In this document: piece by piece, positions 1 through 64,000 of the stretch
How the letters are laid out: every line of letters begins with the position of its first letter
Numbering within the stretch: the stretch's first letter is position 1
DNA from: Oscillospiraceae bacterium
Lineage (GTDB): Bacteria; Bacillota; Clostridia; Oscillospirales; CAG-272
Reading direction: 5' to 3'
Length of the DNA: 64,000 nucleotides
Assembly: GCA_015064965.1 (NCBI GenBank)
Contig: SVRG01000001.1
Location: 24,448 to 88,447, forward strand
Made by a program: the position numbers and the translations under genes
Notes under the pieces: generated by a model
What the model saw: the letters and a program-made list of their open reading frames with translations, nothing else
The model's database searches: none
What the model was told of the DNA's origin: nothing

Positions 1-682
1 TATCCTCAAGAGTGTCAAGGAGAAGCTGCATCTTCTTGAGGTCATCCTCACTTTCGAGAGTGATGTAGTTCTGAGGGATCATGTCGCTGTCAGCGGACAT
101 AATCTCGTAGCCTGCGCCCTCAAGTGCTTCTTTAACTGCATAGAGGTCGGAGGTTTCAGTGTAAATCTCAAAGCACTCTTCCTCGGCAACAAAGTCCTCA
201 GCGCCTGCTTCAAGTGCGCACTCCATGAGCGCGTCCTCGTCGATTTTATCGTTCTTTTCGATGATGATAACGCCTTTTTCCTCAAAGAGATAGCTAACGC
301 AGCCGTTTTGTCCAAGACCCGCGCCAAACTTGTCAAACGCATGGCGAACTTCGCCCGCGGTACGGTTGCGGTTGTCGGTAGCCGCCTTAACGATTACAGC
401 AACTCCGCTCGGACCGTAGCCCTCGTATGTGATCTCGTCGTATACAACGCTATTATCGCCAGAAAACTTCTTGATTACACGATCAATGTTATCATTTGGA
501 ACATTATTTGCCTTAGCCTTCTGGATAAGGTCGCGAAGTTTTGAATTGGAAACGGGGTCGGGACCGCCTGCGCGGATAGCAATTGCCATTTCCTTGCCGA
601 TCTTAGTGAAGACTTTTGCTCTTTGTGCGTCGGTCTTCTCCTTTTTGTGCATTATATTTTTCCATTTAGAATGTCCTGACAT
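1..682 (-). CDS. yebC: YebC/PmpR-family (TACO1-like) regulator, C-terminal end cut by window edge
   Basis: Absent from the ORF track because it runs off the window. Reverse translation from the ATG at 680-682 gives MSGHSKWKNIMHKKEKTDAQRAKVFTKIGKEMAIAIRAGGPDPVSNSKLRDLIQKAK..., the canonical YebC N-terminus. SD aaggag (690-695) sits 7 nt upstream. Confidence 0.9.
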   Translation of the reverse strand, partial: MSGHSKWKNIMHKKEKTDAQRAKVFTKIGKEMAIAIRAGGPDPVSNSKLRDLIQKAKANNVPNDNIDRVIKKFSGDNSVVYDEITYEGYGPSGVAVIVKAATDNRNRTAGEVRHAFDKFGAGLGQNGCVSYLFEEKGVIIIEKNDKIDEDALMECALEAGAEDFVAEEECFEIYTETSDLYAVKEALEGAGYEIMSADSDMIPQNYITLESEDDLKKMQLLLDTLED

Positions 683-708
683 GGTAATTCTCCTTTTATG
701 TTATTTTG

Positions 709-816
709 TTTTTTGGGCGGGTTTCCCGACCAAAAAACTCCTTAAAGGCTCGGCGGCGGTGAGCCGCACGCGAGTAATCGAGCCTCCCCACTTGAAAATG
801 TTTACATTTTCAAGTG
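709..816. repeat. Unclassified multi-hairpin intergenic element, copy A (argS-yebC spacer)
   Basis: Shares an ~83-nt core plus a positionally conserved flanking hairpin with 28192-28303. Three helices differ by paired (compensatory) substitutions. It starts 4 nt after the argS stop codon on the minus strand. Confidence 0.6.
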
Positions 817-820
817 ATAT

Positions 821-2515
821 TTATATCTTTTCAGGTGTGCCTACACAGATGAGTGAAAGTGCGTTGCCGAGAATGTTCTTTGTTGCATTGACAAGACAAA
901 TTCTCGTTGCCTTTACTTCTTCGTCCTCACAGTTCAAAATCTGGCACTCATGATAGAAGCGGTTGAATGCCGCGCAAAGATCGAGAACATAACGTGTTAC
1001 GGTGGAAGGCTCATAGTCGGCAATTGCACTCTTCACCTTTTCAGGGAAGCGGAGCAATTCCTTGACAAGTTCGCCCTCCTCGGCGGTGGTAATCTTTGCA
1101 GATGCCGCCTTGGGTGCGCCTGCACGGTTCATGATGCTGCATGTGCGTGCGTAGGTATACTGCGCATAAGGGCCTGTGTTGCCGTCAAACGAGAGCGCGT
1201 CCTCCATGATAAAGTTGATGTCCTTAATGCGTCCGCCGGAAAGATAGTGGAACACTATGGCACCAACGCCCACGGCCTGCGCAACATCTTCTTTATTTTC
1301 AAGATTAGGGTTCTTTTCCTCAATTATGCCAAGCGACTTTTCGATAGCGGTTGCAAACAAATCCTTGAGCAATACAACATTACCGGTTCTTGTCGCAAGC
1401 TTGGCGCCGTCGATGGACACTGTGCCGTAGGGCACATGAACGAGGTCTTTGGCAAAGTCATATCCCATGAGTTCCATTACCTTAAACCACTGTGCAAAGT
1501 GGAGGGACTGACCTGCGCTTGTAACATAGATGCACTTATCAAAATTGTAGGTGTTCTTTCTGTAAACAGCTGCCGCGATGTCGCGCGTGGGGTAAAGGGT
1601 GGAGCCGTCACGCTTTAAAATAAGGCAGGGCGGCATGCCGTACTCCTCAAGGTCAACAATGGATGCGCCATCATCAATTTTGAGCAGTCCTGCTGCGCGT
1701 ATTTTTTCAACCTCGGGCATCATTTTGTCGGTGTAAAAAGCCTCGCCGTTGTAGCTGTCAAAGGTAATGCCGAGCTGCTTATATGTCTTTTGATACTCGC
1801 GGAGCGAGATCTCAATAAACCACTTCCAGAGTGCGAGGTTTTCCTCATCGCCGTCCTCAAGCTTTTTAAACTCGGCGCGCGCCTTGTCATTAAGGCTATC
1901 ATCCTTCTCTGCCTCAGCGTGGAACTTTACATAAAGTGCAACAAGCTCGTCGATCTCATCGCGCTCAATCTTTTCACGGTCGCCCCAAAGACGAAAAGCG
2001 GTGATAAGCTTGCCAAACTGGGTACCCCAGTCGCCAAGGTGATTGATGCCGATGCAGTGATAGCCGACAAACTCATGAAGTTTTTTAAGCGAGTGACCAA
2101 TAACGGTGGTACCAAGGTGGCCGATGTGAAAAGGCTTTGCAACATTTGGCGACGAATAGTCAAGCACAACGGTCTTGCCCTCTCCCTCATTCGAGGAGCC
2201 ATAGGGCTTGTCTGCAAAAACAGCCTTTTCTATAACATATTTTGCAAGATAGTCTTTTGAAAGAAACAGATTAAGATATCCGCCGGCAACATCCACTTTT
2301 TCAACCGCTTCGCACGAAAATGCAGCGGCAAGTTCCTGTGCAATGGCAGGGGGTGCCTTGCGAAGCACACGGCTGAGCTTGAAGCAGGGGAACGCAATGT
2401 CGCCCATTTCGGGATTTGGAGGATATTCAAGCGCGGCAGCGATATCGCAAGCCTCAACTGCGCCGTTTGACGCCGCAGAAAGCGCCGCGGCAATCTGTTT
2501 TTTAATCTCTAACAT
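821..2515 (-). CDS. argS: Arginine--tRNA ligase
   Basis: 564-aa ORF with class I aaRS HIGH-type motif (PFHIGHLGTT) and typical ArgS layout and length. SD gagga upstream of the ATG. Confidence 0.95.
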   Translation of the reverse strand: MLEIKKQIAAALSAASNGAVEACDIAAALEYPPNPEMGDIAFPCFKLSRVLRKAPPAIAQELAAAFSCEAVEKVDVAGGYLNLFLSKDYLAKYVIEKAVFADKPYGSSNEGEGKTVVLDYSSPNVAKPFHIGHLGTTVIGHSLKKLHEFVGYHCIGINHLGDWGTQFGKLITAFRLWGDREKIERDEIDELVALYVKFHAEAEKDDSLNDKARAEFKKLEDGDEENLALWKWFIEISLREYQKTYKQLGITFDSYNGEAFYTDKMMPEVEKIRAAGLLKIDDGASIVDLEEYGMPPCLILKRDGSTLYPTRDIAAAVYRKNTYNFDKCIYVTSAGQSLHFAQWFKVMELMGYDFAKDLVHVPYGTVSIDGAKLATRTGNVVLLKDLFATAIEKSLGIIEEKNPNLENKEDVAQAVGVGAIVFHYLSGGRIKDINFIMEDALSFDGNTGPYAQYTYARTCSIMNRAGAPKAASAKITTAEEGELVKELLRFPEKVKSAIADYEPSTVTRYVLDLCAAFNRFYHECQILNCEDEEVKATRICLVNATKNILGNALSLICVGTPEKI

Positions 2516-2628
2516 TTCATTTTCCTCACATTAAAATAATTAACCATAATATTATACATCATAATGTAAAGTTTTTCAAGAGGTAAGATGAATTATGGTT
2601 CATAAGCACTCTGTGTGCTACCACATGT

Positions 2629-2733
2629 GTCATTCTGAGCGAATGCGAAGAATCTGAAAACCTTGCATATGCAAGGTTTTTCTTAGGGAGACGCGCCTTC
2701 GGCGCGCAGATCCTTCACTGCGTTCAGGATGAC
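2629..2733 (+). repeat. TIR-bounded hairpin-rich intergenic repeat (MITE/REP-like), copy 1
   Basis: GTCATTCTGAGCGAATGCGAAGAATC ... two internal hairpins ... GATCCTTCACTGCGTTCAGGATGAC. The arms are imperfect inverted repeats. The same architecture occurs at 50145, 51212, 57644 and 61219. Confidence 0.85.
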
Positions 2734-2764
2734 AATCAGAAAGAAAATATCAAGCCACTAACAA

Positions 2765-2792
2765 AAAATCTCCGCCGAAGCGGAGATTTTTT
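2765..2792 (-). terminator. Rho-independent terminator downstream of the GH43 gene (A/T flanked, could act in both directions)
   Basis: aaaatctccgc-cgaa-gcggagatttt hairpin flanked by A-run and T-run, 7 nt from the stop at 2799. Confidence 0.75.
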
Positions 2793-2798
2793 ATTATC

Positions 2799-4751
2799 TT
2801 ATTTCTTTTTAAACTTGGGTGCGGGAACGGGGGTGTCGGTAGGACCGTAAACGCGGAGTACATCGGGGCCGCCGTCCTCGGAGGGAACAAAATAGAAGCG
2901 GTCAATGCAGATATCGCGGTCAAAGCCCTTGTTGTTTGCACGGTCGGAGTGCTTGTGGTAAACAACGTAGTTTTCTTCAAGGTCGGGGCAAACTACAAAC
3001 ATGCAGTCGCCTGCGCCCTCAACATAGCGGTTAGAGGCAAGCACCTCGTTGTACTTGTACTTCTTGTATGGGCCGTAAATATCCTTACTTACCGCATACG
3101 ATTCACCATAGTGACCGCGGAAGTGACCGGATGCATACATCATGTAGTAATAACCGTTATGCTTTGTGATAACGCCGCCCTCAGAAATGGGTGCCCACTC
3201 GTCAATTTCATAATGCTCGGTGGGGCTGATGCAGTGAACCGCGTCGCGCTTCTTGGAAAGCACGCCGTCTTTTGCATCAAGTTCCTGGATATATATATGG
3301 TTGCCGCCGCCAAAACGAACGGTGGTGATGTAAACTCTGCCGTCATCGTCAACGAAAGGTGCGCCGCCGATTTCAGGCTCGGTGTTTACGTAGGGCTTTT
3401 CCTTGTTCATAACGAAGGGACCGAGAGGTGAGCGTGCGCTTGCATAGAATACGCGGAACTCTGTAGGTCCGTAGCCGCCTGCGAACTGCGAAGCAATAAG
3501 CAGATAGAACCAGCCGTCCTTGTAGAACACATTGGGGCTCATAAAATAGTGAATGGGGCTATCCTCGGTAATTGAGAAAGCGAAACCTGCCTCTTCCCAA
3601 TCATAGAGGTTCTTGGAGGTGCGAACTCTTACAGAGCACTTTGAACCAAAGGGATGATGAAGTGTATAGAGGTAAAATGTACCGTCATGATAGAGGATTT
3701 CGGGGTCTGCACCATAGGTTACAGGGTTTACATAGGTTTCGCCCTCGTAAAGAGAAGCCTTGTCAATATCAAAAGTGATGGGCGCAGTTGTACCAATGTT
3801 GTAGGTGCCGGGCTTTTTAACCTGAACTTCCATAATTGGCCAGGTGTGGTCGCCAAAGTAGAAAGAGAGTACATTGCCGCCGTTTACTGCAGTGAAATCA
3901 TATGTATTGCCTGCGGTGAGCTGCATTGCGTGCTGTGTAAGGAACATGAGCTTGCCGTGGAGATACTTGTATGCAACAAGGCGCTCAACTGCCGCATCAT
4001 AGCCAAATGCAAAGCCCTGACCGTTCTTTTCAAAAACTACAAGTTCTTCTGCATTTGTAGGAGTAAGGCGAGCAGTAAGCTTTTCGCAAAGACCGAGAGT
4101 TGCATCAGTATAGGTAGTGGGCTCTTTCTTTTCGTAAATCTTGAGGTTGGTAAAGCCGCCCTTGCCGCCGTCGTTGTTGATGCGGATAGCGATTGTACCG
4201 GTTTCAAACGGAGAGCGGTCAAATGCGCTGTCGCCCTTGCGGTACTCTGCTCTGTAAAGCTCTTCTTTGGTTTCGCAGTCGGAAATTGTGTAAACGATGT
4301 AGTCACCTGTTACACGGATATAAAAATGAAGGTCCTGACCGATGGTGAATCTGTCGCCGTTTTTGCTTGCAGTAAAATTACCGCTCCACTTACCGGGATG
4401 TGTTGTACAACCGAGTGCGCCGCCGAGACCGTCAACGCTTACAAATGCGTAGTAGCCGTTGGCTTTGTCATCTTCGGGAGTGCTTTTCTTCATTCCGCCG
4501 GCAACGCCGCCAAAGAAAATTCCGCCGCCGCCCTGATGATTGATAAAGTCTGCCTCAAGCACAAAATTGGGCTTGTTTGCAAACTCAAGAAGCGCTGTGG
4601 AGTGTCCACCGGTCTTGGTGGTGCGGAGCGCACCGTCACGAACTTCCATGTCACCGAAAATAACGGTAAAATCCTTCATGGAGTTATCGCTGAAATTGTT
4701 TTCGTAAGCGAGAAGCATATCTTTTGCCTCTCCGAATGTATAATTTGCCAT
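2799..4751 (-). CDS. Glycoside hydrolase family 43 (beta-xylosidase/arabinofuranosidase-like) with N-terminal DUF1080/LamG-like module
   Basis: The C-terminal half has five-bladed-propeller GH43-type blocks (YHDGTFYLY, FYKDGWFYLLIA, FVDDDGRVYIT, HNGYYYMMYASG). Start moved to MANYTF (ATG 4749-4751) because of SD ggagg 7 nt upstream. No signal peptide. Confidence 0.8.
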   Translation of the reverse strand: MANYTFGEAKDMLLAYENNFSDNSMKDFTVIFGDMEVRDGALRTTKTGGHSTALLEFANKPNFVLEADFINHQGGGGIFFGGVAGGMKKSTPEDDKANGYYAFVSVDGLGGALGCTTHPGKWSGNFTASKNGDRFTIGQDLHFYIRVTGDYIVYTISDCETKEELYRAEYRKGDSAFDRSPFETGTIAIRINNDGGKGGFTNLKIYEKKEPTTYTDATLGLCEKLTARLTPTNAEELVVFEKNGQGFAFGYDAAVERLVAYKYLHGKLMFLTQHAMQLTAGNTYDFTAVNGGNVLSFYFGDHTWPIMEVQVKKPGTYNIGTTAPITFDIDKASLYEGETYVNPVTYGADPEILYHDGTFYLYTLHHPFGSKCSVRVRTSKNLYDWEEAGFAFSITEDSPIHYFMSPNVFYKDGWFYLLIASQFAGGYGPTEFRVFYASARSPLGPFVMNKEKPYVNTEPEIGGAPFVDDDGRVYITTVRFGGGNHIYIQELDAKDGVLSKKRDAVHCISPTEHYEIDEWAPISEGGVITKHNGYYYMMYASGHFRGHYGESYAVSKDIYGPYKKYKYNEVLASNRYVEGAGDCMFVVCPDLEENYVVYHKHSDRANNKGFDRDICIDRFYFVPSEDGGPDVLRVYGPTDTPVPAPKFKKK

Positions 4752-4782
4752 AGTTATACCTCCGTTAATACTTGGTAATAAA

Positions 4783-4812
4783 ATTGTAACATGCATACAA
4801 AGCAACCGTCAA
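4783..4812 (-). promoter_or_regulatory. Candidate sigma-A promoter for the GH43 gene
   Basis: Minus strand TTGACG-18 nt-TACAAT with a TGT immediately upstream of the -10 (extended -10 like). Confidence 0.45.
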
Positions 4813-4852
4813 TGCAAAATATACACTTAAATTTATACATTTTCCGAAAAAT

Positions 4853-4885
4853 AAACAAAAACCGCTCTTTCGAGCGGTTTTGTTT
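4853..4885 (-). terminator. Rho-independent terminator; identical 33-mer repeated at 5633-5665
   Basis: aaaaaccgctc-tttc-gagcggttttt hairpin with a T-run on the minus strand, abutting the stop at 4888. Confidence 0.8.
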
Positions 4886-4887
4886 GT

Positions 4888-5547
4888 TTAAACGATGGGG
4901 TTTTCAGCGTCAGAAGCGTTTGCTGAGTCAACATAGAAGTATGCGGCGTAAAGTCCCTGGAAAATGGAGCTGAAGAGCGCAATTGCAATGATGAAAAGAA
5001 GTGTAACAAGTGCAAAGAGAATTCCGATGAAAGGAATTGCGCTGAGCAAGCCAAGAATGAAAGAAATTACAAAAATACCGCCGAAGAAGCAGATATCAGC
5101 AAGGAACATCTGCATTTTCTTGCCCTTTGTCATTTCCATGGAAAGGCGGAGCGCCTGAGTTGCGGTAACTTCGGGCTTTGTCATGAGTATGTAGGGCACA
5201 AAGCGATATGAATAAGCCTTTACAATACCTACGATCGGAACAACGGACCAGATGATAGTCCAGAGAGTCTGCCAAGCCATGCCGCCGACAATGCGAACAC
5301 AGTTCTTGTTAAATGCTGAGAAAAGCTGGTCGGAATTAACCTCTTTACCGTTCAGGCCGTCAATATAAATTCTCGCCATGCCGCAGGTAATGAGAATGGA
5401 AAATGCTGCGCCGAGAACCATAACAGGTGCAGTAAAAATAGTTGCAAGCATTGTAATAATGCCGCTGAGGAGCGAAAGACCCCAAAGCATAATCGGTTTT
5501 TTGGAAATTACTGCCAGCGCTTTTTTGTATGCTTCAAGAAACATCAT
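4888..5547 (-). CDS. Integral membrane protein of unknown function (possibly DUF975-like)
   Basis: 219-aa ORF with several long hydrophobic segments and SD aaggagg upstream. The family assignment is from memory of the general pattern only. Confidence 0.55.
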   Translation of the reverse strand: MMFLEAYKKALAVISKKPIMLWGLSLLSGIITMLATIFTAPVMVLGAAFSILITCGMARIYIDGLNGKEVNSDQLFSAFNKNCVRIVGGMAWQTLWTIIWSVVPIVGIVKAYSYRFVPYILMTKPEVTATQALRLSMEMTKGKKMQMFLADICFFGGIFVISFILGLLSAIPFIGILFALVTLLFIIAIALFSSIFQGLYAAYFYVDSANASDAENPIV

Positions 5548-5632
5548 TTTAAAAAGCCTCCTTAAAAAATAGTAGATATAACATCTCTGATAATAATATA
5601 CAATATTTTGAATATAATGTCAACGCTCCACA

Positions 5633-5665
5633 AAACAAAAACCGCTCTTTCGAGCGGTTTTGTTT
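5633..5665 (-). terminator. Rho-independent terminator of the P-type ATPase gene; identical to 4853-4885
   Basis: Same 33-nt hairpin sequence, directly abutting the stop codon at 5666. Confidence 0.8.
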
Positions 5666-8311
5666 TTACTTATTCTTTGCAAGTCTTCTCTGGACAAACT
5701 TAACAATTTCTACTATCGGGATAGTGAGCGCAGAAAGTCCGAGCGCAATGAGATACTCGGTAAGGTCAATCTGCGTAAAGCCGAATGCATTTGCAAGGAA
5801 AGGAACCTCGCACACGAGAGTGGTTGCAACAAGGCTGCCGAGTGCTGCAATGCCAAGCACCTTATTAAAGCTGCCGAGTGTGAAAATGGAGCCGCGCTGC
5901 GAACGCATATTGAAACTGTGGAATATCTCTGCCATGGACATTGTGAGGAATGCCATTGTCATGCCGTGGTCGGCAGGGTTTATTGCGCCATGGTCTGCGC
6001 CGATAAAGGCGCCGATAAAATAGGAGATGAGTGTGAGGGCTGAAACCATGATGCCCTGATATGCTACATCAAATCCCATGCCGCCTGCAAATACGCCCTC
6101 GTTAGCCTTCCTGGGCTTGCGCTTCATTATGCCGGGCTCTGCCTTTTCCATGCCAAGTGCAAGCGCGGGGAAACAGTCGGTTACAAGGTTGATCCAAAGG
6201 AGGTGTACGGGCTTGAGAATTGTAAAGCCCATGAGTGTTGCCGCAAAAATCGAGATAACCTCGCTCATGTTGGAGCCGAGGAGGAACTGAATGGATTTAC
6301 GGATATTATCGTAAATACGTCTGCCCTCTTCAACCGCACCGACAATTGTTGCAAAGTTGTCGTCGGCAAGTACCATGTCGGCAACGTTTTTTGTAACGTC
6401 GGTACCGGTAATACCCATGCCGACACCGATATCCGCGGACTTGATGGAGGGTGCATCGTTTACACCGTCACCTGTCATCGCGGTTACATAGCCTGCGCCG
6501 CGCCAAGCGTTGACAATTCTTGTCTTATGTTCGGGCTGGACACGCGCATAAACGCCGATATCCATGAACACTTTTTCAAATTCTTCGTCGCTCATTTCAG
6601 AAAGCTCGCTTCCTGTAATGGCACGTCTGCCCTCGGTGAGAATACCAAGTTCCTTGGCAATTGCAACCGCGGTGTCGATGTGGTCACCGGTAATCATAAT
6701 TGCGCGGATACCTGCGCTCTTGCACTCTGCAATAGCATCCTTAACCTCGGGACGAACTGGGTCTATCATACCTGTAAGACCTACAAAGCAAAGCTCTTTT
6801 TCAAGGTCGGAGGGTTCGAGAGAGTCGGGCTTTGCATCATAAACGCGCATGGATGCGGCAAGCACACGGAGCGCGCGGTCTGCCATTTCCTTGTTTGCCG
6901 CCATGATCTCTTTCATCTTTTCATCGGTCATCGGCATAACGGTGCCGTTTTCGATGTATACAGTGCAACGGCGGAGAATTTCATCGGGTGCGCCCTTTGT
7001 ATACTGCACAAACTTTCCGTCCTCGCTGTGAATGGTGGACATCATCTTTCTGCCGCTGTCAAAGGGAGCCTCGCCAACTCTGGGAGAAGCTGTTTTGAGA
7101 TCGTTTTTCTTAAGGTCAAGTGCCTTTGCATATGCAACAAGCGCAGCCTCGGTGGGCTCGCCGGTGATGTTGCCGTCCTCGTCAAGCTCGGCATCGGAGC
7201 AAAGCGCCATTGCCTTTGCAAGAAGCTTTTCATCGTTGCCAAAATGGTCAACAACGGTCATCTTATTCTGTGTAAGTGTACCTGTCTTATCGGAACAGAT
7301 GATCTGCGCGCAGCCAAGCGTTTCGACCGCGGTGAGGCGGCGGATAATAGCACGGCGCTTTGACATGTTGGTAACACCGATGGAAAGCACAACGGTAACA
7401 ACCATTGCAAGTCCCTCAGGAATTGCAGCAACGGCAAGCGAAACTGCCACCATAAAGGATTCGAGAACCTTTTTGAAGATCTCCATTTCGGAGGGACGGA
7501 TAAGCTGAACTGCGAAAATAACAACGCTTATACCAAGTACAAGGTATGTCAGAATTTTTGAAAGCTGTGCAAGCTTTATCTGGAGAGGCGTCTGTCCCTC
7601 TGCCGCGTTTGCAAGCGCATCGGCGATCTTACCCATCTCGGTATCCATACCCGTAGCGGTTACAACAAACGCACCGCGGCCGTAAACCACAGTGGATCCC
7701 ATGTAAACCATGTTTTTGCGGTCGCCAAGGGGAACATCCTTATCCTCGTTTGCAAGGTTGATAACCTCAAGCATCTTGTTTACGGGAACGCTCTCGCCTG
7801 TCAGTGCCGCTTCTTCAATCTTAAGGCTGGCATTTTCGATAATACGTCCGTCAGCAGGAACTGCATCGCCCGCTTCAAGAAACACAACGTCGCCGACAAC
7901 AAGATCTTCGCTCTTGACTATCACAAGTTTTCCGTCGCGGAGAACCTTGGACGTAGCCGCGCTCATTTCTTGCAGCGCTTCTATTGCCTTTTCCGCCTTG
8001 GATTCCTGATAAACACCGAGAACCGCGTTCATGATTACAACAAAGAGGATGATGAATACATCGACAAAGCCTTCGCCGCTCTCAATTACTGCTGTAACAG
8101 CGCTGATTCCTGCCGCAACAAGCAGAATAATGATCATCGGGTCTGCAAGCTGCTTTAAAAACCGCTTGATAAGCGATTCTTTTTTAGCCTCTTTGAGCTT
8201 GTTCTTGCCGTTTTTCTCAAGGCGCTTTTGAGCTTCTTCGCCCGAAAGACCGCTTTCGGAAGAATCGACTGCACTCAGTACCTCTTCCGAAGTTTCAGTG
8301 TAGAACTTCAT
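5666..8311 (-). CDS. Cation-translocating P-type ATPase (P2 Ca2+/Mn2+ type)
   Basis: 881 aa with CSDKTGTLTQN phosphorylation motif, TGES, MITGDH and TGDGVNDAPS hinge, and about 10 TM segments. Preceded by a Mn2+-type riboswitch. Confidence 0.93.
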   Translation of the reverse strand: MKFYTETSEEVLSAVDSSESGLSGEEAQKRLEKNGKNKLKEAKKESLIKRFLKQLADPMIIILLVAAGISAVTAVIESGEGFVDVFIILFVVIMNAVLGVYQESKAEKAIEALQEMSAATSKVLRDGKLVIVKSEDLVVGDVVFLEAGDAVPADGRIIENASLKIEEAALTGESVPVNKMLEVINLANEDKDVPLGDRKNMVYMGSTVVYGRGAFVVTATGMDTEMGKIADALANAAEGQTPLQIKLAQLSKILTYLVLGISVVIFAVQLIRPSEMEIFKKVLESFMVAVSLAVAAIPEGLAMVVTVVLSIGVTNMSKRRAIIRRLTAVETLGCAQIICSDKTGTLTQNKMTVVDHFGNDEKLLAKAMALCSDAELDEDGNITGEPTEAALVAYAKALDLKKNDLKTASPRVGEAPFDSGRKMMSTIHSEDGKFVQYTKGAPDEILRRCTVYIENGTVMPMTDEKMKEIMAANKEMADRALRVLAASMRVYDAKPDSLEPSDLEKELCFVGLTGMIDPVRPEVKDAIAECKSAGIRAIMITGDHIDTAVAIAKELGILTEGRRAITGSELSEMSDEEFEKVFMDIGVYARVQPEHKTRIVNAWRGAGYVTAMTGDGVNDAPSIKSADIGVGMGITGTDVTKNVADMVLADDNFATIVGAVEEGRRIYDNIRKSIQFLLGSNMSEVISIFAATLMGFTILKPVHLLWINLVTDCFPALALGMEKAEPGIMKRKPRKANEGVFAGGMGFDVAYQGIMVSALTLISYFIGAFIGADHGAINPADHGMTMAFLTMSMAEIFHSFNMRSQRGSIFTLGSFNKVLGIAALGSLVATTLVCEVPFLANAFGFTQIDLTEYLIALGLSALTIPIVEIVKFVQRRLAKNK

Positions 8312-8352
8312 GTGATTTCCTCCCTTTATATATATTTTATTTTGGGTAACTA

Positions 8353-8479
8353 ATCAAAAAGACTCATGGATAGGGTATCCCTATCCATGAGTCTTGTCAT
8401 TTAACTCAAGCCAGATACAAAAACTGTACCGATTGTTGAACTTGAACCGACTTTTTAAGCCGTGACTACTCCCTCACGA
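8353..8479 (-). promoter_or_regulatory. yybP-ykoY (Mn2+) riboswitch with intrinsic terminator expression platform
   Basis: Minus strand: UCGUGAG-GGAGUAG-UCACGG...AAAGUCGG...CUGGCUUGAG...AUGACAAGA-CUCAUGG. This matches the conserved GGGAGUAG, AAAGUCG, GGCUU and CAAGAC blocks of the class as I recall them from the L. lactis structure. The P1 3' strand CUCAUGG is also the 5' arm of the terminator GACUCAUGGAUAGGG/CCCUAUCCAUGAGUC + UUUUU (8353-8393). Confidence 0.7.
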
Positions 8480-8498
8480 AAATATTATTTACATTTTT

Positions 8499-8527
8499 AT
8501 TCTAACATGACAATATTTTCTTGTCAA
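8499..8527 (-). promoter_or_regulatory. Sigma-A promoter driving the riboswitch/ATPase transcript
   Basis: Minus strand TTGACA-17 nt-TAGAAT, about 20 nt upstream of the aptamer. Confidence 0.65.
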
Positions 8528-8534
8528 GTGAATT

Positions 8535-9680
8535 TTATGCGACAAGTTTGTTAAGTCTTTCGCTCATTATTATCATAAGGCAGGCAAACAGGGCAAGATA
8601 AAGCGGATAAATTGCCATCGGCAAAAGTTCTGTTAGCGCGCCGAAAAGCGGCGGCATGAGTGCAGAACCCGTGTACGCGCTTGCCATTTGTAAGCCGATG
8701 ATTTTTTGGGAGTTTTCTTCTCCAAAAGTGTGCGGAGTGGAATGGATGACCGACGGATATATCGGTGCGCAGCCAATTCCGACAATGCAAAGTCCGATTT
8801 TTGCACAAAGCTCCATCGGCAAAGCAAGGCACAAAATGCCTGCACCTATCACTGAAAGTCCCACTCTTATAAGGGTTTTGTCGCCGAGGCGGTCTGCCAC
8901 AAATCCGCACAGAAATCTGCCAAAGGTGATTCCCATATAGAAAAGCGCGGCAAAACGTGCGGCAACTGCCGCATCAATTCCCCTCACCTCCACAAGATAA
9001 CTGCTTGCCCAAAGCCCTGCAGTGCTTTCAAGCGCGCAATATCCGAAAAAGGTAATGAGTACAGAGACAACGCCCTTGATTTTAAAAACATTCTTCTCGC
9101 GCGGTCTTTTCTTTGTCTTTTCTCCTGCGCTTTCGCTCTTTTTCCACAGTCCAAGCGACAAAAACAAAAATGCAGTAAGTGAAAACTGAATAACCGATAC
9201 ACTAAAGTATCCCCCCTGCCAACCGCGAGCAGTGCCAAGCGCAAAGCTCATGATATACGGGCTTATACTTGCACCGACTCCCCACATACAGTGAAGCCAG
9301 CTCATGTGGCGCGCCGAGTAATGAATTGCAACATAGTTGTTGAGCGCCGCGTCTATTGCGCCTGCGCCGATGCCGTAAGGCACGGCAAATATGCAAAGCA
9401 TGAAAAACTTGTCAGAAAGCGAAAAGCCAAGCAGAGCAGCTGCCGTAAGCAATGTGCTGCCCGCTGTGACAAGTCCTGTGCCAAAACGTCGGGTTACGCG
9501 GTCGGACAAAAGACTTGATACAATCGTGCCGCCGGTAATAATGGCAGAAACGATTCCCGCATACGAAAGCGGTACAGAAAGTGCGGTGTGAAGCGTGGGC
9601 CATGCCGAGCCAAGCAATGAGTCCGGCAAGCCAAGACTGATAAAAGCTATATAAATTATTGAAATTAATAATGTTACCAT
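8535..9680 (-). CDS. MFS transporter
   Basis: 381 aa, about 11-12 hydrophobic helices, typical MFS loop motif (DRVTRRFG). Substrate unknown and SD weak. Confidence 0.75.
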   Translation of the reverse strand: MVTLLISIIYIAFISLGLPDSLLGSAWPTLHTALSVPLSYAGIVSAIITGGTIVSSLLSDRVTRRFGTGLVTAGSTLLTAAALLGFSLSDKFFMLCIFAVPYGIGAGAIDAALNNYVAIHYSARHMSWLHCMWGVGASISPYIMSFALGTARGWQGGYFSVSVIQFSLTAFLFLSLGLWKKSESAGEKTKKRPREKNVFKIKGVVSVLITFFGYCALESTAGLWASSYLVEVRGIDAAVAARFAALFYMGITFGRFLCGFVADRLGDKTLIRVGLSVIGAGILCLALPMELCAKIGLCIVGIGCAPIYPSVIHSTPHTFGEENSQKIIGLQMASAYTGSALMPPLFGALTELLPMAIYPLYLALFACLMIIMSERLNKLVA

Positions 9681-9729
9681 GACTGTGATGAAAAGTAAAG
9701 ATAAACCGGGACGTCCCTTTGGTCCGTCC

Positions 9730-10992
9730 TTATACCCTTTTGTAAATATCCTTGTATAAATAAAGCGAGCCCAGAATCAACAGCGGCAAGCCAAGCTCTT
9801 TAGCGCGCTTTTTTGCCGCGGCAAATGATTTTGCAATATCGTCACACGGAGTTGCGCAAACTCCGCGGTTTTCGTACACCGCCGCAAGCGAGGCGGCATC
9901 AAGTGCGCGAGGATTGTCCACCTTGAGTGTAAACACCTCTGCAACATGGGGCGCGATTATGTCCACCATATCATCATACGCCTTGTCTGCCATAACGCCT
10001 GTGAGCAGAACAACCTTTTCACCGCCGAAAACGCGCGCCGCAGTGGCAATTGCCGCGCGGACACCCTCTTCATTGTGGCCGCCGTCAAAAACCGTAACAG
10101 GGTCACGCGAAAGAAGCTCAAACCGCGCAGGCCATTTTGCGCTCGCAATTCCGCGGTAAAGCGCGTCGCGGCTGATTTTGAGTCCGCGTGTGTTGAGCAC
10201 GCGCACTGCCTCGCAAACAAGTGCAATATTAAGCGGCTGATATCCGCCGATGAGCGATGTTTTTATATCCTTGTACTCGCCGTAGTTCATCACGATTCCG
10301 TCAAGCGTGTCCGACAAAACCTCTATTTTGTCGGGGCAAACCTCGCTAACAGACGAGTTTTTCTCTTTTGCTTCCTTTGCAATGACCTCCGCAGCCTCTT
10401 TTTTGAGACGTGCGGTGACGGTGGGGCAATTCTGCTTTATGATTCCTGCCTTTTCCCATGCGATTTTTGAAAGGCTGTCGCCGAGAAGCTGCATATGGTC
10501 AAACGCGATGCCGGTAATGAGCGCTGCAAGCGGTGCCTCAATGATATTTGTCGAGTCAAAACGGCCGCCCATGCCAACCTCAAGCACCACCACATCAACC
10601 TTTTTACGCTTGAAAATCTCAAAACCAATGGCGCTGATAAGCTCAAATTCGGTTGGCTTGTCCACCATTGCATCTGCATGCGGCTTGACCGCGGATGTTG
10701 CAGCAGCGAGCATATAATTTGAAACGGGTTTGCCGTTTATCGCAATGCGCTCATTGAATGTGCGTACATAGGGCGAAGTGAAAGTGCCAACGCTGTAGCC
10801 CGCCGCCATAAGCACCGAGGTGAGGTATGCCGAAGTGCTTCCCTTGCCGTTGGTGCCGCCAATGTGGATAAACCGCAGCCCTTTCTCCGGATTGCCCATG
10901 CGGCGCGAAAGCTCCTCTATACGCGAAAGCCCCGGTATACTGCCGCGCCATGTGACCGAGTGTATATATTCCAAAGCCTCAGTATAATTCAT
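9730..10992 (-). CDS. folC: Bifunctional folylpolyglutamate synthase / dihydrofolate synthase
   Basis: 420 aa, Mur-ligase P-loop HIGGTNGKGST, FolC-type domains. The start overlaps the folT stop (TAATG). Confidence 0.9.
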   Translation of the reverse strand: MNYTEALEYIHSVTWRGSIPGLSRIEELSRRMGNPEKGLRFIHIGGTNGKGSTSAYLTSVLMAAGYSVGTFTSPYVRTFNERIAINGKPVSNYMLAAATSAVKPHADAMVDKPTEFELISAIGFEIFKRKKVDVVVLEVGMGGRFDSTNIIEAPLAALITGIAFDHMQLLGDSLSKIAWEKAGIIKQNCPTVTARLKKEAAEVIAKEAKEKNSSVSEVCPDKIEVLSDTLDGIVMNYGEYKDIKTSLIGGYQPLNIALVCEAVRVLNTRGLKISRDALYRGIASAKWPARFELLSRDPVTVFDGGHNEEGVRAAIATAARVFGGEKVVLLTGVMADKAYDDMVDIIAPHVAEVFTLKVDNPRALDAASLAAVYENRGVCATPCDDIAKSFAAAKKRAKELGLPLLILGSLYLYKDIYKRV

Positions 10993-11486
10993 TATAACAA
11001 CTCCCTTAGTCCGCGGTGATTGATAAAAAATCGAATAAGCATATATTCAAGCGTGCCGACGATCAGATATGTGGGCAGGCGAAGCGCAAGCACCGGAAGC
11101 GGCGTTGCAAAATACAGATAAAGACCTGCACTCTTTATCACAACCGAGCCAACGGTGTGTGCGGCGACAACAGAAAGCCAAAGTTTCGACTTTGCCGCAA
11201 TACCGTGTTTGCCGAAAAGCCCTGACAAAAATCCTATCGCGGCGGCGCCGAATGTGATAATGGGATTTATCGCGTATCCCACAAGCATACATCCGACAAG
11301 GTCTGCTACTGTGCCGCAAAGCGCACCGCACAACGGACCGTACAGATATCCTGCAAGAATAATTGTAAGGTTTTCAAAGCTGATTCTTATAGAATCGCCA
11401 ACAGGTATTTGCAAATACTTGCCGAGAACAAGGCTTATCGCCGAAAAAAGCGCAAGTCTGACTAATAATCTGGTATTGAATTTCAT
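10992..11486 (-). CDS. folT: Folate-family ECF transporter S component
   Basis: Start moved to MKFNTRLL (ATG 11484-11486, SD aggaga). The longer ORF-track form reads through the riboswitch. About 164 aa, 5-6 TM, THF riboswitch upstream and folC downstream. Confidence 0.8.
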   Translation of the reverse strand: MKFNTRLLVRLALFSAISLVLGKYLQIPVGDSIRISFENLTIILAGYLYGPLCGALCGTVADLVGCMLVGYAINPIITFGAAAIGFLSGLFGKHGIAAKSKLWLSVVAAHTVGSVVIKSAGLYLYFATPLPVLALRLPTYLIVGTLEYMLIRFFINHRGLRELL

Positions 11487-11530
11487 TTTTTTGAAGTCTC
11501 CTATTAAAAAATAGAGCCTTCCCGTTATTT

Positions 11531-11627
11531 CAGCGGGATGCGACATATGCACCGCGGCAAAATGCCTTCGTCCGCCTTGCAACTCCCCGTCAAGACGACA
11601 CTTCACGCGCATATGTCTACTCTGTGT
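11531..11627 (-). promoter_or_regulatory. THF (tetrahydrofolate) riboswitch, class I
   Basis: Minus strand AGAGUAGACAUAUGCGCGUGAAGUGUCGUCUUGACGGGGAGUUGCAAGGCGGACGAAGGCAUUUUGCCGCGGUGCAUAUGUCGCAUCCCGCUG. It follows block by block the E. siraeum THF aptamer as I remember it (AGAGUAG...CGCGU.AAGUGU...ACGAAG...GCGCGGUG...GCAUCCGCUC). Confidence 0.85.
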
Positions 11628-11661
11628 AAAAATCATTGTATATAGCCGTAGCTATACTCTG

Positions 11662-12603
11662 TCACTTCTCAAATCTTACGTCATTGCCGCAGAAAATGAG
11701 TGGCTTATATACTCCGAGCAAGCGGCTGAAAATTCTCTCGCCGTAGCGCTCGGAAAGTGCGCGCGCATCAAGATTTGTGCTGACTACAGTTGGATAGCCC
11801 TTGCAGATGCGCGTATCAATGACATTGTAAATAAACGACTCGGTGAAAGCACCCACGCCCTCTGTGCCAAGGTCGTCAATGATGAGCAGTTCTGCAGAAA
11901 AATATCTGTCAGTATCGCCCTCTCCCTTGAACTTGGCTCTCTCAAAATCGGAAACGAGATTGAGCGCCGAGGTGTAAAGCACATCGTAGCCGCGGTCAAT
12001 AACCGTTTTTGCGATCGCGCTTGAAAGGTGGGTTTTGCCAAGTCCTGTGCCGCCCATAAACAAAAGCGAGCCGCTCTTTGCATCAAAGTTTTGCGCATAA
12101 TTGCGGATGATATCAAAATTCTGCTCCATACGCGCACGGTCCTCGCCCTTGAAGTAGTCGAGCGAATAATTGTCAAAGCTCTGCTTGAAAATAAGCGCGC
12201 CAAGGCCGCTTGTTTCATAGCCTTTGAGCACAAGTGCGCGCTTGAAGCACTCGCACATTCTGCTCTCTACAAAACCGAGGTCCTTGCACTTTTCGCAATC
12301 GTATTTTACATCGCTGTAGTCCGCAGGATAACCTGCCGCACAAAGCAGTCTTGCCCTTGCCTCGCGCAAATATGCAGTATCACGCTTGATGCTCTCCATA
12401 CGTTTTGCAAGTTCTTCTTTGCCGCCAAGCGCCGCACCGAAAATGCGCGACGCGGTGGTAGCAAGCGCCGCGTCTATCTCGCCGACGCCTTCAACACGTG
12501 CCGCAAGCGCCGCCGCACGTGCCTCTGCCTCGGCGATTTTATCGAGATGCTTTTTTTCAAAAGCCTCGCGAAGTTCGTAGTAGTTTTTTGTGTTAAAACT
12601 CAT
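11662..12603 (-). CDS. dnaI: Helicase loader DnaI (DnaC/IstB-type AAA+ ATPase)
   Basis: 313 aa, N-terminal Cys cluster (CEKCKDLGFVESRMCEC), Walker A GGTGLGKTHL, Walker B LLIIDDLG. Paired with a DnaD-domain gene as in the B. subtilis dnaB-dnaI operon. Confidence 0.8.
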   Translation of the reverse strand: MSFNTKNYYELREAFEKKHLDKIAEAEARAAALAARVEGVGEIDAALATTASRIFGAALGGKEELAKRMESIKRDTAYLREARARLLCAAGYPADYSDVKYDCEKCKDLGFVESRMCECFKRALVLKGYETSGLGALIFKQSFDNYSLDYFKGEDRARMEQNFDIIRNYAQNFDAKSGSLLFMGGTGLGKTHLSSAIAKTVIDRGYDVLYTSALNLVSDFERAKFKGEGDTDRYFSAELLIIDDLGTEGVGAFTESFIYNVIDTRICKGYPTVVSTNLDARALSERYGERIFSRLLGVYKPLIFCGNDVRFEK

Positions 12604-13580
12604 TTTTTATCTCCGTTGTAGGAACGTTCAAGCGCCTTTGAAAGCGCATCGTCAACATTAAAGCTGCGTGCAGTGGCAGTGCCGGCACGAGTGGTTTTTG
12701 CCGCGGGTTTTGCCGCCTTTTTACCGATGTCCTGTGGCTTTTTCACACCGTCTGTGTGCCAGTTTTCAAGAATTTTATTTATGTAACTGAACGATGCCTT
12801 GCCGGTATTGTTAACGGTTATCTCATATGCCTCTTTCAGCATCTCGTCGCTGACTTTAAACTCGTCAAACCACCTTGCAAGAAACTCCATTTCCTTTTTG
12901 CTATAGTCCCTTGCACCCATGCCGAACATTGCACGGACTCTGCCTGCGCGACCGTCAAATCTTTCAAGCCACTGCAGCTTTTCTTCAAGTGCTGCGGCAG
13001 TGTCAATTCCGTTTGCTATATAATCATTTGCAACCTTGACAAGATAGCGGAGCGGCTTTTCGCGCTTTTTAACAAAATATCCGATAAGCGCAAGAATATA
13101 CTCCGTTGAAAGCATGAGGTTTGAATAAAGGTCGGCTACAACCTCGATATCCTTGGTATTGAAGATCCAACCGGCGGTTTGCTGTGCCATGTCGATGAGT
13201 GCCCTGAACTCGGCATTTTCCTCGGCTATCTCGCAAAGCTCGCTCGAGGAAAACGACACATTTGTCTTTTCGGGCAGTGCACGTCTGCGCGTAGGCTTTG
13301 TCTCCTCCTTTTTTACAGGAGCAGCCTCCTCTGCTTTTGCCGCGCGGGTGCGCTTAAGCACTCCTGCGCCGCACCAGAACTTCAGCGAAGATTTTACCTC
13401 CGCTTCGCTGATCAAAAGCTCGTCCGCCGCAAGGGCTGTGTCAAGCGTTTCTCCCTCGGCCTCAACTCCTGCCGCATAGATAAGCACACGCAAATCATTT
13501 GCATCAGCATCGGCAAGCGACGCCATGCATGAAGCCGGCAAAGAAATGGCACTTTCACCTTTTTTAAAATTCAATTTCAT
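12600..13580 (-). CDS. DnaD-domain replication initiation protein (B. subtilis DnaB/DnaD-like)
   Basis: 326 aa. Its position directly upstream of dnaI (4-nt overlap) and the C-terminal DnaD-like region (SFSYINKILENWHTDGVK) support the call. Confidence 0.65.
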   Translation of the reverse strand: MKLNFKKGESAISLPASCMASLADADANDLRVLIYAAGVEAEGETLDTALAADELLISEAEVKSSLKFWCGAGVLKRTRAAKAEEAAPVKKEETKPTRRRALPEKTNVSFSSSELCEIAEENAEFRALIDMAQQTAGWIFNTKDIEVVADLYSNLMLSTEYILALIGYFVKKREKPLRYLVKVANDYIANGIDTAAALEEKLQWLERFDGRAGRVRAMFGMGARDYSKKEMEFLARWFDEFKVSDEMLKEAYEITVNNTGKASFSYINKILENWHTDGVKKPQDIGKKAAKPAAKTTRAGTATARSFNVDDALSKALERSYNGDKK

Positions 13581-14234
13581 TTATTCTTCCTCGCCGCTGC
13601 TGTTTATTCGGTATGTAAGCTGCATAAGCGAGTCGCCGATATGTACATTTTGCACCACGGTGCCAAGCTCCTCAAAATCAAGCTCAACATTGGTAAAGTT
13701 CCATATGCCCTTTATTCCAAGAGCGGCAAGTCGCTCGGCTGTATCCTTTGCATATGCACGGGGCAAAGTGAGCACCGCTATATCTATACTGTTTTCTTTT
13801 ATGTATCCGTCAAGCTCGGATATATCGTAAATGTGAAGGTCCCCATACTCCTTGCCGACAAGCTCCTTTGAGTTGTCAAAAAGCGCAGAAATGGTAACAC
13901 CGCGCTTTGCAAACATCGGACTGCCGACAAGCGCAAGTCCGAGATGTCCTGCGCCGATGATAATTGCGCGATATCCCTTATCAACTCCTAAAATCTCGCT
14001 GATTTTGGTATAGAGGAACTTTACATTATAGCCGTATCCCTGCTGGCCGAAGCCGCCGAAGCAGTTGAGATCCTGACGAATCTGCGATGCGGTGACATTC
14101 ATCATCTTGGAAAGCTCGCTTGAGGAAATTCTCATTCTGCCTGCCTCAAGCAACTCGCGAAGATAACGGAAATATCTCGGAAGGCGTTTTATAACCGCCG
14201 AGGAAATCCTATAATTTGTATTCTTGTTTTCCAT
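13581..14234 (-). CDS. rex: Redox-sensing transcriptional repressor Rex
   Basis: 217 aa, N-terminal winged helix (RLPRYFRYLRELL, SSELS..MNVTASQIRQDL) and Rossmann GAGHLG motif. Confidence 0.92.
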   Translation of the reverse strand: MENKNTNYRISSAVIKRLPRYFRYLRELLEAGRMRISSSELSKMMNVTASQIRQDLNCFGGFGQQGYGYNVKFLYTKISEILGVDKGYRAIIIGAGHLGLALVGSPMFAKRGVTISALFDNSKELVGKEYGDLHIYDISELDGYIKENSIDIAVLTLPRAYAKDTAERLAALGIKGIWNFTNVELDFEELGTVVQNVHIGDSLMQLTYRINSSGEEE

Positions 14235-14283
14235 TGTTTTGTCCTTTCAAAAAAAGAAAGTGAAAGTATTAAACAAGCCGTCG

Positions 14284-14302
14284 GGGCGATTATTAATCGC
14301 CC
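14284..14302. repeat. 19-bp perfect palindrome GGGCGATTATTAATCGCCC, copy 1 (nearer rex)
   Basis: 9-1-9 palindrome, identical to 14332-14350, centres 48 bp apart in the tsaD-rex spacer. Confidence 0.9.
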
Positions 14303-14331
14303 GAAAAGCTACCGATAGATGTTTTACAAAC

Positions 14332-14350
14332 GGGCGATTATTAATCGCCC
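14332..14350. repeat. 19-bp perfect palindrome GGGCGATTATTAATCGCCC, copy 2 (12 nt after the tsaD stop)
   Basis: Identical to 14284-14302. Each copy is preceded on the plus strand by a similar aca(a)Rc(c)g context. Confidence 0.9.
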
Positions 14351-14361
14351 ATACAGATTTG

Positions 14362-15363
14362 CTACACAGCCGATGCGTTGAGGTCGGTGCCGTCTTTGGC
14401 GCCGTTTTGGTACTCATAATAGCCTTGAGCCGCAATCATTGCCGCATTATCTCCGCAAAGCGAAAGCGGAGGCAGGCAAAGACGTGCTTTTTTCTTTTCG
14501 CAAACCGCACTTGCAACCGCGCGCAGATGCGAGTTTGCACTCACTCCGCCTGCAAGCACCACTGTGTCAAGGCGGGTTAAATCAAGCGCTGCCGAAAGTT
14601 TTTTGTAAAATCCGTCGGCAATAACTCCGGTAAATGATGCCGCAAGGTCGGCGCGGTCAATCTCCTCGCCCTTTTGCGCTGCAGTGTTTATCAAATTGAG
14701 AGCCGCAGTCTTAAGTCCCGAAAATGAAAAATCAAGCGTGTCGCCGGCAAGGGCAGGAGAGGGCAGCTTGTATGCCTTTTTGTTACCCTCATGCGCAAGG
14801 CGGTCAAGCGTCGCTCCGCCGGGATAAGGAAGCCCTATCACTCTGCCGATTTTGTCAAATGCCTCACCGGCTGCATCATCGCGTGTGGAGCCGATCTCTT
14901 CAAATTCGGTATAGCTTTTCACCACATAAAACGAGGTGTGGCCGCCCGAAAGCACAACGCCTAAAAAAGGCGGCTTAAGGTCGGGATATTCAAGATACGC
15001 CGCCGCAATATGCCCCCTTACATGGTCAACTCCGACAAGCGGAATATTGTTTGCAAACGCGAGCGACTTGCCAAAATTTACACCTACAAGCAACGCGCCG
15101 ATAAGTCCGGGACGTGCGGTTACTGCGCACAGACCGATATCCGAGAGTTGCAACTTTGCCACGTCAAGTGCCTCGCGTGTGATGCGCGAAACAGCCTCAA
15201 TATGTGCGCGGCCTGCAATTTCCGGAACAACGCCGCCGTAAAGACGGTGAATATCTATCTGCGATGCAATTATGTTAGCCAATATGCGGCGCTCACCATG
15301 CGCCATTTCGACAATGGCGGCACTCGTTTCGTCGCAGGAACTTTCAAGTCCTAAAATATACAT
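14362..15363 (-). CDS. tsaD: tRNA N6-adenosine threonylcarbamoyltransferase
   Basis: 333 aa, MYILGLESSCDETSAAIV N-terminus and Kae1/TsaD family blocks (HIEAV, GGVSAN). Confidence 0.95.
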   Translation of the reverse strand: MYILGLESSCDETSAAIVEMAHGERRILANIIASQIDIHRLYGGVVPEIAGRAHIEAVSRITREALDVAKLQLSDIGLCAVTARPGLIGALLVGVNFGKSLAFANNIPLVGVDHVRGHIAAAYLEYPDLKPPFLGVVLSGGHTSFYVVKSYTEFEEIGSTRDDAAGEAFDKIGRVIGLPYPGGATLDRLAHEGNKKAYKLPSPALAGDTLDFSFSGLKTAALNLINTAAQKGEEIDRADLAASFTGVIADGFYKKLSAALDLTRLDTVVLAGGVSANSHLRAVASAVCEKKKARLCLPPLSLCGDNAAMIAAQGYYEYQNGAKDGTDLNASAV

Positions 15364-15366
15364 GAT

Positions 15367-15804
15367 TTATAAATCCTTTTTGTAGAGGATTGCATCCTCT
15401 GTGGGTAATTTGTAATAGTTTTTGCGCGAGCCGATGACAGAAAAGCCCGCCGAGGTATAAAGCTTTCGCGCAGCGCCGTTGCTTTCCCTCACCTCAAGAA
15501 AAATCACGTCGCTTTCGCCCGAAAGTGCATCAAAAAGCGCGCAAAGCAATTCGCGCCCCACTCCGCAACCGCGAAAACGCGGCTCCACTGCCACGGTCAG
15601 AATGTCGCTCTCACGCACGACCGTATATGCGGCGACATAGCCCGCGCACTCGCCGTCACAGGTTGCAACAAGCAAGACCTTGTCGGGAGAGCAAAGCATT
15701 TTTTCAAAATCCTCGCGCTTTTCGGGAATGGAGAAACTCTCCTTTTCAAGCGCAGCAATAAAATCGAGGTCGCTTTCTGCGGCACGTCTGACTTCAATTT
15801 TCAT
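15367..15804 (-). CDS. rimI: Ribosomal-protein-alanine N-acetyltransferase (GNAT)
   Basis: Start taken at MKIEVRRA (15804) rather than the longer ORF. GNAT motif A (RGCGVGRELL) and classic position next to tsaD. Confidence 0.8.
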   Translation of the reverse strand: MKIEVRRAAESDLDFIAALEKESFSIPEKREDFEKMLCSPDKVLLVATCDGECAGYVAAYTVVRESDILTVAVEPRFRGCGVGRELLCALFDALSGESDVIFLEVRESNGAARKLYTSAGFSVIGSRKNYYKLPTEDAILYKKDL

Positions 15805-16291
15805 CTTCAAAAATATATGGGAACACCGCCTTGATGCCCTCTTTGATATCGCCAAGGCAAGCGGTGTAATCATCAAGACTTCCTCCAAAGGGGTCCGCTA
15901 TGTCACCGAGCACACGGATTTTGCCTGCGTATTCGGGAAAGGCAAGCATTAGCGCATGTGCATGCGATGGGGAAATTGCAAAAACGCCGTCGCACCGCTC
16001 AAAATCCTCTTTTGAAAACTGCATTGCCCGATGGCTTAAATAATCGTTTCTGCCCTCGGACACAATGCCGGCAGCACTAAGCGCGGCGGCAGCATTTTCA
16101 CTTATCGGTGCGCCGGGCATGACCGCAATTCCACGGCTGAATGCAAAAATGCCGTAAGGTGCGCCGTAGTGGTTGAGCAGCGCCTCGCCCATCGGAGAGC
16201 GGCAGGTGTTGCCCGTGCAGACAAAGCAGTAAACACGGATATCCTTTGTCCGCGCATCCTTTATGTGAAAAGTAATTTCTTCTGTTTGCAA
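15794..16291 (-). CDS. Low-molecular-weight phosphatase, YwlE-like (possible protein-arginine phosphatase)
   Basis: P-loop VCTGNTCRSPMGEAL (CX5R-S). Probable TTG start at 16289-16291, 6 nt after SD aaggag, which overlaps the upstream stop codon. The longer ORF-track form would overlap the deaminase gene by more than 100 nt. Confidence 0.75.
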   Translation of the reverse strand: MQTEEITFHIKDARTKDIRVYCFVCTGNTCRSPMGEALLNHYGAPYGIFAFSRGIAVMPGAPISENAAAALSAAGIVSEGRNDYLSHRAMQFSKEDFERCDGVFAISPSHAHALMLAFPEYAGKIRVLGDIADPFGGSLDDYTACLGDIKEGIKAVFPYIFEDEN

Positions 16292-16301
16292 TGTTTGCTC
16301 C

Positions 16302-16790
16302 TTAATATCCAAGCATTGTGCCGAGGCTGTCGTCATTCTCAAGCCAATCGGCAACACGGATCTTGCGATAGTTTTCCTTTGTATCGCGGATAACCACCCA
16401 CTCAATGCCTGCATTGATAATCATGCGCTTGCACATCATGCAGTTGGAAGTATCGGGGAGGATCTCGCCGGTGAGCGGCGCGGTACAGCACATATAAAGT
16501 GTCGAACCGAGCATATCGGTGCGCGAGGCGGCGATGATCGCGTTTGCCTCGGAGTGAATCGAGCGGCAAAGCTCATATCTCTCGCCGCGCGGAATGCCAA
16601 GCTCCTCTCTGTGGCAGGAAGCAAGGTCGGTGCAGTTTTTGCGGCCGCGCGGTGCGCCGTTGTAGCCGGTGGAAACAATAACATCGTTTTTTACAATGAT
16701 CGAACCAAAGCGGCGGCGAAGGCAAGTTGCACGCTCGGAAACGGTCTGCGCTATATCGAGGTAATAATTCTCTTTTGAAACTCTATCCAT
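16302..16790 (-). CDS. comEB: Deoxycytidylate (dCMP) deaminase, ComEB-type
   Basis: 162 aa, zinc motifs HSEANAI and CMMCKRMIINAGI. Confidence 0.88.
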   Translation of the reverse strand: MDRVSKENYYLDIAQTVSERATCLRRRFGSIIVKNDVIVSTGYNGAPRGRKNCTDLASCHREELGIPRGERYELCRSIHSEANAIIAASRTDMLGSTLYMCCTAPLTGEILPDTSNCMMCKRMIINAGIEWVVIRDTKENYRKIRVADWLENDDSLGTMLGY

Positions 16791-17680
16791 TATTCTTTCT
16801 CCAAATACTCTTTTACAAATTTTGCAAACTCCTCGCGCGTTTCGGGATGTTCAAGCGCCTTTACAAAGTTTGCCTTGGCAAAGCCGAGCTTTGAGCCGAT
16901 ATCGTATCTGTCACCCTCAAAAACCTTTGCAGTTACGCCATATGCGCGCGCATATGCCGCCATGGCGTCGGTAAGCTGAATCTCGCCGCCGGCACCGGGC
17001 TCGGTGTTTTCGAGGATCTGGAAAATCTCGGGGGTCAGCAATACTCTGCCAAGAATTGCAAGGTTAGAAAATTCTTCACCGGGTTTCGGCTTTTCAATCA
17101 TGTCGTCAACATAATATTCATTTTCTCCATCCTCGATCTTTTGCGCCTTCATTGAGCAATACTTTGCAAGCTGCTCGGTGGGAACCTCTTTAACGCCTAC
17201 AGCGCTGAGCCCGTATTTTTCGTATGTATCAATAAGCTGGCGCACTACAGGACGCTTTGAAAAAATAATATCGTCGCCGTAAAGAATGGCAAATGGCTCG
17301 TCACCGACAAAGTCCTTTGCGCGGAGCACTGCGTGTCCAAGACCTTTGGGCTCCTTTTGACGGAGGAAATAAACATTTACCATGTCGCATATTTCGTGAA
17401 GAAGTTTAACGTCCTCATCCCTGCCCTTTTTGGTGAGCGTAGCATCATATTCGGGCGAGTAGTCAAAAAACTCCTCCATTGCGTTCTTGTCGCGTCCGGT
17501 GATTACAAGAACATCGGTAATTCCGCTATCAGCCGCCTCCTTGACAAGATAATAGAGTGCGGGATAGTCCATAATCGGCAACATTTCCTTGGGAACCGCC
17601 CTCGAAATCGGGAGCATTCTTGTTCCGAGACCTGCTGCAGGGATAATCGCTTTGCGTACTTGTTTTACTGCTTTCATCAT
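16790..17680 (-). CDS. galU: UTP--glucose-1-phosphate uridylyltransferase
   Basis: KAIIPAAGLGTRMLP nucleotide-binding motif and VEKP-like block (IEKPKPGE). Start set at the ATG preceded by SD gggaga; 17677 or 17692 are also possible. Confidence 0.9.
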   Translation of the reverse strand: MMKAVKQVRKAIIPAAGLGTRMLPISRAVPKEMLPIMDYPALYYLVKEAADSGITDVLVITGRDKNAMEEFFDYSPEYDATLTKKGRDEDVKLLHEICDMVNVYFLRQKEPKGLGHAVLRAKDFVGDEPFAILYGDDIIFSKRPVVRQLIDTYEKYGLSAVGVKEVPTEQLAKYCSMKAQKIEDGENEYYVDDMIEKPKPGEEFSNLAILGRVLLTPEIFQILENTEPGAGGEIQLTDAMAAYARAYGVTAKVFEGDRYDIGSKLGFAKANFVKALEHPETREEFAKFVKEYLEKE

Positions 17681-17768
17681 CGTTTCTCCCATAAAGATAT
17701 AATATAACGATTATATTATATAACTAATAGAGAAAAAAAGCAAGGAAAAGATAAATTAACACTTTATC

Positions 17769-17798
17769 TTGCAAAACAAGTGTGCTTTGTGGTATACT
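17769..17798 (+). promoter_or_regulatory. Candidate sigma-A promoter for rbfA-nrnA
   Basis: TTGCAA-18 nt-TATACT with TG two nt upstream of the -10 (extended -10). Confidence 0.5.
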
Positions 17799-17834
17799 AT
17801 AATGAAATGCAAAAAATATTTTATGGAGATATAT

Positions 17835-18200
17835 ATGGCTAATTACAGAAGAGGCAGAATAAATGACGAAATGCAAAAGGAACTTGCGGTGCTGTTGCGC
17901 GAAGTCAAGGACCCCAGAGTGAGCGGTGCGCTTATCAGCATTACCGCCGCTGAGGTTACTCCCGACCTCAAATTTGCAACAGTGTATTTTTCGTCACTCA
18001 TGGGCGATCCCGGCGAAGTTAAAAAGGGACTCGACAGCGCAAAAGGCTTTATCCGCCGCGAAATTGCGCGCCGTCTCAACTTGCGTCAGACTCCCGAATT
18101 CACATTTGTGCATGACCGCTCAATCGAGCACGGTGCACACATCTCAAAGATAATCGAAGACATCAACAAAGGCTCGAAAAAGGACGAAGGCGATGATTGA
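17835..18200 (+). CDS. rbfA: Ribosome-binding factor A
   Basis: Start at MANYRRGRINDEMQKEL (SD ggaga). Typical RbfA length (121 aa) and KH-like core. Confidence 0.9.
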   Translation: MANYRRGRINDEMQKELAVLLREVKDPRVSGALISITAAEVTPDLKFATVYFSSLMGDPGEVKKGLDSAKGFIRREIARRLNLRQTPEFTFVHDRSIEHGAHISKIIEDINKGSKKDEGDD

Positions 18201-19167
18201 CATAGTATCACTTTTAAGCGCAGTTGAAAAATGCCAAAACGCAATAATCGTCGGTCACTCGCACCCGGACGGCGACTGCGTGGGCAGTGCCGTTGCGCTT
18301 GCGCATCTTATCGAAGGGCTTGGCGGCAAGGCAGAGATCATTTTCCCCGAAAAAGCTCCGCACCGCATTGAGTTTATCCTCGGCGGCAGAAAAGAGCTTG
18401 ACGCCCTGCCCGAAAACCTCGACGGTTTTCAGATCATCTGCGTTGACCTCGCTTCTCCGGTGCAAATGGCATCACTGCGCGATGCAATCGAAAACCGCGT
18501 ATGCATCCGCATTGACCATCACGATGTAAGCACGCCCTACGCGGCTGAAGAATTTGTCGCGCCAAAAGCAGCGGCGGCAGGCTATATAATATTTGAGCTT
18601 TACAAATACGCGCTCGGCGAAGGCAAGGTTTGCGAAATCCCGTTGGAAGCAGTAAACGCAATGTATGCCGCAATAAGCTCGGACACGGGCTGTTTTAAAT
18701 ATGCAAATGTCACCCCGGCAACGCATATCACCGCGGCAAGGCTCATTGAAATCGGAGCAAACGCAGCAGAGATAAACCGCCTTTTATTCGATACAAAGGA
18801 CGAAAACCAACTAAAAGCCGAGGGCATTGCACTCTCGCGCATCGAAACCTTTGCAAACGGTCAGATCAGCGGAATTGCCATTGAACTTTCCGACTACGAA
18901 GGCGGACTTAATATCAAGGACTTTGAAACTGCAATAGATTTTGCACGCAGTGTCCGCGGCGCACGCTGTGTCGTATCGGTAAAGGCATCGCCAACGGTTG
19001 GCACCTTCCGCGCTTCGCTGCGTTCAAACGATGACACCGACGTATCAAAAATTGCCGCCATGTTCGGCGGAGGCGGACATATCCGCGCCGCAGGCTGCTC
19101 GGTAGAAGCATCGAGCGCAAAGGAAGCACTCGACATGATAGTAAAAGAATTAGAAAAGGTACTTTAA
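18193..19167 (+). CDS. nrnA: DHH/DHHA1 phosphoesterase (NrnA-like oligoribonuclease/pAp phosphatase)
   Basis: 324 aa, DHH motifs (VGHSHPDGD, DHH at IDHHD) and DHHA1 GGGGH. Confidence 0.85.
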   Translation: MIDIVSLLSAVEKCQNAIIVGHSHPDGDCVGSAVALAHLIEGLGGKAEIIFPEKAPHRIEFILGGRKELDALPENLDGFQIICVDLASPVQMASLRDAIENRVCIRIDHHDVSTPYAAEEFVAPKAAAAGYIIFELYKYALGEGKVCEIPLEAVNAMYAAISSDTGCFKYANVTPATHITAARLIEIGANAAEINRLLFDTKDENQLKAEGIALSRIETFANGQISGIAIELSDYEGGLNIKDFETAIDFARSVRGARCVVSVKASPTVGTFRASLRSNDDTDVSKIAAMFGGGGHIRAAGCSVEASSAKEALDMIVKELEKVL

Positions 19168-19168
19168 A

Positions 19169-20602
19169 ATGAATTTTAAAAAGTTTTTATTGCCGCTTTT
19201 TGTAGCTGTGCTTACATTGTCGCTATCGCTTTTCGCTTTCGCGGCAGAAGCAACCGACGTCACTGGCGATGTAAAACTCACAGTTGAAAACATCCGAAAA
19301 ACAAGACTTACCGACGGCAAAATAGACACCGCATCGTCCGGCAAGAATGTGAAAATAGAAATTGAAAGCGAGGAGCCGCTCGGCGGCATTTGGCTCCGCT
19401 ACAGTGCTGCCCCTGTCGGCGGCTACCTTGACGGCGAAACAAAAATTGCCGAAAACGGCTTTTGGAGCGAATTTATTCCGCTTGAAAAAAACAGCGCAAC
19501 CCTGACCTTTGAAGAGGTAACGATCTGCGAGATCAATGTGTTTTCCAAAGGCGAGCTTCCAAGTGAAGTTCAGTGCTGGAAAGTTGCACAAAATGAAACC
19601 GACCTGATGCTTTTCTCCGCTCATTCCGACGATGACCAGCTCTTTTTTGCAGGGCTTATTCCGTATTACATTGCACGCGGCGATGTGGATGTAAAAGTAT
19701 GCTTTCTGACTACATCGTATCAGGATATCAGCCGCGTTCAGGAGCTTCTCGCAGGTCTTTGGCACTGCGGGCTGAAAAACTACCCCACCATACTCCCGAT
19801 GCCCGATGAATACTCGGAAAGCTATAACCGCGCTAACACTCTGCTCAAACGAAACGGATACGCCGAAGAGGATGCAATGGCACTTGTGCGCGATGTTTTG
19901 AACACATATGCGCCCTCGGTTGTTGTATTGCACGATTTTGACGGTGAGTACGGTCACGGTATGCACAGATACGCCGCAAAAGTAGTGGTTGACACCGTTG
20001 AAAACGCCTCGGAAACAGACTTTACACCGAAAAAAATCTACGTACATCTTCTTGCACAAAATGAAATCACCTTGCCGATCGACACCCCCATTGAAGCACG
20101 CGACGGAAAAAGCGCATTCAACATCTCGCAGGAAGCATTCGGGTTTCACAAATCCCAGCACTGGACCTGGTTTTATGACTGGATATACGGCGATAACCGT
20201 GAAATAACCGCGGCAAGCCAGATCAGAACATATAATCCCGCAAAATACGGCCTTTATATGTCAGTTGTGGGTGCTGACAGCGGCAACGACATGCTTGAAA
20301 ATATAGAAACTCATGCAGCGCGCCGCGCACGTGAAGAAGCTGAAGCCGCAGCAGCCGCAGAAGCTGAGGCAAAGGCGGCTCAGGTAGCAGCAGAAGCAGC
20401 CGCAGAAGAAACAACATATATAAATCACGATGAGTATTACGAGCATTCAGAAGAACCGGTAGAAAGTAAAAAGGAACTGAATATCCGCGTATTTATTCTC
20501 CCCGCAATCATCATCCTTATCATCATTGCTACCATATTTATTATATGGGTGGTCGAAGAGGATCCGTTTGTCAGGGTGGAATTCCCCGACGATGAAATGT
20601 AA
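19169..20602 (+). CDS. PIG-L/LmbE-family deacetylase with N-terminal signal/extra domain and C-terminal TM anchor
   Basis: Signal-like N-terminus, PIG-L motif LFSAHSDDDQLFF and HxxH-type block (EYGHGMH). Ala/Glu-rich segment and a hydrophobic helix at the C-terminus. Confidence 0.7.
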   Translation: MNFKKFLLPLFVAVLTLSLSLFAFAAEATDVTGDVKLTVENIRKTRLTDGKIDTASSGKNVKIEIESEEPLGGIWLRYSAAPVGGYLDGETKIAENGFWSEFIPLEKNSATLTFEEVTICEINVFSKGELPSEVQCWKVAQNETDLMLFSAHSDDDQLFFAGLIPYYIARGDVDVKVCFLTTSYQDISRVQELLAGLWHCGLKNYPTILPMPDEYSESYNRANTLLKRNGYAEEDAMALVRDVLNTYAPSVVVLHDFDGEYGHGMHRYAAKVVVDTVENASETDFTPKKIYVHLLAQNEITLPIDTPIEARDGKSAFNISQEAFGFHKSQHWTWFYDWIYGDNREITAASQIRTYNPAKYGLYMSVVGADSGNDMLENIETHAARRAREEAEAAAAAEAEAKAAQVAAEAAAEETTYINHDEYYEHSEEPVESKKELNIRVFILPAIIILIIIATIFIIWVVEEDPFVRVEFPDDEM

Positions 20603-20609
20603 AAAAGAC

Positions 20610-20648
20610 AAAGCATAGCGGCATCTCCGCTATGCTTTTAAATTTTTT
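20610..20648 (+). terminator. Rho-independent terminator
   Basis: aaagcatagcgg-catct-ccgctatgcttt followed by a T-rich tract. Confidence 0.75.
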
Positions 20649-20668
20649 CAACTTTTTTCAAAAAACTA

Positions 20669-20697
20669 TTGACAAAGCATTACGATACTGCTATAAT
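20669..20697 (+). promoter_or_regulatory. Consensus sigma-A promoter of rplJ-rplL
   Basis: TTGACA-17 nt-TATAAT. Confidence 0.8.
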
Positions 20698-20862
20698 GCT
20701 TGTGTTACCGAAGACAGCAGGTTACGGTAAAAGCATGTTTTGATGCTTTCCTGCCGAGGAATGTTTTATAAATATGACTATTTATGATCTTTCTCGGAAT
20801 CTTTCTGTCTTTCCGTAGAAAGATTTATTTTTTTGCAAAAGTTTAACGGAGGTGAAATTACT
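20698..20862 (+). promoter_or_regulatory. Ribosomal protein L10 leader (autoregulatory) with attenuator hairpin
   Basis: About 165-nt structured leader between a consensus promoter and rplJ. Terminator-like AATCTTTCT/AGAAAGATT + T9 at 20798-20834 lies just before the SD. Class assigned from position and architecture, not motif-matched. Confidence 0.6.
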
Positions 20863-21384
20863 ATGCCAAGCAAGAAGATTCTTGAAGCAAAGCAGGCAAC
20901 AGTAGCAGCACTCGCCGAAAAACTCAAGACCGCAGCTTCCGGCGTACTCGTTCAGTACGAGGGTATCACTGTTGAAGACGATACCAAGATGCGTGCAGCT
21001 CTCAGAGCAGCAGGTGTTGAATACTCGGTTATTAAGAATTCCATCACAGGCAGAGCTTGTGATGAGGTTGGTTACGGCGCAATGAAGGAACACCTTCACG
21101 GCATGACCGCTTTGGCTATCAGCCAGAACGACCCCATCGCTCCCGCGAAGATTCTTAAAGAGTATGTTGAGAAGGTTGAGAACTTTGAGTTCCGCGCAGG
21201 TTTTGTTGATGGCGCTGTTGTTGATGTTGCAACCGTAAAAGAACTCGCTGATACTCCTTCCAAGGAAGTTATGGTCGGCAAGGTTCTCGGCAGCTTGCAG
21301 TCTCCCCTTTATGGTCTGTGCTATGCACTTCAGGCTATTATCGACAAGGACGGAGAAGCAGCTGAGGCTCCCGCAGAAGCCTAA
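20863..21384 (+). CDS. rplJ: 50S ribosomal protein L10
   Basis: Start at MPSKKILEAKQ (SD ggaggtg); 173 aa. Confidence 0.95.
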   Translation: MPSKKILEAKQATVAALAEKLKTAASGVLVQYEGITVEDDTKMRAALRAAGVEYSVIKNSITGRACDEVGYGAMKEHLHGMTALAISQNDPIAPAKILKEYVEKVENFEFRAGFVDGAVVDVATVKELADTPSKEVMVGKVLGSLQSPLYGLCYALQAIIDKDGEAAEAPAEA

Positions 21385-21433
21385 AATTTTAATTTAAAAA
21401 ATTTATTTGTATTTTTTACAGGAGGATAGTAAA

Positions 21434-21808
21434 ATGGCTACCGAAAAGATCACAAACATTCTTGAAGAGATAAAGACTCTCACAATCCTTGAACTCAAGG
21501 ATCTCGTAAGCGCACTCGAGGAGGAGTTCGGCGTATCCGCAGCTCCCGTTGCAGTTGCAGCAGTTGGCGGCGCAGCAGCTCCCGCAGCTGAAGAAAAGAC
21601 CGAATTTGACGTTATTCTCACCGATGCAGGTGCTTCCAAGCTCAACGTTATCAAGGTTGTTCGCGAAGTTACCGGTCTCGGCCTTAAGGACGCTAAGGAC
21701 CTCGTTGAGGCTGCTCCTAAGGCTCTCAAGGAAGGCGTTTCCAAGGAAGATGCTGAAAAGCTCAAGGCTGACCTCGAAGCAGCTGGCGCAAAGGTTGAAA
21801 TCAAGTAA
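21434..21808 (+). CDS. rplL: 50S ribosomal protein L7/L12
   Basis: Start at [14 protein letters not shown] (SD aggagg). Ala-rich hinge and C-terminal [19 protein letters not shown]. Confidence 0.97.
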
Positions 21809-21830
21809 TTTAAACCTCAAGTTAAACATA

Positions 21831-21862
21831 AAAAAGACGATTGCTGTGCAATCGTCTTTTTT
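21831..21862 (+). terminator. Rho-independent terminator of rplJL
   Basis: aagacgattgc-tgt-gcaatcgtctt + TTTT. Confidence 0.85.
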
Positions 21863-21867
21863 ATGTC

Positions 21868-21896
21868 AAAATGCCCTGACTTTCGTCAGGGCATTT
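21868..21896 (-). terminator. Rho-independent terminator of the glutamine synthetase gene
   Basis: aaatgccctgac-tttc-gtcagggcattt, A/T flanked, 2 nt from the stop at 21898. Confidence 0.8.
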
Positions 21897-21897
21897 T

Positions 21898-23991
21898 TCA
21901 GTTAACTCCGTAGAGCAAATCTTTGTAAGTTGGGAATGGCCAGTACTCATCTGCAGTGATAGTTTCAAGCAAATCTGCGTACTCGCGTACCTTTTTCATA
22001 AGCGAGCAAACCTTATCGCGGTAGTGGAAAGCATCCTTTTCTCTGTTGCCGGTAAGCTTTTTGTTTGCAGCCTTGTCAAGGTCAAGAACCGCCTTATAAA
22101 GCTTATCCGAGTTTTCGGAAAGCTGTCTTAAAATATCCTCTTCATAAGAAAGCGCGGTAATACCGAGTGCCTTCTTGTTGAGCATATTGTTTGAAAGCTC
22201 GGCTATGTAATTCTGCACCGCGGGGAGAATCTGGCGCTTAACCATATCGCTCATGATATAAGCCTCGTGAGAAACAGTCTTGCAATAGTTATCAAGCATG
22301 ATTTCCGCACGGGAAACAACCTCTTCTTCGGTGTAGATCTTGTGGCTTGTAAAAAGTCGGATATTCTTTTCATCCTTAAGGTGCGGAATCGCCTCAGGAA
22401 CGGTCTTGAAATTGGGCAATCCGCGTCTTGCCGCCTCTGCCTGCCATTCGTCGGAGTAGCCGTCACCGTTAAAAATTACCTTTTTGTGATTACTGTAAAC
22501 GCGCTTTACGATATCGTGCACTGCTGTGTCGAAATCGTCTGCCGCCTCAAGAATATCCGCTATCTGCTTAAGCGCTTCGGCAACCGCGGTATTAAGCACA
22601 ACGTTTGGCTCGGAAATATTGAGCGCAGAGCCAAGCATACGGAACTCAAACTTGTTACCGGTAAACGCAAACGGCGATGTACGGTTGCGGTCGGTGTTAT
22701 CCATCGGGAAATCGGGGAGCACGCTTGCGCCGATCTTCATTACCTGGGCTTCCTTGCCCTCATAGGGCTTTTCAGCCTCGATGCAGTCAAGAATCTCTGT
22801 AAGCTCGCTTCCAAGGAAAATGGAAACTATCGCAGGGGGCGCTTCTGCCGCGCCAAGACGGTGGTCATTTGCCGCAGTTGCAACAGAAATGCGGAGCAGA
22901 TCGCTGTACTCGTCAACGGCTTTGATAACCGCCGAAAGGAAGATGAGGAACTGCGCATTATCCGCCGGGGAATCTCCGGGCGAGAGCAAATTCTTGCCTT
23001 TTTTGGTGGAAATTGAGAAGTTATTGTGCTTGCCGCTTCCGTTTGTACCCTCAAAAGGCTTTTCGTGAAGCAAGCACACAAGGCCATGCTTTGTAGCGAC
23101 CTTTTTCATAAGCTCCATTATGAGCTGATTGTGGTCGTTGGCAATATTTGTGGTAGCAAAGATGGGGGCAAGCTCATGCTGGGATGGAGCCGCCTCGTTA
23201 TGCTCGGTTTTTGAAGTGATACCAAGCTTCCAAAGCTCGTCGTTGAGGTCCTCCATATACGCCTTTACACGCGGCTTGATTGCGCCGAAGTAGTGGTCGG
23301 CAGGGTTGAGTCCCTTTGGCGGCTTTGCACCGAAAAGAGTTCTGCCGCAAAGGCGGAGGTCATCGCGAGCGTCGTACATTTCTTTATCTACAAGAAAATA
23401 CTCCTGCTCTGCGCCGACTGTTGTGCGTACACCTGCAACATTTGTGTGTCCGAAAAGGCGAAGCACGCGCATTGCCTGTGTGGAAACTGCCTCCATAGAA
23501 CGAAGAAGGGGTGCTTTTTTGTCAAGGACCTGTCCGCCATAGGAGCAAAAAACAGTGGGGATGCAGAGAGTTTTTTCCTTAATAAATGCATAGGATGTGG
23601 GGTCCCATGCGGTGTATCCGCGTGCCTCAAAGGTTGCGCGAAGTCCGCCGGACGGGAAAGAGGAGGCATCGGTCTCGCCCTTTACAAGGCTTTTGCCGGA
23701 AAGCTCCATAACCACCGAATCGCCCTGCGGCTCAATAAAGCTGTCATGCTTTTCAGCAGTGATTCCGGTCATCGGCTGGAACCAATGCGTGTAGTGAGTT
23801 GCGCCGTTTTCAAGCGCCCACTCCTTCATTGCATTTGCGACAACATTTGCCACATCAATTTCAAGCGGAGCGTCCTCTTCGATGGTCTTTTTCAGTGATT
23901 TATAAACATCTTTGGGCAGTTTTGCCTTCATAACGCGGTCATTGAAAACAAGTGAGCCAAAGAGTTCGGGAATTCTGCTCGGATTTTCCAT
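21898..23991 (-). CDS. glnN: Glutamine synthetase type III
   Basis: 697 aa, the length and blocks of GSIII ([34 protein letters not shown]). Confidence 0.9.
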
Positions 23992-24024
23992 TTGCCATTC
24001 CTCCGAAAAAATACTTTATATTTC

Positions 24025-24054
24025 AGTATAGCACACAAGTGCGGTGAAAGTCAA
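24025..24054 (-). promoter_or_regulatory. Candidate sigma-A promoter of glnN
   Basis: Minus strand TTGACT-18 nt-TATACT. Confidence 0.5.
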
Positions 24055-24068
24055 CGAATTTCCCGGTG

Positions 24069-24989
24069 TCACTTCTTCTTTCTTACAGCCAGAGCGCACC
24101 AATCGTTTTCTACCAGCTCATCAAATACTTCAAAGCCGTTTTCTGCAATGCACACTTCAACTTCCTCGCGGCGCGGGCAGATGATACCCGATGCGATAAG
24201 CACCGCGTCATCAGCCATATACTTTGAGATATCGGGCATCATGCGGATAATAATGTCCGCAACGATGTTTGCGGCAACAATATTGTATTTGCCGCCGGAA
24301 AGGTCAACACCTTTCAACAAATCGGAGACATCGCAGGTAATATTGTTAACACCGCTTGCCTCTATGTTCTCTCTCGCAACCTTTACCGCGGTGGGGTCAA
24401 TATCATATGCGGCGCAGTTTTTAGCGCCGAGCCGGGAGGCGCAAATTGACAAAATGCCGCTGCCTGTGCCAACGTCAAGCATTCTGTCGCCCTCTTTGAC
24501 ATATTTCTGAAGCATGGAGATAACAAGGCGTGTAGTTTCATGCGTACCGGTGCCAAATGCCATGCCGGGGTCCATTGTTACTGTAATTTCACCCTCGGCC
24601 GGAGTATACTCCTCCCATGCGGGAACAACTACAATTTTGCCAACCTTGATTGGGTGATAATACTTCTTCCAGGACTCTGCCCAGTCTTCCTCGCGGCATC
24701 CTACAGTTTCGATAGTGTACTCTATTCCGCTTGATGTAAGCTGTCCCTCAACAAATGCCTTTGCCTCGGCTACGCTTCTTGTTTCAGGGATGAACACCGA
24801 TACTGATGCCTTTGTTTTGTCGGCATTGAGCAGGCTTTCGTCAAGAAGTGCGCCGTACATTCCGTCGGTGGTAACATCGCTGAAGTCCTCAATGAAAAGT
24901 GAGTTTTCAACCATGCTCATTACCGCGCTTATGTTGTCAAGGTCCTTTGTCTTGCCGGTAACCTTGAGCTGTATCCATTGCATATCCAT
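24069..24989 (-). CDS. prmA: Ribosomal protein L11 methyltransferase
   Basis: 306 aa, SAM motif LDVGTGSGILSI, PrmA N-terminal domain, classic position after dnaJ. Confidence 0.9.
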   Translation of the reverse strand: MDMQWIQLKVTGKTKDLDNISAVMSMVENSLFIEDFSDVTTDGMYGALLDESLLNADKTKASVSVFIPETRSVAEAKAFVEGQLTSSGIEYTIETVGCREEDWAESWKKYYHPIKVGKIVVVPAWEEYTPAEGEITVTMDPGMAFGTGTHETTRLVISMLQKYVKEGDRMLDVGTGSGILSICASRLGAKNCAAYDIDPTAVKVARENIEASGVNNITCDVSDLLKGVDLSGGKYNIVAANIVADIIIRMMPDISKYMADDAVLIASGIICPRREEVEVCIAENGFEVFDELVENDWCALAVRKKK

Positions 24990-25070
24990 ATAGTTATAAG
25001 CGGGAAAACCTTTTTATAAAAAGTTTTCCCGTACCCTTTCCAAAATTTTTGAGAATATATGCTGATAAAA

Positions 25071-26219
25071 TCATTTAAACAAATCTGTGAATTTCTTAAA
25101 AAAGCTGTCCTTTTTGGATTTCACCTTGTCGCCGTAAGTTTTTGCAAGCTCTTCGAGAAGTTCTCTCTGCTTGGCGCTTGGATTTTTCGGCACGTCTACG
25201 TTCACAGTGATATAAAGATTGCCGCGATAAGAGGAGTTAACCCTTGTAATACCCTTGCCGCGAAGCGTGAACGTGGTATTTGTCTGCGTTCCCTCAGGGA
25301 TTGTAAACTTTTCCTTACCGTCAAGCGTGGGAATCTCGATTTCGGCACCGAGAACAGCCTCCCAATAATCTATCGGAACCTCACAGTAAATATCATTGCC
25401 GTCGCGTTCAAATACTTCGTGCGGCTTTACGCTGACTGCGATAATAAGGTCGCCGGCAGGACCGCCGTTGCGTCCCTCGTTACCCATGCCGGAGATTGAA
25501 ATGTTTTGACCGTTGTCAATTCCTGCAGGGATGGTAACCGAAAACTTCTTTGAAACCTTTACATAGCCTGTTCCGCGGCAATTTGTGCAAGGGTCCTTGA
25601 TGATTTTACCGCTTCCGCGGCACTCATCACAGGTCTGCATTGTCTGCATTACACCGAACATGGTACGTTGCTGAACGCGCACCTGTCCTGAGCCGCCGCA
25701 CTTTTTACAAGTTTCAACACCTGTTCCCTTTTTGGCACCGCTACCCTCGCAATCGGAGCATTTTTGCACTCTGCCAAAGCTTATATCCTTTTTGCAGCCG
25801 CGAACCGCCTCCTCAAAAGAAACGTTAAGGCGAACATAGATATCCTCGCCGCGCTGGGGTGCGTTGCGGCGATTTGTGCCGCCGCCAAAACCGCCAAAGC
25901 CTCCTCCGCCGCCGCCGAAGAACGATGAAAAGATATCGCCAAAGTCAAAGCCCTCAAAGCCGGCGCCGTATCCGCCGCCGGCACCGCCGTTTTCAAAAGC
26001 GGCATGGCCAAACTGGTCATATTTCGCCTTTTTTTCCTCATCGGACAAGATGGCATATGCCTCGTTTATCTCTTTAAACTTTTTTTCAGCCTCTGCATCG
26101 CCCGGATTTACGTCGGGGTGATACTTTTTGGCAAGTTTATAGTATGCTTTTTTTATCTCGGAAGCGCTCGCGCTTTTTTCAACGCCAAGCACCTCATAAT
26201 AATCTCTTTTTTCAGCCAT
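25071..26219 (-). CDS. dnaJ: Molecular chaperone DnaJ
   Basis: J-domain ([11 protein letters not shown]), G/F-rich region, four CxxCxGxG zinc motifs. Confidence 0.97.
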
Positions 26220-26245
26220 AAAAATGTCCCTGTAAAGTCGAAAAT

Positions 26246-26268
26246 CTGAGCCGCGAAATGCGGCTCAG
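26246..26268 (-). terminator. Hairpin between dnaK and dnaJ (possible partial terminator/processing site)
   Basis: ctgagccgc-gaaat-gcggctcag, followed on the minus strand by ATTTTCGACTTT. Confidence 0.4.
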
Positions 26269-26285
26269 TTTCCCATTTTAATATT

Positions 26286-28142
<1,857 letters not shown>

Positions 28143-28191
28143 TTATTTATAGATAAATTTTTAATAAACAAACAATATATAATAAAATCTT

Positions 28192-28303
28192 GTTTGAAAG
28201 ACGGACATGCGCCGGCTTTCAAACTCCTTGAAGGCTCGGTCGCGGTCGGGCGACACGCGAGTGAACGAGCCACACCACTTTAAAATATTTGCATTTTAAA
28301 GTG
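28192..28303. repeat. Unclassified multi-hairpin intergenic element, copy B (grpE-dnaK spacer)
   Basis: Homologous to 709-816. It starts 2 nt after the grpE stop on the minus strand and shows compensatory differences in three helices. Confidence 0.6.
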
Positions 28304-28305
28304 AT

Positions 28306-28851
28306 TTAATTTGCGGTTTTGACCATCGCATAACGGATGACTCTTTCGCCGCGCTTGTATCCCTTTTGGAATACTTCTACAATTTCGCCCTCGCCGTATG
28401 CATCATCGTCCACGTGCATTACCGCGTTGTGAACATTTGGGTCAAATGTTTTGCACTCGATTTCTTCAACGCCGAGTTTTGCAAGGCTTTCGCTGAACGC
28501 TTTTGCCATCATGGCAATGCCCTCTGCCACCTTTTCATCACTTGCAAATGCTGCCGCGCGCTCTATATTGTCAAGCACGGGGAGAAATTCGTTTACGATA
28601 TCTGTGCAGGCATCGGAATAAACGCCCTCGCGCTCTGCCTTTGAGCGGCGGCGGAAATTTTCATACTCTGCCGCAACGCGGAGATACTGCTCCTTCTGCT
28701 CTGCAAGTGCCTTTTCGCTGTCTTCAAGCTGTTTTTTGAGCGCTTCTATCTCTTTTTCGTGTTTCTTGTCGCTCTTTGATTTTTTCGCCGCCTTTTCCTC
28801 TGCTGCGGTTTCGGCGGTTTCTTCTACCGGTTCCTTCTTTTCTTCTGCCAT
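28306..28851 (-). CDS. grpE: Nucleotide exchange factor GrpE
   Basis: 181 aa, Lys/Glu-rich coiled N-terminus, GrpE core (RVAAEYENFRRR...). Confidence 0.95.
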   Translation of the reverse strand: MAEEKKEPVEETAETAAEEKAAKKSKSDKKHEKEIEALKKQLEDSEKALAEQKEQYLRVAAEYENFRRRSKAEREGVYSDACTDIVNEFLPVLDNIERAAAFASDEKVAEGIAMMAKAFSESLAKLGVEEIECKTFDPNVHNAVMHVDDDAYGEGEIVEVFQKGYKRGERVIRYAMVKTAN

Positions 28852-29918
28852 CAGTTTTTACCTTCTTTCGGACTTTCAAGCATTTTAAGCTCTGTGTTTA
28901 TCATTTCGCCAACCGATTCTGCAAGCGCATCAACAGTTGCCATAACATTTGCATAATCCATGCGGCACGGGCCGATAATGCCTATTGCACCAACCACTTT
29001 GCCGTTCTTTTTTATCTTTTTAAATACAAGCGCCGAATCGCTCATGTTATCCGAGCGGTTTTCGCTGCCGATTATTACGCCGACACCGTCGCCGTCAAGA
29101 CCGGAAACGCTATCGAGTATGCTGTCCTTATTTTCAATTGCGCCGAGCAGTCCGCGGAGCTTGCCGACATCGGAAAACTCAGGGTACGAAAGCAATCGGT
29201 CAACGCCGTCAACCTTAACCTCGCCGCCGCTCTGCTCCTCCATACCGCTGTAAATTTCCTTCATAGCCGCAGACAAAAGCCGCGCTTCGCTGCCCATTTC
29301 TGCCTCTGCCTGCATCATCACCGGAAGTGTTATCTCCGTGAGCGTTCTGCCTGCGATATATGTGTTAAGCGTGCTTGCAAGGTGCGCCGCATCTGTCGGA
29401 AGCACATCAAAATCAAGACGGATATTGCGCGTTTTTGCGCTGCCACTGCCCGAAAGCATTACAAGCACAAGAGTTCTGCTGTCAAAATACATCACCTCAA
29501 AGCGGATTATCTTTGACATATCGCTTCTCGGTTTTACCGCAATCGCGGTATAGTTTGTCATGCTGCCCGCAAGGCGCGATGCCTCTGCAAGGATTTTATC
29601 AAGTTCATGCTGCTTGCCGCGAAGCTGCATTGCCATAACCTCGGTTTCAGCCTTGGTTTTTTTGTACTCGCCGGCAAGACAGTCAACATAAAAGCGATAT
29701 CCAAGTTCGCTTGGCACTCTGCCCGCCGAGGTGTGAGGCTGTTCAAGGTAGCCGAGCGATTCAAGCTCTGCCATCTCGTTTCTTATAGTGGCAGGTGAGC
29801 AGTTTGGCATCATATTTTGCGCAATGTACTTGGAGCCAACAGGTTCGCCGCCCTTGACATATGCTTCTACTACCGCGCGCAAAATCTGCATTTTGCGTTT
29901 GGAGAGATTGTATTCCAT
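28851..29918 (-). CDS. hrcA: Heat-inducible transcription repressor HrcA
   Basis: 355 aa, N-terminal wHTH (RKMQILRAVVEAYVKGGEPVGSK), CIRCE operator upstream. Confidence 0.95.
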   Translation of the reverse strand: MEYNLSKRKMQILRAVVEAYVKGGEPVGSKYIAQNMMPNCSPATIRNEMAELESLGYLEQPHTSAGRVPSELGYRFYVDCLAGEYKKTKAETEVMAMQLRGKQHELDKILAEASRLAGSMTNYTAIAVKPRSDMSKIIRFEVMYFDSRTLVLVMLSGSGSAKTRNIRLDFDVLPTDAAHLASTLNTYIAGRTLTEITLPVMMQAEAEMGSEARLLSAAMKEIYSGMEEQSGGEVKVDGVDRLLSYPEFSDVGKLRGLLGAIENKDSILDSVSGLDGDGVGVIIGSENRSDNMSDSALVFKKIKKNGKVVGAIGIIGPCRMDYANVMATVDALAESVGEMINTELKMLESPKEGKN

Positions 29919-29934
29919 TTGCTCGCCCCCTTTT

Positions 29935-29961
29935 TTAGCACTCTTTTAGAGCGAGTGCTAA
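29935..29961. promoter_or_regulatory. CIRCE operator (HrcA binding site)
   Basis: TTAGCACTC-ttttagagc-GAGTGCTAA, a perfect match to the consensus TTAGCACTC-N9-GAGTGCTAA, 16 nt upstream of the hrcA ATG. Confidence 0.95.
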
Positions 29962-29972
29962 CTTACGATTAA

Positions 29973-30001
29973 AATTTACCACTTTGCGCAGCCTTTGTCA
30001 A
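29973..30001 (-). promoter_or_regulatory. Sigma-A promoter of the hrcA operon
   Basis: Minus strand TTGACA-17 nt-TAAATT immediately upstream of CIRCE. Confidence 0.65.
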
Positions 30002-30077
30002 GGGTTTTTACAAAAAATATTTGTGATTTTTGAGTGAATGGTTTGCAAACCTCCACTATGTCTGCTAATTGCATGCA

Positions 30078-30108
30078 AAAACGCATCTGCGTGTACGCAG
30101 ATGCGTTT
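30078..30108 (-). terminator. Rho-independent terminator of the GT4 gene
   Basis: aaacgcatctgcg-tgta-cgcagatgcgttt with a T-run on the minus strand. Confidence 0.8.
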
Positions 30109-30112
30109 AAAA

Positions 30113-31261
30113 CTATTCTACAACAGAGCCGTAAACATCTTCAACAGCATCGCCAAAGCGCTTTTTGTCAAAGACAAGAGCCTTTTCTTCACTCTTCTTT
30201 TTAGCTCTCTCGAGCCATTTCTCATCAGAAACCATTTTTTCAAGACCGCTCAAAAAGCCCTGCTCGTCCTCATAAGTATATCCGTTTTCGCCCTCGTCCA
30301 TTACATCTTCAAAGCAAGGATCCTTTCTGCAAAGCAACGGCAAACCGTTGGCTGCAGCTTCAATATAGGTAAGTCCCTGGGTTTCGCTTGTGGATGCGCT
30401 GACAAAAATGTCGCCGAGCTGATAGTAGTTCTGCACCTCCGACGGCTTTACCATGCCGGTAAAAACTACCTTGTGTGAAACATCAAGGCTTACCGAAAGT
30501 GCCTCAAGCTCGCCCTTTGCAGGGCCGTCGCCAACTATCAAAAACTTGATATTATCATGTATTTTCGATGCCGCCGCAAAAAAGCGCAAAAGCTCATCGA
30601 GGTTTTTCTCAGTGCCGAGTCTGCCGAGGTTTATCAGCACGATATCATCATTTTCAATGCCGTATGAACGGCGCTTTTTTTCGCGCTCTGCCGCCGGTAT
30701 GCGAATTTTGTGCTGGTCAAGCGAAATTCCGCTCGGCACAACCTTTATCGGGGTGCCGACACCGTAACCGTGCAATGCATCCTCCACCTTTTGAGTGGGC
30801 GCTATTACCGTGCTTGCTTTTTTAAGGCGCTTTCTCGATAGCACTCGCACCACCTTTTTGCCAAGTCGGCGGCTGGGCATAACATATTTCACATACTGCT
30901 CATAGAGCGTGTGATATGTATGCACTATCGGGGCAGAAGTCTTTTTGGAAATATAAAGCGCAAACTGATATGTGAAAAACTCGCACTGCGAATGGATAAT
31001 ATCCGGTTTCCAGCGCACAAGCTCGCGAAGCAGCCGGTGACGGTATGCAAGCGGCATACGCACATCGGGATATACCACTCCGAGAGGCATTGAGCGGATA
31101 TAATAGACATTTTCATCGCGGTGGGAATGCATATTTTCAGAAAGAGTGAGGATTTTTACATCGTGTCCTCGCTTTTCAAGTTCGTCGCGCAAATTTTTAA
31201 CCGAGGTCACAACCCCGTTTGTTTCAGTAGTAAAAAGGTCTGTGGTAATTAAAATCTTCAT
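30113..31261 (-). CDS. Glycosyltransferase family 4 (GT-B; glycolipid/diacylglycerol glycosyltransferase-like)
   Basis: 382 aa, N-terminal MKILITTDLFTTETNGV, C-terminal E-x7-E region (SETQGLTYIEAAANGLP). Acceptor unknown. Confidence 0.75.
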   Translation of the reverse strand: MKILITTDLFTTETNGVVTSVKNLRDELEKRGHDVKILTLSENMHSHRDENVYYIRSMPLGVVYPDVRMPLAYRHRLLRELVRWKPDIIHSQCEFFTYQFALYISKKTSAPIVHTYHTLYEQYVKYVMPSRRLGKKVVRVLSRKRLKKASTVIAPTQKVEDALHGYGVGTPIKVVPSGISLDQHKIRIPAAEREKKRRSYGIENDDIVLINLGRLGTEKNLDELLRFFAAASKIHDNIKFLIVGDGPAKGELEALSVSLDVSHKVVFTGMVKPSEVQNYYQLGDIFVSASTSETQGLTYIEAAANGLPLLCRKDPCFEDVMDEGENGYTYEDEQGFLSGLEKMVSDEKWLERAKKKSEEKALVFDKKRFGDAVEDVYGSVVE

Positions 31262-31391
31262 AATTCACCTGTCTGTTTTACCTTAATATAACAAATAAAG
31301 TATAGCACAAACAGGGGCAAAAATCAAGAATTATAGTTTGCAACTGTAGGTTTTCGGTTTCAAAAACCTTATTTTTCTTGCAGACATAAAA

Positions 31392-31421
31392 AAACGGCAT
31401 CGGATATTCCCGATGCCGTTT
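31392..31421 (-). terminator. Rho-independent terminator
   Basis: aaacggcatcgg-atattc-ccgatgccgttt with T7 on the minus strand. Confidence 0.85.
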
Positions 31422-31426
31422 GCTTA

Positions 31427-31819
31427 TTATTTAACAAGAGTTGCAGTCGAAGTAGCCGCATCCCACTTGATGTTTGCATTGTCAACGCCGAGAGCGTTTG
31501 CAATTGCTCTTACAGGGAGGTATGTGCGGTTGTTTTCGATGATTGCAGGAGAGTCAAGCTCAACAGTCTGACCGTTTACAGTCATGTTGGGCTTATCAAT
31601 TGTAACAACGATAGTAACATCGTTGTTGGAAAGAGTTGCGGTTCTTGTTTCCGCATCCCACTTGATACCGTCATTGCTTACACCGAAAGCGTTTGCAAGG
31701 AAACGTACAGGAAGCATTGTGCGGTTGTTGCGGTTAATGGGAGCTGCATCAAGAGTTTCTGCCTTGCCGTTGATGTAGGCAGTCTTTGAGCCGATGGTGA
31801 GCTTAACCTCGGTCTTTTC
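31427..31819 (-). repeat. 393-bp shared C-terminal module, copy 1
   Basis: Encodes EKTEVKLTIGSKTAYING...ATLVK. By hand count, 24 mismatches over 393 nt versus 33285-33677 and 58 over 393 versus 44495-44887. Confidence 0.9.
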
Positions 31820-33226
31820 AGCAGACTCGCCGAAGGTGGAAACTACAAGATTGTCCAAAGCGGTGGTATTGAGGTTGTTGAGACCGCTTGCCTCGGTACC
31901 GCGGAGACGGAAGCCGAATGTACCTGCGCTCCAGAGGTCGTGCTTCTGGCACCAGTTCCAGAGAAGCTTGCCGCTCTTGAGGTCGGTAATGGTAATCTGG
32001 ATAAGATCACCCTTTACCGCCGCCTGCATATGGATATTTGCGCCGGGCTGCATAATAGCAGAAGAAACCTTGATGTTGCCTTCAAGCCACTTGCCGTCCG
32101 ACTTGCCTGCGCCGATTGCGCCGAGGGTGCCGTTATTGGAAACGAACATATGATATCCCAAGAAGCCGGACTCGGATGTTTCGATTACATTTGCATAGTC
32201 GGAACGGATAATGATACCGCCCTGTGTCTGTACATTGTAGATATCAACATCAACAACATAGTCCTTGAGGTTTACAAGTTCTTCTTCGCCACCGTAAAGA
32301 ATGTAGGGGTGAGTGAGTGCGCCTTTAGCGGAGAGATAAAGCTGACCGCCGTAAACTGCCCATGTACCGCCGTACTGAGCAAAATCAGCAATGCTCTTTG
32401 CATTGTCAAAGGTGTTTTCGTAAACCTTTACAAGGTTTGATGTATCAATGGAAGTGGTGGAGTTTACTGCAGGAGTAACAGTAGCGGTGCCGCCCTTAAT
32501 AGTTACATCGTTAGCAGTGGTAACCTTGAGGTTGTCAAAGTAAGCCTCGCCCGCAGAGTAAGCATCGTTTGCCTTCATACCTGCACGCATACGGAGACCG
32601 AAGGTACCGTCAGTACGTACAAAGTCACTTGCGCTTGTGCCGATTGTGTATGTGTAGTCATAAACAGTCTTGTTGTTGTCAAGGTTTGTCATAAGGACAT
32701 GGATCTTGTCGCCCTTAACGGTAACTTTGATGTGAACATTGGAGCTGATATTACAGCTGCCGGTCTTGCCTACGTTGATATTGCCCTTGTATGCCTCGTT
32801 AACCATTTCGTCGGTTGCGCTGCCAAGTGCACCGCAGTTTGCATTGTTGGAAATGAATGCAAGATAACCTGCAAATCCGCTGACATTGTGTGTATTTGCT
32901 TTGTCATTCACACGGAAAACAACACCGCCTGCGGTCTGGATATTCATGTAGTCAACTTCTACAATATAGTCAGTGAGTTTTTCGCTTGTCTTATAAATGA
33001 TATGTGCGAAAGAGGTGTCAACGTTTTTCTTAGGTGCTTCTGAGAAAAAGTTTTCAGTGATGTAAAGACCGCCGTCCTTGATTTCCCACTGCTGAACATA
33101 CTGCTCAAAGTCATTAAGAGTGGCAGGATTTGAAAAATCGTTTTCGTAAATTACAGTCTCTGCTGCAAATGCGCTGAGGGTGAGGAGCGCAAGCAAAAGC
33201 GAAACTAAAAGTAAAAATTTTTTCAT
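31427..33226 (-). CDS. Secreted protein: 2 x DUF1080/LamG-like (3-keto-disaccharide-hydrolase-like) domains + C-terminal double copper-amine-oxidase-N-terminal-like (wall-binding) module
   Basis: Start at MKKFLLLVSLLL (SD ggaga). Signal peptide ending AFA-AE. The WEIKDGGLYIT and GGVVFR type blocks occur twice. C-terminal 130 aa YINGKAETLDAAPINRNNRTMLPVRFLANAFG... is repeated twice. Confidence 0.7.
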   Translation of the reverse strand: MKKFLLLVSLLLALLTLSAFAAETVIYENDFSNPATLNDFEQYVQQWEIKDGGLYITENFFSEAPKKNVDTSFAHIIYKTSEKLTDYIVEVDYMNIQTAGGVVFRVNDKANTHNVSGFAGYLAFISNNANCGALGSATDEMVNEAYKGNINVGKTGSCNISSNVHIKVTVKGDKIHVLMTNLDNNKTVYDYTYTIGTSASDFVRTDGTFGLRMRAGMKANDAYSAGEAYFDNLKVTTANDVTIKGGTATVTPAVNSTTSIDTSNLVKVYENTFDNAKSIADFAQYGGTWAVYGGQLYLSAKGALTHPYILYGGEEELVNLKDYVVDVDIYNVQTQGGIIIRSDYANVIETSESGFLGYHMFVSNNGTLGAIGAGKSDGKWLEGNIKVSSAIMQPGANIHMQAAVKGDLIQITITDLKSGKLLWNWCQKHDLWSAGTFGFRLRGTEASGLNNLNTTALDNLVVSTFGESAEKTEVKLTIGSKTAYINGKAETLDAAPINRNNRTMLPVRFLANAFGVSNDGIKWDAETRTATLSNNDVTIVVTIDKPNMTVNGQTVELDSPAIIENNRTYLPVRAIANALGVDNANIKWDAATSTATLVK

Positions 33227-33246
33227 ATTTTTCTCCATTCATTCGC

Positions 33247-33271
33247 AAAAGGGCTACAATGTAGCCCTTTT
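33247..33271 (-). terminator. Rho-independent terminator between the two paralogs
   Basis: aaaagggctac-aat-gtagccctttt. Confidence 0.7.
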
Positions 33272-33284
33272 GACGTTTTAATGA

Positions 33285-33677
33285 TTATTTAACAAGAGTT
33301 GCAGTCGAAGTAGCCGCATCCCATGCGATGTTTGCATTGTCAACGCCGAGAGCGTTTGCAATTGCTCTTACAGGGAGGTATGTGCGGTTGTTTTCGATGA
33401 TTGCAGGAGAGTCAAGCGCAACAGTCTTGCCGTTTACAGTCATATTGGGCTTGTCAATTGTAACAACGATAGTAACATCCTTGTTGGTAAGGGTTGCAGT
33501 TCTGGTTGCCGCATCCCACTTGATACCGTCATTGCTTACGCCGAATGCGTTTGCAAGGAAGCGTACAGGAAGCATTGTGCGGTTGTTGCGGTTGATGGGA
33601 GCTGCATCAAGAGTTTCTGCCTTGCCGTTGATGTAGGCAGTCTTTGAGCCAATAGTGAGCTTGACTTCGGTCTTTGC
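33285..33677 (-). repeat. 393-bp shared C-terminal module, copy 2
   Basis: See 31427-31819. Confidence 0.9.
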
Positions 33678-35084
33678 CGCTGCAGCACCGAAGGTGGAAA
33701 CTACAAGGTTGTCAAAAGCGGTGGTATTGAGGTTGTTGAGACCTGCGTTTGTAGCCTTGCTGCGGAGACGGAAGCCGAATGTACCCTTTGTCCAAAGGTC
33801 ATTCTTTTCGCACCAGTGCCAGAGAACCTTGCCGCTTGCCTTATCGGTGATGATAAGCTGAACGAGGTCACCTTTTACTGCCATCTGAAGGTGGATGTTA
33901 GAGCCGGTCTTAAGGCAAGCCTTGGAAACTTCAATGTTGCCGTCGAGCCACTTGCCGTCTGCCTTACCTGCGCCGATTGCACCAAGAGTACCGTCATTGG
34001 AGACGAAGCCCATGTAACCCATGAAGCCGTCATCGGTAGCGCCGGTAACGTTTGCAAAGTCGGAACGCATGATAAGACCGCCCTGTGTCTGGGTGTTGTA
34101 CATATCAACGTCTACAACATAGTCGGTAAGCTCGGTGAGCTTTGCATCGCCGCCGTAGAGAATGTAGGACTGTGCGCCCTCGGTACCTGCGGAGAGGTAA
34201 AGCTGACCGCCGTAAACTGCCCATGTACCTCTGTACTGGATAAAGTCAGCAATGCTCTTTGCATTGTCAAAGGTGTTTTCATAAACCTTTACAAGGTTTG
34301 ATGTATCAATAGTAACGGTGGGCTTTGCCGCGGGAGTGGTTGTACCCTGGTTGCCGCCTGCGATATTAACTTCGTTTGCAGTAGTAACCTTAAAGTTGTC
34401 AAAATAAGCCTCGCCTGCGGAGTAAGCATCATTTGCCTTCATGCCGGCACGCATACGGAGACCGAAGGTACCTTCTTTCCAGCCAGCGTCGCCGTCGCTT
34501 GTGCCGGTGATGTAGGCGTAATCGTAAACGGTCTTGCCGTTGTCGAGGTTGGTAACGAGAACATGAATCTTTTCGCCCTTAACGGTAACCTTGATGTGAA
34601 CGTTGGAGCTGATGTTCATGTTGCCGGTCTTACCGACATTGATATTGCCCTTCCAGCCGTCTGCATTGTCTGCAGAGCCGAGAGCTGCGCAGTTTGCGTT
34701 GTTTGCAATAAATGCAACATAACCGCGGAAGCCGTTCTGTGCATCGGTAACTGCATTCTGGTCAGCGCGGAAAATGATACCGCCCGCTGTCTGAACGTTC
34801 ATGTAGTCAACCTCAAGGATGTAATCCTTGTATGCCTGATTTGCCTGATAAATAATGTGGGCAAATGATGTGTCAACAGATGCACCGTTAGTAGTGGTGA
34901 ACTGGTCTGTGATGTAAAGACCGCCGTCCTTGATTTCCCAAACCATACGATACTGCTTGAAATCGCTGAGAGTGGAAGGATCGGAGAAGTCATTTTCGTA
35001 AATCACGGTTTCTGCCGCGAATGTGCCAATAGCAAGTGCGCAAACGAGCATCACCATGCAAAGGCCGAGTAAAAACTTTTTCAT
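33285..35084 (-). CDS. Secreted protein, full-length paralog of 31427-33226
   Basis: 599 aa, signal peptide (FA-AE), same two DUF1080-like domains and the same C-terminal module. Confidence 0.7.
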   Translation of the reverse strand: MKKFLLGLCMVMLVCALAIGTFAAETVIYENDFSDPSTLSDFKQYRMVWEIKDGGLYITDQFTTTNGASVDTSFAHIIYQANQAYKDYILEVDYMNVQTAGGIIFRADQNAVTDAQNGFRGYVAFIANNANCAALGSADNADGWKGNINVGKTGNMNISSNVHIKVTVKGEKIHVLVTNLDNGKTVYDYAYITGTSDGDAGWKEGTFGLRMRAGMKANDAYSAGEAYFDNFKVTTANEVNIAGGNQGTTTPAAKPTVTIDTSNLVKVYENTFDNAKSIADFIQYRGTWAVYGGQLYLSAGTEGAQSYILYGGDAKLTELTDYVVDVDMYNTQTQGGLIMRSDFANVTGATDDGFMGYMGFVSNDGTLGAIGAGKADGKWLDGNIEVSKACLKTGSNIHLQMAVKGDLVQLIITDKASGKVLWHWCEKNDLWTKGTFGFRLRSKATNAGLNNLNTTAFDNLVVSTFGAAAAKTEVKLTIGSKTAYINGKAETLDAAPINRNNRTMLPVRFLANAFGVSNDGIKWDAATRTATLTNKDVTIVVTIDKPNMTVNGKTVALDSPAIIENNRTYLPVRAIANALGVDNANIAWDAATSTATLVK

Positions 35085-35329
35085 TTTTAAAATCCTCCTT
35101 GGTTTTTTGGAATAAATTCCATTTTACGTTTATATTTTCTCACATTTCAAGGTCAAAGTCAACATATTGAAAGTATAAATATTTCTGCAATTTGTGCAAA
35201 AACTCTATCAAAGCGTAAAAAAACGGGGTAAACAATATCATTATAGTATTTTATTTTTTAAAAAACTATCGACTATTGCGCTCTATTTATGTTATACTTA
35301 TAATATATAGTTAAAATTGGGATAGTTAT

Positions 35330-36226
35330 ATGGATTTTTTGGTAGACAGCGAATTTGAGGGCAGGCGGCTTTTAGATTTTTTCAAAAAGCGGCTTGCTAT
35401 GTCACGCGCACTTTGCACCTCGCTTAAAAAATGCGACGGCATCGCCGTAAACGGCAAAAGCGTCACTGTACGCTGCATTTTACACAAAGGCGATACGGTC
35501 AGCCTTAAAATTGAGGACGGCTACGAAGACTGCGACGAGTCGCTTGTAGCTGCGGATCTGCCGCTTGACATACTGTATGAAGACGAGCATATCATGGCGA
35601 TAAACAAGCCGCCGTATATGCCCACCCATCTCTCACACGGTCACAGGCTCGACACGCTGGCAAACGCGCTCAAAGCCGAGTTTGACCGCCGCCGTACCCC
35701 ATTTGTGGTGCGCGCTGTCAACCGCCTTGACACCGACACAAGCGGCATTGTCATAGTGGCAAAAAACCGCTATGCCGCCGACCGCTTTGCAAAAACCAAT
35801 CCCGACATCCGCTATGAAAAGATTTACACCGCCTTTTGTCTTGGCAGTGCGCCTGAAAAAGGCGAGATCAAAAGCTACATCCGCCGTGTTGAGGAAAGCA
35901 TAATCACACGCGCCTCGTATGAAAGCGGCAAGGACAGCGAATTTGCACACACACGCTTTGAAACCGTTGCGCGCTACGGCGGCATCTCCGTTGTGCGCTG
36001 CGAACCTGTTACAGGCAGAACGCATCAGCTCCGCGTGCATCTTTCTTCAATCGGTCACCCGATAGTGGGCGACGATATGTATGGCGGCGGCTTGCAGTTG
36101 CCGCGGCAGGCACTCCACGCGGGTGAGCTTAGGTTTTTCCACCCATTCACCGGCGAAAAAATCGAGATAATCGCTCCGCTCCCCTCCGATATGGAAAACT
36201 TTTTAAAGGAAATACAGAATGTTTAA
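35330..36226 (+). CDS. RluA/RluD-family pseudouridine synthase
   Basis: 298 aa, S4-like N-terminus, catalytic NRLDTDTSGIVIVAK, HQLRVHL motif. Confidence 0.88.
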   Translation: MDFLVDSEFEGRRLLDFFKKRLAMSRALCTSLKKCDGIAVNGKSVTVRCILHKGDTVSLKIEDGYEDCDESLVAADLPLDILYEDEHIMAINKPPYMPTHLSHGHRLDTLANALKAEFDRRRTPFVVRAVNRLDTDTSGIVIVAKNRYAADRFAKTNPDIRYEKIYTAFCLGSAPEKGEIKSYIRRVEESIITRASYESGKDSEFAHTRFETVARYGGISVVRCEPVTGRTHQLRVHLSSIGHPIVGDDMYGGGLQLPRQALHAGELRFFHPFTGEKIEIIAPLPSDMENFLKEIQNV

Positions 36227-37313
36227 GGATTTTTCAAGAAAATACATCTCCGCTTTCGCGCTTGTGTCATTCTGCGCGCTTGCGGCGGCATTACTGATAA
36301 AACTTACTGCGGTTATTTTTTCGCCGTTTGCGGATTTTTTCAACCGCTATATTTCATTTATTCCGCGCGGAATTCTTGCATATGCCACCGCGCTGATTCC
36401 GTTTTCGCTTGCTGAGGCGATAATCATTATGGCAATTCCCTTAGCGCTGATTTATATTATCTACTGCGCAACCGTTGCGGCGCGCCGCGGAAAGCTGATG
36501 CGCCACATTTTCAATCTGCTTGGCACTATCTCCCTTGTTATCTCTCTTTTTATAATAAACTTCGGCATTGCGTATGACTGCACCCCGATTGAAAAAAAGC
36601 TCGAAATAGAAACCGGCAACCTCACTGTAGAAGATGTTTTCAATGCAAGCAAAATCGTGCTTGAGGAAATCAAAGAAGTTGAAGCTTCTCTTGAGCGAAA
36701 TAAAAACGGTGAGGCAATCTCACCCTACTCATTTGATGAAATGAAGTGGGCGCTTGTAAGTGAATACGAAAAAATGTCAAAGGACTACAGCTTTGTTTCG
36801 CCGCTATCGGTCTGGCCAAAGCGCATTGCGCTTTCGCTGCCGATGCGCTATACCGGCATTGTCGGCGTATACACCTTTTTCACCGGCGAAGCCAATGTAA
36901 ACACATGCCAATCAAACTATGCAGTGTGCTTTACCGCAGCGCATGAAATGGCTCACCAGCGCGGAATTGCACCCGAAGACGAAGCAAACTTTGTTGCTTT
37001 TCTCACACTTTACAACTCAAACGATGACTTTTTCAAATACGCCGGACTGATGGAAGTTTTCAACTATATGGCAAATGCCGTATACAACGAAAACGAGGAG
37101 CTTTACTACGAGCTTCTTACAAACTTTTCCGAAAGCATTCTGAAAGAATACACCGCGGAGCAGGAATACTCCGCGCAGTTCTATGACAACATCGCCGAGG
37201 AAGTTTCAAGCGCGGTAAACGATGCCTACCTCAAGTTGCAGGGGCAATCAGCCGGTACAAGAAGCTACGGCCTTGTCACAGACCTTGCAACTGCATATTT
37301 TTTGAACAAATAA
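36219..37313 (+). CDS. DUF3810-family membrane protein (putative zinc metalloprotease, HEMAHQ)
   Basis: 364 aa, three N-terminal TM helices, HEMAHQRG motif. Family name from memory. Confidence 0.65.
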   Translation: MFKDFSRKYISAFALVSFCALAAALLIKLTAVIFSPFADFFNRYISFIPRGILAYATALIPFSLAEAIIIMAIPLALIYIIYCATVAARRGKLMRHIFNLLGTISLVISLFIINFGIAYDCTPIEKKLEIETGNLTVEDVFNASKIVLEEIKEVEASLERNKNGEAISPYSFDEMKWALVSEYEKMSKDYSFVSPLSVWPKRIALSLPMRYTGIVGVYTFFTGEANVNTCQSNYAVCFTAAHEMAHQRGIAPEDEANFVAFLTLYNSNDDFFKYAGLMEVFNYMANAVYNENEELYYELLTNFSESILKEYTAEQEYSAQFYDNIAEEVSSAVNDAYLKLQGQSAGTRSYGLVTDLATAYFLNK

Positions 37314-37332
37314 CTTTTCAGGAGGTACAAAA

Positions 37333-38406
37333 ATGAAAAACAGAACATTTGCGGCATTTTTGTGCCTTTTGTGCATCTTTATGCTTTGCACGGTCTTTGC
37401 CCATGCCGCCGACCGCGCAACTTTGTTTATCGGCGACAGCGAGTGGGAAAACGACTCGCTCCTCCCATTTATCGAAACAGAGGGAAAAATGCTGCTGCCT
37501 GCAAGTGCTTTTTCGGCACTCGGCAAAATAAAACTAACCCGTTCTGACACGCTTGGCTCACTGCTTTTCGAGCGCGACGGCGCATTTTTATCGTACAATC
37601 TGAACTTTGGCACTTCCCTTGACGAAAACGGAGTTGCATCCAAAGTGAACATATATCGCTACGGCGGCGAGATTTATCTCGAACCGCAGCCGATATGCGA
37701 AAAATTTGACCTGCGTTTTGAAAGCGAGTTTGCCCCCGACGGATATCTTGCCGCGCGTATTTCAAACAGCGAAAGCACTCACAGCTTTTCCGAGCTGCTC
37801 AATGCGTATTCCGAAAGCGGCAAGCAGGATATTCCCTTTTTATATAACCCTACGGGCAAAACCATGGCAGGCGCATTTACTCACCCTATTTTGCTTGTCC
37901 CGTCGCCGCAAAACATGGCACTTGCAATAAATGCAGTCGGCAACCACCGCATAACCTTTGCGCTCGCTCCGGACGATATCGCATCATATGCAAAACTGAT
38001 ACCTACAGTATACGCAAAAGGTCACGCCGTTGTCTACTACATGGACTCGTCGCTCAACAGCGATACCGAGGCTTTTCGCTCAAGCATGGCACGCGCAAAC
38101 GAATATCTGTTTTCGCTTGTCGGTGTGACAAGCCGTGTATATGTCAGCGCAGAAAGATATGAAAGAATTCCCAAAATTCCGGGGTACTTTGCCAAGGCTT
38201 GCAACATCCACTTGGTTGTTGACGACCTTCGCAACAACCAGATGATAAACTTTGCGCTCTACGACAGCCCCAATCGCGGCATCTACAATTTCTCGCTTGC
38301 AAGCGACAGGCAAACACGTAGTTATTATTCATATTTCTTCAATCAATTCGACCGGTTCGAGGCGCTTCGCTCAATGCCCCTAACCGAGTCAAGCTCTATC
38401 AATTAA
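37333..38406 (+). CDS. Secreted protein: N-terminal copper-amine-oxidase-N-like domain + uncharacterised (possibly degenerate polysaccharide-deacetylase-like) domain
   Basis: Signal peptide (AHA-AD). aa 30-130 follow the stalk-domain pattern (LLPASAFSALG..., IYLEPQPICEKFDL). The C-terminal assignment is weak. Confidence 0.45.
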   Translation: MKNRTFAAFLCLLCIFMLCTVFAHAADRATLFIGDSEWENDSLLPFIETEGKMLLPASAFSALGKIKLTRSDTLGSLLFERDGAFLSYNLNFGTSLDENGVASKVNIYRYGGEIYLEPQPICEKFDLRFESEFAPDGYLAARISNSESTHSFSELLNAYSESGKQDIPFLYNPTGKTMAGAFTHPILLVPSPQNMALAINAVGNHRITFALAPDDIASYAKLIPTVYAKGHAVVYYMDSSLNSDTEAFRSSMARANEYLFSLVGVTSRVYVSAERYERIPKIPGYFAKACNIHLVVDDLRNNQMINFALYDSPNRGIYNFSLASDRQTRSYYSYFFNQFDRFEALRSMPLTESSSIN

Positions 38407-38430
38407 GCCAAGTGCAAAAAGGAGATTGCC

Positions 38431-39135
38431 ATGGACAACGAAAAAAGAAGGGTCCTCCTTGTCGAGGATGAAAAAAACATCGCGCTTCTTCTGGCGCACA
38501 ACTTAAACAGCTCCGGCTTTGAAACCGTTGTGGCTTATGACGGTGAAGAGGGCCTTAAAAAAGCTTTGACCGAAAAATTTGACATTGTGCTGCTTGATAT
38601 AATGCTCCCGAAACTTGACGGATTCAAGGTGCTTGAAGGTATCCGCACAAGAAGCGACGTGCCGGTGATCATGGTTACTGCGCGCGACGATGACAAGGAC
38701 AAGATCGCAGGTCTTGAAAACGGCGCTGACGACTATGTTACAAAGCCGTACAAGCTCCACGAGCTGATTGCGCGCATCCGCGCCAACATCCGCCGCAGCC
38801 GCGATGAGATAATCACGCATATAGCCGGCAACAGCGGTACCACCACCGTGCGCGGACTCTCCATCGACCGCTCGCGCTATATAGCGACCAAGGACGGTGT
38901 AACGCTTGAACTGTCCAAAAAAGAATATGACTTGCTCCTCTTTCTCATGGAAAACGTGGGCAAACCGTTCTCGCGCGAGGAGCTGCTTGGCAAGGTCTGG
39001 GGCTATGACGGATTCCTCGGCGACGTAAACACCGTTGACGTTACTGTTTCGCGCTTGCGCAAAAAGCTTGAAAAAGACCCCTCCAACCCCGAATACCTCA
39101 TTACAAAACGCGGTGTCGGATACTATATCCAGTAA
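38431..39135 (+). CDS. OmpR-family response regulator (WalR/YycF-like)
   Basis: 234 aa, receiver domain (LLVEDE, DIVLLDIMLP) and winged-helix C-terminus (YLITKRGVGY). Confidence 0.9.
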   Translation: MDNEKRRVLLVEDEKNIALLLAHNLNSSGFETVVAYDGEEGLKKALTEKFDIVLLDIMLPKLDGFKVLEGIRTRSDVPVIMVTARDDDKDKIAGLENGADDYVTKPYKLHELIARIRANIRRSRDEIITHIAGNSGTTTVRGLSIDRSRYIATKDGVTLELSKKEYDLLLFLMENVGKPFSREELLGKVWGYDGFLGDVNTVDVTVSRLRKKLEKDPSNPEYLITKRGVGYYIQ

Positions 39136-39143
39136 GGTGACGT

Positions 39144-40913
39144 ATGTACAGAGGATTATATTTTAAAATCATACTTATCCTCGTTGTGTTCATTCTCATT
39201 GTCATGAGCGTTGTCGGAGCAGTGCTCATAAGCAATGTACTTGCATTTTACAACGAGGAATTCTCAAGCTGCATGGACCAGAACTTTGCTTCAGACGGTC
39301 AGCTGCGCGTTTATCTTGAAAACGCAATGACAAATGACAGCACCGCCGCAAATGCGGAAAATCAGCGCACGATTTTAGAGGCATACAGTTCGCGTCTTGG
39401 CATTGACGACTACCGCAGCTACTACATTCTCGACAAGGACGGCGGATTTCTTGCAGGCAGCAATGCCGAGGGCGAAAAAATCGCGCTCACGCCCAACATC
39501 ATATCCGCTATCGGTGGCAATGTGGGCGATGCCAAAAACCAAAGCTCCGATTTTGCAGACTTTGCACTTCCGCTTTCAAACGGAAGCTCACAGTGCATAA
39601 TCTATATCCGAGACACGCAGGAGGAGCTAAGCGAAGTTTCGTGGATGCTTTTCTCCATTATTCTTCAAGCGCTCTTTATCGGGCTTATAATCGCGTTTAT
39701 CCTCTCGTTTTTCCTTGCGCGTGCGATCTCGCTGCCGCTATCCAAGCTCACCGAAGGTGTTCAGCGTGTTTCAAAGGGTAATTTCAAAGAAAAAATCCGC
39801 GTGCAGTCCAATGACGAAATCGGCGTGCTCACCGAAAACTTCAACCACATGAGCCGCATGATCGAAGAAAACCTTGACGAAATCAACGGCGAGCGCGAAA
39901 AGCTTGAAACCGTACTCTCCTGCCTCAAGGACGCGGTTATCACCTTTGGCGAAGACGGCAAGCCGCTGCAGATAAACGATGCGGCGCGCACACTTTTTGA
40001 GGACAACCTTGCAAACCTTTCGCTTGACTATATGTTCAGCCTTTTGAACTACGATAGAAACGATATCGACATTGACCTTGGCGACAATGGTGCAGGCGTT
40101 CCTGCCGTACATTACAATGACCGCGTATACGAGCTTTATTTCGGCAACATCCGCTACCGTGACAACGAAAAAATGCACGAGGGCATTATTCTCGTTATCC
40201 ACGACGTGACGCAGAGCTATGCACTTGACCTCAGCCGCCGCGAATTTGTTGCAAATGCTTCACACGAGCTTCGCACACCCCTGACCACCATCAAAATGGT
40301 GCTTGAAACACTCGCAGGCGACGAAAATATCACATCAAACGAGCTTACAAAGAGCTTTCTTGAAATGGCAGAAACCGAAAGCACACGCATGGAGGCGCTT
40401 ATCAAAAATCTCCTGACGCTTTCGCAAATAGACTCAAAGACGATGAGCTTTGACATGAAGCGCATCTGTATTACCGAATCAGTTGCATCAATCGCAAAAA
40501 CGCTCAGCTATACCGCAACATCAAAGGAACAGTCGCTCACGTTTGACGGCACGTTTGACGAGCTTTATATCAGCGGCGACAGGATCCGCGTTGAGCAGAC
40601 GATTATCAACATCGTTTCAAACGCAATCAAATACACTCAAAGCGGCGGCGAAATTCACATTTCACTTGCCGAAGCAGGCGACAACATTGAGATTTCGGTG
40701 CGCGACAACGGCGTTGGCATTCCCAAAGAGGATTTGCCGCGGTTGTTTGAGCGTTTCTACCGCGTGGAAAAGGCGCGTAACAGCGCCGCGGGCGGCACCG
40801 GTCTCGGACTTGCAATTGCAAAAGAATTTGCCCTGGCTCACGGCGGCGACATCACTGTTGAGAGCGAAGTGGGCGTGGGCACCACATTCAAAATCATTTT
40901 TCCCAAAGCATAG
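39144..40913 (+). CDS. Sensor histidine kinase (WalK-like: 2 TM, HAMP, PAS-like, HisKA, HATPase_c)
   Basis: 589 aa, H-box SHELRTPLT, N-box SNAIKYT, G-boxes DNGVGI and GGTGLGLAI. Confidence 0.9.
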   Translation: MYRGLYFKIILILVVFILIVMSVVGAVLISNVLAFYNEEFSSCMDQNFASDGQLRVYLENAMTNDSTAANAENQRTILEAYSSRLGIDDYRSYYILDKDGGFLAGSNAEGEKIALTPNIISAIGGNVGDAKNQSSDFADFALPLSNGSSQCIIYIRDTQEELSEVSWMLFSIILQALFIGLIIAFILSFFLARAISLPLSKLTEGVQRVSKGNFKEKIRVQSNDEIGVLTENFNHMSRMIEENLDEINGEREKLETVLSCLKDAVITFGEDGKPLQINDAARTLFEDNLANLSLDYMFSLLNYDRNDIDIDLGDNGAGVPAVHYNDRVYELYFGNIRYRDNEKMHEGIILVIHDVTQSYALDLSRREFVANASHELRTPLTTIKMVLETLAGDENITSNELTKSFLEMAETESTRMEALIKNLLTLSQIDSKTMSFDMKRICITESVASIAKTLSYTATSKEQSLTFDGTFDELYISGDRIRVEQTIINIVSNAIKYTQSGGEIHISLAEAGDNIEISVRDNGVGIPKEDLPRLFERFYRVEKARNSAAGGTGLGLAIAKEFALAHGGDITVESEVGVGTTFKIIFPKA

Positions 40914-40935
40914 AATAAATTAAAAGGAGGGCAGC

Positions 40936-42276
40936 ATGGAAAAAATCAAAGCAAAACCGATTGAAATTTTCAAAAATATAATAATTGCGATTCTGACAGT
41001 AACCATGCTGCTTTTAGCAGGACTTTACATCGGCGGCTCGCAGTTCATGTCCAACAGAGGCGCAATAAACACTGTCGATATGCCAAACAGTTCTGTTACG
41101 GTGGGCACCGATGCGCCCGAGCGCTCGTCCCTTTATAAAAAGGACCTGCTCGCCGTGTCCTACGCCGCAATAAGCTGCTCCGGCGGCGGCGGTGCATACG
41201 GAAACGAGCCGGCAGCGCGCGACCTCTTTGATTTCGCGGCAGAGCCGATCCACTCGCTTTTAGGCTCAAGTGCAACAATAGAAAAAACCACAAAATCCGC
41301 ATTTGAAAATGCGCTGTCCAACGGAAGATACATCTTTTTCTCGCTTGCAGCGCCGCTGCCATATCAGGTAATTTACGCACTGAGCGGCGAATACCTCGCG
41401 CCAGCCGGAAATGACGAGGCTATCAGCTCTGACACGCTGCTTCTCTCCTTCTCCACTGACGGAAAAACCGCGCTCTATCTCAAAAACGGCGAAAAATATT
41501 ACCTCGCATCCGCCGACTACCGCATAAGCCTTGCAGAAGCGGCGGCAATGGCAAGCGACTCCCGCCTTTGCGAATATGTAATCAAAGAAAATGCCGTAGC
41601 GGTTTCATCCGCATCGCCGCATACACAGACTTTGTCGCTTGCGGAGGGCAGAATTCCCTCGGGCAAGACCTACACATCCATACTGTCACTGCTTGAATAT
41701 GACGATGCGGACGCGCAGGCACTGACCCTTGATGTTGACATCGTTGCGCCCCACGGTACCGTTTCGTTCACCGATGAAAAAATGGTTTACACCGCATCAA
41801 ATGACAGCGGCCTTGCTATTTCCGCTTTTCTTGAGAGCAATGTGGAATCGCTGGATATTTCTTTTATTGATGTTTTGCGCGCATCGGTCTCGCTCATGGA
41901 AAAAATACAGAGTGCCTATCCGGAAATGACCGGCGAAGCACTTGACATGTACCTTGACGGATTTTACTATGATGACGGCACATACACTGCCATTTTCGGT
42001 TTGTCCGACTCGTCCATTCCCATTTCGGGCAAAAAGCTCCCCTATCTTGCAAAACTCACATCGGCAAACGGCAGATTCAAGAGCATTGACCTTAGATTTA
42101 TCGGCGCCGTGAAAAGCGGTAAAACCACATCCGCCTTCCCCTCTGAATGGGAATACTCCTACGCATCCAAAAACAGCAAAATAGACTCTTTTGTGCTTCG
42201 CTATGCGGTGGACACCCTCCCGCTTGGCGAGCTGGACGCGCATTGGTACTATACCGGAGAGGAGGTGCCAAAGTGA
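40936..42276 (+). CDS. Membrane-anchored extracytoplasmic protein, YycH-like by size and position
   Basis: 446 aa, a single N-terminal TM helix, directly downstream of the WalRK-like pair. No sequence motif recognised, so this is assigned from context only. Confidence 0.4.
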   Translation: MEKIKAKPIEIFKNIIIAILTVTMLLLAGLYIGGSQFMSNRGAINTVDMPNSSVTVGTDAPERSSLYKKDLLAVSYAAISCSGGGGAYGNEPAARDLFDFAAEPIHSLLGSSATIEKTTKSAFENALSNGRYIFFSLAAPLPYQVIYALSGEYLAPAGNDEAISSDTLLLSFSTDGKTALYLKNGEKYYLASADYRISLAEAAAMASDSRLCEYVIKENAVAVSSASPHTQTLSLAEGRIPSGKTYTSILSLLEYDDADAQALTLDVDIVAPHGTVSFTDEKMVYTASNDSGLAISAFLESNVESLDISFIDVLRASVSLMEKIQSAYPEMTGEALDMYLDGFYYDDGTYTAIFGLSDSSIPISGKKLPYLAKLTSANGRFKSIDLRFIGAVKSGKTTSAFPSEWEYSYASKNSKIDSFVLRYAVDTLPLGELDAHWYYTGEEVPK

Positions 42277-43130
42277 GTTGGAAAAATGTTAAAAACTTTT
42301 TGATAGTTCTTCTCGTTGCAGTAAACATTGTGCTTTCGATATACGCCTACAGGTATTATTTTGCATCTACCTTTACCGATGCAGATACGGCACAAATTGC
42401 ATCTGAAGTGCTTAAAAGCAGCGGAATCAACATCGGCGCGGATACTCTTGCAGTAAAAAAAGACTCCGCAGAAACGCTCTACTGTTCATACGACCGCGAG
42501 CACTATCTTGCGCTCGTTTGCTCACTCTTTTTTGGGAAAGAGGCGGACGGAATCTACCTTGTGCCAAGCGGAATCAAAGCCGAAACACTTGAGGGCGACT
42601 CAATCACTCTCGGCTACGACATGCAGATAAACTACACAAATGCCGCATTGAAAGATGAAATAACTGCGGCACTCTCCAAAGCGGATCCGATTGAAGCGGA
42701 GGAGTCAAAAGCTGTGCGCCAGACGCTTGAAACGCTGATCGCCCTGCCCGAAAACTCGCTTTCGGATGCAGAGTGCACCGCCTACGGCGACTATGTGTTC
42801 ATCACCGCAAACCAGTTTGAAAACAGTTTACCTCTGTACGGCATGACTTGCATTTTTGGCATCAGAAACGGCAAATTGGTCCACGCAGACGGCAAACACT
42901 TTTTCGGTGTGCCCGAAGGCAAAGAAAGCTCACAAATTTTAGACAAAGTAAATATAATGTTTAGTGAAAAGCTGCGCGGTGAAACCGGCACAGTAAAAGA
43001 CATTCGCCTTTGCTACACGCTCTACGAAGACTCCCTGTCCGACAGAATGCTGTTTATTCCCTCATATGAAATCCTATACGAGGACGGCAGGACAAATGCA
43101 ATAAATGCACTGACAAAAGAAAAATACTGA
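42273..43130 (+). CDS. Membrane-anchored extracytoplasmic protein, YycI-like by size and position
   Basis: GTG start overlapping the upstream TGA (GTGA) with SD ggagg 7 nt upstream. 285 aa, N-terminal TM (FLIVLLVAVNIVLSIYAY). Confidence 0.4.
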   Translation: MSWKNVKNFLIVLLVAVNIVLSIYAYRYYFASTFTDADTAQIASEVLKSSGINIGADTLAVKKDSAETLYCSYDREHYLALVCSLFFGKEADGIYLVPSGIKAETLEGDSITLGYDMQINYTNAALKDEITAALSKADPIEAEESKAVRQTLETLIALPENSLSDAECTAYGDYVFITANQFENSLPLYGMTCIFGIRNGKLVHADGKHFFGVPEGKESSQILDKVNIMFSEKLRGETGTVKDIRLCYTLYEDSLSDRMLFIPSYEILYEDGRTNAINALTKEKY

Positions 43131-43200
43131 CACTATTGAAAATCCAGCGAAATTATGCTATACTGATTTTTGTTAAATTCCCGAAAGGACTTTCTGCCCT

Positions 43201-44457
43201 ATGGATAAAATCGTAATTAACGGCGGCACTCCGCTCACCGGAACTGTTGAGATAAGCGGCGCAAAAAATGCTGCTTTGCCGGTTCTTTTTGGCACCATTC
43301 TCACCGCTGACCGTTGCGTTATAGAAAATGTACCCGAAATACTTGACGTTGACCTCACTCTCGAAATTCTCGAAAAAATGGGGGCAAAGGTCCGCCGTGA
43401 TCACACCACAGTTGAGATTGATACACGCGACATTCTCCCATGCCGCTCCCCCTATGAACTTGTAAGCCGTATGCGCGGCTCTACATACCTCATCGGCGCA
43501 GAGCTTGGCAGATTCAAGCAGGCAAAAGTGGGTATGACCGGCGGCTGCAACTTTGGTATCCGCCCGATCGACCAGCACGTTAAAGGCTTTAAGGCACTTG
43601 GCGCAACGGTTGATACCAGAGGCGGCTATGTTGAGGCTTTTGCAGATGAGCTTGTCGGCTGCGAGGTTTATTTTGACAAAGTTTCCGTTGGCGCAACAGT
43701 AAATGTAATTCTTGCCAGCGTATTTGCAAAGGGCACAACCGTTCTTGAAAGTGCCGCGCGCGAGCCGCACATCGTTGACCTTGCAAACTTTCTCAATGCC
43801 TGCGGCGCGAACATCACCGGCGCCGGAACCGATACAATCAAAATCAAGGGCGTGGAAAAGCTCCACGGCTGCACATATGCCATTATCCCCGATATGATCG
43901 AAGCCGGAACATTTATGTTTGCGGCGGCAGCAACCGGCGGTAATGTGAAAATCAACAATGTAATTCCAAAACACCTTGACTCCATCTCGGCAAAGCTTTC
44001 TGAAATGGGCGTTTACGTTGAGGAGCTTGACGATGCGATAATTGTTCGACGCGACGGCGATATGAAAAACATCAATGTAAAAACACGTCCGTACCCCGGA
44101 TTCCCCACCGATATGCAACCGCAAATGACCGCGCTGCTCTGCTTTGCAAAGGGCGACAGCAAGGTTATCGAGGGCGTTTGGGATAACCGCTTCCGCTATG
44201 TCGAGGAGCTGCGCAAAACGGGCGCATACATTGACGTTGCAGGCGAGACCGCCATTATTCACGGCGGCGCGGCAGAGCTTGTGGGCGCGCCAATGCGCTC
44301 GGTTGACCTCCGCGCAGGCGCCGCAATGGTAATAATGGGGCTTGCAGTAAACGGACGCACCGAAATTGTCGATATCCACACCATTGAGCGCGGATATGAC
44401 AACATTGTAAAAAAGCTCCGCGGGCTTGGCGCGGACATCAGAAAAGTTTCATTTTAA
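43201..44457 (+). CDS. murA: UDP-N-acetylglucosamine 1-carboxyvinyltransferase
   Basis: 418 aa, MDKIVINGGTPLTGTVEISGAKNAALP, catalytic-loop Cys (TGGCNFGIRPID). Confidence 0.96.
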   Translation: MDKIVINGGTPLTGTVEISGAKNAALPVLFGTILTADRCVIENVPEILDVDLTLEILEKMGAKVRRDHTTVEIDTRDILPCRSPYELVSRMRGSTYLIGAELGRFKQAKVGMTGGCNFGIRPIDQHVKGFKALGATVDTRGGYVEAFADELVGCEVYFDKVSVGATVNVILASVFAKGTTVLESAAREPHIVDLANFLNACGANITGAGTDTIKIKGVEKLHGCTYAIIPDMIEAGTFMFAAAATGGNVKINNVIPKHLDSISAKLSEMGVYVEELDDAIIVRRDGDMKNINVKTRPYPGFPTDMQPQMTALLCFAKGDSKVIEGVWDNRFRYVEELRKTGAYIDVAGETAIIHGGAAELVGAPMRSVDLRAGAAMVIMGLAVNGRTEIVDIHTIERGYDNIVKKLRGLGADIRKVSF

Positions 44458-44463
44458 CAGCAA

Positions 44464-44494
44464 AAAAGGCATCCTTTCGGATGCCTTTTATTTT
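44464..44494. terminator. Bidirectional rho-independent terminator (murA / convergent surface-protein gene)
   Basis: aaaaggcatcc-tttc-ggatgcctttt flanked by A6 and T-runs. Confidence 0.85.
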
Positions 44495-44887
44495 TTATTT
44501 TACAAGAGTTGCTGTATTTGTTGCCGCATCCCACTTGATGTTCTCGTTCTTCACGCCGAGAGCGTTTGCAATCGCACGTACGGGGAGATATGTGCGGTTA
44601 TTTTCAATAATCGCGGGAGAGTCAAGCGCAACTGCAAGACCGTTAACGGTCATGGAGGGCGCGTCAATCTTTACAACGATAGTGGTTTCGCTGTTGGAAA
44701 GTGTTGCGGTTCTTGTAGCCGCATCCCACTTGATACCGTCATTGCTTACGCCAAAAGCGTTTGCAAGAAAACGAACAGGAAGCATGGTGCGGTTATTGCG
44801 GTTGATGGGAGCCGCATCAAGAGTTTCTGCCTTGCCGTTGATGTATGCGGTCTTGGAGCCGATGGTGAGTTTAACCTCGGTCTTTTC
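44495..44887 (-). repeat. 393-bp shared C-terminal module, copy 3 (fused to an unrelated N-terminus)
   Basis: Similarity begins abruptly at the codons for EKTEVKL (44887). Upstream of that the protein is unrelated to the DUF1080 paralogs. Confidence 0.9.
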
Positions 44888-46138
44888 CTCTTCAAGAGTT
44901 TCTGGCATAATAACTATACCGTCGCCCTCGATGGAGTCAAAGCCGTGATCGGCATTTTCAAAAATAAGAGTGCCGCCTGCCTCAACAACAAGCTTCATTG
45001 TATAAAGCTGCTTTGTAAGGTTCTGCACGCCGTCACCGATGGTGAGAACGCCGCCGTTTGCAACCTTGATCGTGTTCTGACCGTTCTCCTGGAAGAGAAT
45101 AATGTTTTCAAGACGGACATCGCCCTCAATGGTGAGAGTTTTCTCGGAGAGCATCTTTATCATGCCGCTTTCGGGATTTTCTACATTGTCAGAATTCACA
45201 TAGTTTGTGCCGCCGTATTCACCGGTAATTGTGAGTTTGCTGCCGAGTTTGGGAATGGTATAGTCGCCACCAACGTAAAGACGTCCGGTAACAACAAGCG
45301 TACCGCCGCCTGCAACTACTGACATAGCGCCGTTTGCATTGAGTGCAAGGAGTGACTTTTTAGGTGTGCTTGGGCTAAGTCCGTCATTGTTATTGTTGCC
45401 GCTATTGTATGCGATATAACCAACTGCCGGAGGAACATTGATAAGCTCGGAGTTGTCCTCCTTGGGAGTCTCGCCCTGCTTAACCTTGAGGTAATCGTAG
45501 GTGTAGCCCTCAACAACCTCACCGCCGTTTTGGCAAACAACGTCAAAGTCGCCGCCGCCAATAATTGCACGGCCGCCGTTTTCAACAATGATCTGCACCT
45601 TTACACCGGTTTTTGACATGGACTTAACACCGTCACCGATAACAAGGGTCGCGCCGCTCTTTACAACAAAAGCAGTTGCAACAGGATGCTCCTGGAAAAC
45701 GATGATGTCATCAATGATAACATCGCTTTCAAATGTCATCTGAGCACCCGATGCCATTTTGAATGCACACGAGGGATTTGACGCGGGGGTATCGTTCATA
45801 TAAACGGTACCGCCATATGTGGAGGTGATAAGCATAGGAGTTTTCAGCTTGGGAAGTGTATAGTTTTTCGCAAGATATGCCTTGGCGGATATAACAAGAG
45901 TACCGCCGTTTGCAAGCAGACCGATAGCTCCCGATGCGCGCACGGAGCCAAAAGTCTTTTTAGCCGAAGAAGCACTTGAGCCCGATGCATCATCGCTGCC
46001 GCCGTTGTAATCCATAAATGCAACAGAATCGCTTGTGATATAGGGGAGGTCTGCAGGGGCAGTTCCCTCAGCCGCGTAAAGGGGCATTGCCAAAGCAAGC
46101 ATCACAAGTGCGAGTGCGAATGAAAGAATCTTTTTCAT
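44495..46138 (-). CDS. Secreted protein: two ~190-aa beta-helix-like internal repeats + the shared C-terminal wall-binding module
   Basis: Start at MKKILSFALALV (SD ggagg). Signal peptide (LYA-AE). Internal duplication: GGTLVISAKAYLAKNYTLPKLKTPMLITSTYGGTVY versus GGTLVVTGRLYVGGDYTIPKLGSKLTITGEYGGTNY. Confidence 0.65.
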   Translation of the reverse strand: MKKILSFALALVMLALAMPLYAAEGTAPADLPYITSDSVAFMDYNGGSDDASGSSASSAKKTFGSVRASGAIGLLANGGTLVISAKAYLAKNYTLPKLKTPMLITSTYGGTVYMNDTPASNPSCAFKMASGAQMTFESDVIIDDIIVFQEHPVATAFVVKSGATLVIGDGVKSMSKTGVKVQIIVENGGRAIIGGGDFDVVCQNGGEVVEGYTYDYLKVKQGETPKEDNSELINVPPAVGYIAYNSGNNNNDGLSPSTPKKSLLALNANGAMSVVAGGGTLVVTGRLYVGGDYTIPKLGSKLTITGEYGGTNYVNSDNVENPESGMIKMLSEKTLTIEGDVRLENIILFQENGQNTIKVANGGVLTIGDGVQNLTKQLYTMKLVVEAGGTLIFENADHGFDSIEGDGIVIMPETLEEEKTEVKLTIGSKTAYINGKAETLDAAPINRNNRTMLPVRFLANAFGVSNDGIKWDAATRTATLSNSETTIVVKIDAPSMTVNGLAVALDSPAIIENNRTYLPVRAIANALGVKNENIKWDAATNTATLVK

Positions 46139-46258
46139 ATTTACCTCCAAAAGGGGATATTTTAACAAATATATTATACATGAAAGGCGCGCGCAAGTCA
46201 AGAAATCACAAAAACAGTTGCGTTTTAGGGAAATGAGTGGTTAATAAATTTGCAAAAC

Positions 46259-46284
46259 AAAAACCGCGGCATTGCCGCGGTTTT
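46259..46284 (-). terminator. Rho-independent terminator
   Basis: aaaaaccgcggc-att-gccgcggtttt. Confidence 0.8.
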
Positions 46285-46291
46285 AATTGTT

Positions 46292-47404
46292 TTACTGTGC
46301 AACGGTTTCTTCAACTGTTGTTTCTGTAACTGCTGCGGTAGTTTCTGCCGCAGTGGTTTCGGGAGCAACCTCTTCAGTAACAACTGCTGCAGTGGTTTCA
46401 GCAGCGGTTGTTTCTTCAGCTTCTGCACGCTCCTGTTCGCCTCTTGCAACGGATTCCTTGCTGAGAGCGGTGAGTCTTTCAATTACCTTTTCACGGTAAA
46501 CTTCGGTTTCGATAACCTTCTTGTCAACAGCCTTCTTGAACTGTGCTGCATCGGTGTAGCCGTAGCTTGCAGCAAGTTCTTCTGCCATTGCATCAAATTC
46601 CTCTTCGGTATATGTAAGGTTTTCAGCCTGAACAAAAGCATATACTGCAAACTCAGAGTCAACAGAAGCCTTTGCTTCCTTTTCGCAATACTCATCAGTA
46701 ATGCCGTAAACGCTCATGTTTTCCATCATACCGTACATTCTGTAGGTGTACTCGTAGTTCTTATAGATGGTGTTTGCAACATTTTTAACGTACTTTTCAG
46801 GGTACTTGTTAACAGTTACAAAGCTCTGAATGACGGACCATACTGCGCTTGTATCGTCGGTTTCTTCCTGTACGTGAGCAAGCACCTCGGGGTCGGTGAG
46901 GATAGCGCTGTCATAAACTGCGTTGAGGGTGATCTCAAACTTTGCATCCTTGCCCTTGAGCTCTGCGTTGCCGTAGTCTTCAGGGAAAGTAACGTCGATA
47001 GTCTTAACCTCGCCCTTTGCCATGCCAACGATGCCGTCTTCAAAGCCGTCAATCATTGTGTCAGAACCGAGGCGGAGGAGTGTGCCCTCTGCGCTGCCGC
47101 CCTCAAACTCAACACCGTTCATCGTGCCGACAAAGTCGATATCAACGATATCACCGTCAGCCGCTGCGCTTTCAAGCTCAACGAGCTTGTCGCTTACATG
47201 GGAGAGATGACTGATAATATCAGCTTCATCGGGAGCGGTAACAAACATCTCAAGGTCAATTCCGAAGTTCTTGTAGTCGCCAAGGGTTACATATCCCTCG
47301 TCAACGAGGTTAACGGTGGCATAATCAATGCTGCCGTCAGAGCAGGAAACGAGAGAAAATGCGAGCATTGCTGCTAAAACGAGTGCTAAAAGTGTCTTTT
47401 TCAT
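46292..47404 (-). CDS. Lipoprotein, trigger-factor-like FKBP-type PPIase (paralog 1; Thr/Glu-rich C-terminal tail)
   Basis: Lipobox FSLVSC. TF PPIase-domain block GDIVDIDFVGTMNGVEFEGGSAEGTLLRLGSDTMIDGFEDGIVGMAKGEVKTIDVTFPEDYG. No TF ribosome-binding domain. Confidence 0.75.
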   Translation of the reverse strand: MKKTLLALVLAAMLAFSLVSCSDGSIDYATVNLVDEGYVTLGDYKNFGIDLEMFVTAPDEADIISHLSHVSDKLVELESAAADGDIVDIDFVGTMNGVEFEGGSAEGTLLRLGSDTMIDGFEDGIVGMAKGEVKTIDVTFPEDYGNAELKGKDAKFEITLNAVYDSAILTDPEVLAHVQEETDDTSAVWSVIQSFVTVNKYPEKYVKNVANTIYKNYEYTYRMYGMMENMSVYGITDEYCEKEAKASVDSEFAVYAFVQAENLTYTEEEFDAMAEELAASYGYTDAAQFKKAVDKKVIETEVYREKVIERLTALSKESVARGEQERAEAEETTAAETTAAVVTEEVAPETTAAETTAAVTETTVEETVAQ

Positions 47405-47425
47405 TTTTATTCTCCTTGAATTTTA

Positions 47426-48628
47426 TTATTTTGTGAAAATGAATGTGGTGTTATCTCTTAAAATTGCCAAAACTTTATTGTATGTTACAGAAAACTTTAC
47501 TGAGTTCTGGAAAAGTTCCTTTGACATGCCCATGGCTTCAACAAGCTCGTCCTCGCTTGAGTAGTCATAGTAAACAAGATAGTTTGCAATTTCGGTTGCG
47601 AGGTCCTCGGGCGTAACTGTGATGCCCTCTTTTGCGGCGATGGCATAGATCACCATTTCCTGTGCTACCATGTTTTGCGCACTTTGTCTTACGTTCTTTT
47701 CGTATTCGGCAAACTCAATGCCGTAGCCCATTGAAACATATTCCTCAAAGGACACGCCGTACATCTCGGCATACTCCTTTTCGGAGCTTATCTGCTGATT
47801 TACATAGTCCTCGATAAGTCCTTCGGGATAGCCGCTGATTTTTGACGATGCGGTAATAACCTCAAGCACTGCCTTGTTCTTTTGCTCAAGGAGGGAGTAC
47901 GCATAGTCGCTCTTGAAATACTCCTCAAACTGCTTGACTGTGGTCATTCCGTATTCGGCAAAGTTGTCTTCAACAAATTTATCGTTGTATTCGGGGAGAA
48001 CGCTTGGAGAAATGGAATTGAGTGTTATCTTGAACTGAACGGTCTTGCCGTTGAGGTTTTCAACGCCGTAGTCTTCAGGAAAGGTTGCATCAATGGTTTT
48101 GGTTTCGCCAACGCTCATGCCAACGATGCCGTCCTCAAAGCCGGGAATGTAGCCGCCGTTGCCAAGTACAAGAGTCTGTCCCTGTGCGGTGCCGCCCTCA
48201 AAAGCAACGCCGTCAAGAGTGCCCTCATAGTCAATGTTTACAGAGTCGGTGAGGATTGCCGCACGGTTTGTGATGGGGTCACCAACGACGGAGTACTGTG
48301 AGCGATAGTAGAAAATTATCTCTGCAAGCTCCTCTGCAGAAAGCTCCTCGGATGCAGCAAGCTCAACCTTGAGCGCGCTGTAGTCGCCGAGAGTGACATG
48401 CTGTAAAACATCGCTTGAAGCGTAGTCATAGCCATTGGGGTAATTTGCAACATATGCCTCTTCAGTAACCTCACCGGTCACCTCTGCGGTGGTCTCAGCT
48501 GTGGTTTCCACAGTAGTTTCCACGGTAGTTTCCACAGTGGTCTCAGCGGTAGTCTCGCTGACATTTCCGCATCCGACAAATGCAAGCGAAATGGCAAGCA
48601 AAATGCCAAAAATCTTCAAATTCTTCAT
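47426..48628 (-). CDS. Lipoprotein, trigger-factor-like FKBP-type PPIase (paralog 2; Thr/Glu-rich N-terminal linker)
   Basis: Lipobox AFVGC, then (ETTV/ETTA)n, then DSVNIDYEGTLDGVAFEGGTAQGQTLVLGNGGYIPGFEDGIVGMSVGETKTIDATFPEDYG. Confidence 0.75.
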   Translation of the reverse strand: MKNLKIFGILLAISLAFVGCGNVSETTAETTVETTVETTVETTAETTAEVTGEVTEEAYVANYPNGYDYASSDVLQHVTLGDYSALKVELAASEELSAEELAEIIFYYRSQYSVVGDPITNRAAILTDSVNIDYEGTLDGVAFEGGTAQGQTLVLGNGGYIPGFEDGIVGMSVGETKTIDATFPEDYGVENLNGKTVQFKITLNSISPSVLPEYNDKFVEDNFAEYGMTTVKQFEEYFKSDYAYSLLEQKNKAVLEVITASSKISGYPEGLIEDYVNQQISSEKEYAEMYGVSFEEYVSMGYGIEFAEYEKNVRQSAQNMVAQEMVIYAIAAKEGITVTPEDLATEIANYLVYYDYSSEDELVEAMGMSKELFQNSVKFSVTYNKVLAILRDNTTFIFTK

Positions 48629-48640
48629 TATTTATACTCC

Positions 48641-50020
48641 TTACTCGGTTACTTCAACAAAATTTGCGTTTTGGATAACCTCTTCGATAACTTCCATATA
48701 AATCATAAGCTCTTTCAACTCGGATTTTGTATAGCCGACAGCTTCAAGAAGTTCATCCACGCTCGAAAGTCCGTATCCGCTTGCAAGCACAAGCATATCA
48801 TTTTCATATGCGGCATCGTCAAGCGGTATGCCCTTGTCGCGCGCTATCGAATAAAGCACAAGCTGCTGCTTTACCGAGTTTTTAGCAGCTTCATACAGAA
48901 TTTTTTCCGCTTCTTCAACGGGGATGCCATAGCCGTTGGTGAAAAGCTCCTCATAGGTCATGTTATACGATGCTGCGAGGTCCTTGTATGATTTCACCTG
49001 CTTCTGGAAGGCAATTTCAATCTGTTCTTCGGGATAAACAACAACGCTTGAGTTGGCAAGAACCTTTGTCCACGCTGCTTGCTCCTTTTCGGTGCTTTGC
49101 GCTTTACGTGCCTCATCTTCAAGCGAAGCGCGGACATCTGCACGGACTGCCGCTGCGCTGTCATAGCCAAAATACTCTTTTGCCATTTCATCAGTGAGCG
49201 CGGGGTAGATATAGTTGAGAGTTATCTCAAACTGTGCCGTCTTGCCCGCGAGGTCCTCGTAATAGTCATCGGGGAACACAACTGTTATCGGGAAAACGTC
49301 GCCGGGAATCATACCTGCAATTCCCTCTTCAAAGCCGGGGATAAATCTGCCCTCGCCAAGCACAAGAGCGGTGTTTTCGGCGCTGCCGCCTTCAAACTGT
49401 ACACCGTCCATTGTTCCAACAAAATCAATATTTATCTTGTCGCCCACAACGCATGCGCGGCTGTAAAGCATCGCCTCGGGGGGGAGCGTTTCGATAACAG
49501 AATTTATCTGCTGTTCAACTTCTTCATCGCTTATCGGCGCAGGAGCGTTTATAAACACCTCAATGCCGAGATATTTGCCAAGCAAAACATATTCTGTAAG
49601 GTCGGACTCTTCAAAAGAGAACACCTCGGGCGCCGGAGGAGCCGTAGTTTCCTCGGCAAGAGTGGTATCCGTCACCGTATCCGTTACCTCGACGGTGGTC
49701 ACCTCGGTTGTTGCCTCGGTTGTTGCCTCGGTTGTGGCAACGGTCGTTGCAACCGTAGTAACGGCAGGAACGGTTGTTGATTCGGTTGTGGTTATAATCT
49801 CTTTGGTAGTTTCAAAAGCCGTAATTTCTTCAGTTGTAACAACTGCTGAAGTTTCCTCGGCGGTTGTTTCTTCAACTGTAGTTTCTTCGGTTGTAACAGA
49901 TGCAGTTACAACCTCGGTGGTATCTGCGGTAGTGTTTTCGGCGGTGGATGAAACATCACCGCACGCGGCAAAAGCAAGCGCAACAAGCGTAAGCAGGAGT
50001 GCCGCAAGTGTTTTTTTCAT
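48641..50020 (-). CDS. Lipoprotein, trigger-factor-like FKBP-type PPIase (paralog 3; ~100-aa Thr/Glu/Val-rich linker)
   Basis: Start set at the ATG at 50020 (SD aggagg 7 nt upstream) rather than the GTG at 50026. Lipobox AFAAC. GDKINIDFVGTMDGVQFEGGSAENTALVLGEGRFIPGFEEGIAGMIPGDVFPITVVFPDDY. Confidence 0.75.
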   Translation of the reverse strand: MKKTLAALLLTLVALAFAACGDVSSTAENTTADTTEVVTASVTTEETTVEETTAEETSAVVTTEEITAFETTKEIITTTESTTVPAVTTVATTVATTEATTEATTEVTTVEVTDTVTDTTLAEETTAPPAPEVFSFEESDLTEYVLLGKYLGIEVFINAPAPISDEEVEQQINSVIETLPPEAMLYSRACVVGDKINIDFVGTMDGVQFEGGSAENTALVLGEGRFIPGFEEGIAGMIPGDVFPITVVFPDDYYEDLAGKTAQFEITLNYIYPALTDEMAKEYFGYDSAAAVRADVRASLEDEARKAQSTEKEQAAWTKVLANSSVVVYPEEQIEIAFQKQVKSYKDLAASYNMTYEELFTNGYGIPVEEAEKILYEAAKNSVKQQLVLYSIARDKGIPLDDAAYENDMLVLASGYGLSSVDELLEAVGYTKSELKELMIYMEVIEEVIQNANFVEVTE

Positions 50021-50144
50021 AAACACACCTCCTATATATGTATCTTAATTATTATACTACATAAAAAACCAAATGTAAATGAAATTTAAGTGAAAATTTG
50101 ATGTAACAGTAAATTATAGATTATCTTTTTATCTGTCATCCTGA

Positions 50145-50240
50145 ACGCAGTGAAGGATCTGCGAGCCGTAGGCTCGTCTTCGGGAGAAAAACCTTGATTG
50201 CATCAAGGTTTTCAGATTCTTCGCATTCGCTCAGAATGAC
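50145..50240 (-). repeat. TIR-bounded hairpin-rich intergenic repeat, copy 2 (inverted orientation)
   Basis: gtcatcctgaacgcagtgaaggatc...gattcttcgcattcgctcagaatgac. A left-side extension up to ~50279 abuts or overlaps the hslO stop codon. Confidence 0.85.
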
Positions 50241-50277
50241 ACGTGTAGGTACTTAGCATTGTACGCTAACCTATAAT

Positions 50278-51159
50278 TTACAGTCCCAGATCTTTTTTGG
50301 TAAAGGTAAATGCCTTGTTGCAGAAACGGCAGCATATCTCAAGCTCCTCCGCTTTGCCCTCGGCAACTTGCTCCTCAAACATTTCATTTAAATCTTTTGC
50401 GCCCACCGAAATAAGCGCGCGCTTCATGCGGTCGCGAGAGCAATCGCATTTATACTCAACATCAAGCACGTCAAATGGGTCATATTCAATGCCCGAAAGC
50501 GCGATTTCTGCAATTTCTTCAAGGGTTTTTCCCTCATCAAAAAGGCGCGAAACATTTGAAAGCTGCGCCGCGTTTTTCTCAAGCTTTGAAATCACCTCTT
50601 CATCTGCAAAAGGAAGCAGCTGAACAAGCACTCCGCCCGCTGCGCGAACGGTTGCATCCTTATCAACAAGCACTCCGAGTGCAAGCAATGTGGGAACCTG
50701 CTCGCTTTCCGCGTAGTATGCCGCGATATCCTCGGCAATTTCGCCAGTGCGAAGCTCCACCATGCCGATGTGCGGCTCTGCCTGTCCGCATTCGCGCACA
50801 ACGGTCATGCGTCCAAAGCCAACCGCGCCGCCAACATCAAGATGCCCGTTTGCCTTAATCGGGAGATGTGTTTCGGGGTTTTCTACATACGCTTTTACAT
50901 TGCCGTAGTAGTCGCCAACTGCAATAAGCTTGCCAATGGGACCCTCTCCGTTGATCTGCACGGTGGTAGTGTCCTGCACCTCGCCGTTCATTGAGCCCAT
51001 CATTGAAACCGCGGTGAGAAGTCTGCCGCCTGCCGCTGTTGCCGTGGGAGCTGTTGCATGAAGTTTGCGGAACTCTTCAACCATCGCTGTTGAATTTATT
51101 ACATGGATGCGTGCGCTGCCGTCGCGCGTCATCGCACGAAGTATCTGTGATTTAGCCAT
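50278..51159 (-). CDS. hslO: Redox-regulated chaperone Hsp33
   Basis: Start at MAKSQILRAMT (SD aaggag). C-terminal zinc centre CDCS...CRFC. The longer ORF-track form starts inside repeat copy 3. Confidence 0.9.
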   Translation of the reverse strand: MAKSQILRAMTRDGSARIHVINSTAMVEEFRKLHATAPTATAAGGRLLTAVSMMGSMNGEVQDTTTVQINGEGPIGKLIAVGDYYGNVKAYVENPETHLPIKANGHLDVGGAVGFGRMTVVRECGQAEPHIGMVELRTGEIAEDIAAYYAESEQVPTLLALGVLVDKDATVRAAGGVLVQLLPFADEEVISKLEKNAAQLSNVSRLFDEGKTLEEIAEIALSGIEYDPFDVLDVEYKCDCSRDRMKRALISVGAKDLNEMFEEQVAEGKAEELEICCRFCNKAFTFTKKDLGL

Positions 51160-51211
51160 ACTATTCTCCTTGAAAAAATTAATGTTTATGGGGATTGTTG
51201 AAATCCACCCT

Positions 51212-51307
51212 GTCATTCTGAGCGAATGCGAAGAATCTGCGAACCGCAGGTTCGTCTTAGAAAAACCGCGAGGCGGTTTTCGGATCCTTCACTGCGTTCA
51301 GGATGAC
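51212..51307 (+). repeat. TIR-bounded hairpin-rich intergenic repeat, copy 3 (arms in + orientation, core in the opposite order)
   Basis: gtcattctgagcgaatgcgaagaatc-[GC hairpin cgaacc/ggttcg]-[gaaaaaccgc/gcggttttc]-ggatccttcactgcgttcaggatgac. Confidence 0.85.
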
Positions 51308-51328
51308 GTATAAAAAACAAACATTAAT

Positions 51329-52087
51329 TTATTTCCTTTTCGCTGTAAAATAAAATCTCTCGGTATCCTTTTCCACAGGTGAGCCGTCGGTATCACCGTC
51401 TACACAAACGACCTCAAAACCGCATTTTTCAAGCAATTTTTCAACCTCGCGGAGGGTAAAGCAATACTCGCGCTCATAATCGTCAAAGCGAGAATATGTG
51501 CCGTCCTCGTTTTCAGTGAAAACACTTGTATAAAAGTCGCAGATGCGGCTTTCTTTATCATAAATGTTCTGCCAACCGCAGTAAATACCCTCATCTTCAA
51601 GCACATATGCGTTTGTGCCGTAAATATTTTTGAATTTATACGGCGAATTCAGGTCAAAAATAAAGAGTCCGCCGGGCTCAAGATAATTGTGAACAAGGTC
51701 AAAAACCTTTTTAAGGTCGGCTTTTGAGTCGAGGTGATTGAGACTGTCAAGGCAGCTGACAACCGCCTGAACAGTGCCGTAAAGCTCAAAAGAACACATA
51801 TCCTGACAAAGGAACAGTATGTTTTCTGCCCTGCCTGCCTCCTGCGCCTTTGCACGCGCAATTTCAAGCATGTCGGGAGAAAGGTCGATGCCCGTCATGT
51901 CATAGCCCCTTTTGTCAAGCTCCATGGTCATCGTACCAGTACCGCAGCAAAGGTCAAGCACAAGCGACACGTCTATATCCGAGTGCGTTTTTATTTTACC
52001 GTCTATGTAGTCCGCCCACGCACCGTAATCAAGGTCGGCGTTGAGTATATCATACACCTTTGAAAGGGCAAAATAGTTGTCGGTCAT
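51329..52087 (-). CDS. Class I SAM-dependent methyltransferase
   Basis: Start at the ATG at 52087 (SD ggaggtg 6 nt upstream). SAM motif VLDLCCGTG. Substrate unknown. Confidence 0.75.
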   Translation of the reverse strand: MTDNYFALSKVYDILNADLDYGAWADYIDGKIKTHSDIDVSLVLDLCCGTGTMTMELDKRGYDMTGIDLSPDMLEIARAKAQEAGRAENILFLCQDMCSFELYGTVQAVVSCLDSLNHLDSKADLKKVFDLVHNYLEPGGLFIFDLNSPYKFKNIYGTNAYVLEDEGIYCGWQNIYDKESRICDFYTSVFTENEDGTYSRFDDYEREYCFTLREVEKLLEKCGFEVVCVDGDTDGSPVEKDTERFYFTAKRK

Positions 52088-52257
52088 GTGTGCCACCTCC
52101 TATTCTTATTTATTCTAATATATTTACATTAAAAAGTAAACACTTTTTTATGCCAAAAAATTAACAAATTATGTTGATATTCTTAAAATAATGTGATATA
52201 TTAAAAGGTGGATAAATTTTGTTTATTACAAATTATATATAAAGGAGTGTACATCTA

Positions 52258-53454
52258 ATGTATAACAAGAAAACAATTGAAGATGTTGCCGTTGCAGGTA
52301 AGAAAGTCCTCGTTCGTTGCGACTTTAACGTACCGCTTAAGGAAGGCAAGATCACTTCCGACAAGAGAATCGTAGAGGCTCTCCCCACCATCAAGTATCT
52401 CCTTGGTCAGGGTGCAAAGGTTATCCTCTGCTCTCACATGGGTAAGCCCAAGGGCGAAGTTAACCCCAAGTACTCCCTTGCTCCCGTTGCTGCTCGCCTC
52501 ACCGAGCTTCTCGGTCAGACCGTTGAACTCGCAAACGATATCGTAGGCGAAGATGCAAAGGCAAAGGCTGCTGCCCTCAAAGAAGGTCAGGCAATGCTCC
52601 TCGAAAACGTTCGTTTCGACGCTCGCGAAGAAAAGAACGATCCCGAATTTGCTAAAGAACTCGCTTCTATGGCAGAAGTTTATGTAAATGACGCTTTCGG
52701 TACCGCTCACCGCGCACACGCAACCACCGCAGGTGTTGCTGACTACCTCCCTGCAGTTTGCGGCTACCTCATCCAGAAGGAAATCGGCATCATGGGCAAG
52801 GCTCTCGCTAACCCTGAGCGCCCCTTTGTTGCGATCCTCGGCGGTGCAAAGGTTAAGGATAAGCTCAATGTTATCAACAACCTCCTTACCAAGGTTGACA
52901 CCCTTATCATCGGCGGCGGTATGGCTTATACCTTCCTCGCAGCCAAGGGCTACGGCGTTGGTAAGTCCCTCCTCGATGAAGAAAAGATCGACTACTGCCG
53001 CGACATGATGAAGAAGGCTGAAGAAAACGGCGTTAAGCTCCTTCTCCCCGTTGATACCACCGTTGCAGCAGGCTTCCCCGACCCCATCGACGCTCCCGTT
53101 GACGTAGAGGTTGTTCCCTCCGATGCAATTCCTGCTGACAAGGAAGGCCTTGATATCGGTACCAAGACAATGGAACTCTATGCAGAGGCTGCTAAGAGCG
53201 CAAAGACCGTTGTTTGGAACGGTCCTATGGGCGTATTTGAAAACCCCACTCTCGCAAAGGGTACTATCTCTGTTGCAAAGGCTCTCGCTGAAAGCGACGC
53301 TATCACCATCGTAGGCGGCGGCGACAGCGCAGCAGCTTGCGAACAGCTCGGCTTTGCAAACGAAATCACTCACATTTCCACCGGCGGCGGCGCTTCCCTC
53401 GAATTCCTCGAAGGTCTTGTACTCCCCGGCATCGCATGCCTCCAGGACAAATAA
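52258..53454 (+). CDS. pgk: Phosphoglycerate kinase
   Basis: 398 aa, [29 protein letters not shown]. Confidence 0.97.
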
Positions 53455-53513
53455 GAAAAAATGCGGTTGGGCAGGGTAAAATCTGCCCTTCCTCAACGAA
53501 TTGAGGTTATATA

Positions 53514-54272
53514 ATGAGCAGAAGATATGTAATCGCGGGCAACTGGAAGATGAACCAGACCCCTGCACAGACTAAAGAATTTATCACAGCACTTGCACCC
53601 ATGGTACAAGGCTTGGACAACTGCGACATCGTGCTTTGCGTTCCTTTTGTAGACATCGCAACTGCGGTTGAAGCTGCAAAGGGCACAAACATTCACATCG
53701 GCGCGCAGAATGTTCACTTTGAAGAAAAGGGCGCATTCACCGGCGAAATCAGCGCAGATATGCTTAAAGAAATCGGCACCGAATATGTTGTTATCGGTCA
53801 CAGCGAGCGCCGCCAGTACTTCGGCGAAACCGACGAAACCGTTAACAAGCGCACCAAGGCTGCCCTCTCCCGCGGACTTAAGGTTCTCCTTTGCGTTGGC
53901 GAAATGCTTGATGCACGTCAGGCAGGCATCACCGACGAGCTTGTTGCTATGCAGGTTAAACTTGACCTCGCCGGCATCAGCAAGGATGACCTTAAAAATG
54001 TCATCATCGCGTACGAGCCCGTTTGGGCAATCGGCACCGGTCTCACTGCTACTCCCGAGCAGGCTGACGAAACCTGCGGCGTAATTCGCGCAACAGTTGC
54101 AAAGCTCTATGGCGAAGATGCTGCAAACGAAATCCTCATCCAGTACGGCGGAAGCATGAATGACAAAAACGCTGCCGACCTTCTCGCAAAAGAGAACATC
54201 GACGGCGGTCTTATCGGCGGCGCATCTCTCAAGACCGACGCGTTTACCGCAATTGTTACTGCCGCTCAATAA
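53514..54272 (+). CDS. tpiA: Triose-phosphate isomerase
   Basis: 252 aa, AGNWKMN, IGHSERR, AYEPVWAIGTG. Confidence 0.97.
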   Translation: MSRRYVIAGNWKMNQTPAQTKEFITALAPMVQGLDNCDIVLCVPFVDIATAVEAAKGTNIHIGAQNVHFEEKGAFTGEISADMLKEIGTEYVVIGHSERRQYFGETDETVNKRTKAALSRGLKVLLCVGEMLDARQAGITDELVAMQVKLDLAGISKDDLKNVIIAYEPVWAIGTGLTATPEQADETCGVIRATVAKLYGEDAANEILIQYGGSMNDKNAADLLAKENIDGGLIGGASLKTDAFTAIVTAAQ

Positions 54273-54289
54273 GGCGACTTTTTAAAACA

Positions 54290-54332
54290 AAAGCACCGAG
54301 GGTGCACCGCCACGGTGCATCTGCGGTGCTTT
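54290..54332 (+). terminator. Probable terminator of pgk-tpiA (nested hairpin)
   Basis: aaagcaccg...cggtgcttt enclosing tgcaccg-cca-cggtgca. The downstream T-tract is weak. Confidence 0.45.
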
Positions 54333-54381
54333 AATTATTGTTAAAATAATAACGACATAAAACGAAAGGATTTTACATATT

Positions 54382-55515
54382 ATGGCAGAATACGTATATC
54401 TTCCCATACCGCTTCTTGACGATTTTTGCATGACCGCTTTCAAGAAACTCGGCTTTAAGAAAAACGAATGCCGCATCATCACCGATGTACTTCTCATGAG
54501 CGACAAGTTCGGCATAGAGTCACACGGTATGCAGCGCCTTGTTCGCTATCACAAGGGTATTGAAAAAGGTCTTATCGACGTTAAGGCTAAGCCCGAAGTT
54601 GTTCATGACTGCAAGACAAGCGCAGTTATCGACGCACACGATTCCATGGGTCAGCTCGTTGGTCACAAGGCTATGGAATTGGCTATCAAAAAGGCAAAGA
54701 GATACGGCGTTGGTATCGTATCCGTAAAGAACTCCAACCACTTTGGTATTGCCGGCTACTATGCAAAGATGGCATCCGATGCAGGACTTCTCGGTATGGC
54801 ATTTACCAACTCCGAGGCTATCATGGTTCCCACATTTGGCAAGCTCGCAATGCTCGGCTCCAACCCCATTGCAATTGCTATGCCTGCAGAGCCATATGAT
54901 TTCTTCTTCGATGCTTCCACCACCGTTGTTACACGCGGCAAGCTTGAAATGTACAACAAGGCTGAAAAGCCCCTTCCCGAAGGCTGGGCACTCAACAAGG
55001 ACGGCAACGCTTCTACTGACGCTCCCGACGTGCTTTCAAACATCGTTGCAAAGAACGGCGGCGGTATCATGCCTCTCGGCGGCAACACCGAACAGCTCGG
55101 CTCTCACAAAGGCTACGGCTACGGCATGATTTGCGAGATCTTCTGCTCCATCCTCTCCATGGGTACAACTTCCAACTACACCATGCAGAATGGCAAGAGC
55201 GGTATCTGCCACGGCTTTATCGCTATTGACCCCAAGAACTTCGGCAATGCCGGCGCTATCAAGGAGCATCTCTCCTCCTACCTCCGCGACCTCCGCAACT
55301 CTCCCAAGGCAGACGGTCAGCCCCGTATCTACACTCACGGTGAAAAAGAGGTTGAAAACACAGCGCGCATCATGAAGGAAGGCGCTCCCGTAAACATCAA
55401 CACTCTCCGCGAGATGGTTGAGTTTGCAAACTTTGTTGGCATCAACCCCAAAAAGTATTTTGGCGAGCATGCTGACGCAGTTAAGACCGACAAGATGTTT
55501 GCAGGTAACTATTAA
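54382..55515 (+). CDS. Ldh2-family 2-hydroxyacid dehydrogenase (malate/L-lactate/sulfolactate/ureidoglycolate type)
   Basis: 377 aa, family blocks SHGMQRL, NSNHFGIAGYY, GSHKGYGYG. Substrate not inferable. Confidence 0.8.
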   Translation: MAEYVYLPIPLLDDFCMTAFKKLGFKKNECRIITDVLLMSDKFGIESHGMQRLVRYHKGIEKGLIDVKAKPEVVHDCKTSAVIDAHDSMGQLVGHKAMELAIKKAKRYGVGIVSVKNSNHFGIAGYYAKMASDAGLLGMAFTNSEAIMVPTFGKLAMLGSNPIAIAMPAEPYDFFFDASTTVVTRGKLEMYNKAEKPLPEGWALNKDGNASTDAPDVLSNIVAKNGGGIMPLGGNTEQLGSHKGYGYGMICEIFCSILSMGTTSNYTMQNGKSGICHGFIAIDPKNFGNAGAIKEHLSSYLRDLRNSPKADGQPRIYTHGEKEVENTARIMKEGAPVNINTLREMVEFANFVGINPKKYFGEHADAVKTDKMFAGNY

Positions 55516-55521
55516 TAGCAA

Positions 55522-55549
55522 AAAGGAACGCAAATGCGTTCCTTTTTTT
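55522..55549 (+). terminator. Rho-independent terminator
   Basis: aaaggaacgc-aaat-gcgttccttt + TTTT. Confidence 0.85.
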
Positions 55550-55650
55550 ACCCCTTCAATAATATAAATGATAGAATTTCAAAATTTGTATACATTTTTA
55601 TAGTATACATGTTATAATTATAATGTTAATACAAATTTCAGGAGGACAAT

Positions 55651-56847
55651 ATGAAAGTTTTAGTTTGCAACGTAGGTTCTACCTCTCTTAAGTTCAAACT
55701 CTACGAAATGCCCGAAAAAAAGGTTTATGCCACCGCAAAGGTTGAGCGCGTTGGCAGCGAAACCGAGGCTATTTATTCTTTTACCAACATCGCAACAGGC
55801 GAAAAGATTGAAAAAGACCACCTCTCTGTACCAAAGTACGCCGACGGTATCGCGCTTTTTCTCTCCGATTTGCTTGATGCAAAGCAGAACATCCTCTCCG
55901 ACATCAAAGAAATCAGCGCTGTAGGTTTCAAAACCGTACTTGCAAAGGGCTATCACGGCGTATTTGAGCTTGACGAAAAGGTGCTCGGCGCAATGAAGGA
56001 CTACCTCTTTATAGCTCCCGCTCACAACCGCCCCTACCTCGATGCTATCGGCGAATTCAAGGCAATGCTCCCCGATGCACTCCTCGTTGGCTCTTTTGAA
56101 ACTGCTTTCCACATGACTATTCCCATGGAGCGCCGCCTCTATGCCGTTCCCTACGAATGGTATGAAAAGTACGGCATCCAGCGCTTCGGCTTCCACGGTC
56201 ACTCCCATGAGTACACCGCACGCCACCTGCCCGAACTCACCGGCAAAACATCATTTAAGGCAGTTTCCTGCCACCTCGGCGGCTCCTCGTCCCTCTGCGC
56301 TATCAAGGACGGCAAGAGCGTTGACTGCTCCTTTGGATTTACTCCCCAAACAGGTCTTCCCCACGCGGCTCGCGTTGGCGATATCGACGCATACGTTGTA
56401 CCCTTCCTCATGAACGAGGGGCTTTCCATGGACGAGATCACCACCGGATTTGCAAAGCAGGGCGGTCTTCTCGGAATCTCCGGAGTTGACAGCGACCTTC
56501 GCTTTATCGAAGAGGCGGCAAACGGCGGCAACGAGCGCGCACGCCTTGCAATTGACATGCTTGTTGCATCCATCGTTAAGTACATCGGCTCATTCTATGC
56601 TGAAATGGGCGGTCTTGATTACATCACCTTTGCAGGCGGTATCGGCGAAAACTCAAAGACAGTTCGCCGTATGGTTTGCGAAAAGCTCGCTTGCTTTGGC
56701 GTAAAGCTTGACGAAGAAAAGAACCAGAGTGTCAAGGGCGAATGCGAAATCTCGGCGGCTGATTCCTCCGTTAAGATTTTCGTTGTTGCAACCGATGAAG
56801 AGCAGATGGTTGCAACCAAGACCTACGAATACAGCTTGAACAAATAA
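55651..56847 (+). CDS. Acetate/propionate/butyrate-kinase-family (ASKHA) kinase, divergent
   Basis: 398 aa. Family blocks are present but altered: NVGSTSLK, HNRP, GFHGHSHEY, CHLGGSSS, ARVGDID. No pta nearby. Confidence 0.75.
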   Translation: MKVLVCNVGSTSLKFKLYEMPEKKVYATAKVERVGSETEAIYSFTNIATGEKIEKDHLSVPKYADGIALFLSDLLDAKQNILSDIKEISAVGFKTVLAKGYHGVFELDEKVLGAMKDYLFIAPAHNRPYLDAIGEFKAMLPDALLVGSFETAFHMTIPMERRLYAVPYEWYEKYGIQRFGFHGHSHEYTARHLPELTGKTSFKAVSCHLGGSSSLCAIKDGKSVDCSFGFTPQTGLPHAARVGDIDAYVVPFLMNEGLSMDEITTGFAKQGGLLGISGVDSDLRFIEEAANGGNERARLAIDMLVASIVKYIGSFYAEMGGLDYITFAGGIGENSKTVRRMVCEKLACFGVKLDEEKNQSVKGECEISAADSSVKIFVVATDEEQMVATKTYEYSLNK

Positions 56848-57641
56848 TGGCAACTTTAAAACTATCGGCGGGCAAAATTGCCCGCCGAATTGCAGAAAAA
56901 GGCGAAATCGGCACTGTAATCGGCGTTTTTTCACAAGGAATCTATTGCAAAGTGCGTGCTGAAATCATCCTTTTCCACTGCAAAAAATGGGGATATGTTC
57001 CCTTTGGACTTGGGCTTGAAAGCTTTTCTGCCTTTTCCGAAGAGGTGAGCGCAAATGTGGGCGACACAGTTGTTCTCACCGAAAACTCGCTTGCCATGTC
57101 GGGCAAAACCTTTGATGTGGAGCTTTCGTGCGAAGCTCCCACTCCCTTTGCTCCGAGCGGCGATGCGGACAAGGAACGCCTTGATGAAATTTTTAAGTAT
57201 GTCAGCGAGCACGGCTCTGCGGCAGGTATTTTAGACCTCATCGAGAAAAACCGCATTGGCTGCCGCGACGCGATACGCGACCTTGCAAACGGCGACATCG
57301 GCGCCGCATCAAAACTTATCGGCCTTGGCAGGGGGCTCACACCGTCGGGCGATGATTTTCTCTGCGGATACTTTGCAGTGCTCAACGCACGCGGCGTGCT
57401 TGCAGTTTCACTGCGTGAAAGCATCTACGACAGTCTCGACCGAACAACGCAGATAAGCGCCGCATACATAAGCGCAGTGCTCGGCAGACGCTATTTCTCA
57501 ATCTATGACAGCGCAGTGAAAGCTATCTTTTCAGACGGCGACTTTAAAAAGGACGTTGACTTTGTGCTCTCCATGGGTGCCTCCAGCGGCACTGACACCA
57601 TGGTTGGCGCGCTTGTTGCTGCAAGATATAACCTTTTCTAG
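56847..57641 (+). CDS. DUF2877-domain protein
   Basis: 264 aa, GLGRGLTPSGDDFLCGYF motif typical of DUF2877 (memory-based). The ATG overlaps the kinase TAA by 1 nt. Confidence 0.65.
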   Translation: MATLKLSAGKIARRIAEKGEIGTVIGVFSQGIYCKVRAEIILFHCKKWGYVPFGLGLESFSAFSEEVSANVGDTVVLTENSLAMSGKTFDVELSCEAPTPFAPSGDADKERLDEIFKYVSEHGSAAGILDLIEKNRIGCRDAIRDLANGDIGAASKLIGLGRGLTPSGDDFLCGYFAVLNARGVLAVSLRESIYDSLDRTTQISAAYISAVLGRRYFSIYDSAVKAIFSDGDFKKDVDFVLSMGASSGTDTMVGALVAARYNLF

Positions 57642-57643
57642 CT

Positions 57644-57749
57644 GTCATCCTGAACGAATGTGAAGGATCTGCACGGCGAAGCCGTGTCTCTTTTAGAAAA
57701 ACCTTGTATGCACAAGGTTTTCAGATTCTTCGCTCACGCTCAGAATGAC
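57644..57749 (-). repeat. TIR-bounded hairpin-rich intergenic repeat, copy 4 (inverted orientation)
   Basis: gtcatcctgaacgaatgtgaaggatc...gattcttcgctcacgctcagaatgac. It starts 2 nt after the DUF2877 stop. Confidence 0.85.
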
Positions 57750-57765
57750 GGATTGTATTACGTCA

Positions 57766-57793
57766 AAAAAGGCACTCATAAGAGTGCCTTTTT
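57766..57793. terminator. Bidirectional rho-independent terminator
   Basis: aaaaaggcactc-ataa-gagtgccttttt. Confidence 0.8.
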
Positions 57794-57797
57794 ATTT

Positions 57798-59078
57798 TTA
57801 TTTTTCTTCGCCGAGCATTTTTTCAAGCGAGGCAAGGCGGATGCAGGCAGAAAGTGCCTGAATGCACACCTCAAGCTCGTGAATTGCCGAAAATGTGGGG
57901 GCAAGACGGATGTTTGCATCACGCGGGTCATTGCCGTAAGGATATGTCGCACCTGCGGTGGTAAGTGTACCGCCCGCCTGCTTCATAAGATTCCATACAC
58001 GCTTTGCACAGCCGTCCATAACGGTAAGGCTGATAAAATAGCCGCCGTTTGGCTTGGTCCAGCTTGCAATGCCAAGACCGCCAAGCTCCGCCTCAAGAGT
58101 TTCAAGCACAATTTCAAACTTAGGGCGAATAATTGCTGCGTGCATTTCCATAATGCGGCGCGTATTTTCCGCATTTTTAAGGAAGCGTACGTGGCGAAGC
58201 TGATTGAGTTTATCCGCGCCGATGGTCTGCACGCCGATAAGCTTTTTTGCCTGCGCCATATTCTTTGCGCTGAGCGCCATCATTGCAACGCCTGCGCCGG
58301 GGAATGTGATTTTAGATGTAGAGGTAAAGTAAATAATTCTGTCCTCGGTGCCGTAACGCTTGCCAAACTCAAAGATGTTTGCAAGCTTTTCCTCGGTGTA
58401 AACATCGTGGATGAAGTATGCGTTATCCCAGACTATACGGAAGTCGGGTGCTGCGCACTCCATTCTCATAAGTCTGCGCACAACCTCACGGTCGTAAGTG
58501 TAACCGGTGGGGTTTGAATACTTGGGCACGCAAATGATGCCGTGAACCTCGGGGTCTTTTGCAAGCTCCTCGATCTTATCAATGTCGGGCTGACCGCTTT
58601 CAAGATACTCAACAGTTATCATCTCGATGCCGAGAGTTTCAAGAATTGCAAAATGGCGGTCATATCCGGGGGCAGGACAGATAAACTTAACCTTATCGTA
58701 CTTGCACCAAGGAATATTTACATCGGGCGCACCGTAGAGCATGAGGCGCGAAAGCGCATCATACATCATGTTAAGGCTGGAGTTGCCGCCGACAAAAATG
58801 TTTTCCTCAGGGATTTCGGTAAGCTCGGAGAAGAGTCTTTTTGCCTCCGGGATACCGTCAAGCATACCGTAGTTACGGTAGTCAACGCCGCCCTCGCCAA
58901 AGCACTCATCGGCAGTAAGCTCGGGAAGCATTTCGTTTGAAATGTCAAGCTGCTCGCCAATCGGCTTGCCGCGCGAAAGGTCAAGCGAAAGCTTGAGCTT
59001 GCAAAGGCAGTCAAATTCTATCTGCGCGCGCTTGAGTTGCTCACGCTTTTCTTCAAGAGAAAGGTCGATATATTTCAT
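57798..59078 (-). CDS. PLP-dependent aminotransferase (fold type I; aspartate-aminotransferase-like family)
   Basis: 426 aa, LSLDLSRGKPIGEQLDIS N-terminal block and TSTSKITFPGAG (PLP lysine). Family recalled from memory; substrate unknown. Confidence 0.75.
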   Translation of the reverse strand: MKYIDLSLEEKREQLKRAQIEFDCLCKLKLSLDLSRGKPIGEQLDISNEMLPELTADECFGEGGVDYRNYGMLDGIPEAKRLFSELTEIPEENIFVGGNSSLNMMYDALSRLMLYGAPDVNIPWCKYDKVKFICPAPGYDRHFAILETLGIEMITVEYLESGQPDIDKIEELAKDPEVHGIICVPKYSNPTGYTYDREVVRRLMRMECAAPDFRIVWDNAYFIHDVYTEEKLANIFEFGKRYGTEDRIIYFTSTSKITFPGAGVAMMALSAKNMAQAKKLIGVQTIGADKLNQLRHVRFLKNAENTRRIMEMHAAIIRPKFEIVLETLEAELGGLGIASWTKPNGGYFISLTVMDGCAKRVWNLMKQAGGTLTTAGATYPYGNDPRDANIRLAPTFSAIHELEVCIQALSACIRLASLEKMLGEEK

Positions 59079-59104
59079 GGGTACTCCTTATGGGTAGATT
59101 GCTT

Positions 59105-60499
59105 TTAGAACTCGGCAGAACCTGTGGTTCTCGGATATGCTTCAACGTCGCGGATGTTGGAAACGCCGGTCACATACATAACAAGGCGCTCAAATCCAAG
59201 ACCAAAGCCTGCATGCTTTGCACCGCCGAAACGACGGAGATCAAGATACCACCAGTAGTCCTCTTCCTTAAGGCCGCAGCGCTCCATTGCCGCTGTGAGG
59301 TAGTCAAGACGCTCCTCACGCTGTGAGCCGCCGATAAGTTCGCCAACGCCGGGAACAAGCATATCCATTGCCGCAACAGTCTTATTGTCATCGTTGAGGC
59401 GCATATAGAATGCCTTGATCTCCTTGGGGTAGTCGGTAACGAAAACAGGCTTGCCGAAAATCTTTTCGGTGAGGTATCTCTCATGCTCGGTCTGGAGGTC
59501 AATACCCCAGGAAACAGGATACTCAAACTGATTGCCGCTCTCGGTGAGAAGCTTGATTGCCTCAGTGTAGGAAACTCTTGCAAAATCGTTTGAAACAAGG
59601 TTTGTAAGGCGCTCAAGCAGAGTGTTGTCAACGCGGAGGTTGAAGAACTCAAGCTCCTGCTTGCAGGTGTCCATGATATGGCGGACAATGTACTTAATCA
59701 TATCCTCGGCGATGTTCATGTCATCGGTGAGGTCGGCAAATGCCATTTCAGGCTCCATCATCCAGAACTCTGCAGCGTGGCGCTGAGTGTTGGAGCGCTC
59801 TGCGCGGAAGGTGGGACCAAAGGTGTAGATGTTGCCGAATGCCATTGCGTAGGTCTCGCCGTTGAGCTGACCGGAAACGGTGAGCGATGTGGGCTTGCCA
59901 AAGAAGTCCTTGGTGTAGTCAACCTTGCCGTCCTCGGTAAGCGGAGGATTTTCGGGGTCAAGAGTAGTAACGCGGAACATTTCACCCGCACCCTCACAGT
60001 CGGATGTGGTGATGATGGGAGTGTTTACATAAACAAAGCCGCGCTCATTAAAGAACTTGTGAATTGCAAATGCGCACTCGCTTCTCACGCGGAAAACCGC
60101 ATTGAAAAGATTGGTACGGGGGCGAAGATGCGCAATTGTGCGGAGGAACTCAGGCGAGTGACGCTTTTTCTGAAGCGGATAGTCGGGGGTGGATGTTCCC
60201 TCAACTTCAACGACCTCTGCCTTAAGCTCAAAAGGCTGCTTTGCCTCGGGAGTGAGCACAAGCGTACCTGTCACAACAAAAGCAGCGCCTACGTTCTGCT
60301 TTGCAATTTCGCTGTAATTATTTATTTTATCAGCCTCGAAAACGACCTGAAGTGTGCCAAACGCACTACCGTCGTTAAGTTCTATAAATCCAAATGCATT
60401 GGATGCACGAATTGAGCGCGCCCAGCCGCAAACTGTAATCTGCTTGTCGGCAAAATCAGCCGCGCATGCATAGATACTTTTAATAGATACTCGCTGCAT
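59105..60499 (-). CDS. asnS: Asparagine--tRNA ligase
   Basis: 464 aa, class IIb aaRS with N-terminal OB fold. [21 protein letters not shown] (motif 2 region) and GFGLGFERL (motif 3). Confidence 0.93.
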
Positions 60500-60540
60500 A
60501 ATAATTTATCCTTTACTATATAAAATTTCCTATTATTATA

Positions 60541-61197
60541 TTATATCCTACTTTTCTTACTATTGCAATAACTTTTGCAAAAACTCTTCATCGGACATTC
60601 TTCGCATTTAGGGCTCCTTGCTGTGCAGATGTCGCGCCCAAAGTAAACTATGCGGTGGCAAAACTCGCTTTGAAGCGGTTTTTCGATGTATTTATCGAGA
60701 ATCTTCTCGATTTTTGCAGGATTTTTCTCACTTTCGGGATAAAAACCAAGTCTGCCGCAAATGCGTATACAATGCGTGTCGGTAACGATATTTGGCTGAC
60801 CGAAAAGGTCGCCGAGCAAAAGATTTGCTATTTTACGCCCCACGCCGGGAAGCGAGAGCAGCTCGTCAAGTGTCTGCGGTACCTCGCCGCCAAAGTCGCG
60901 CACGATGATCCGGCACGCTTCTTTTATGCTTTTTGCCTTGGTTTTGTAAAGTCCGCAGGGGCGTACAGCCTCTTCAAGCGCGTGTATATCCGCTTCTGCA
61001 ACGTCTTTAAGCGTTGGGAACTTTTCAAAAAGTTCCTTTGAAACAATGTTTACCCTCGCGTCGGTGCACTGCGCAGAAAGCCGCGCCATAATGAGCAGTT
61101 TCCACGCCTCTCCGCTATAATCAAGGGAGCATACCGCATCGGGGTAAAGCTTTTCAAGTTCGGCAGCGCAAAGCCTGCCAAGTTCGTATTTTGTCAT
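60541..61197 (-). CDS. nth: Endonuclease III
   Basis: 218 aa, HhH-GPD (LLSLPGVGRKIANLLL), 4Fe-4S cluster C-x6-C-x2-C-x5-C at the C-terminus. Confidence 0.92.
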   Translation of the reverse strand: MTKYELGRLCAAELEKLYPDAVCSLDYSGEAWKLLIMARLSAQCTDARVNIVSKELFEKFPTLKDVAEADIHALEEAVRPCGLYKTKAKSIKEACRIIVRDFGGEVPQTLDELLSLPGVGRKIANLLLGDLFGQPNIVTDTHCIRICGRLGFYPESEKNPAKIEKILDKYIEKPLQSEFCHRIVYFGRDICTARSPKCEECPMKSFCKSYCNSKKSRI

Positions 61198-61218
61198 GAT
61201 AGTTAATATGGTCCACTT

Positions 61219-61325
61219 GTCATTCTGAGCAAATGCGAAGAATCTGAAAACCTTGATGAAATCAAGGTTTTTCTTAAAGGAGACACGCCTGCGGCGTGCA
61301 GATCCTTCACTGCGTTCAGGATGAC
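61219..61325 (+). repeat. TIR-bounded hairpin-rich intergenic repeat, copy 5
   Basis: gtcattctgagcaaatgcgaagaatc...gatccttcactgcgttcaggatgac. The left boundary box (taatatgg..ccactt) lies only ~7 nt from the nth start codon. Confidence 0.85.
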
Positions 61326-61348
61326 AATTAGAAAGATAAATTTATAAT

Positions 61349-63451
61349 TTAAGGTAAAACTTCCATTTCGTTATACTGCGAAACATACTGTTCGCCTTTG
61401 AGGAAGGAGTCATACATTGCCTTTGCGGTATACGCCGCATCGGTGCCGTTTGCGCCCTGCTCTATTACAACTGCAACTGCAATTTTAGGAGCCGAATACG
61501 GCGCAAAGCCGATAAACAGTGCATTATCGCTTCTATCGCCGCCGACCTGCGCGGTACCGGTCTTTCCGCCGACCGCGATATCGTATCCGCGGAAGATACG
61601 AGCGGCTGAACCGCTTTCAACAACGTCCTTCATCGCGCTTTTGATAGTCTGCAAAATGCCGTCGCGAAGCTCCACCTTGGCAATTATCTCAGAGGTGTTT
61701 TCATGTACTACAGTGCCGCTTGGGAACTCCGTCACCTTGCGCAGCAGATGCGCCTTATATCTTGTGCCGCCGTTTATAAGCGCGCTTGTGTAAACCGCAA
61801 GCTGAAGCGGCGAAAACATATTGTCCGACTGGCCGATTGCCGCCTGTAATGTGTTGCCCGGCACCCAGATATTGCCGCGGCTTTCACTGTAGGCAGGACC
61901 TGCCAGAATACCGCTCGACTCGCCAATCTCGATACCGGTTGGCTCACCGAGTCCGAATTTCTTTATATATTCGTTCATTTTTTCTATTCCGAGGCGATTG
62001 CCGACATCATAGAAAAACACATTGCACGAGTTTTGAATTGCCTGCACCACGTTCTGGCTGCCGTGACCGCGATTATACCGCAGATAGTACCAACAACGCG
62101 GATTGTAGTCGGCGCTGAACGCATAAAAACCGCCGTCATAAACGGTGGTATTGACCGTAATCACACCTGCGTCAAGCGCGGCGGCTGCTACACCCGGCTT
62201 AAATGTGGAACCGGGGGTGTATGTGCCGAGCGTTGCGCGGTTATATAACGGACGTTTTTCGTCTGCTGAGTAAAGACTATAGTTTTCGAGATAGTCCGAA
62301 AGGTTGAATGTGGGGTACGAAGCAAGTGCAAGCACCTCGCCGGTGTATGGGTCAACTGCAACTGCGGCTCCGCAGCTTGCATCCTCACCGTCATGGTCGC
62401 CCTTTTCGTTTTTCGCCCTCTCCCGGATGACCTTTATATTATCCGCAAGAGCTTTTTCGGCGGAAATCTGCAAATCAATATCAATGGTCAAATATACATC
62501 CTTGCCTGGTACAGGCTCTTTTATCACCTTTTCGGAAATGATGTTGCCGTATGCGTCTTCTACAATTTCAAGCACGCCGTTTTCGCCGCGCAGATACTCC
62601 TCGCAAACCTTTTCCATGCCCGAACGTCCCACATATGCATCGCCGGGATATCCTTTTTCGGTATACGCGGCAAGCTCCTCTGCAGGAATCTTGGCTATGT
62701 GACCGAGAATGTGCGACGCATAGCCGTCATAGACATACGTGCGCGCCTCCTTTTCGGTAACCATCACCTGATGAATGGCAAGCTCCTTGACATATGTCAG
62801 CGTTGAAAGCGGAACATCTTCGGCTATTGTATACGGCTCAACGCGGCTGAACTGCATATATTCCATATGAAAGCGCGTGCGGAAAAGCCGGTCAGCTTCT
62901 TCCTCGGAATAGTTTTCAACAGTTTCGCTGCGTGTTATCTTTGCAATTCCGTAACGCGAACGCAGATAGTCAAAAAGCTCCTTGTCTGTAGTGTCCTCGT
63001 CAAGCTCAAGTCGGCGGAGCAGACTTGCAAACTTTGTGCGATTAGTGGCACTTGCAAAAAACTCGCCGTCGCGGATGTAGTTCGGATAACTGCCCTTAAA
63101 GGGAAAAACCGGCTCGGTAAGACAGCTCTCGCCGCCTCCGTTTTTCACCGCGGCGCGTGTGTCGAGTATAACCGCGTTGAACTCGGCGTTGCTCCTTGGC
63201 ATAGCGCCGTATTCAAGGCTTATCGAATAATTTGTGGTGTTTACGACAAGCGCCTTGCCGTTTCTATCATAAATCTCGCCGCGAGCGGCATCAATGGAAA
63301 TATACCTCGTCTTTGACTCCTGCTCAATAATGGTATAGTAGTCCTGACCTGTAATCTGAAGTCTGACAAGCACTACAAGGTACACGGCGCAGATAACGAT
63401 AAAAAGTGCCGCAATTGCCGCAAGCCGCAGCGTTGTATGAACTTTTTTCAC
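61349..63451 (-). CDS. mrdA: Penicillin-binding protein 2 (elongasome transpeptidase)
   Basis: About 700 aa, N-terminal TM, SxxK (GSTFKP), SxN (QNSCN) and KTG (GKTGTA). Start ambiguous: GTG 63451 (6 nt after the gggggtg SD) preferred over GTG 63460. Confidence 0.88.
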   Translation of the reverse strand: MKKVHTTLRLAAIAALFIVICAVYLVVLVRLQITGQDYYTIIEQESKTRYISIDAARGEIYDRNGKALVVNTTNYSISLEYGAMPRSNAEFNAVILDTRAAVKNGGGESCLTEPVFPFKGSYPNYIRDGEFFASATNRTKFASLLRRLELDEDTTDKELFDYLRSRYGIAKITRSETVENYSEEEADRLFRTRFHMEYMQFSRVEPYTIAEDVPLSTLTYVKELAIHQVMVTEKEARTYVYDGYASHILGHIAKIPAEELAAYTEKGYPGDAYVGRSGMEKVCEEYLRGENGVLEIVEDAYGNIISEKVIKEPVPGKDVYLTIDIDLQISAEKALADNIKVIRERAKNEKGDHDGEDASCGAAVAVDPYTGEVLALASYPTFNLSDYLENYSLYSADEKRPLYNRATLGTYTPGSTFKPGVAAAALDAGVITVNTTVYDGGFYAFSADYNPRCWYYLRYNRGHGSQNVVQAIQNSCNVFFYDVGNRLGIEKMNEYIKKFGLGEPTGIEIGESSGILAGPAYSESRGNIWVPGNTLQAAIGQSDNMFSPLQLAVYTSALINGGTRYKAHLLRKVTEFPSGTVVHENTSEIIAKVELRDGILQTIKSAMKDVVESGSAARIFRGYDIAVGGKTGTAQVGGDRSDNALFIGFAPYSAPKIAVAVVIEQGANGTDAAYTAKAMYDSFLKGEQYVSQYNEMEVLP

Positions 63452-63473
63452 GTTATCCACCCCCTTTTTATTT

Positions 63474-63986
63474 TTATTTGTCGGTTTTCACCTTGAGTGA
63501 TTTGAAAATAGGATAAATCAGTAAAGAAAGCACCGCGCTCATCGCAAAGGACGGCAGAGTGTTTTCCAAAACAATTGCGCCTGCGCCTATTTCCCAATTT
63601 GAAACAGGTGCAAAAAGCGACAAAATCGCATGAATAAGCAACCCGCCAAGCGTATAGCAAAGCCATGCAAAGTAATTTCTGACAAAAAAGCTTTCAAAAA
63701 GCCATGTGCAAACAATCGCAAAAACCGTATAGAAAAGCGGGAAAATAAGCGTGTTTGTGCCAATCACCACGGTTTCAATCACCGAAAAGATAAGGGCAAA
63801 AAAACTTGCATACTTTGCGCCCTCAAAAAACGCAAGTGAGGAAACGACCGCCACAAGCAAGGTCGGTGTGTTTGCAAAAATCCGAATTGCAGGTAAAAAT
63901 GAATATGAAAAAAGTAAAATTCCAAGGCATACAAGGGTGTATACAACGGATTTAAGCACGGGTTTTTCTCTGAGCGAAAGTCTCAT
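63474..63986 (-). CDS. mreD: Rod shape-determining protein MreD
   Basis: 170 aa, five hydrophobic helices, located directly upstream of mrdA. Identity rests on context plus topology. Confidence 0.7.
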   Translation of the reverse strand: MRLSLREKPVLKSVVYTLVCLGILLFSYSFLPAIRIFANTPTLLVAVVSSLAFFEGAKYASFFALIFSVIETVVIGTNTLIFPLFYTVFAIVCTWLFESFFVRNYFAWLCYTLGGLLIHAILSLFAPVSNWEIGAGAIVLENTLPSFAMSAVLSLLIYPIFKSLKVKTDK

Positions 63987-64000
63987 CAGTCCACCTCGTA

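Follow-up and report, generated by a model that had tools for sequence, protein, structure and literature searches.

Several kinds of small intergenic repeat resemble the element reported here. Elements of the IS200/IS605 kind, from which the PATEs are derived, are defined by the features collected in PMC5027513 and PMC10055086, and they are known to use the lagging-strand template (PMC5027513). REP and BIME repeats are intergenic palindromes that often lie just past stop codons, they carry a conserved tetranucleotide at the hairpin foot, they keep their stems by complementary changes, and they have known effects on mRNA 3'-end stability and on termination (PMC3333891, PMC3479197). Other small repeats, i.e. 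ERIC/IRU and Correia, are transcribed with their neighbours, and their orientation alters mRNA stability, processing or termination (PMC3184786). The ERIC/IRU and Neisseria Correia elements possess long terminal inverted repeats and TA duplications, whereas the present family has neither. Pneumococcal BOX, SPRITE, and bcr1 of the Bacillus cereus group are modular intergenic repeats of ~100-150 nt with stable predicted RNA folds and compensatory changes. They show an orientation bias with transcription, BOX has complementary terminal A and C boxes, bcr1 has a TTTAT duplication, and no transposase is known for these elements.

Here we describe two copies of a structured element, A and B, found in the window, i.e. 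the whole 64-kb stretch of DNA that was analysed (loci other than the window are given by their L numbers). In comparison to the PATEs, the family to which they belong is likewise small and non-coding, it lacks terminal inverted repeats, a short conserved motif (ATCA) lies directly 5' of its left end, there are hairpins near both ends (H1 and H3), and in both window copies the strand that folds would be the presumed template of lagging-strand synthesis. The sense copies are without target duplication and two joints are scarless, although the L063d/L073 pair and three antisense copies deviate from this pattern. The differences are an additional hairpin in the centre (H2), the unpaired bases of which are conserved, a Shine-Dalgarno-like motif, long flanking repeats at some copies, and the lack of a TnpA partner in ~450 kb of related loci, where no transposase of any type (Y1 TnpA, RAYT or other) was found among the Pfam-annotated genes. 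In IS608 the left and right hairpins are alike and there is a separate guide sequence, whereas H1 and H3 of the family only share a loose A/T-rich TTTTNAAG-like arm, and ATCA abuts the foot of H1, leaving no room for a guide.

The family shares with the REP and BIME repeats the intergenic palindromes, often just past stop codons, the conserved tetranucleotide at the hairpin foot and the stems kept by complementary changes. However, it departs from the definition of this RAYT-associated class: a REP is one G+C-rich hairpin of 20-40 nt, usually arranged with another as an inverted pair, while the family has three different hairpins in fixed order over ~115 nt, two of them A/T-rich, only one inverted pair of copies (dnaK|dnaJ in L063 and L073), and no RAYT gene in the same ~450 kb. 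With BOX, SPRITE and bcr1 it has in common the size, the modularity (including a module exchange in L073), the fold with compensatory changes and the orientation bias, but no sequence similarity is known, the host clade is a different one, and neither A/C-box complementarity nor a TTTAT duplication is present.

Anatomy of the two copies

The folding energy is -54.9 kcal/mol for copy A (z = -8.3) and -47.2 kcal/mol for copy B (z = -5.5); each copy forms three hairpins, and no shuffled sequence was as stable as either. A covariance model, run over the 64-kb window with filters off, matched A with 150 bits and B with 126 bits. Since the next match (28 bits) is an ordinary terminator, the window has exactly two copies; the weaker matches that were considered as further copies are ordinary terminators as well. 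The features are collected in Table 1.

Table 1. Positions of the parts of copies A and B and of the neighbouring gene signals in the window.
Feature	Position	Strand	Sequence or remark
Copy A, whole	708-818	minus	argS|yebC spacer; order H1, H2, AAGGAGT, H3
argS stop codon	821-823	minus	TAA
Copy A, ATCA	815-818	minus	directly 5' of H1
Copy A, H1	789-816	minus	CACTTGAAAAT(G)-loop-(C)ATTTTCAAGTG; begins 4 nt past argS stop
Copy A, H2	747-784	minus	outer stem GGCTCG/CGAGCC, inner stem GCGGC/GCCGC, loop TCACC
Copy A, H2 internal loop		minus	ATTACTCGCGT; core CTCGCG at 769-774
Copy A, unpaired segment in H2	768-775	minus	ACTCGCGT
Copy A, AAGGAGT	737-743	minus	Shine-Dalgarno-like, between H2 and H3
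Copy A, H3	708-738	minus	GTTTTTTGGTCGGG-aaa-CCCGCCCAAAAAAC; T.C mismatch
Copy A, short A/T-rich tail	697-707	minus	ACAAAATAACA...; judged against L001, L067 and the unfilled spacers of L068 and L071; 3' edge approximate
yebC ribosome-binding site (true)	690-693	minus	GGAG; ATG at 680-682; downstream of copy A
Copy B, whole	about 28170-28305	minus	grpE|dnaK spacer; order H1, H2, AAGGAGT, H3, as in copy A
grpE stop codon	28306-28308	minus	TAA
Copy B, ATCA	28302-28305	minus	
Copy B, H1	28276-28303	minus	CACTTTAAAAT-gcaaat-ATTTTAAAGTG; begins 2 nt past grpE stop
Copy B, H2	28233-28271	minus	GGCTCG-TTCACTCGCGT-GTCGC-ccgacc-GCGAC-CGAGCC
Copy B, AAGGAGT	28223-28229	minus	
Copy B, H3	28192-28224	minus	GTTTGAAAGCCGG-cgcatgt-CCGTCTTTCAAAC
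Copy B, long A/T-rich tail	28170-28191	minus	AAGATTTTATTATATATTGTTT, ~22 nt; precedes dnaK leader

The initial annotation had described two elements that start just past the upstream stop codon and have a common order of parts. This description is borne out on the minus strand (4 nt after argS for A, 2 nt after grpE for B, with H1, H2, AAGGAGT and H3 following in both), as are the exchange of G:C for T:A in H1 and the two base pairs that differ on both sides in the inner stem of H2 (GCGGC/GCCGC in A, GTCGC/GCGAC in B). H3 had been called unrelated in the two copies, but it has a common G.CGG...CCG.C core with a conserved pyrimidine-pyrimidine mismatch, and the element goes on past H3 into an A/T-rich tail (ACRRGATTTTATT...).

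In copy A, the ATCA motif is either the insertion target or the 5' edge of the element, and its CA base-pairs with the TG that closes H1. The last GT of AAGGAGT is the base of H3, and there is no usable start codon 3' of this motif. H3 of copy A has its T run on the 5' side and its A run on the 3' side and hence forms an intrinsic terminator on neither strand, and no terminator was predicted at copy B. In comparison to the empty site of L061, the inserted DNA of copy B ends in the tail, before GTTTATTAAAAA; this type of tail recurs in L063 copies at other loci, and the true ribosome-binding site of dnaK lies downstream of the copy. Prediction on the sense strand gave neither promoter nor terminator at A and B, i.e. 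both are probably transcribed through in their operons.

The statement that the element belongs to no named RNA family agrees with our searches, both at the Rfam gathering thresholds and in permissive scans. Over the whole window, the sole matches of Rfam 15 at gathering thresholds were a THF riboswitch and an L10 leader that lie away from the copies, and the permissive scans of A and B returned only chance hairpin matches far below threshold. Copy A had no blastn match among plasmid and phage records, and two scans of viral contigs gave zero matches in one case and one chance match in the other. The family has no entry in Rfam, and it did not turn up among plasmid and phage records or in a limited literature search.

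Family members and covariation

When species-representative genomes were scanned with a strict pattern, there were 17 matches, 3 of them real (in Eubacteriales MAGs), including one argS|yebC orthologue; the remaining 14 were chance matches in high-G+C genomes, and the pattern was too strict. A looser pattern scan of metagenomes gave 11 real copies, mostly from the human gut, and covariance-model searches of relatives added divergent copies that are beyond the reach of both patterns. Altogether, 19 distinct full copies and several cut ones were found, in related Eubacteriales MAGs and in gut metagenomes. The conserved core is ~115 nt long, or ~135-140 nt with the long tail. A and B are members of a previously uncatalogued family of small structured repeats that occurs in a clade of uncultured Clostridia from gut and rumen (Eubacteriales, known only from MAGs).

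Over the 19 full copies 95.7% of the stem cells are paired, and 28 out of 39 pairs have changes on both sides, while shifted-register controls are only 38-50% paired. None of 500 shuffles reached the observed value on four out of five measures, and 5 out of 500 did so on the fifth, the count of further pair types. H1 is paired in 100% of its cells, and 9 of its 12 pairs have changed on both sides. The outer stem of H2, GGCTCG/CGAGCC in the window, is wholly replaced elsewhere (AAAACCG/CGGTTTT, ATGTCG/CGACAT, GGGGCG/CGCCCC, AAGTCG/CGACTT), and a MAFFT alignment, which is independent of the model, recovered H1 and H3 with their covariation. The helices thus co-vary well beyond two copies, and A and B are, as had been proposed, diverged family members and not a recent duplication. 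The initial annotation was to be given up if there were neither further copies nor covariation, or if there was a match in Rfam; with more copies found, strong covariation and no such match, it holds on this point.

The two motifs that had been considered invariant are variable in the family. ACTCGCGT has the variants GTCTCGCGA, GGCTCGCGC and ATTCGCAT, and AAGGAGT has the variants AAGGTGT and AAAGAGT. The apparent invariance was partly an artefact of search patterns that forced both motifs: the copies found without forcing have AAGGAGT (5 occurrences), AAGGTGT (2 occurrences) and AAAGAGT (1 occurrence). The conserved core that survives consists of CTCGCG, the 3'-terminal ACC in the hairpin loop of H2, and AARGWGT, and the most conserved segments of the element are single-stranded (CTCGCG, ACC and AAGGAG). 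In L003, L062 and the gut group the A/T runs of H3 are flipped, which gives the hairpin the shape of a terminator (A6-stem-U6, bidirectional).

A few additional structural candidates were rejected. A pseudoknot between the internal loop of H2 and AAGGAGU (ACUC:GAGU), both sides of which were held invariant by the search patterns, is broken in unbiased copies (TCTC/GTGT in L063b) and never compensated. An alternative pairing in H2 (UCGCG:CGCGA) is found only in copy B and elsewhere competes with the outer stem. As to a small open reading frame starting from AAGGAG, L003 and other copies lack a start codon at a suitable distance.

Dispersal and insertion junctions

The element is a dispersed repeat and not a dedicated regulator of its neighbour genes. 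Between grpE and dnaK, the species of the window (ten contigs) and L063 have the element and L073 has a variant of it, while L061, L062 and L064 have an empty spacer of 43-44 nt. The closest relative is among the empty ones (GrpE identity to that of the window is 90% for L061, 82% for L062 and 70% for L064). The grpE|dnaK copies of the window and of L063 belong to different subfamilies, and as each is akin to the other copies of its own genome, independent insertion or replacement is favoured. Between argS and yebC, the element is present in the window, L001 and L067; L068 and L071 have an empty spacer (18 nt or 42 nt), and L065, L066 and L072 have a different, 184-nt inverted-repeat element there. 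Two further copies, one of them inverted, are found between dnaK and dnaJ in L063 and L073 only, and L062 has one copy just past dnaJ. In L073, the H3 and tail of the family are joined to a different 5' half, i.e. a module appears to have been exchanged. At one extreme of density, L063 has 4 copies in 20 kb, and at the other, no copy is present over 15-22 kb (L061, L064, L065, L068, L069, L071, L072). At least two contigs (L022, L042) end within the element, and one ispF flank joins different downstream DNA in different contigs, as is expected of a repeat. The gene upstream of the gut copies had been considered as a possible transposase, but it is ispF.

Among the 15 copies with known context, 12 are co-oriented with the upstream gene and 3 are antisense to both neighbours (L029, L063c, L067b). 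Seven independent sites lie 0-11 nt past an upstream TAA stop codon. The neighbour genes are unrelated in function (argS, grpE, dnaK, dnaJ, ispF, and genes of a GGGtGRT protein and a solute-binding protein), and in L003, L017a and L063d the copy stands at a gene end, followed by a convergent neighbour or a terminator.

ATCA is found directly 5' of 14 out of 19 copies and TCA of 18 out of 19. Two filled-versus-empty comparisons define the joints: TGAATCA|GTTTATT in L061 corresponds to TTAAATCA[insert]GTTTATT in the window, and CCAATCA|GTAA in L061 corresponds to TTAATCA[insert]GTAACG in L063. AATCAG stands exactly at the insertion point in these two independent empty sites, and it occurs only 25 times in the 128 kb of the window (both strands counted). 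Judging from these junctions, insertion looks seamless, 3' of ATCA and without duplication. With a stop codon included in TAA-(A)TCA, the motif also explains the seven sites just past TAA; in L063 the stop codon of DnaK lies within it, and this DnaK is shorter than those of relatives by 2-5 residues. There are no terminal inverted repeats (5' ATCACTT... as opposed to 3' ...GATTTTATT or ...ACRRGATTTTATT), a flank-alignment test of the sense copies gave no significant direct repeats, and the filled-versus-empty comparisons gave no consistent target duplication. A 4-nt GTTT duplication at copy B is contradicted by L063b, and a 5-bp AATCA duplication is found in L030 only. There are, nevertheless, exceptions. 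The three antisense copies have imperfect flanking direct repeats of 13, 21 and 31 nt, which include parts of terminators or of H1, and the empty site in L073 that corresponds to L063d is without the 6 nt before H1 and retains a TTGTTTT resembling the 3' end of the element, in conflict with the boundary given above.

Mobile element or transcribed module

The core helices contain ~644 Watson-Crick cells as opposed to ~2 internal G-U and 3 A-C cells, and the stem changes go from Watson-Crick to Watson-Crick with essentially no wobble intermediates, while selected RNA helices usually have several percent of G-U. With G-U almost absent, the data are fitted by the palindromic DNA of a mobile element no less well than by a functional RNA. 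The sole recurrent non-pairs are conserved pyrimidine-pyrimidine mismatches, tandem in the inner stem of H2 (two subfamilies) and single in H3, and they render the two strands unequal. Both window copies are on the G-rich, presumably leading, strand, which would place the fold on what is presumed to be the template of lagging-strand synthesis. The initial annotation had read the fold as that of a selected RNA or single-stranded DNA. The fold is real and the second half of this proposal is the better supported one, but covariation need not mean a selected RNA, since the element is a dispersed repeat that is patchy at orthologous sites, has some antisense copies and is almost free of G-U. The covariation reflects a need for the folded single strand, which may be a need of the element, of the host or of both.

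The explanation towards which we lean, by a narrow balance of probability, is that A and B are small non-autonomous mobile repeats of the REP or IS200/IS605 (PATE) kind, mobilised in trans as a folded single strand. The motif at the 5' edge, the two seamless junctions, the lack of inverted repeats and the hairpins near both ends point to this type of element. The hairpins would then be kept as the folded single strand is the substrate of mobilisation, and a likely agent would be a trans-acting HUH/Y1-type enzyme, as for the IS200/IS605-derived PATEs or for REP/RAYT. Insertion would take place 3' of ATCA into single-stranded DNA, and excision would be scarless. A copy inserted in sense orientation would be co-transcribed in the host mRNA (argS-yebC, grpE-dnaK) and might form a passive block of hairpins in a 3'-UTR or between cistrons, and in the subfamilies with an A6/U6-framed H3 it may act as a terminator. 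Against this explanation stand the lack of a partner gene in the ~450 kb of related loci, the unlike hairpins H1 and H3, the missing room for a guide and the conflicting boundary in L073, as well as two further findings. The flanking repeats of 13-31 nt at the three antisense copies are not predicted by such a mechanism, and decay would be expected of a resident copy that is purely selfish, whereas the argS|yebC copies (window, L001 and L067) have an identity of 91-93%. Across this divergence the four-fold sites of argS are saturated (0.41 identity; ArgS of the window and L067 are 84% identical). The ~10 differences between the copies are located in loops or linkers or form one compensatory pair, only one breaks a pair, and the 3' tails beside the core are no longer alignable. 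This suggests either purifying selection or re-colonisation of the site by near-identical circulating variants; the latter would fit a site-specific element with scarless excision.

The same observations are an argument for a cis-acting RNA module that is selected by the host, i.e. a repeat spread perhaps by mobility, the resident copies of which are kept for a useful transcribed fold. We consider this rather unlikely. Such a module might protect the 3' end of the upstream cistron, or its 5' stem and AAGGAG might stabilise the downstream cistron in a STAB-SD-like manner, and in either role it would uncouple the expression of neighbour operon genes. Besides the conservation of the argS|yebC copies, with changes confined mostly to loops, linkers and one compensatory pair, this agrees with the 12 out of 15 co-oriented copies, the seven sites 0-11 nt past a stop codon, the high conservation of the single-stranded CTCGCG, ACC and AAGGAG, and the lack of a sense terminator in A and B, which fits operon read-through. 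However, a bias for one replication strand would produce the same co-orientation, the element is absent at the same sites in close relatives, three copies are antisense to their neighbours, the neighbour genes of the family are unrelated in function, AAGGAGT is degraded in some copies, and the near absence of G-U is unusual for a selected RNA helix. A narrower idea, that the element is a riboswitch or a protein-binding leader for the downstream gene (yebC, dnaK), could draw on the multi-helix fold with conserved unpaired nucleotides and on the Shine-Dalgarno-like motif upstream of both genes. We give it practically no credence as it is contradicted by the contexts: the true ribosome-binding sites of yebC and dnaK are further downstream, the gene-end copies (L003, L017a, L063d) are followed by a convergent neighbour or a terminator, some copies are antisense, close relatives have the same spacers without the element, and there is no match in Rfam. 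The patchy sites, antisense copies and varied contexts exclude a dedicated yebC or dnaK leader or riboswitch. The CIRCE operator, considered for copy B because of its location in the hrcA-grpE-dnaK operon, was rejected as well, as there is no resemblance to TTAGCACTC-N9-GAGTGCTAA.

It is very improbable that the copies are a family of trans-acting sRNAs, each with its own promoter, an H3 terminator and a seed in AAGGAG or in ACUCCUU of the opposite strand. The H3 of the gut subfamily is indeed a good bidirectional terminator, a TATAAT-like sequence is located just upstream at one locus (L019), and ACUCCUU resembles an anti-Shine-Dalgarno sequence. On the other hand, most copies begin 1-5 nt past a coding region, too close for a promoter to fit in, no sense promoter was predicted at A or B, H3 of these two copies is a terminator on neither strand, and the distribution in close relatives is patchy. 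A classical MITE derived from a DDE transposon, moved by cut-and-paste via terminal inverted repeats with a TA or TAA duplication, has an equally slight chance and is largely refuted. The size of 115-140 nt is within the MITE range, the copies are intergenic, and the flanks are A/T-rich, often with TAA beside both ends, but the ends (ATCACTT... and ...GATTTTATT) have no inverted repeat in common, and no consistent duplication was seen in the filled-versus-empty comparisons or in the flank-alignment test. Integron attC sites, recognised by R''-L''...L'-R' arms, RYYYAAC ... GTTRRRY cores, cassette genes and an integron integrase, were also considered and rejected: the flanks are core housekeeping genes, GTTT...AAAC of H3 reverses the order of the attC core, and there is no integrase nearby.

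Between the mobile repeat and the host-selected module there is an intermediate reading, which we regard as doubtful. A site-specific element, moving without terminal repeats or target duplication, would home to (T)AATCA at TAA stop codons, possibly by means of an enzyme not yet linked to such elements, and its resident copies would have become, by domestication, a structured RNA module of 3'-UTRs or of the space between cistrons. Such a domesticated role would explain why conservation in situ is far above neutral, the conserved unpaired CTCGCG, ACC and AAGGAG, and the tandem pyrimidine mismatches. If this were true, the element would be a portable punctuation mark of operons.

Small structured repeats (REP, BOX, ERIC, Correia, bcr1) shape the expression of operons, break assemblies and mark recombination hot spots. 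The present family accounts for contig breaks and chimeric joins in the assemblies that carry it, and we point out that it would be misleading to annotate the element as a dnaK or yebC riboswitch or leader. The family is a clean test case for distinguishing covariation that stems from the mobility of DNA hairpins from covariation that stems from RNA function, and if the resident copies turn out to be selected by the host, it would provide a case in which a mobile element has been domesticated into an RNA signal between cistrons.

Insertion sites and their edges

In other relatives DnaK ends in DKTNQ*, DKTGDNK*, DKTDENK* or DKTGDGNN*, while in L063, a contig of a related genome, and also in L073, the protein terminates as DKT*, its TAA falling within TTAATCAC at the 5' edge of the element. 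DnaK of both contigs appears to have been shortened by insertion of the element, which also provided the stop codon. Long imperfect direct repeats, of 21 nt (L029), 13 nt (L063) and 31 nt (L067), flank all three copies lying antisense to their neighbouring genes, and they take in part of a terminator or, in L029, an additional copy of the H1 5' arm; no such repeats flank the sense copies. The argS-yebC spacer, which carries copy A in the window, is occupied in three relatives by another insert, ~184 nt long, whose ends form inverted repeats (AAGTAATAGTGAAGAGTGAA ... TTCACTTTTCACTATTACTT). Small insertions thus have a hot spot in this spacer.

Coordinates of the features discussed
Feature	Sequence	Positions	Strand	Rfam match
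~184-nt insert, argS-yebC spacer	L065	11696-11879
	L066	11696-11878
	L072	9859-10040
DnaK end at 5' edge of element	L063	12550-12560
	L073	6612-6622
Antisense copy with flanking direct repeats	L029	6468-6669
	L063	12684-12900
	L067	3850-4115
Variant element, grpE-dnaK spacer	L073	4666-4787
Contig end within element	L022	4627-4747
	L042	1-86
Perfect hairpin CTGAGCCGC-loop-GCGGCTCAG, then ATTTTCG, dnaK-dnaJ spacer	Window	26246-26268
THF riboswitch	Window	11529-11626	(-)	85 bits, above gathering threshold
Ribosomal protein L10 leader	Window	20690-20839	(+)	62 bits, above gathering threshold

Other RNA features of the window

Besides the two Rfam matches, the window contains a hairpin between dnaK and dnaJ, the stem sequence of which is kept in all relatives compared (L061, L062, L063, L064 and L073), the rest of the spacer being variable among them. 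Within the operon this hairpin probably serves as an attenuator, a terminator or a site of processing.

Assembly breaks and possible module exchange

Two metagenome contigs terminate inside the element, and one and the same upstream ispF flank continues into differing downstream DNA in L030, L043 and L024; because of this, the repeat breaks assemblies of these genomes or renders them chimeric. At the grpE-dnaK position L073 carries a variant in which the AAGGAGT, H3 and tail of the family are present, H1 is absent and the 5' half is unrelated. In L063, which is closely related to L073, a complete copy occupies this position, and the dnaK-dnaJ spacers of the two contigs are identical. The modules of the element seem to be exchangeable.

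What the first reader, a model, noticed from the sequence alone, without database searches (positions are those of the whole stretch)
2591..2733. Five-copy family of TIR-bounded, hairpin-rich intergenic elements (MITE/REP-like) with compensatory stem variation
The copies are at 2629-2733 (+), 50145-50240 (-), 51212-51307, 57644-57749 (-) and 61219-61325 (+). Each has four parts in order:
- a left arm GTCATTCTGAGCGAATGCGAAGAATC;
- an A/T-flanked hairpin (GAAAACCTTG..CAAGGTTTTT), which looks like a bidirectional terminator;
- a GC hairpin;
- a right arm GATCCTTCACTGCGTTCAGGATGAC, an imperfect inverted repeat of the left arm.

The GC hairpin differs in every copy but always pairs: CGCGCC/GGCGCG, CGAGCC/GGCTCG, CGAACC/GGTTCG, CACGGC/GCCGTG, CACGCC/GGCGTG.

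In copies 1, 2 and 3 the left side extends further. The extension is an aattatgg-like box, a third variable hairpin (AGCAC/GTGCT, TTAGC/GCTAA, GGATT/AATCC) and a CCAC-like box. Copy 5 keeps both boxes but lacks that hairpin.

All copies lie within a few to about 75 nt of a start or stop codon, and both orientations occur relative to transcription. No transposase is present in the window. I know that such arms generate spurious small ORFs (VILSE.../HCVQDD...) in annotations, but I cannot name the family.
Basis: seen in the sequence. Interest (0 to 1): 0.55.

Follow-up and report, generated by a model that had tools for sequence, protein, structure and literature searches.

The report
Paired nuclease-site hairpin repeats (SRM dimers)
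The five repeats are pairs of a small DNA hairpin motif that occurs in nearly every bacterial phylum and elsewhere flanks the gene of a tiny single-strand-DNA nuclease (Ssn), so they are a variant of a known repeat class, not an unknown transposon.

Summary
In detail: there are five intergenic copies, each bounded by two inverted ~25-nt arms. The arms are not ordinary transposon ends. Each arm is its own hairpin: GTC tag, 5 Watson-Crick pairs, tandem G·A, 2 pairs, a 3-4 nt loop (GNA in four of five right arms), then C-TG. Covariation across hundreds of arms from other genomes supports this fold.

The same arm is found in nearly all bacterial phyla. In every case I inspected (5 of 5) it directly flanks a ~94-aa single-domain GIY-YIG gene, arranged as forward arm, gene, reverse arm. 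That protein is homologous to the GIY-YIG genes next to exact Neisseria NTS/dRS3 repeats. It therefore belongs to the Ssn family of ssDNA-specific nucleases (Chenal 2025). The arms fit the SRM / 'CGTC-tagged REP' class (Di Nocera 2013).

The window copies have the same arm geometry, but two small hairpins replace the gene. They are ssn-less miniatures, comparable to NIME or BIME units.

Related species (Hsp33 86-91% identical) have empty sites at two of the loci. Within the species the three loci checked are fixed and identical.

The published SRM search string matches 0 of 429 arms of this tandem-G·A type.

Verdict: a new variant of a known kind. Interest is moderate.

The parts
2591..2628 (+). 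Copy 1, left extension H0: AATTA-TGG, variable hairpin AGCAC/GTGCT, CCA-CATGT. TGG pairs with CCA.
   Evidence: fold -6.1 kcal/mol, z -2.1
2629..2656 (+). Copy 1, left SRM-type arm hairpin, forward on +: GTC-ATTCT-GA-GC-GAAT-GC-GA-AGAAT-C-TG
2657..2706 (+). Copy 1 spacer: A/T-flanked hairpin AAAACCTTG/CAAGGTTTT (2657-2680) and GC hairpin CGCGCC/GGCGCG (2692-2706)
   Evidence: spacer fold -17.6 kcal/mol, z -5.4
2707..2733 (-). Copy 1, right SRM-type arm, forward on the - strand: GTC-ATCCT-GA-AC-GCA-GT-GA-AGGAT-C-TG
50100..50277 (-). Copy 2, whole inserted segment (178 nt). It starts right after the Hsp33 stop codon and is absent from the orthologous spacer in L427, L428, L426, L423, L424 and L425. 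Outer inverted boxes ATTATAG / CTATAAT.
50213..50240 (-). Copy 2, left-type arm (forward on -)
50135..50161 (+). Copy 2, right-type arm (forward on +)
51178..51328 (+). Copy 3, whole inserted segment (151 nt) between the methyltransferase stop and the Hsp33 start. Absent in L427, L428 and L426 (spacers of 33, 33 and 21 nt). Outer inverted boxes ATTAATGTTT / AAACATTAAT. The inner 46 nt are inverted relative to the other copies.
51212..51239 (+). Copy 3, left-type arm (forward on +)
51281..51307 (-). Copy 3, right-type arm (forward on -), tail C-CG
57644..57749 (-). Copy 4, arm-to-arm unit without outer boxes. It lies between the AllH-family gene stop (57641) and the terminator of the aminotransferase gene (57766-57793). 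Left-type arm 57724-57749 has a GTGA loop; right-type arm 57644-57669 has a GAAT loop.
61198..61348 (+). Copy 5. The unit fills the whole 151-nt spacer between the EndoIII-like start (61197) and the PBP stop (61349). H0 is reduced to TGG-T-CCA. Arms at 61219-61244 (+) and 61301-61325 (-).

Best explanation
**What each copy is.** Each copy is a 'tags-outward' dimer of a small tagged DNA hairpin. This hairpin is a tandem-G·A variant of the Ssn-related motif (SRM), also catalogued as the CGTC/TGTC-tagged REP class. The two hairpins are separated by a 46-57-nt spacer that holds two further stem-loops.

**Structure of the arm.**
- 5' unpaired tag, (T/C)GTC
- 5 Watson-Crick pairs, ATYCT/AGRAT
- a tandem G·A / A·G
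- 2 more pairs, GC/GC or AC/GT
- a 3-4 nt loop
- an unpaired C, then TG

**Expected mechanism, by analogy.** In the characterised members of the class (Neisseria NTS with SsnA, and Wolbachia), the hairpin forms only in single-stranded DNA. It is bound in one orientation by a ~94-aa single-domain GIY-YIG nuclease (Ssn), which nicks the strand a few nucleotides 5' of the tag. I infer the same for this variant, because genes of that protein family are flanked by exactly these arms: forward arm, 16-18 nt, ssn, stop, reverse arm.

**How the window copies relate to that unit.** They have the same arm geometry with the gene replaced by two hairpins. They are ssn-less miniatures, as MITEs are to IS elements or NIME/BIME units to their cores. 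In a tags-outward dimer each strand carries one forward site at its 5' side. Whichever strand is exposed (replication, repair, or DNA taken up) can therefore be nicked just outside the unit.

**History.** The units entered intergenic spots of this Ruminococcaceae lineage after it split from relatives whose Hsp33 is 86-91% identical. At the three loci checked (copies 1, 4 and 5) they are now fixed.

**Shown here:** the anatomy, the arm covariation, the cross-phylum distribution, the linkage to GIY-YIG genes, the empty sites, and the inversion of the spacer in copy 3.

**Taken from the literature:** ssDNA-only, strand-specific binding and cleavage by Ssn.

**Inferred:** that a cognate Ssn acts on these arms in this organism. 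How the units spread is unknown.
For: **Arm is a hairpin.**
- In 147 arms retrieved with the two positions left free, Y..R is T-A in 82, C-G in 64, T-G in 1 and C-A in 0.
- In 83 distinct arms anchored only on GTCA/GA/GA/TC, 96.7% of cells pair and 6 of 7 pairs show double changes. There are 89 double-change cells against 24.7±6.6 in shuffles (0 of 500 shuffles reach this). Slid controls pair at 22-50%.
- Loops are GNA in 72% and GNNA in about 11%.

**Class features.** All 10 window arms have H-GTC before the palindrome and C after it. Nine of 10 then have TG, as in NTS CGTCATTCCCGCGMAVGCGGGAATCYRG (PMC11893778).

**Distribution.**
- More than 120 viral contigs.
- More than 120 stretches in genomes of nearly all bacterial phyla, even for the AC/GT right-arm variant.
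- Plasmids of cyanobacteria, Bacteroidota and Acidobacteria.

**Partner gene.**
- GIY-YIG ORFs (PF01541) directly abut arms in L203, L130 and L177, and in L449 and L450. That is 5 of 5 inspected.
- Some homologues end in ...DSSLRSE, which is read-through into a reverse arm.
- A profile built from these proteins hits the GIY-YIG genes next to exact NTS-type repeats (L284, L250, L342) at 1e-25 to 1e-27 over their full length. A YhbQ/UPF0213-type protein scores only 1e-6 and has no arms nearby.

**The ssn unit is itself an insertion.** sbcD-12 nt-sbcC in L461, against a 448-nt spacer holding arm-ssn-arm in L450.

**Window copies are insertions.** Both the copy 2 and copy 3 sites are empty in L426, L427 and L428. 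The relatives L429 and L430 (37 kb in total) carry no such arm, against 10 in the window.

**Dimer geometry.** 131 arms have a tags-outward partner, against 18 with only a tags-inward partner. REP dimers whose 20-100-bp spacers carry two stem-loops are described for CGTC repeats (PMC3733652).
Against: - The published SRM search string matches none of the 10 window arms and 0 of 429 arms of this type. As a control it matches 148 of 179 NTS-type arms.
- No ssn gene or remnant is present in the 64-kb window or in the roughly 100 kb of same-species and related contigs I fetched. I could not read the rest of the genome.
- No Ssn of this clade has been tested biochemically.
- The window's left arms have GAAT, AAAT or GTGA loops rather than GNA. 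Loop identity was reported not to matter for SsnA.
- Nearest-neighbour energy models do not predict the arm hairpin (z -0.04 to -0.65). They favour arm-to-arm pairing of the whole unit (z -6 to -7).
- The inserted segments extend 21-37 nt beyond the arms. A cut 'a few nt upstream of the arm' does not by itself define the mobile unit.
- A single dimer has only one forward site per strand. Excision of the IS200/IS605 kind is therefore not obviously possible.
Confidence: 0.72

Rival explanations
1. A classical MITE. The 25-26-nt arms would be the terminal inverted repeats of a non-autonomous element cut and pasted by a DDE transposase encoded elsewhere. A variant of this idea places the true ends at the outer AT-rich boxes (AATTATAG...CTATAATT), with the SRM dimer merely carried inside.
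For: - The arms are inverted, the unit is small, and it is intergenic.
- Empty sites exist in relatives.
- The inserted segment ends in short outer inverted boxes. Copy 2 can be read as TA[AATTATAGG...CTATAATT]TA, which is a TA duplication of the IS630/Tc1 kind.
- In L423 and L424 the same methyltransferase-Hsp33 spacer holds a different palindromic core behind a similar AAATTATTGTTTATGGG box.
Against: - The arms show internal covariation as self-folding hairpins.
- 62% of arms have no strict inverted partner within 150 nt.
- The arm is near-identical across nearly all phyla, which is unlike IS ends.
- The only gene seen bounded by the arms is ssn.
- No direct target duplication is visible at copy 3.
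- Copy 4 lacks the outer boxes altogether.
- No parent IS was found.
Confidence: 0.12
2. A REP/REPIN doublet mobilised by a REP-associated tyrosine (Y1/HUH, RAYT) transposase, as for GTAG-tagged REPs.
For: The general form is the same: a short tagged palindrome, inverted doublets with a spacer, an intergenic location, and lineage-specific expansion.
Against: - The tag is (C/T)GTC, not GTAG.
- Di Nocera et al. found no RAYT flanked by CGTC repeats (PMC3733652).
- In the loci gathered here the arms flank GIY-YIG genes.
- The one Y1_Tnp gene met (L460) is flanked by unrelated direct repeats, not by arms.
Confidence: 0.04
3. An element that works mainly at the RNA level, as a transcription terminator, an attenuator or an mRNA-stabilising hairpin cassette, kept by selection for that role.
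For: - Copies 2, 3 and 5 lie directly after stop codons with no other terminator.
- The A/T-flanked hairpin is followed by TTTTTCT in the element's forward orientation.
- The stems keep pairing through compensated changes.
- The GC hairpin of copy 4 is called terminator-like on the + strand.
Against: - Both orientations occur relative to transcription. Every unit presents one arm in sense and one in antisense.
- The invariant GTC tag and 3' C lie outside the helices.
- The terminator scan does not call the A/T-flanked hairpin in any copy.
- Copies 1 and 4 sit beside separate strong terminators (2763-2792 and 57766-57793).
- There is no Rfam match.
- SsnA does not bind RNA (PMC11893778).

A side effect on transcription remains possible.
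Confidence: 0.1

Closest known systems
NTS / dRS3 and 'Ssn-related motifs' (SRM) with the SsnA GIY-YIG ssDNA nuclease (Chenal et al., Nat Commun 2025, PMC11893778)
   Same: - The same frame: H-GTC-A-T..palindrome..A-T-C-Y-R.
- Orientation is given by an unpaired 5' tag and a 3' C.
- Mostly intergenic, and in many copies.
- Repeat-gene-repeat layout around a ~94-aa single-domain GIY-YIG gene. The proteins next to the two repeat types are homologous (1e-25 to 1e-27).
   Different: - The stem carries a conserved tandem G·A and usually a GNA triloop, instead of the CCCGCG/CGCGGG stem.
- The published search string matches 0 of 429 such arms.
- The host here is a Gram-positive gut or rumen Ruminococcaceae MAG.
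- No ssn gene lies in the window.
- Cleavage, and any role in transformation, are untested for this variant.
CGTC-tagged REP superfamily and its dimers (Di Nocera et al., BMC Genomics 2013, PMC3733652); includes dRS3 and Rickettsia RPE-4/-6
   Same: - A CGTC or TGTC unpaired tag.
- The stem starts with A-T.
- A short 3' tail.
- One inverted dimer type predominates.
- Spacers of 20-100 bp that may hold two stem-loops.
- No dedicated transposase was found.
   Different: - That catalogue lists stems of 8-9 perfect pairs and loops of 4-5 nt. It discarded palindromes with more than one mismatch, so the tandem-G·A type would have been dropped.
- It reports 5 phyla and no Firmicutes.
- Its tail consensus is CCA; here it is C-TG.
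Neisserial intergenic mosaic elements (NIMEs) and E. coli BIMEs
   Same: Repeat units in which short inverted hairpin repeats bracket variable spacers. Tandem arrays of the same build, with a ~124-nt period, occur with these arms in other genomes (L174, L173, L166).
   Different: In the window the units are single, not arrayed. BIMEs use GTAG-type REPs and RAYT.
REP / REPIN with RAYT (IS200-like Y1 transposase)
   Same: A tagged hairpin recognised as ssDNA, inverted doublets, and a single small nuclease gene flanked by its own sites.
   Different: The tag differs, and the partner protein has a different fold (GIY-YIG, not HUH/Y1). No RAYT linkage was seen.
d(GCGAAGC)-type 'extraordinarily stable' DNA mini-hairpins (Hirao et al.; from my own knowledge, not checked here)
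   Same: The tip of the commonest arms is GC-GNA-GC, preceded by sheared-type G·A steps.
   Different: That is a physical-chemistry observation on oligonucleotides. It says nothing about repeats or partner proteins. The window's left arms have 4-nt loops.

Membership tests
SRM / NTS-type Ssn target repeats (Chenal 2025) | Unpaired 5' tag H-GTC directly before the palindrome (needed for cleavage) | tested here: met
   10 of 10 window arms: TGTC in 8 and CGTC in 2
SRM / NTS-type Ssn target repeats (Chenal 2025) | Semi-palindrome that forms a hairpin, starting A-T and ending A-T | tested here: met
   Covariation: 96.7% of cells paired, 6 of 7 pairs with double changes, 0 of 500 shuffles reach this. 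Y..R is T-A in 82, C-G in 64, other in 1.
SRM / NTS-type Ssn target repeats (Chenal 2025) | C immediately 3' of the palindrome (most critical for binding), followed by Y-R | tested here: met
   C in 10 of 10 arms, followed by TG in 9 of 10 and CG in 1
SRM / NTS-type Ssn target repeats (Chenal 2025) | Match to the published degenerate string HGTCWYN(0-2)YYVSBRHN(0-5)WNVSBRGN(0-2)RNCYNB | tested here: not met
   0 of 10 window arms, 0 sites in the window, and 0 of 429 arms of this type elsewhere. As a control, the string matches the NTS consensus 3 of 3 times and 148 of 179 NTS-type arms. It fails at the S position, which is occupied by the A of the tandem G·A.
SRM / NTS-type Ssn target repeats (Chenal 2025) | Repeats flank a single-domain cd10448-type GIY-YIG (ssn) gene | tested here: met
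   This holds for the arm class: L203, L130, L177, L449 and L450. The proteins are homologous to those beside exact NTS-type repeats. The CDD assignment cd10448 itself was not run.
SRM / NTS-type Ssn target repeats (Chenal 2025) | An ssn gene is present in the genome that carries the repeats | tested here: inconclusive
   None in the window or in the fetched same-species contigs. The rest of the genome could not be read.
SRM / NTS-type Ssn target repeats (Chenal 2025) | Bound and cut only as ssDNA, forward strand only, a few nt upstream | not testable with these tools
   Needs protein and oligonucleotide assays
CGTC-tagged REP superfamily (Di Nocera 2013) | Terminal CGTC (or TGTC/CCTC) tag, with the stem beginning in complementary A-T | tested here: met
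CGTC-tagged REP superfamily (Di Nocera 2013) | Stem of 8-9 pairs with at most one mismatch; loop of 4-5 nt; 3-nt tail (consensus CCA) | tested here: not met
   The stem has 9 positions, but two of them are the G·A/A·G pair. Loops are 3 nt (four right arms) or 4 nt. The tail is C-TG.
CGTC-tagged REP superfamily (Di Nocera 2013) | Mostly one type of inverted dimer, with spacers of 20-100 bp that sometimes hold stem-loops | tested here: met
   5 of 5 window units are tags-outward dimers with 46-57-nt spacers holding two stem-loops. Elsewhere, 131 arms have a tags-outward partner against 18 tags-inward.
REP/REPIN-RAYT | GTAG-type tag, and a Y1 (RAYT) gene flanked by the repeats | tested here: not met
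   The tag is GTC. The arms flank GIY-YIG genes. The Y1_Tnp gene in L460 is flanked by unrelated repeats. This sample is limited.
MITE of a DDE insertion sequence | Terminal inverted repeats at the insertion boundary, plus a direct target-site duplication | tested here: inconclusive
   The insertion boundaries lie 21-37 nt outside the arms. Copy 2 fits TA...TA, copy 3 does not, and copy 4 has no outer boxes.
MITE of a DDE insertion sequence | A parent IS with the same ends | tested here: not met
   The only gene seen between such arms is ssn. No transposase hit in the loci was linked to arms.
MITE of a DDE insertion sequence | Presence/absence polymorphism | tested here: met
   Between species: the copy 2 and copy 3 sites are empty in L426-L428. 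Within the species there is none: copies 1, 4 and 5 are identical in 7, 6 and 10 contigs.
Intrinsic (bidirectional) terminator | GC-rich stem followed by a T-run | tested here: not met
   The scan calls the separate terminators at 2763-2792 and 57766-57793, but not the A/T-flanked hairpin of any copy. That stem has only 3 G-C pairs.

The most novel reading that the evidence does not exclude
The tandem-G·A hairpin and its ~94-aa GIY-YIG gene would together form a cosmopolitan selfish element, moved by a GIY-YIG ssDNA nuclease rather than by a DDE, HUH or serine/tyrosine enzyme. The window copies would be its non-autonomous miniatures. That would make this the most widely spread REP-like family in bacteria, and one that both published definitions miss.

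The following observations are consistent with this reading. None of them shows the mechanism:
- Empty sites exist both for the miniatures (copy 2 and copy 3 sites) and for an arm-ssn-arm unit (sbcD/sbcC).
- Ssn proteins are 75-90% identical across Tissierellales, Alkaliphilus, Syntrophomonadaceae, Ruthenibacterium and Patescibacteria.
- The spacer of copy 3 is inverted.
Probability: 0.3. Interest if true: 0.75.

Novelty: new variant of a known kind. Interest (0 to 1): 0.4.

Why it matters
**Naming the family.** It links the repeat to a partner protein family with demonstrated biochemistry: site-specific ssDNA nucleases.

**The variant falls outside both published definitions.**
- It is a tandem-G·A, GNA-loop arm class, found here in viral contigs, in genomes of nearly all bacterial phyla and in plasmids.
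- It is not matched by the published SRM search string (0 of 429 arms).
- It would also have been removed by the mismatch filter of the earlier CGTC-REP catalogue.
- Censuses based on those definitions may therefore under-count Ssn sites, especially in Gram-positive and uncultured lineages.

**Evidence on mobility.** The empty sites for both the miniature units and an arm-ssn-arm unit bear on a question the Ssn authors left open: whether these units are mobile.

**Practical points.**
- The arms generate spurious ORFs and false N-terminal extensions. One example is ORF 50278-51216, which runs into copy 3.
- The arms may break assemblies.
- Each arm/Ssn pair is a candidate new specificity for ssDNA-cutting tools.

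Tried and rejected
- **Rfam.** Gathering and E-value scans gave no family on the element, only terminator-like chance hits beside it.
- **Literature search with raw sequence words.** Only primer coincidences came up.
- **BLAST of the whole copy 1.** No match against plasmid and phage records. The canonical arm gave a few plasmid hits and only marginal hits in cultured phages.
- **The single metagenome scan.** I spent it on the 18-mer GCGAAGAATCTGAAAACC. Of 52 hits, nearly all are chance matches in coding DNA and none comes from the source lineage. This was a poor choice of pattern.
- **Viral scan for the window-specific arm plus spacer.** 0 hits.
- **Reciprocal scan of viral contigs with the Ssn profile.** Only 3 loci, all with other SRM stem types.
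- **Nearest-neighbour folding of single arms.** Not better than shuffles. The model does not credit G·A or GNA motifs, so I rely on covariation instead.
- **Hammerhead or other ribozyme reading of CUGAGCG...CGAAG.** Rejected: the core does not fit and Rfam is silent.
- **RAYT link.** Rejected.
- **Within-species polymorphism.** Looked for at copies 1, 4 and 5 and not found.
- **Target-site duplication.** Could not be settled from two filled/empty pairs.
- **ssn gene or pseudogene in the window.** Not found, even with the filters off.
Full report
**1. The observation**

The left-arm pattern occurs five times and the right-arm pattern four times, with 0 expected by chance. The fifth right arm, in copy 4, is a 26-nt variant. 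The copies are:
- c1, 2629-2733 (+)
- c2, 50135-50240 (-).
- c3, 51212-51307 (+)
- c4, 57644-57749 (-)
- c5, 61219-61325 (+)

A fuzzy search finds no other full or partial copy in the 64 kb. All copies are intergenic.

The GC hairpin stems are all perfect and differ by fully compensated changes.

Two things differ from the description.
- In c3 the 46-nt spacer is inverted relative to the arms, so the GC hairpin lies beside the left-type arm. The flanks stay with their arms.
- The 'aattatgg' and 'CCAC' boxes pair with each other (TGG/CCA). They are the base of one hairpin with a variable top, which is reduced to TGG-T-CCA in c5.

**2. The arms are hairpins in their own right, and they are found across bacteria**

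In the 147 distinct arms recovered, the two free positions covary almost perfectly: T-A 82, C-G 64, T-G 1, C-A 0. The loops are GNA in 72% and GNNA in about 11%.

The arm therefore reads GTC | ATYCT | GA | GC | GNA | GC | GA | AGRAT | C. The window's right arm, read on its own strand, is the same structure with AC/GT in place of GC/GC.

On 83 distinct arms anchored only on GTCA, the two GA steps and TC:
- 96.7% of cells pair.
- 6 of 7 pairs show changes on both sides.
- There are 89 double-change cells, against 24.7±6.6 in shuffles (0 of 500 shuffles reach this).
- Slid controls pair at 22-50%.

Energy models do not see this hairpin. The evidence for it is comparative, not thermodynamic.

My one genome scan used the window's own right-arm variant. 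Plasmids of Planktothrix, Gloeothece, Nostoc, Phocaeicola and Granulicella carry the canonical arm.

Of 390 arms scored, 131 have an inverted partner within 150 nt in the window's tags-outward geometry. Another 18 have only a tags-inward partner, and 241 have no strict partner. Tandem arrays with a period of about 124 nt also occur.

**3. The partner gene**

In a Tissierella MAG (L203), two arm dimers bracket a 94-aa ORF.

Searching all six-frame ORFs of the loci held at that stage with it found four hits. Three of them abut arms, in three phyla: L203, L130 (Cyclobacteriaceae) and L177 (Saccharibacteria). Pfam calls them GIY-YIG.

Two further homologues fetched by protein identity show the clean unit:
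- L450: arm, 18 nt, ATG...TAA, reverse arm.
- L449: the same layout with a 16-nt gap.

Some homologues end in ...DSSLRSE, which is translation running into the reverse arm.

**4. What is known**

Chenal et al. 2025 (PMC11893778) showed the following.
- Neisseria dRS3 is part of a 28-nt oriented hairpin, NTS (CGTCATTCCCGCGMAVGCGGGAATCYRG).
- NTS-like 'Ssn-related motifs' flank homologues of a 94-aa single-domain GIY-YIG protein (SsnA, cd10448) in many phyla.
- SsnA binds the hairpin only as ssDNA, and only on the forward strand. It cuts a few nt upstream.
- The C after the palindrome is critical for binding. The three nt before the palindrome are critical for cleavage.
- In N. meningitidis this restricts transformation by NTS-bearing DNA.
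- The authors note the IS-like layout NTS-ssnA-NTS, but they do not show mobility.

Di Nocera et al. 2013 (PMC3733652) had earlier catalogued 'CGTC-tagged' REPs. The tag is CGTC or TGTC, the stems start A-T, and one dimer type predominates. Spacers are 20-100 bp and sometimes hold two stem-loops. No transposase was found.

**5. Membership tests**

All ten window arms have H-GTC before the palindrome and C after it, followed by TG in nine and CG in one.

The GIY-YIG genes beside exact NTS-type repeats in viral contigs (L284, L250, L342) match a profile of the proteins beside the tandem-G·A arms at 1e-25 to 1e-27 over their full length. A YhbQ/UPF0213-type protein scores only 1e-6 and has no arms. 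PDB 1zg2 matches at only 0.008. This places both sets of proteins in the same family.

However, the published SRM string matches 0 of the 10 window arms and 0 of 429 arms of this type. As a control it matches the NTS consensus and 148 of 179 NTS-type arms. It fails where the tandem G·A sits.

Di Nocera's pipeline discarded palindromes with more than one mismatch, so it too would have dropped this type.

I therefore file the arms as a variant of the class, not as a catalogued member.

**6. Are the window units insertions?**

The source is labelled 'Ruminococcaceae bacterium', the name given to its identical Hsp33. Hsp33 is flanked by c3 upstream and c2 downstream.
- In relatives with 86-91% identical Hsp33 (L426, L427, L428), the two spacers are 21-33 nt and 80-81 nt. 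In the window they are 169 and 257 nt. Both sites are therefore empty.
- A third relative (L423, L424) is empty downstream. Upstream it carries a different palindromic insert behind a similar AAATTATTGTTTATGGG box.
- The filled/empty comparison gives inserted segments of 178 nt (c2) and 151 nt (c3). They are bounded by short outer inverted boxes and start right after the neighbour's TAA stop codon. c5 starts the same way.
- The arms are thus internal to the inserted unit. A target duplication cannot be settled: c2 fits TA...TA and c3 does not.
- Two relatives' 37 kb of sequence around Hsp33 (partly syntenic) contains no such arm.
- Within the species, c1, c4 and c5 are identical in 7, 6 and 10 independent contigs.
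- The arm-ssn-arm unit is itself an insertion. L461 has sbcD-12 nt-sbcC, whereas L450 has 448 nt containing the unit.

**7. Mechanism**

The best-supported reading is that the arms are strand-specific ssDNA recognition sites for an Ssn-family nuclease. On this reading the five units are ssn-less miniatures of arm-ssn-arm units.

With the tags outward, either exposed strand offers one forward site at its 5' edge.

What this does for the host is not shown. By analogy it could restrict or pattern recombination of single-stranded DNA. The inverted spacer of c3 shows that recombination across the arms has happened.

How the units spread is open. One forward site per strand does not allow the two same-strand cuts used by IS200/IS605. 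The insertion boundaries also lie outside the arms.

The spacer hairpins may have side effects on transcription. The scan does not call the A/T-flanked hairpin a terminator, although in c2, c3 and c5 no other terminator follows the upstream gene.

No ssn gene or remnant lies in the window or in the other contigs fetched. I could not examine the rest of the genome.

**8. Verdict**

This is a real feature that was correctly seen. It is explained by a known class, SRM / CGTC-REP dimers with the Ssn nuclease. The stem variant falls outside both published definitions. Interest is moderate. It would rise if the GIY-YIG unit proves to be a mobile element of a new mechanistic type.

Noticed in passing
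window 51238-51282: The spacer of copy 3 is inverted relative to its arms compared with copies 1, 2, 4 and 5, while the outer flanks stay with their arm types. This implies recombination or template switching across the inverted arms.
   Followed up: partly
window 50100-50134, 50241-50277, 51178-51211, 51308-51328, 61326-61348: The repeat unit extends beyond the arms. It has outer inverted AT-rich boxes (ATTATAG/CTATAAT; ATTAATGTTT/AAACATTAAT) and a semi-conserved right flank, AGAAAGATAA. In copies 2, 3 and 5 the outer box starts right after the neighbouring gene's TAA stop codon.
   Followed up: partly
L423 650-815, L424 580-743, L172 2740-2900: Related species carry a different long palindrome (GTAGGGGC...GCCGTCCCCTAC; in L172, CGTAGGGGCGATTATCAATCGCCCG) behind a similar AAATTA(T/A)TGTTTATGGG box. 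In L423 and L424 it sits in the same methyltransferase-Hsp33 spacer that copy 3 occupies in the window. This may be a GTAG-tagged REP-like family, or a shared insertion hot spot.
   Followed up: no
L450 1150-1597 versus L461 2003-2014: An arm-ssn-arm unit sits inside the sbcD-sbcC junction of a Syntrophales-like organism; 24 contigs were read and the protein is indexed in 51 collection blocks. A 76%-identical relative has the usual 12-nt junction. SbcCD is itself a hairpin nuclease.
   Followed up: partly
L174 5014-5535, L173 5479-5753, L166 7623-7988: Tandem arrays of arm dimers with a period of about 124 nt in a Gammaproteobacteria MAG and a Clostridiales MAG. They resemble NIME/BIME arrays.
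   Followed up: no
proteins P0001-P0120: Ssn homologues are 75-90% identical across Tissierellales, Alkaliphilus, Syntrophomonadaceae, Ruthenibacterium and Patescibacteria. That is far more similar than the hosts are, and it suggests horizontal spread.
   Followed up: no
window 61321-61348 (+): The end of the right arm (ATGACA), a 16-nt gap and the outer box TATAAT together form an outward-facing promoter-like site matching 11 of 12 positions. In copy 2 the same pair is spaced 15 nt.
   Followed up: no
window 50278-51216 (-) and 51065-51313 (+): Mechanical ORFs run into or across copy 3. The Hsp33 ORF gains a false 19-codon N-terminal extension that ends inside the left arm, and an 82-aa ORF spans the element. 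The real Hsp33 start is at 51159, as shown by the alignment with orthologues.
   Followed up: yes
window 57620-57643: The stop codon of the AllH-family gene lies 2 nt from the right arm of copy 4. The gene's last codons overlap the sequence that matches the unit's right-flank consensus (AGCTAGAAAAGG), so the C-terminus may derive from the insertion.
   Followed up: no
window 11529-11626 (-) and 20690-20839 (+): A THF riboswitch (85 bits) and a ribosomal protein L10 leader (62 bits). Both fit a Firmicutes-type genome.
   Followed up: no
L368 1820-1990, L369 1900-1990 and 2290-2330, L370 1800-1900: Other ssn genes are flanked by arms with the same GTC...ATC frame but different stems, for example GTCATGCCCGGGCTTGACCCGGGCATC and GTCATGCTCGCC...GGCGAGCATC. 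Viral contigs also show GTCATTGCGAGC...GCAATGAC. This is stem/nuclease co-variation across lineages.
   Followed up: partly
L460 1-35 and 990-1030: A Y1_Tnp (IS200/RAYT-like) gene next to sbcD is flanked by direct repeats AATAATT..AAAGCCTGACCCC, which are unrelated to the arms.
   Followed up: partly
L172 2600-2745: A roe-deer-colon Clostridia MAG (75-79% nt identity to window 2799-4764 and 5666-8509) has a related unit: an AAATTAATGTTTATG box, an arm, a CACGGC/GCCGTG hairpin and a decayed right arm. It sits where the window has a DUF975 gene (4888-5547). The family is therefore older than the species, but it sits at different sites.
   Followed up: partly

Follow-up and report, generated by a model that had tools for sequence, protein, structure and literature searches.

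The spacer between grpE and dnaK in the heat-shock operon of an Oscillospiraceae bacterium carries a member of a non-coding, three-hairpin repeat family that is dispersed in uncultured gut and rumen Clostridia. We regard this member, here referred to as copy B, as very probably a copy of a mobile structured repeat and not a regulator dedicated to the heat-shock operon. Comparison with orthologous operons shows it as a likely lineage-specific insertion of about 136 nt (28169-28304; positions are those of the window, the whole 64,000-nt stretch of DNA analyzed), made up of a core of about 115 nt and an AT-rich tail. The operon, copy B and a second copy of the element (copy A) are laid out in the window as follows:

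29935-29961, upstream of hrcA: the sole CIRCE of the operon, a perfect TTAGCACTC-N9-GAGTGCTAA
28851-29918, minus strand: hrcA (ORF list and Pfam)
28306-28851, minus strand: grpE (ORF and GrpE Pfam match), TAA stop codon at 28306-28308
28189-28304, minus strand: core of copy B (P1, P2, linker and P3), a full-length covariance-model match (115.2 bits, E 1e-24)
28169-28191, minus strand: AT-rich 3' tail of the inserted segment, AAGATTTTATTATATATTGTTTG (comparison of filled and empty sites)
28131-28168, minus strand: native dnaK leader TTTATTAAAAATTTATCTATAAATAAGGAGATTTTATC, holding the dnaK SD at 28138-28145 (alignment of the spacers of L001, L002, L074, L075 and L076)
26286-28130, minus strand: dnaK (ORF list and Pfam)
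25071-26219, minus strand: dnaJ (ORF list and Pfam)
24069-24989, minus strand: prmA (ORF list and Pfam)
821-2515: argS, stop codon at 821-823
705-817, minus strand: copy A, between argS and a yebC-like gene (covariance model, 114.6 bits), with P1 at 788-817, the AAGGAGT box at 737-743 and P3 at 708-738
679-681: ATG of the yebC/TACO1-family gene downstream of copy A (Pfam)

The 175 nt between grpE and dnaK (28131-28305) had been called unusually long in a sequence-only reading of this DNA, and the description holds against the 36-46 nt measured in five relatives whose spacer is insertion-free (L001, L002, L004, L074 and L076). The same reading had placed the element at 28192-28303, in agreement with the covariance model to within 3 nt, and had noticed the second copy, which both blastn and the covariance model locate between argS and the yebC-like gene. 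Searched against the window with blastn, the spacer gave a single other similar stretch (735-818, 82% identity over 85 nt, same orientation), and an unfiltered covariance-model search of the whole window recovered copies A and B only. The next model matches in the window were merely the palindromic P1 on the opposite strand. Both copies show the order that had been proposed for them, namely stop codon, element and SD of the next gene. They open with TCACTT straight past the stop codon, copy B 1 nt past the grpE TAA (one A between) and copy A 3 nt past the argS TAA, and end in an AT-rich tail; the dnaK SD lies ~45 nt 3' of P3 in copy B, and the SD of the yebC-like gene ~12 nt 3' of P3 in copy A. 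Both spacers fold far beyond shuffled sequence (z = -4.6 for the copy B spacer, -6.3 for the other). That the element is not a second CIRCE was also borne out, as a search of the window with up to three mismatches matched only the site at 29935-29961 and none in the grpE-dnaK spacer; a promoter-like site (30001-29973) also lies upstream of hrcA.

The fold of the element was derived from two alignments, the first of 32 distinct copies from related genomes analyzed with RNAalifold and the second of 67 copies fitted to the model. The RNAalifold consensus consists of three hairpins (P1, P2 and P3), which in copy B take up the following positions:

28275-28304, minus strand: P1, a 13-bp AT-rich hairpin, TCACTTTAAAATG-CAAA-TATTTTAAAGTGG (folds; 8 of 13 pairs covary in 67 copies)
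28232-28271, minus strand: P2 (RNAalifold and pair counts)
28266-28271 with 28232-28238: outer stem of P2, GGCUCG/CGAGCC
28255-28265: 5' bulge of P2, 11 nt (11-12 nt in the family), holding the conserved CUCGCG
28239-28254: inner stem-loop of P2, with a CYC(N)ACCG loop
28223-28229, minus strand: SD-like AAGGAGU box, AAGGA unpaired and GU paired in P3 (pairs 141/205 and 142/204)
28192-28224, minus strand: P3, hairpin GUUUGAAAGCCGGCGCAUGUCCGUCUUUCAAAC (folds, with covariation)

Across the family, P1 opens with UCAC, the inner stem of P2 is capped by a CUC(N)ACCG loop in the consensus, and the invariant linker UUUAAGGAGU joins P2 to P3, its final GU opening P3, a long hairpin with A/U tracts in the lower stem and CGG/CCG in the upper stem. 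The box in the linker had been described as invariant; this is true of copies A and B, but of the 67 family copies aligned, 55 have AAGGAGT and 10 have AAGGTGT.

Pairing in the 67-copy alignment is strongly conserved. Paired cells make up 97.2% of the total, and 23 of the 36 base pairs have changed on both sides (8 of them in P1), with compensatory changes present in all four helices. Doubly changed cells numbered 408 against 126 in column shuffles, none of 500 shuffles reached 408, and sliding the 3' partners by 1-3 columns lowered the pairing to about 38-52%. The 32-copy alignment behaved in the same way. The unpaired motifs are the most conserved parts of the element in the 67 copies. Evidence for a strand preference is modest (96 G-U cells against 11 A-C cells), since 86 of the G-U cells sit at just two positions. 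From the covarying stems and the conserved single-stranded motifs we infer a constraint on a folded single strand, either RNA or the DNA substrate of a mobilizing enzyme. Strong purifying selection, acting on the fold and on three unpaired motifs, counts against a purely neutral repeat and suggests some role for the core.

In some copies the P2 bulge contains an additional module of ~37 nt, or the P3 loop is enlarged; even the orthologous copies in L018 and L007 vary in this way. A hammerhead reading of the extra module containing CUGAUGAG (JAZQEH and L002 copies) was rejected; it had no Rfam support and its core misfits when compared by hand. The alignments were also searched for pseudoknots and alternative pairings, and none was supported. 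Neither of two candidate pseudoknots with the AAGGAGU box showed covariation, and the AAGGUGU variant breaks the pairing with ACUC of the bulge and improves that with CUCACC of the loop only partly. No family in Rfam 15 matched the element when the window was searched at the gathering score, nor did a search at E<=10 of positions 27900-28600 and of a composite copy return anything relevant. A literature search for stop-codon-adjacent MITEs in Clostridia likewise found nothing specific, and with no Rfam match and no find in the literature the family is apparently undescribed.

To place copy B in its evolutionary context, we compared eight orthologous hrcA-grpE-dnaK-dnaJ loci (L001-L004 and L074-L077), all from uncultured Clostridia and with GrpE homologues at most 90% identical to that of the window. 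This comparison of the grpE-dnaK spacer, which the sequence-only reading had proposed, shows presence/absence polymorphism. Seven of the eight related operons have no P1-P3 element there; L003, with a spacer of 161 nt, is the sole other operon with a copy at this junction, and L075 and L077 have a different module of ~35 nt (GGTCATCCTGAGCG...GGGATCTC). Every insertion at the junction has the conserved leader TTTATTAAAAATTTATCTATAAATAAGGAG on its right, and relatives without the element keep the native dnaK leader. By this comparison, copy B would have lengthened the spacer from about 44 nt to 175 nt. At dnaK-dnaJ, L003 has two copies, one of them reversed, and all other operons are insertion-free. 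The dnaJ-prmA junction carries the P1-P3 element in L002 and L075, another family member in L074 and an extra ORF in L077, and is insertion-free in the window, L001, L003 and L004.

The distribution at grpE-dnaK does not follow the relatedness of the operons. By dnaK nucleotide identity the closest to the window are L075 (90.5%), L001 (90.1%) and L074 (87.7%), all without the element at this junction, followed by L003 at 82.5%. The nearest family members of copy B, in turn, are at unrelated loci (L066, 83%; L024, 82%), and the L003 copy is less than 73% identical. Because the nearest dnaK relatives lack the element and copy B is unlike the L003 copy, the simplest reading of these sequences is that the element arrived independently at this junction in the window and in L003 and was not inherited. 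Parsimony and the dissimilarity of the copies likewise favor insertion over loss.

Copy A is the older of the two, with orthologues at the argS-yebC junction in L005 and L200 (ArgS 84%). The same site holds a different 154-nt repeat in L198, the closest relative found (ArgS 96%), and yet another filler in L199, and is empty in L201 (76%), where the spacer is 18 nt. The site of the copy in L052 is occupied in L040 by a different, TIR-bounded repeat. As the grpE-dnaK and argS-yebC junctions are filled by different repeats in different relatives, they are hot spots at which small repeats of several types come and go. A strongly structured family that repeatedly lands at the same operon junctions across lineages, replacing or being replaced by other small repeats, gives a means to ask how such repeats target or survive at stop-codon junctions.

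We used a P1-based pattern to scan one genome per species and recovered 69 stretches in about 9 species-level MAGs, with about 16-23 in each of three related MAGs. The carriers are labeled Eubacteriales, Clostridia or Lachnospiraceae bacterium and come from ruminant and other gut samples, and the carrier assemblies include GCA_045580835.1, GCA_045538895.1 and the JAZQHV MAG; a match in Kordiimonas was rejected as chance, with P1 alone. The covariance model adds copies whose P1 differs in sequence. A metagenome scan with a P2/linker pattern gave 120 stretches, 15 of them true by the covariance model and several of these from human gut; their P1 (TCAGTCGAAAACC...GGTTTTCGACTGG) differs from that of the window by four compensated pairs. 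Most matches to this pattern were chance, and many of the non-matching contigs have soil-type sample names. Besides argS, the core follows phage head-module genes and many unrelated genes. On a viral contig it lies 0 nt past the TAA of an unnamed ORF, just before the gene for a major head protein and with a portal gene upstream.

The family occurs in two forms. The naked form, to which copies A and B belong, lacks terminal inverted repeats (TIRs) and target duplication and ends in an AT-rich ACARAATTTTATTATA-type tail of variable length. A co-directional stop codon lies 0-10 nt before the initial TCA in at least 24 of about 33 naked copies; a few others follow terminators. In the TIR form, the same core lies between TIRs of 15-19 nt (TAAATTAAWGTTTAY...RTAAACWTTAATTTA), with many copies in the assemblies JAZNOM, JAZQEH, JAFTXX and JAZQHV. 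These copies show no orientation bias (left-hand gene co-directional in 13, divergent in 17), and nine or more of them supply a flanking gene with its stop codon through the terminal TAA of the TIR. The same TIRs also frame other cargo, such as GTAG-tagged palindromes and GTCATYCTGAGCG-type hairpins, and one such element is found in the window, with its other end a few nt from the SD of the next gene:

51175-51331: TIR element with other cargo, its terminal TTA being the stop codon of the ORF at 51329-52096

Using the shared TIR to look for a parent IS, we searched the fetched loci (pieces of 2-21 kb, about 0.5 Mb in all) and found only other short cargo modules; an all-against-all megablast showed synteny but no long repeated element.

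The position next to stop codons is partly forced by the short operon spacers, as an insertion that spares the next SD must adjoin the stop. We therefore used a conservative null in which every insertion point in the original spacer is equally likely, once 18 nt are set aside for the ribosome-binding site and 12 nt for the tail. Under this null, the Fisher combined p for 25 copies was 0.07, and 12 copies with more than 5 nt of room gave a hand-combined p of about 1e-4, in a subset chosen after the data were seen. The adjacency bias is genuine yet less dramatic than its appearance. With presence/absence polymorphism, dispersed copies, a phage copy and distances of 0-10 nt from co-directional stops, these observations match the alternative raised in the sequence-only reading, of a small element that inserts past stop codons.

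In kind, the element is closest to bcr1-type, REP/BIME, BOX and MITE elements. Like bcr1, it is a non-coding, multi-copy Firmicute repeat of about 150 nt whose distribution varies between close relatives, and bcr1 is transcribed within UTRs and operon spacers, with compensatory changes that preserve a multi-hairpin fold (PMC3184786, PMC3446304). Compared by description, bcr1 differs in its host clade, in having two stem-loops against three here, and in being flanked by 5-bp direct repeats, whereas the grpE-dnaK element has no duplication. Neither an SD-like box nor stop-codon adjacency is reported for bcr1. REP/BIME elements are also extragenic hairpin repeats located in 3' UTRs or between cistrons, co-transcribed, forming mosaics with other motifs and stabilizing upstream mRNA (PMC3184786). 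A REP, however, consists of one imperfect, GC-rich palindrome, 20-40 nt long and tagged GTAG or CGTC (PMC3733652), whereas the element here has three hairpins in about 115 nt, the first of them (P1) AT-rich, and carries no GTAG tag. Separate GTAG-tagged palindromes do occur in the carrier genomes as other cargo. REP/BIME elements pair with RAYT transposases, and none was identified for the present element in the fetched 2-21 kb loci. According to Liang and Deutscher, REPs within about 15 nt of a stop codon reportedly affect termination and trans-translation.

The likeness to MITEs (Correia/nemis, RUP, Nezha) lies in small size, non-autonomy, folding, multiple copies and the existence of filled and empty orthologous sites, and extends to a sister form with true TIRs of 15-19 nt whose frame also carries other cargo. 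Copies A and B depart from MITEs in having neither TIRs nor target-site duplication, and no parent IS with matching TIRs was found in the fetched loci. The BOX repeats of Streptococcus pneumoniae are modular intergenic repeats (boxA, boxB and boxC) without classical TIRs that form stable RNA structures near gene ends; their mechanism of movement is not known. The element shares with BOX this modular, structured, intergenic character without classical TIRs and the position near gene ends, but shows no sequence or module correspondence by eye, and an SD-like box and strict co-orientation past stop codons are not reported for BOX.

Within the operon, copy B has neither a terminator-like nor a promoter-like match on the operon (minus) strand, and read-through from grpE into dnaK is thus expected, such that the element would be co-transcribed in the hrcA-grpE-dnaK-dnaJ mRNA. 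Because the grpE stop codon adjoins P1, ribosomes that terminate there have to melt part of this hairpin. Hairpins directly past the stop followed by an SD-like AAGGAG box would make the element tolerable inside operons, and may mildly stabilize the cistrons on either side or insulate them. If REP and bcr elements (PMC3184786, PMC3446304) and STAB-SD are taken as analogues, copy B could protect the RNA close to grpE and keep a 30S subunit in place before dnaK. No start codon is conserved 3' of the box. A generic effect at the RNA level, through stability, processing or ribosome binding at the AAGGAG box, is possible, and the strong structural covariation hints at it.

As a rival reading, we tentatively propose that selection maintains the core in 3'-UTR and intercistronic positions as a portable RNA module; the element could be mobile at the same time. 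The upstream cistron would be guarded by P1 and P2 against 3'-to-5' decay, and the exposed AAGGAG box, with hairpins on either side, would bind 30S without initiating, and so protect the downstream RNA or prime translation as STAB-SD does. Compensatory changes in all four helices and the conserved unpaired CUCGCG, CUC(N)ACCG and UUUAAGGAGU are consistent with such a module, as are the co-directionality of naked copies with the upstream gene and the comparison of copy A with its L005 orthologue, which differ mainly in the hairpin loops. That the 16S anti-SD can pair with either version of the box, AAGGAG or AAGGUG, also counts for this reading. STAB-SD of the B. thuringiensis cryIIIA transcript is a demonstrated SD-like mRNA stabilizer near the 5' end; the likeness is a conserved AAGGAG-type sequence that does not start translation in a Firmicute transcript, but here the box lies inside a mobile repeat, with a hairpin on each side, and a corresponding function would be putative. 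The family would also allow a test of whether mRNA fate is affected when a mobile element carries a conserved SD-like box. Among related Firmicute repeats, bcr1-bcr3 are transcribed as parts of UTRs or spacers within operons, and for bcr3 there is a correlation with decay rate (PMC3446304). However, TIR-bounded copies persist in both orientations, seven related operons have no core at grpE-dnaK, L198 has swapped copy A for a different repeat at 96% ArgS identity with no sign that the core was needed, and no pseudoknot or alternative pairing was supported.

Returning to copy B as a mobile repeat, the filled and empty junctions bear on how such a repeat could move. No direct repeats were found at the filled and empty junctions grpE-dnaK, dnaK-dnaJ and argS-yebC. 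The empty grpE-dnaK sites keep TCA, with TAAATCAG followed by TTTATT in L001 and L074 and TAATCAG in L076. At dnaK-dnaJ, TAATCAC is followed by TAAAAC in the empty L077 and by TTCAAAATG... in the filled L003. TCA(C/G) in empty sites was thus seen at the two junctions compared, and TCA also belongs to the P1 stem. The segment that is present or absent seems, from these alignments, to begin just after TCA, which would make TCA either the target or a remnant after loss. The junctions suggest that insertion takes place in a fixed orientation, 3' of an A-rich-TCA motif, and leaves no target duplication. The base preceding TCA is A in most copies, and position 4 of P1 covaries with position 27 (C-G in 56, G-C in 10 and A-U in 1 of 67 copies). 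The naked form, with no TIR, no target duplication and a ragged 3' boundary, fits no well-defined transposition mechanism.

One mechanism to consider is movement of the naked form as single-stranded DNA by an enzyme of the HUH/Y1 type (IS200/IS605- or RAYT-like) or a similar one, which we consider unlikely. Insertion would then take place in one orientation, without target duplication and 3' of A-rich-TCA(C/G), and the flanking TCAN would pair with N'UGG of the element, completing P1 as a built-in form of target recognition. Junctions without TIRs or direct repeats, hairpins near both ends, the TCA at the start of every copy, the covariation of positions 4 and 27 and the A usually found before TCA all fit, as does TCA in empty sites at two independent junctions, with a chance estimated at ~1/64 each. 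TCA could equally be the element's own, left by deletion, and the hairpin of known IS200/IS605 elements does not include the target. A TIR-bounded relative in L033 (6440-6600), which carries different cargo, has P1 with its TCAC right beside the TIR, and P1 may accordingly be part of the TIR end. Given this arrangement, the right end that is not conserved (TTGTTTG, TTTGTG, ATAAC) and the lack of an identified mobilizing enzyme in the fetched 2-21 kb loci, the HUH/Y1 mechanism is kept as a rival only. The resemblance to PATEs derived from IS200/IS605, which share the absence of TIRs and of target duplication, orientation specificity, hairpins near both ends (here P1, at the 5' end, and P3, close to the 3' end) and, as a candidate feature, a short conserved motif directly 5' of the element, is likewise a lead only, as the candidate target TCA here lies inside the first hairpin stem, the right end is variable and a TnpA/TnpB partner is not known.

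Carried further, the pairing with flanking DNA would make the naked P1-P3 unit an undescribed kind of non-autonomous mobile element, with hairpin-completing target choice and an RNA module as cargo, a proposal that we think distinctly improbable. Pairing of TCAN in the flanking DNA with N'UGG would select the target, insertion would be duplication-free and in one orientation directly past stop codons, and the hairpins with the non-initiating SD box would keep operons working or tune the ratios of cistrons. If true, a portable intercistronic element would have spread through gut Clostridia and their phages. This hint of a hairpin-completing target, together with the covariation, the SD-like box and the stop-junction hot spots, merits specialist attention.

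A cis-regulatory RNA dedicated to the dnaK operon, such as a thermosensor, an attenuator or partial terminator setting the grpE:dnaK ratio, or a processing site, is very improbable. Copy B does sit between two cistrons whose ratio matters, its spacer folds stably (z = -4.6), and transcripts of the B. subtilis dnaK operon are processed. However, the element is missing at grpE-dnaK in seven of the eight related operons, the same core is found past argS, phage head-module genes and many unrelated genes, and Rfam gave no match. The seven element-free orthologous sites give no support to a dedicated function of the kind suggested by the sequence-only reading, an intercistronic determinant serving the operon; together with the core after unrelated genes and the TIR form in both orientations, they argue against any dedicated heat-shock function. 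A partial terminator, which had also been suggested, did not hold up, as P3 of copy B is followed by ACAAGA, with no U-tract, and is therefore not terminator-like. In about half of the family, P3 has an A6/U6 tract form resembling a terminator, with no clear link between the form of P3 and operon context.

It is exceedingly improbable that the element encodes a small peptide: in copy B the AAGGAG is followed 15 nt on by ATGTCCGTCTTTCAAACA..., a 15-codon ORF, and many copies have an ATG in the P3 loop (GCAUGUCCG), but the ATG is absent in copy A and in all copies with GGGRAACCC, CACGCC or CACAGCC loops, frame and length are not conserved, the 15-nt distance from SD to ATG is poor and the ATG falls within a covarying stem-loop. 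This small ORF was dropped as not conserved.

As a mobile structured repeat, copy B also has practical bearings. In annotation, its long grpE-dnaK spacer should not be taken as a new heat-shock regulatory signal, and the filled and empty sites are handy lineage markers for these uncultured Clostridia. The family breaks gut and rumen MAG assemblies, and many of its copies were found at contig ends, where repeats interrupt assembly.

The site that follows the stop codon in the grpE-dnaK spacer, where copy B of the three-hairpin P1-P3 repeat lies in the window, is a hot spot for several types of repeat. In the grpE-dnaK spacers of two relatives (L075, 5181-5261; L077, 6305-6383), another hairpin module, GGTCATCCTGAGCGCAGTCGAGGGATCTC, roughly 35 nt long, occupies the exact junction of copy B. 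At the site of copy A, in the argS-yebC spacer, the closest relative found (L198, ArgS 96%) carries an unrelated 154-nt repeat, GAAAGCGTTCTTTCTT...GGTTCTGAC (11696-11849), and the same cargo recurs within an element bounded by terminal inverted repeats (TIRs) in the dnaJ-prmA spacer of L074. One repeat appears to have been replaced by another at a fixed junction among very close lineages. A full P1-P3 copy was also found in the head-gene module of a phage (L203, an IMG/VR viral contig, 8850-8965), downstream of a portal gene, and begins 0 nt past the TAA of the ORF preceding the major head protein gene (phrog_14242).

The window also contains a second repeat family, with hairpins composed of GTCATYCTGARCG...GAAGRATC, represented by the following sequences:

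51175-51331, copy of this family with TIRs
2623-2748, piece related to the 51175-51331 repeat
50120-50246, related piece
57643-57766, related piece
61214-61339, related piece

The TIRs enclosing the 51175-51331 copy, AAAATTAATGTTTAT and ACAAACATTAATTTA, are the same ones that enclose P1-P3 cores in related genomes. The terminal TTA of this element provides the stop codon of the minus-strand ORF 51329-52096, and its opposite end lies a few nucleotides from the Shine-Dalgarno sequence of the next gene. A lone TIR-like sequence, TAAATTAACACTTTATC, was observed at 17752-17768; at the matching position of a syntenic contig from the related assembly JAZNOM there is a complete TIR-bounded P1-P3 element (L022, 7747-7910), and the sequence in the window may represent either a remnant or a separate insertion.

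In some copies an additional module of about 70 nt, GGCTTCCCCCTTGGGGGAAGCTGTCAGCGGAGCTGACTGATGAGGGG..., was observed between P3 and the right TIR:

L014, 2214-2306
L002, 13777-13870
several loci of the related assembly JAZQEH

This module includes CUGAUGAG, yet matched neither the hammerhead nor any other Rfam family. Two REP-like GC-rich palindromes (GGGCGATTATTAATCGCCC) occur in the window at 14275-14359, and in related genomes similar palindromes with a GTAG tag occur as cargo within TIR-bounded elements (e.g., L033, 6440-6600).

Among human-gut metagenome contigs, the copies in L154 and L161 share with that in L196 a common left flank, a gene end ...gagaaataaagaa, whereas their right flanks differ. 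This mismatch suggests either that copies have recombined with each other or that the assembly is chimeric at the repeat.

Other features of the window include two matches above the Rfam gathering score:

11529-11626, minus strand, THF riboswitch (85 bits)
20690-20839, plus strand, ribosomal protein L10 leader (62 bits)

Tandem paralogous genes were also observed at 31419-35049 and 44487-44786, comprising two units of ~1.86 kb with 74-93% identity and a third, partial relative.
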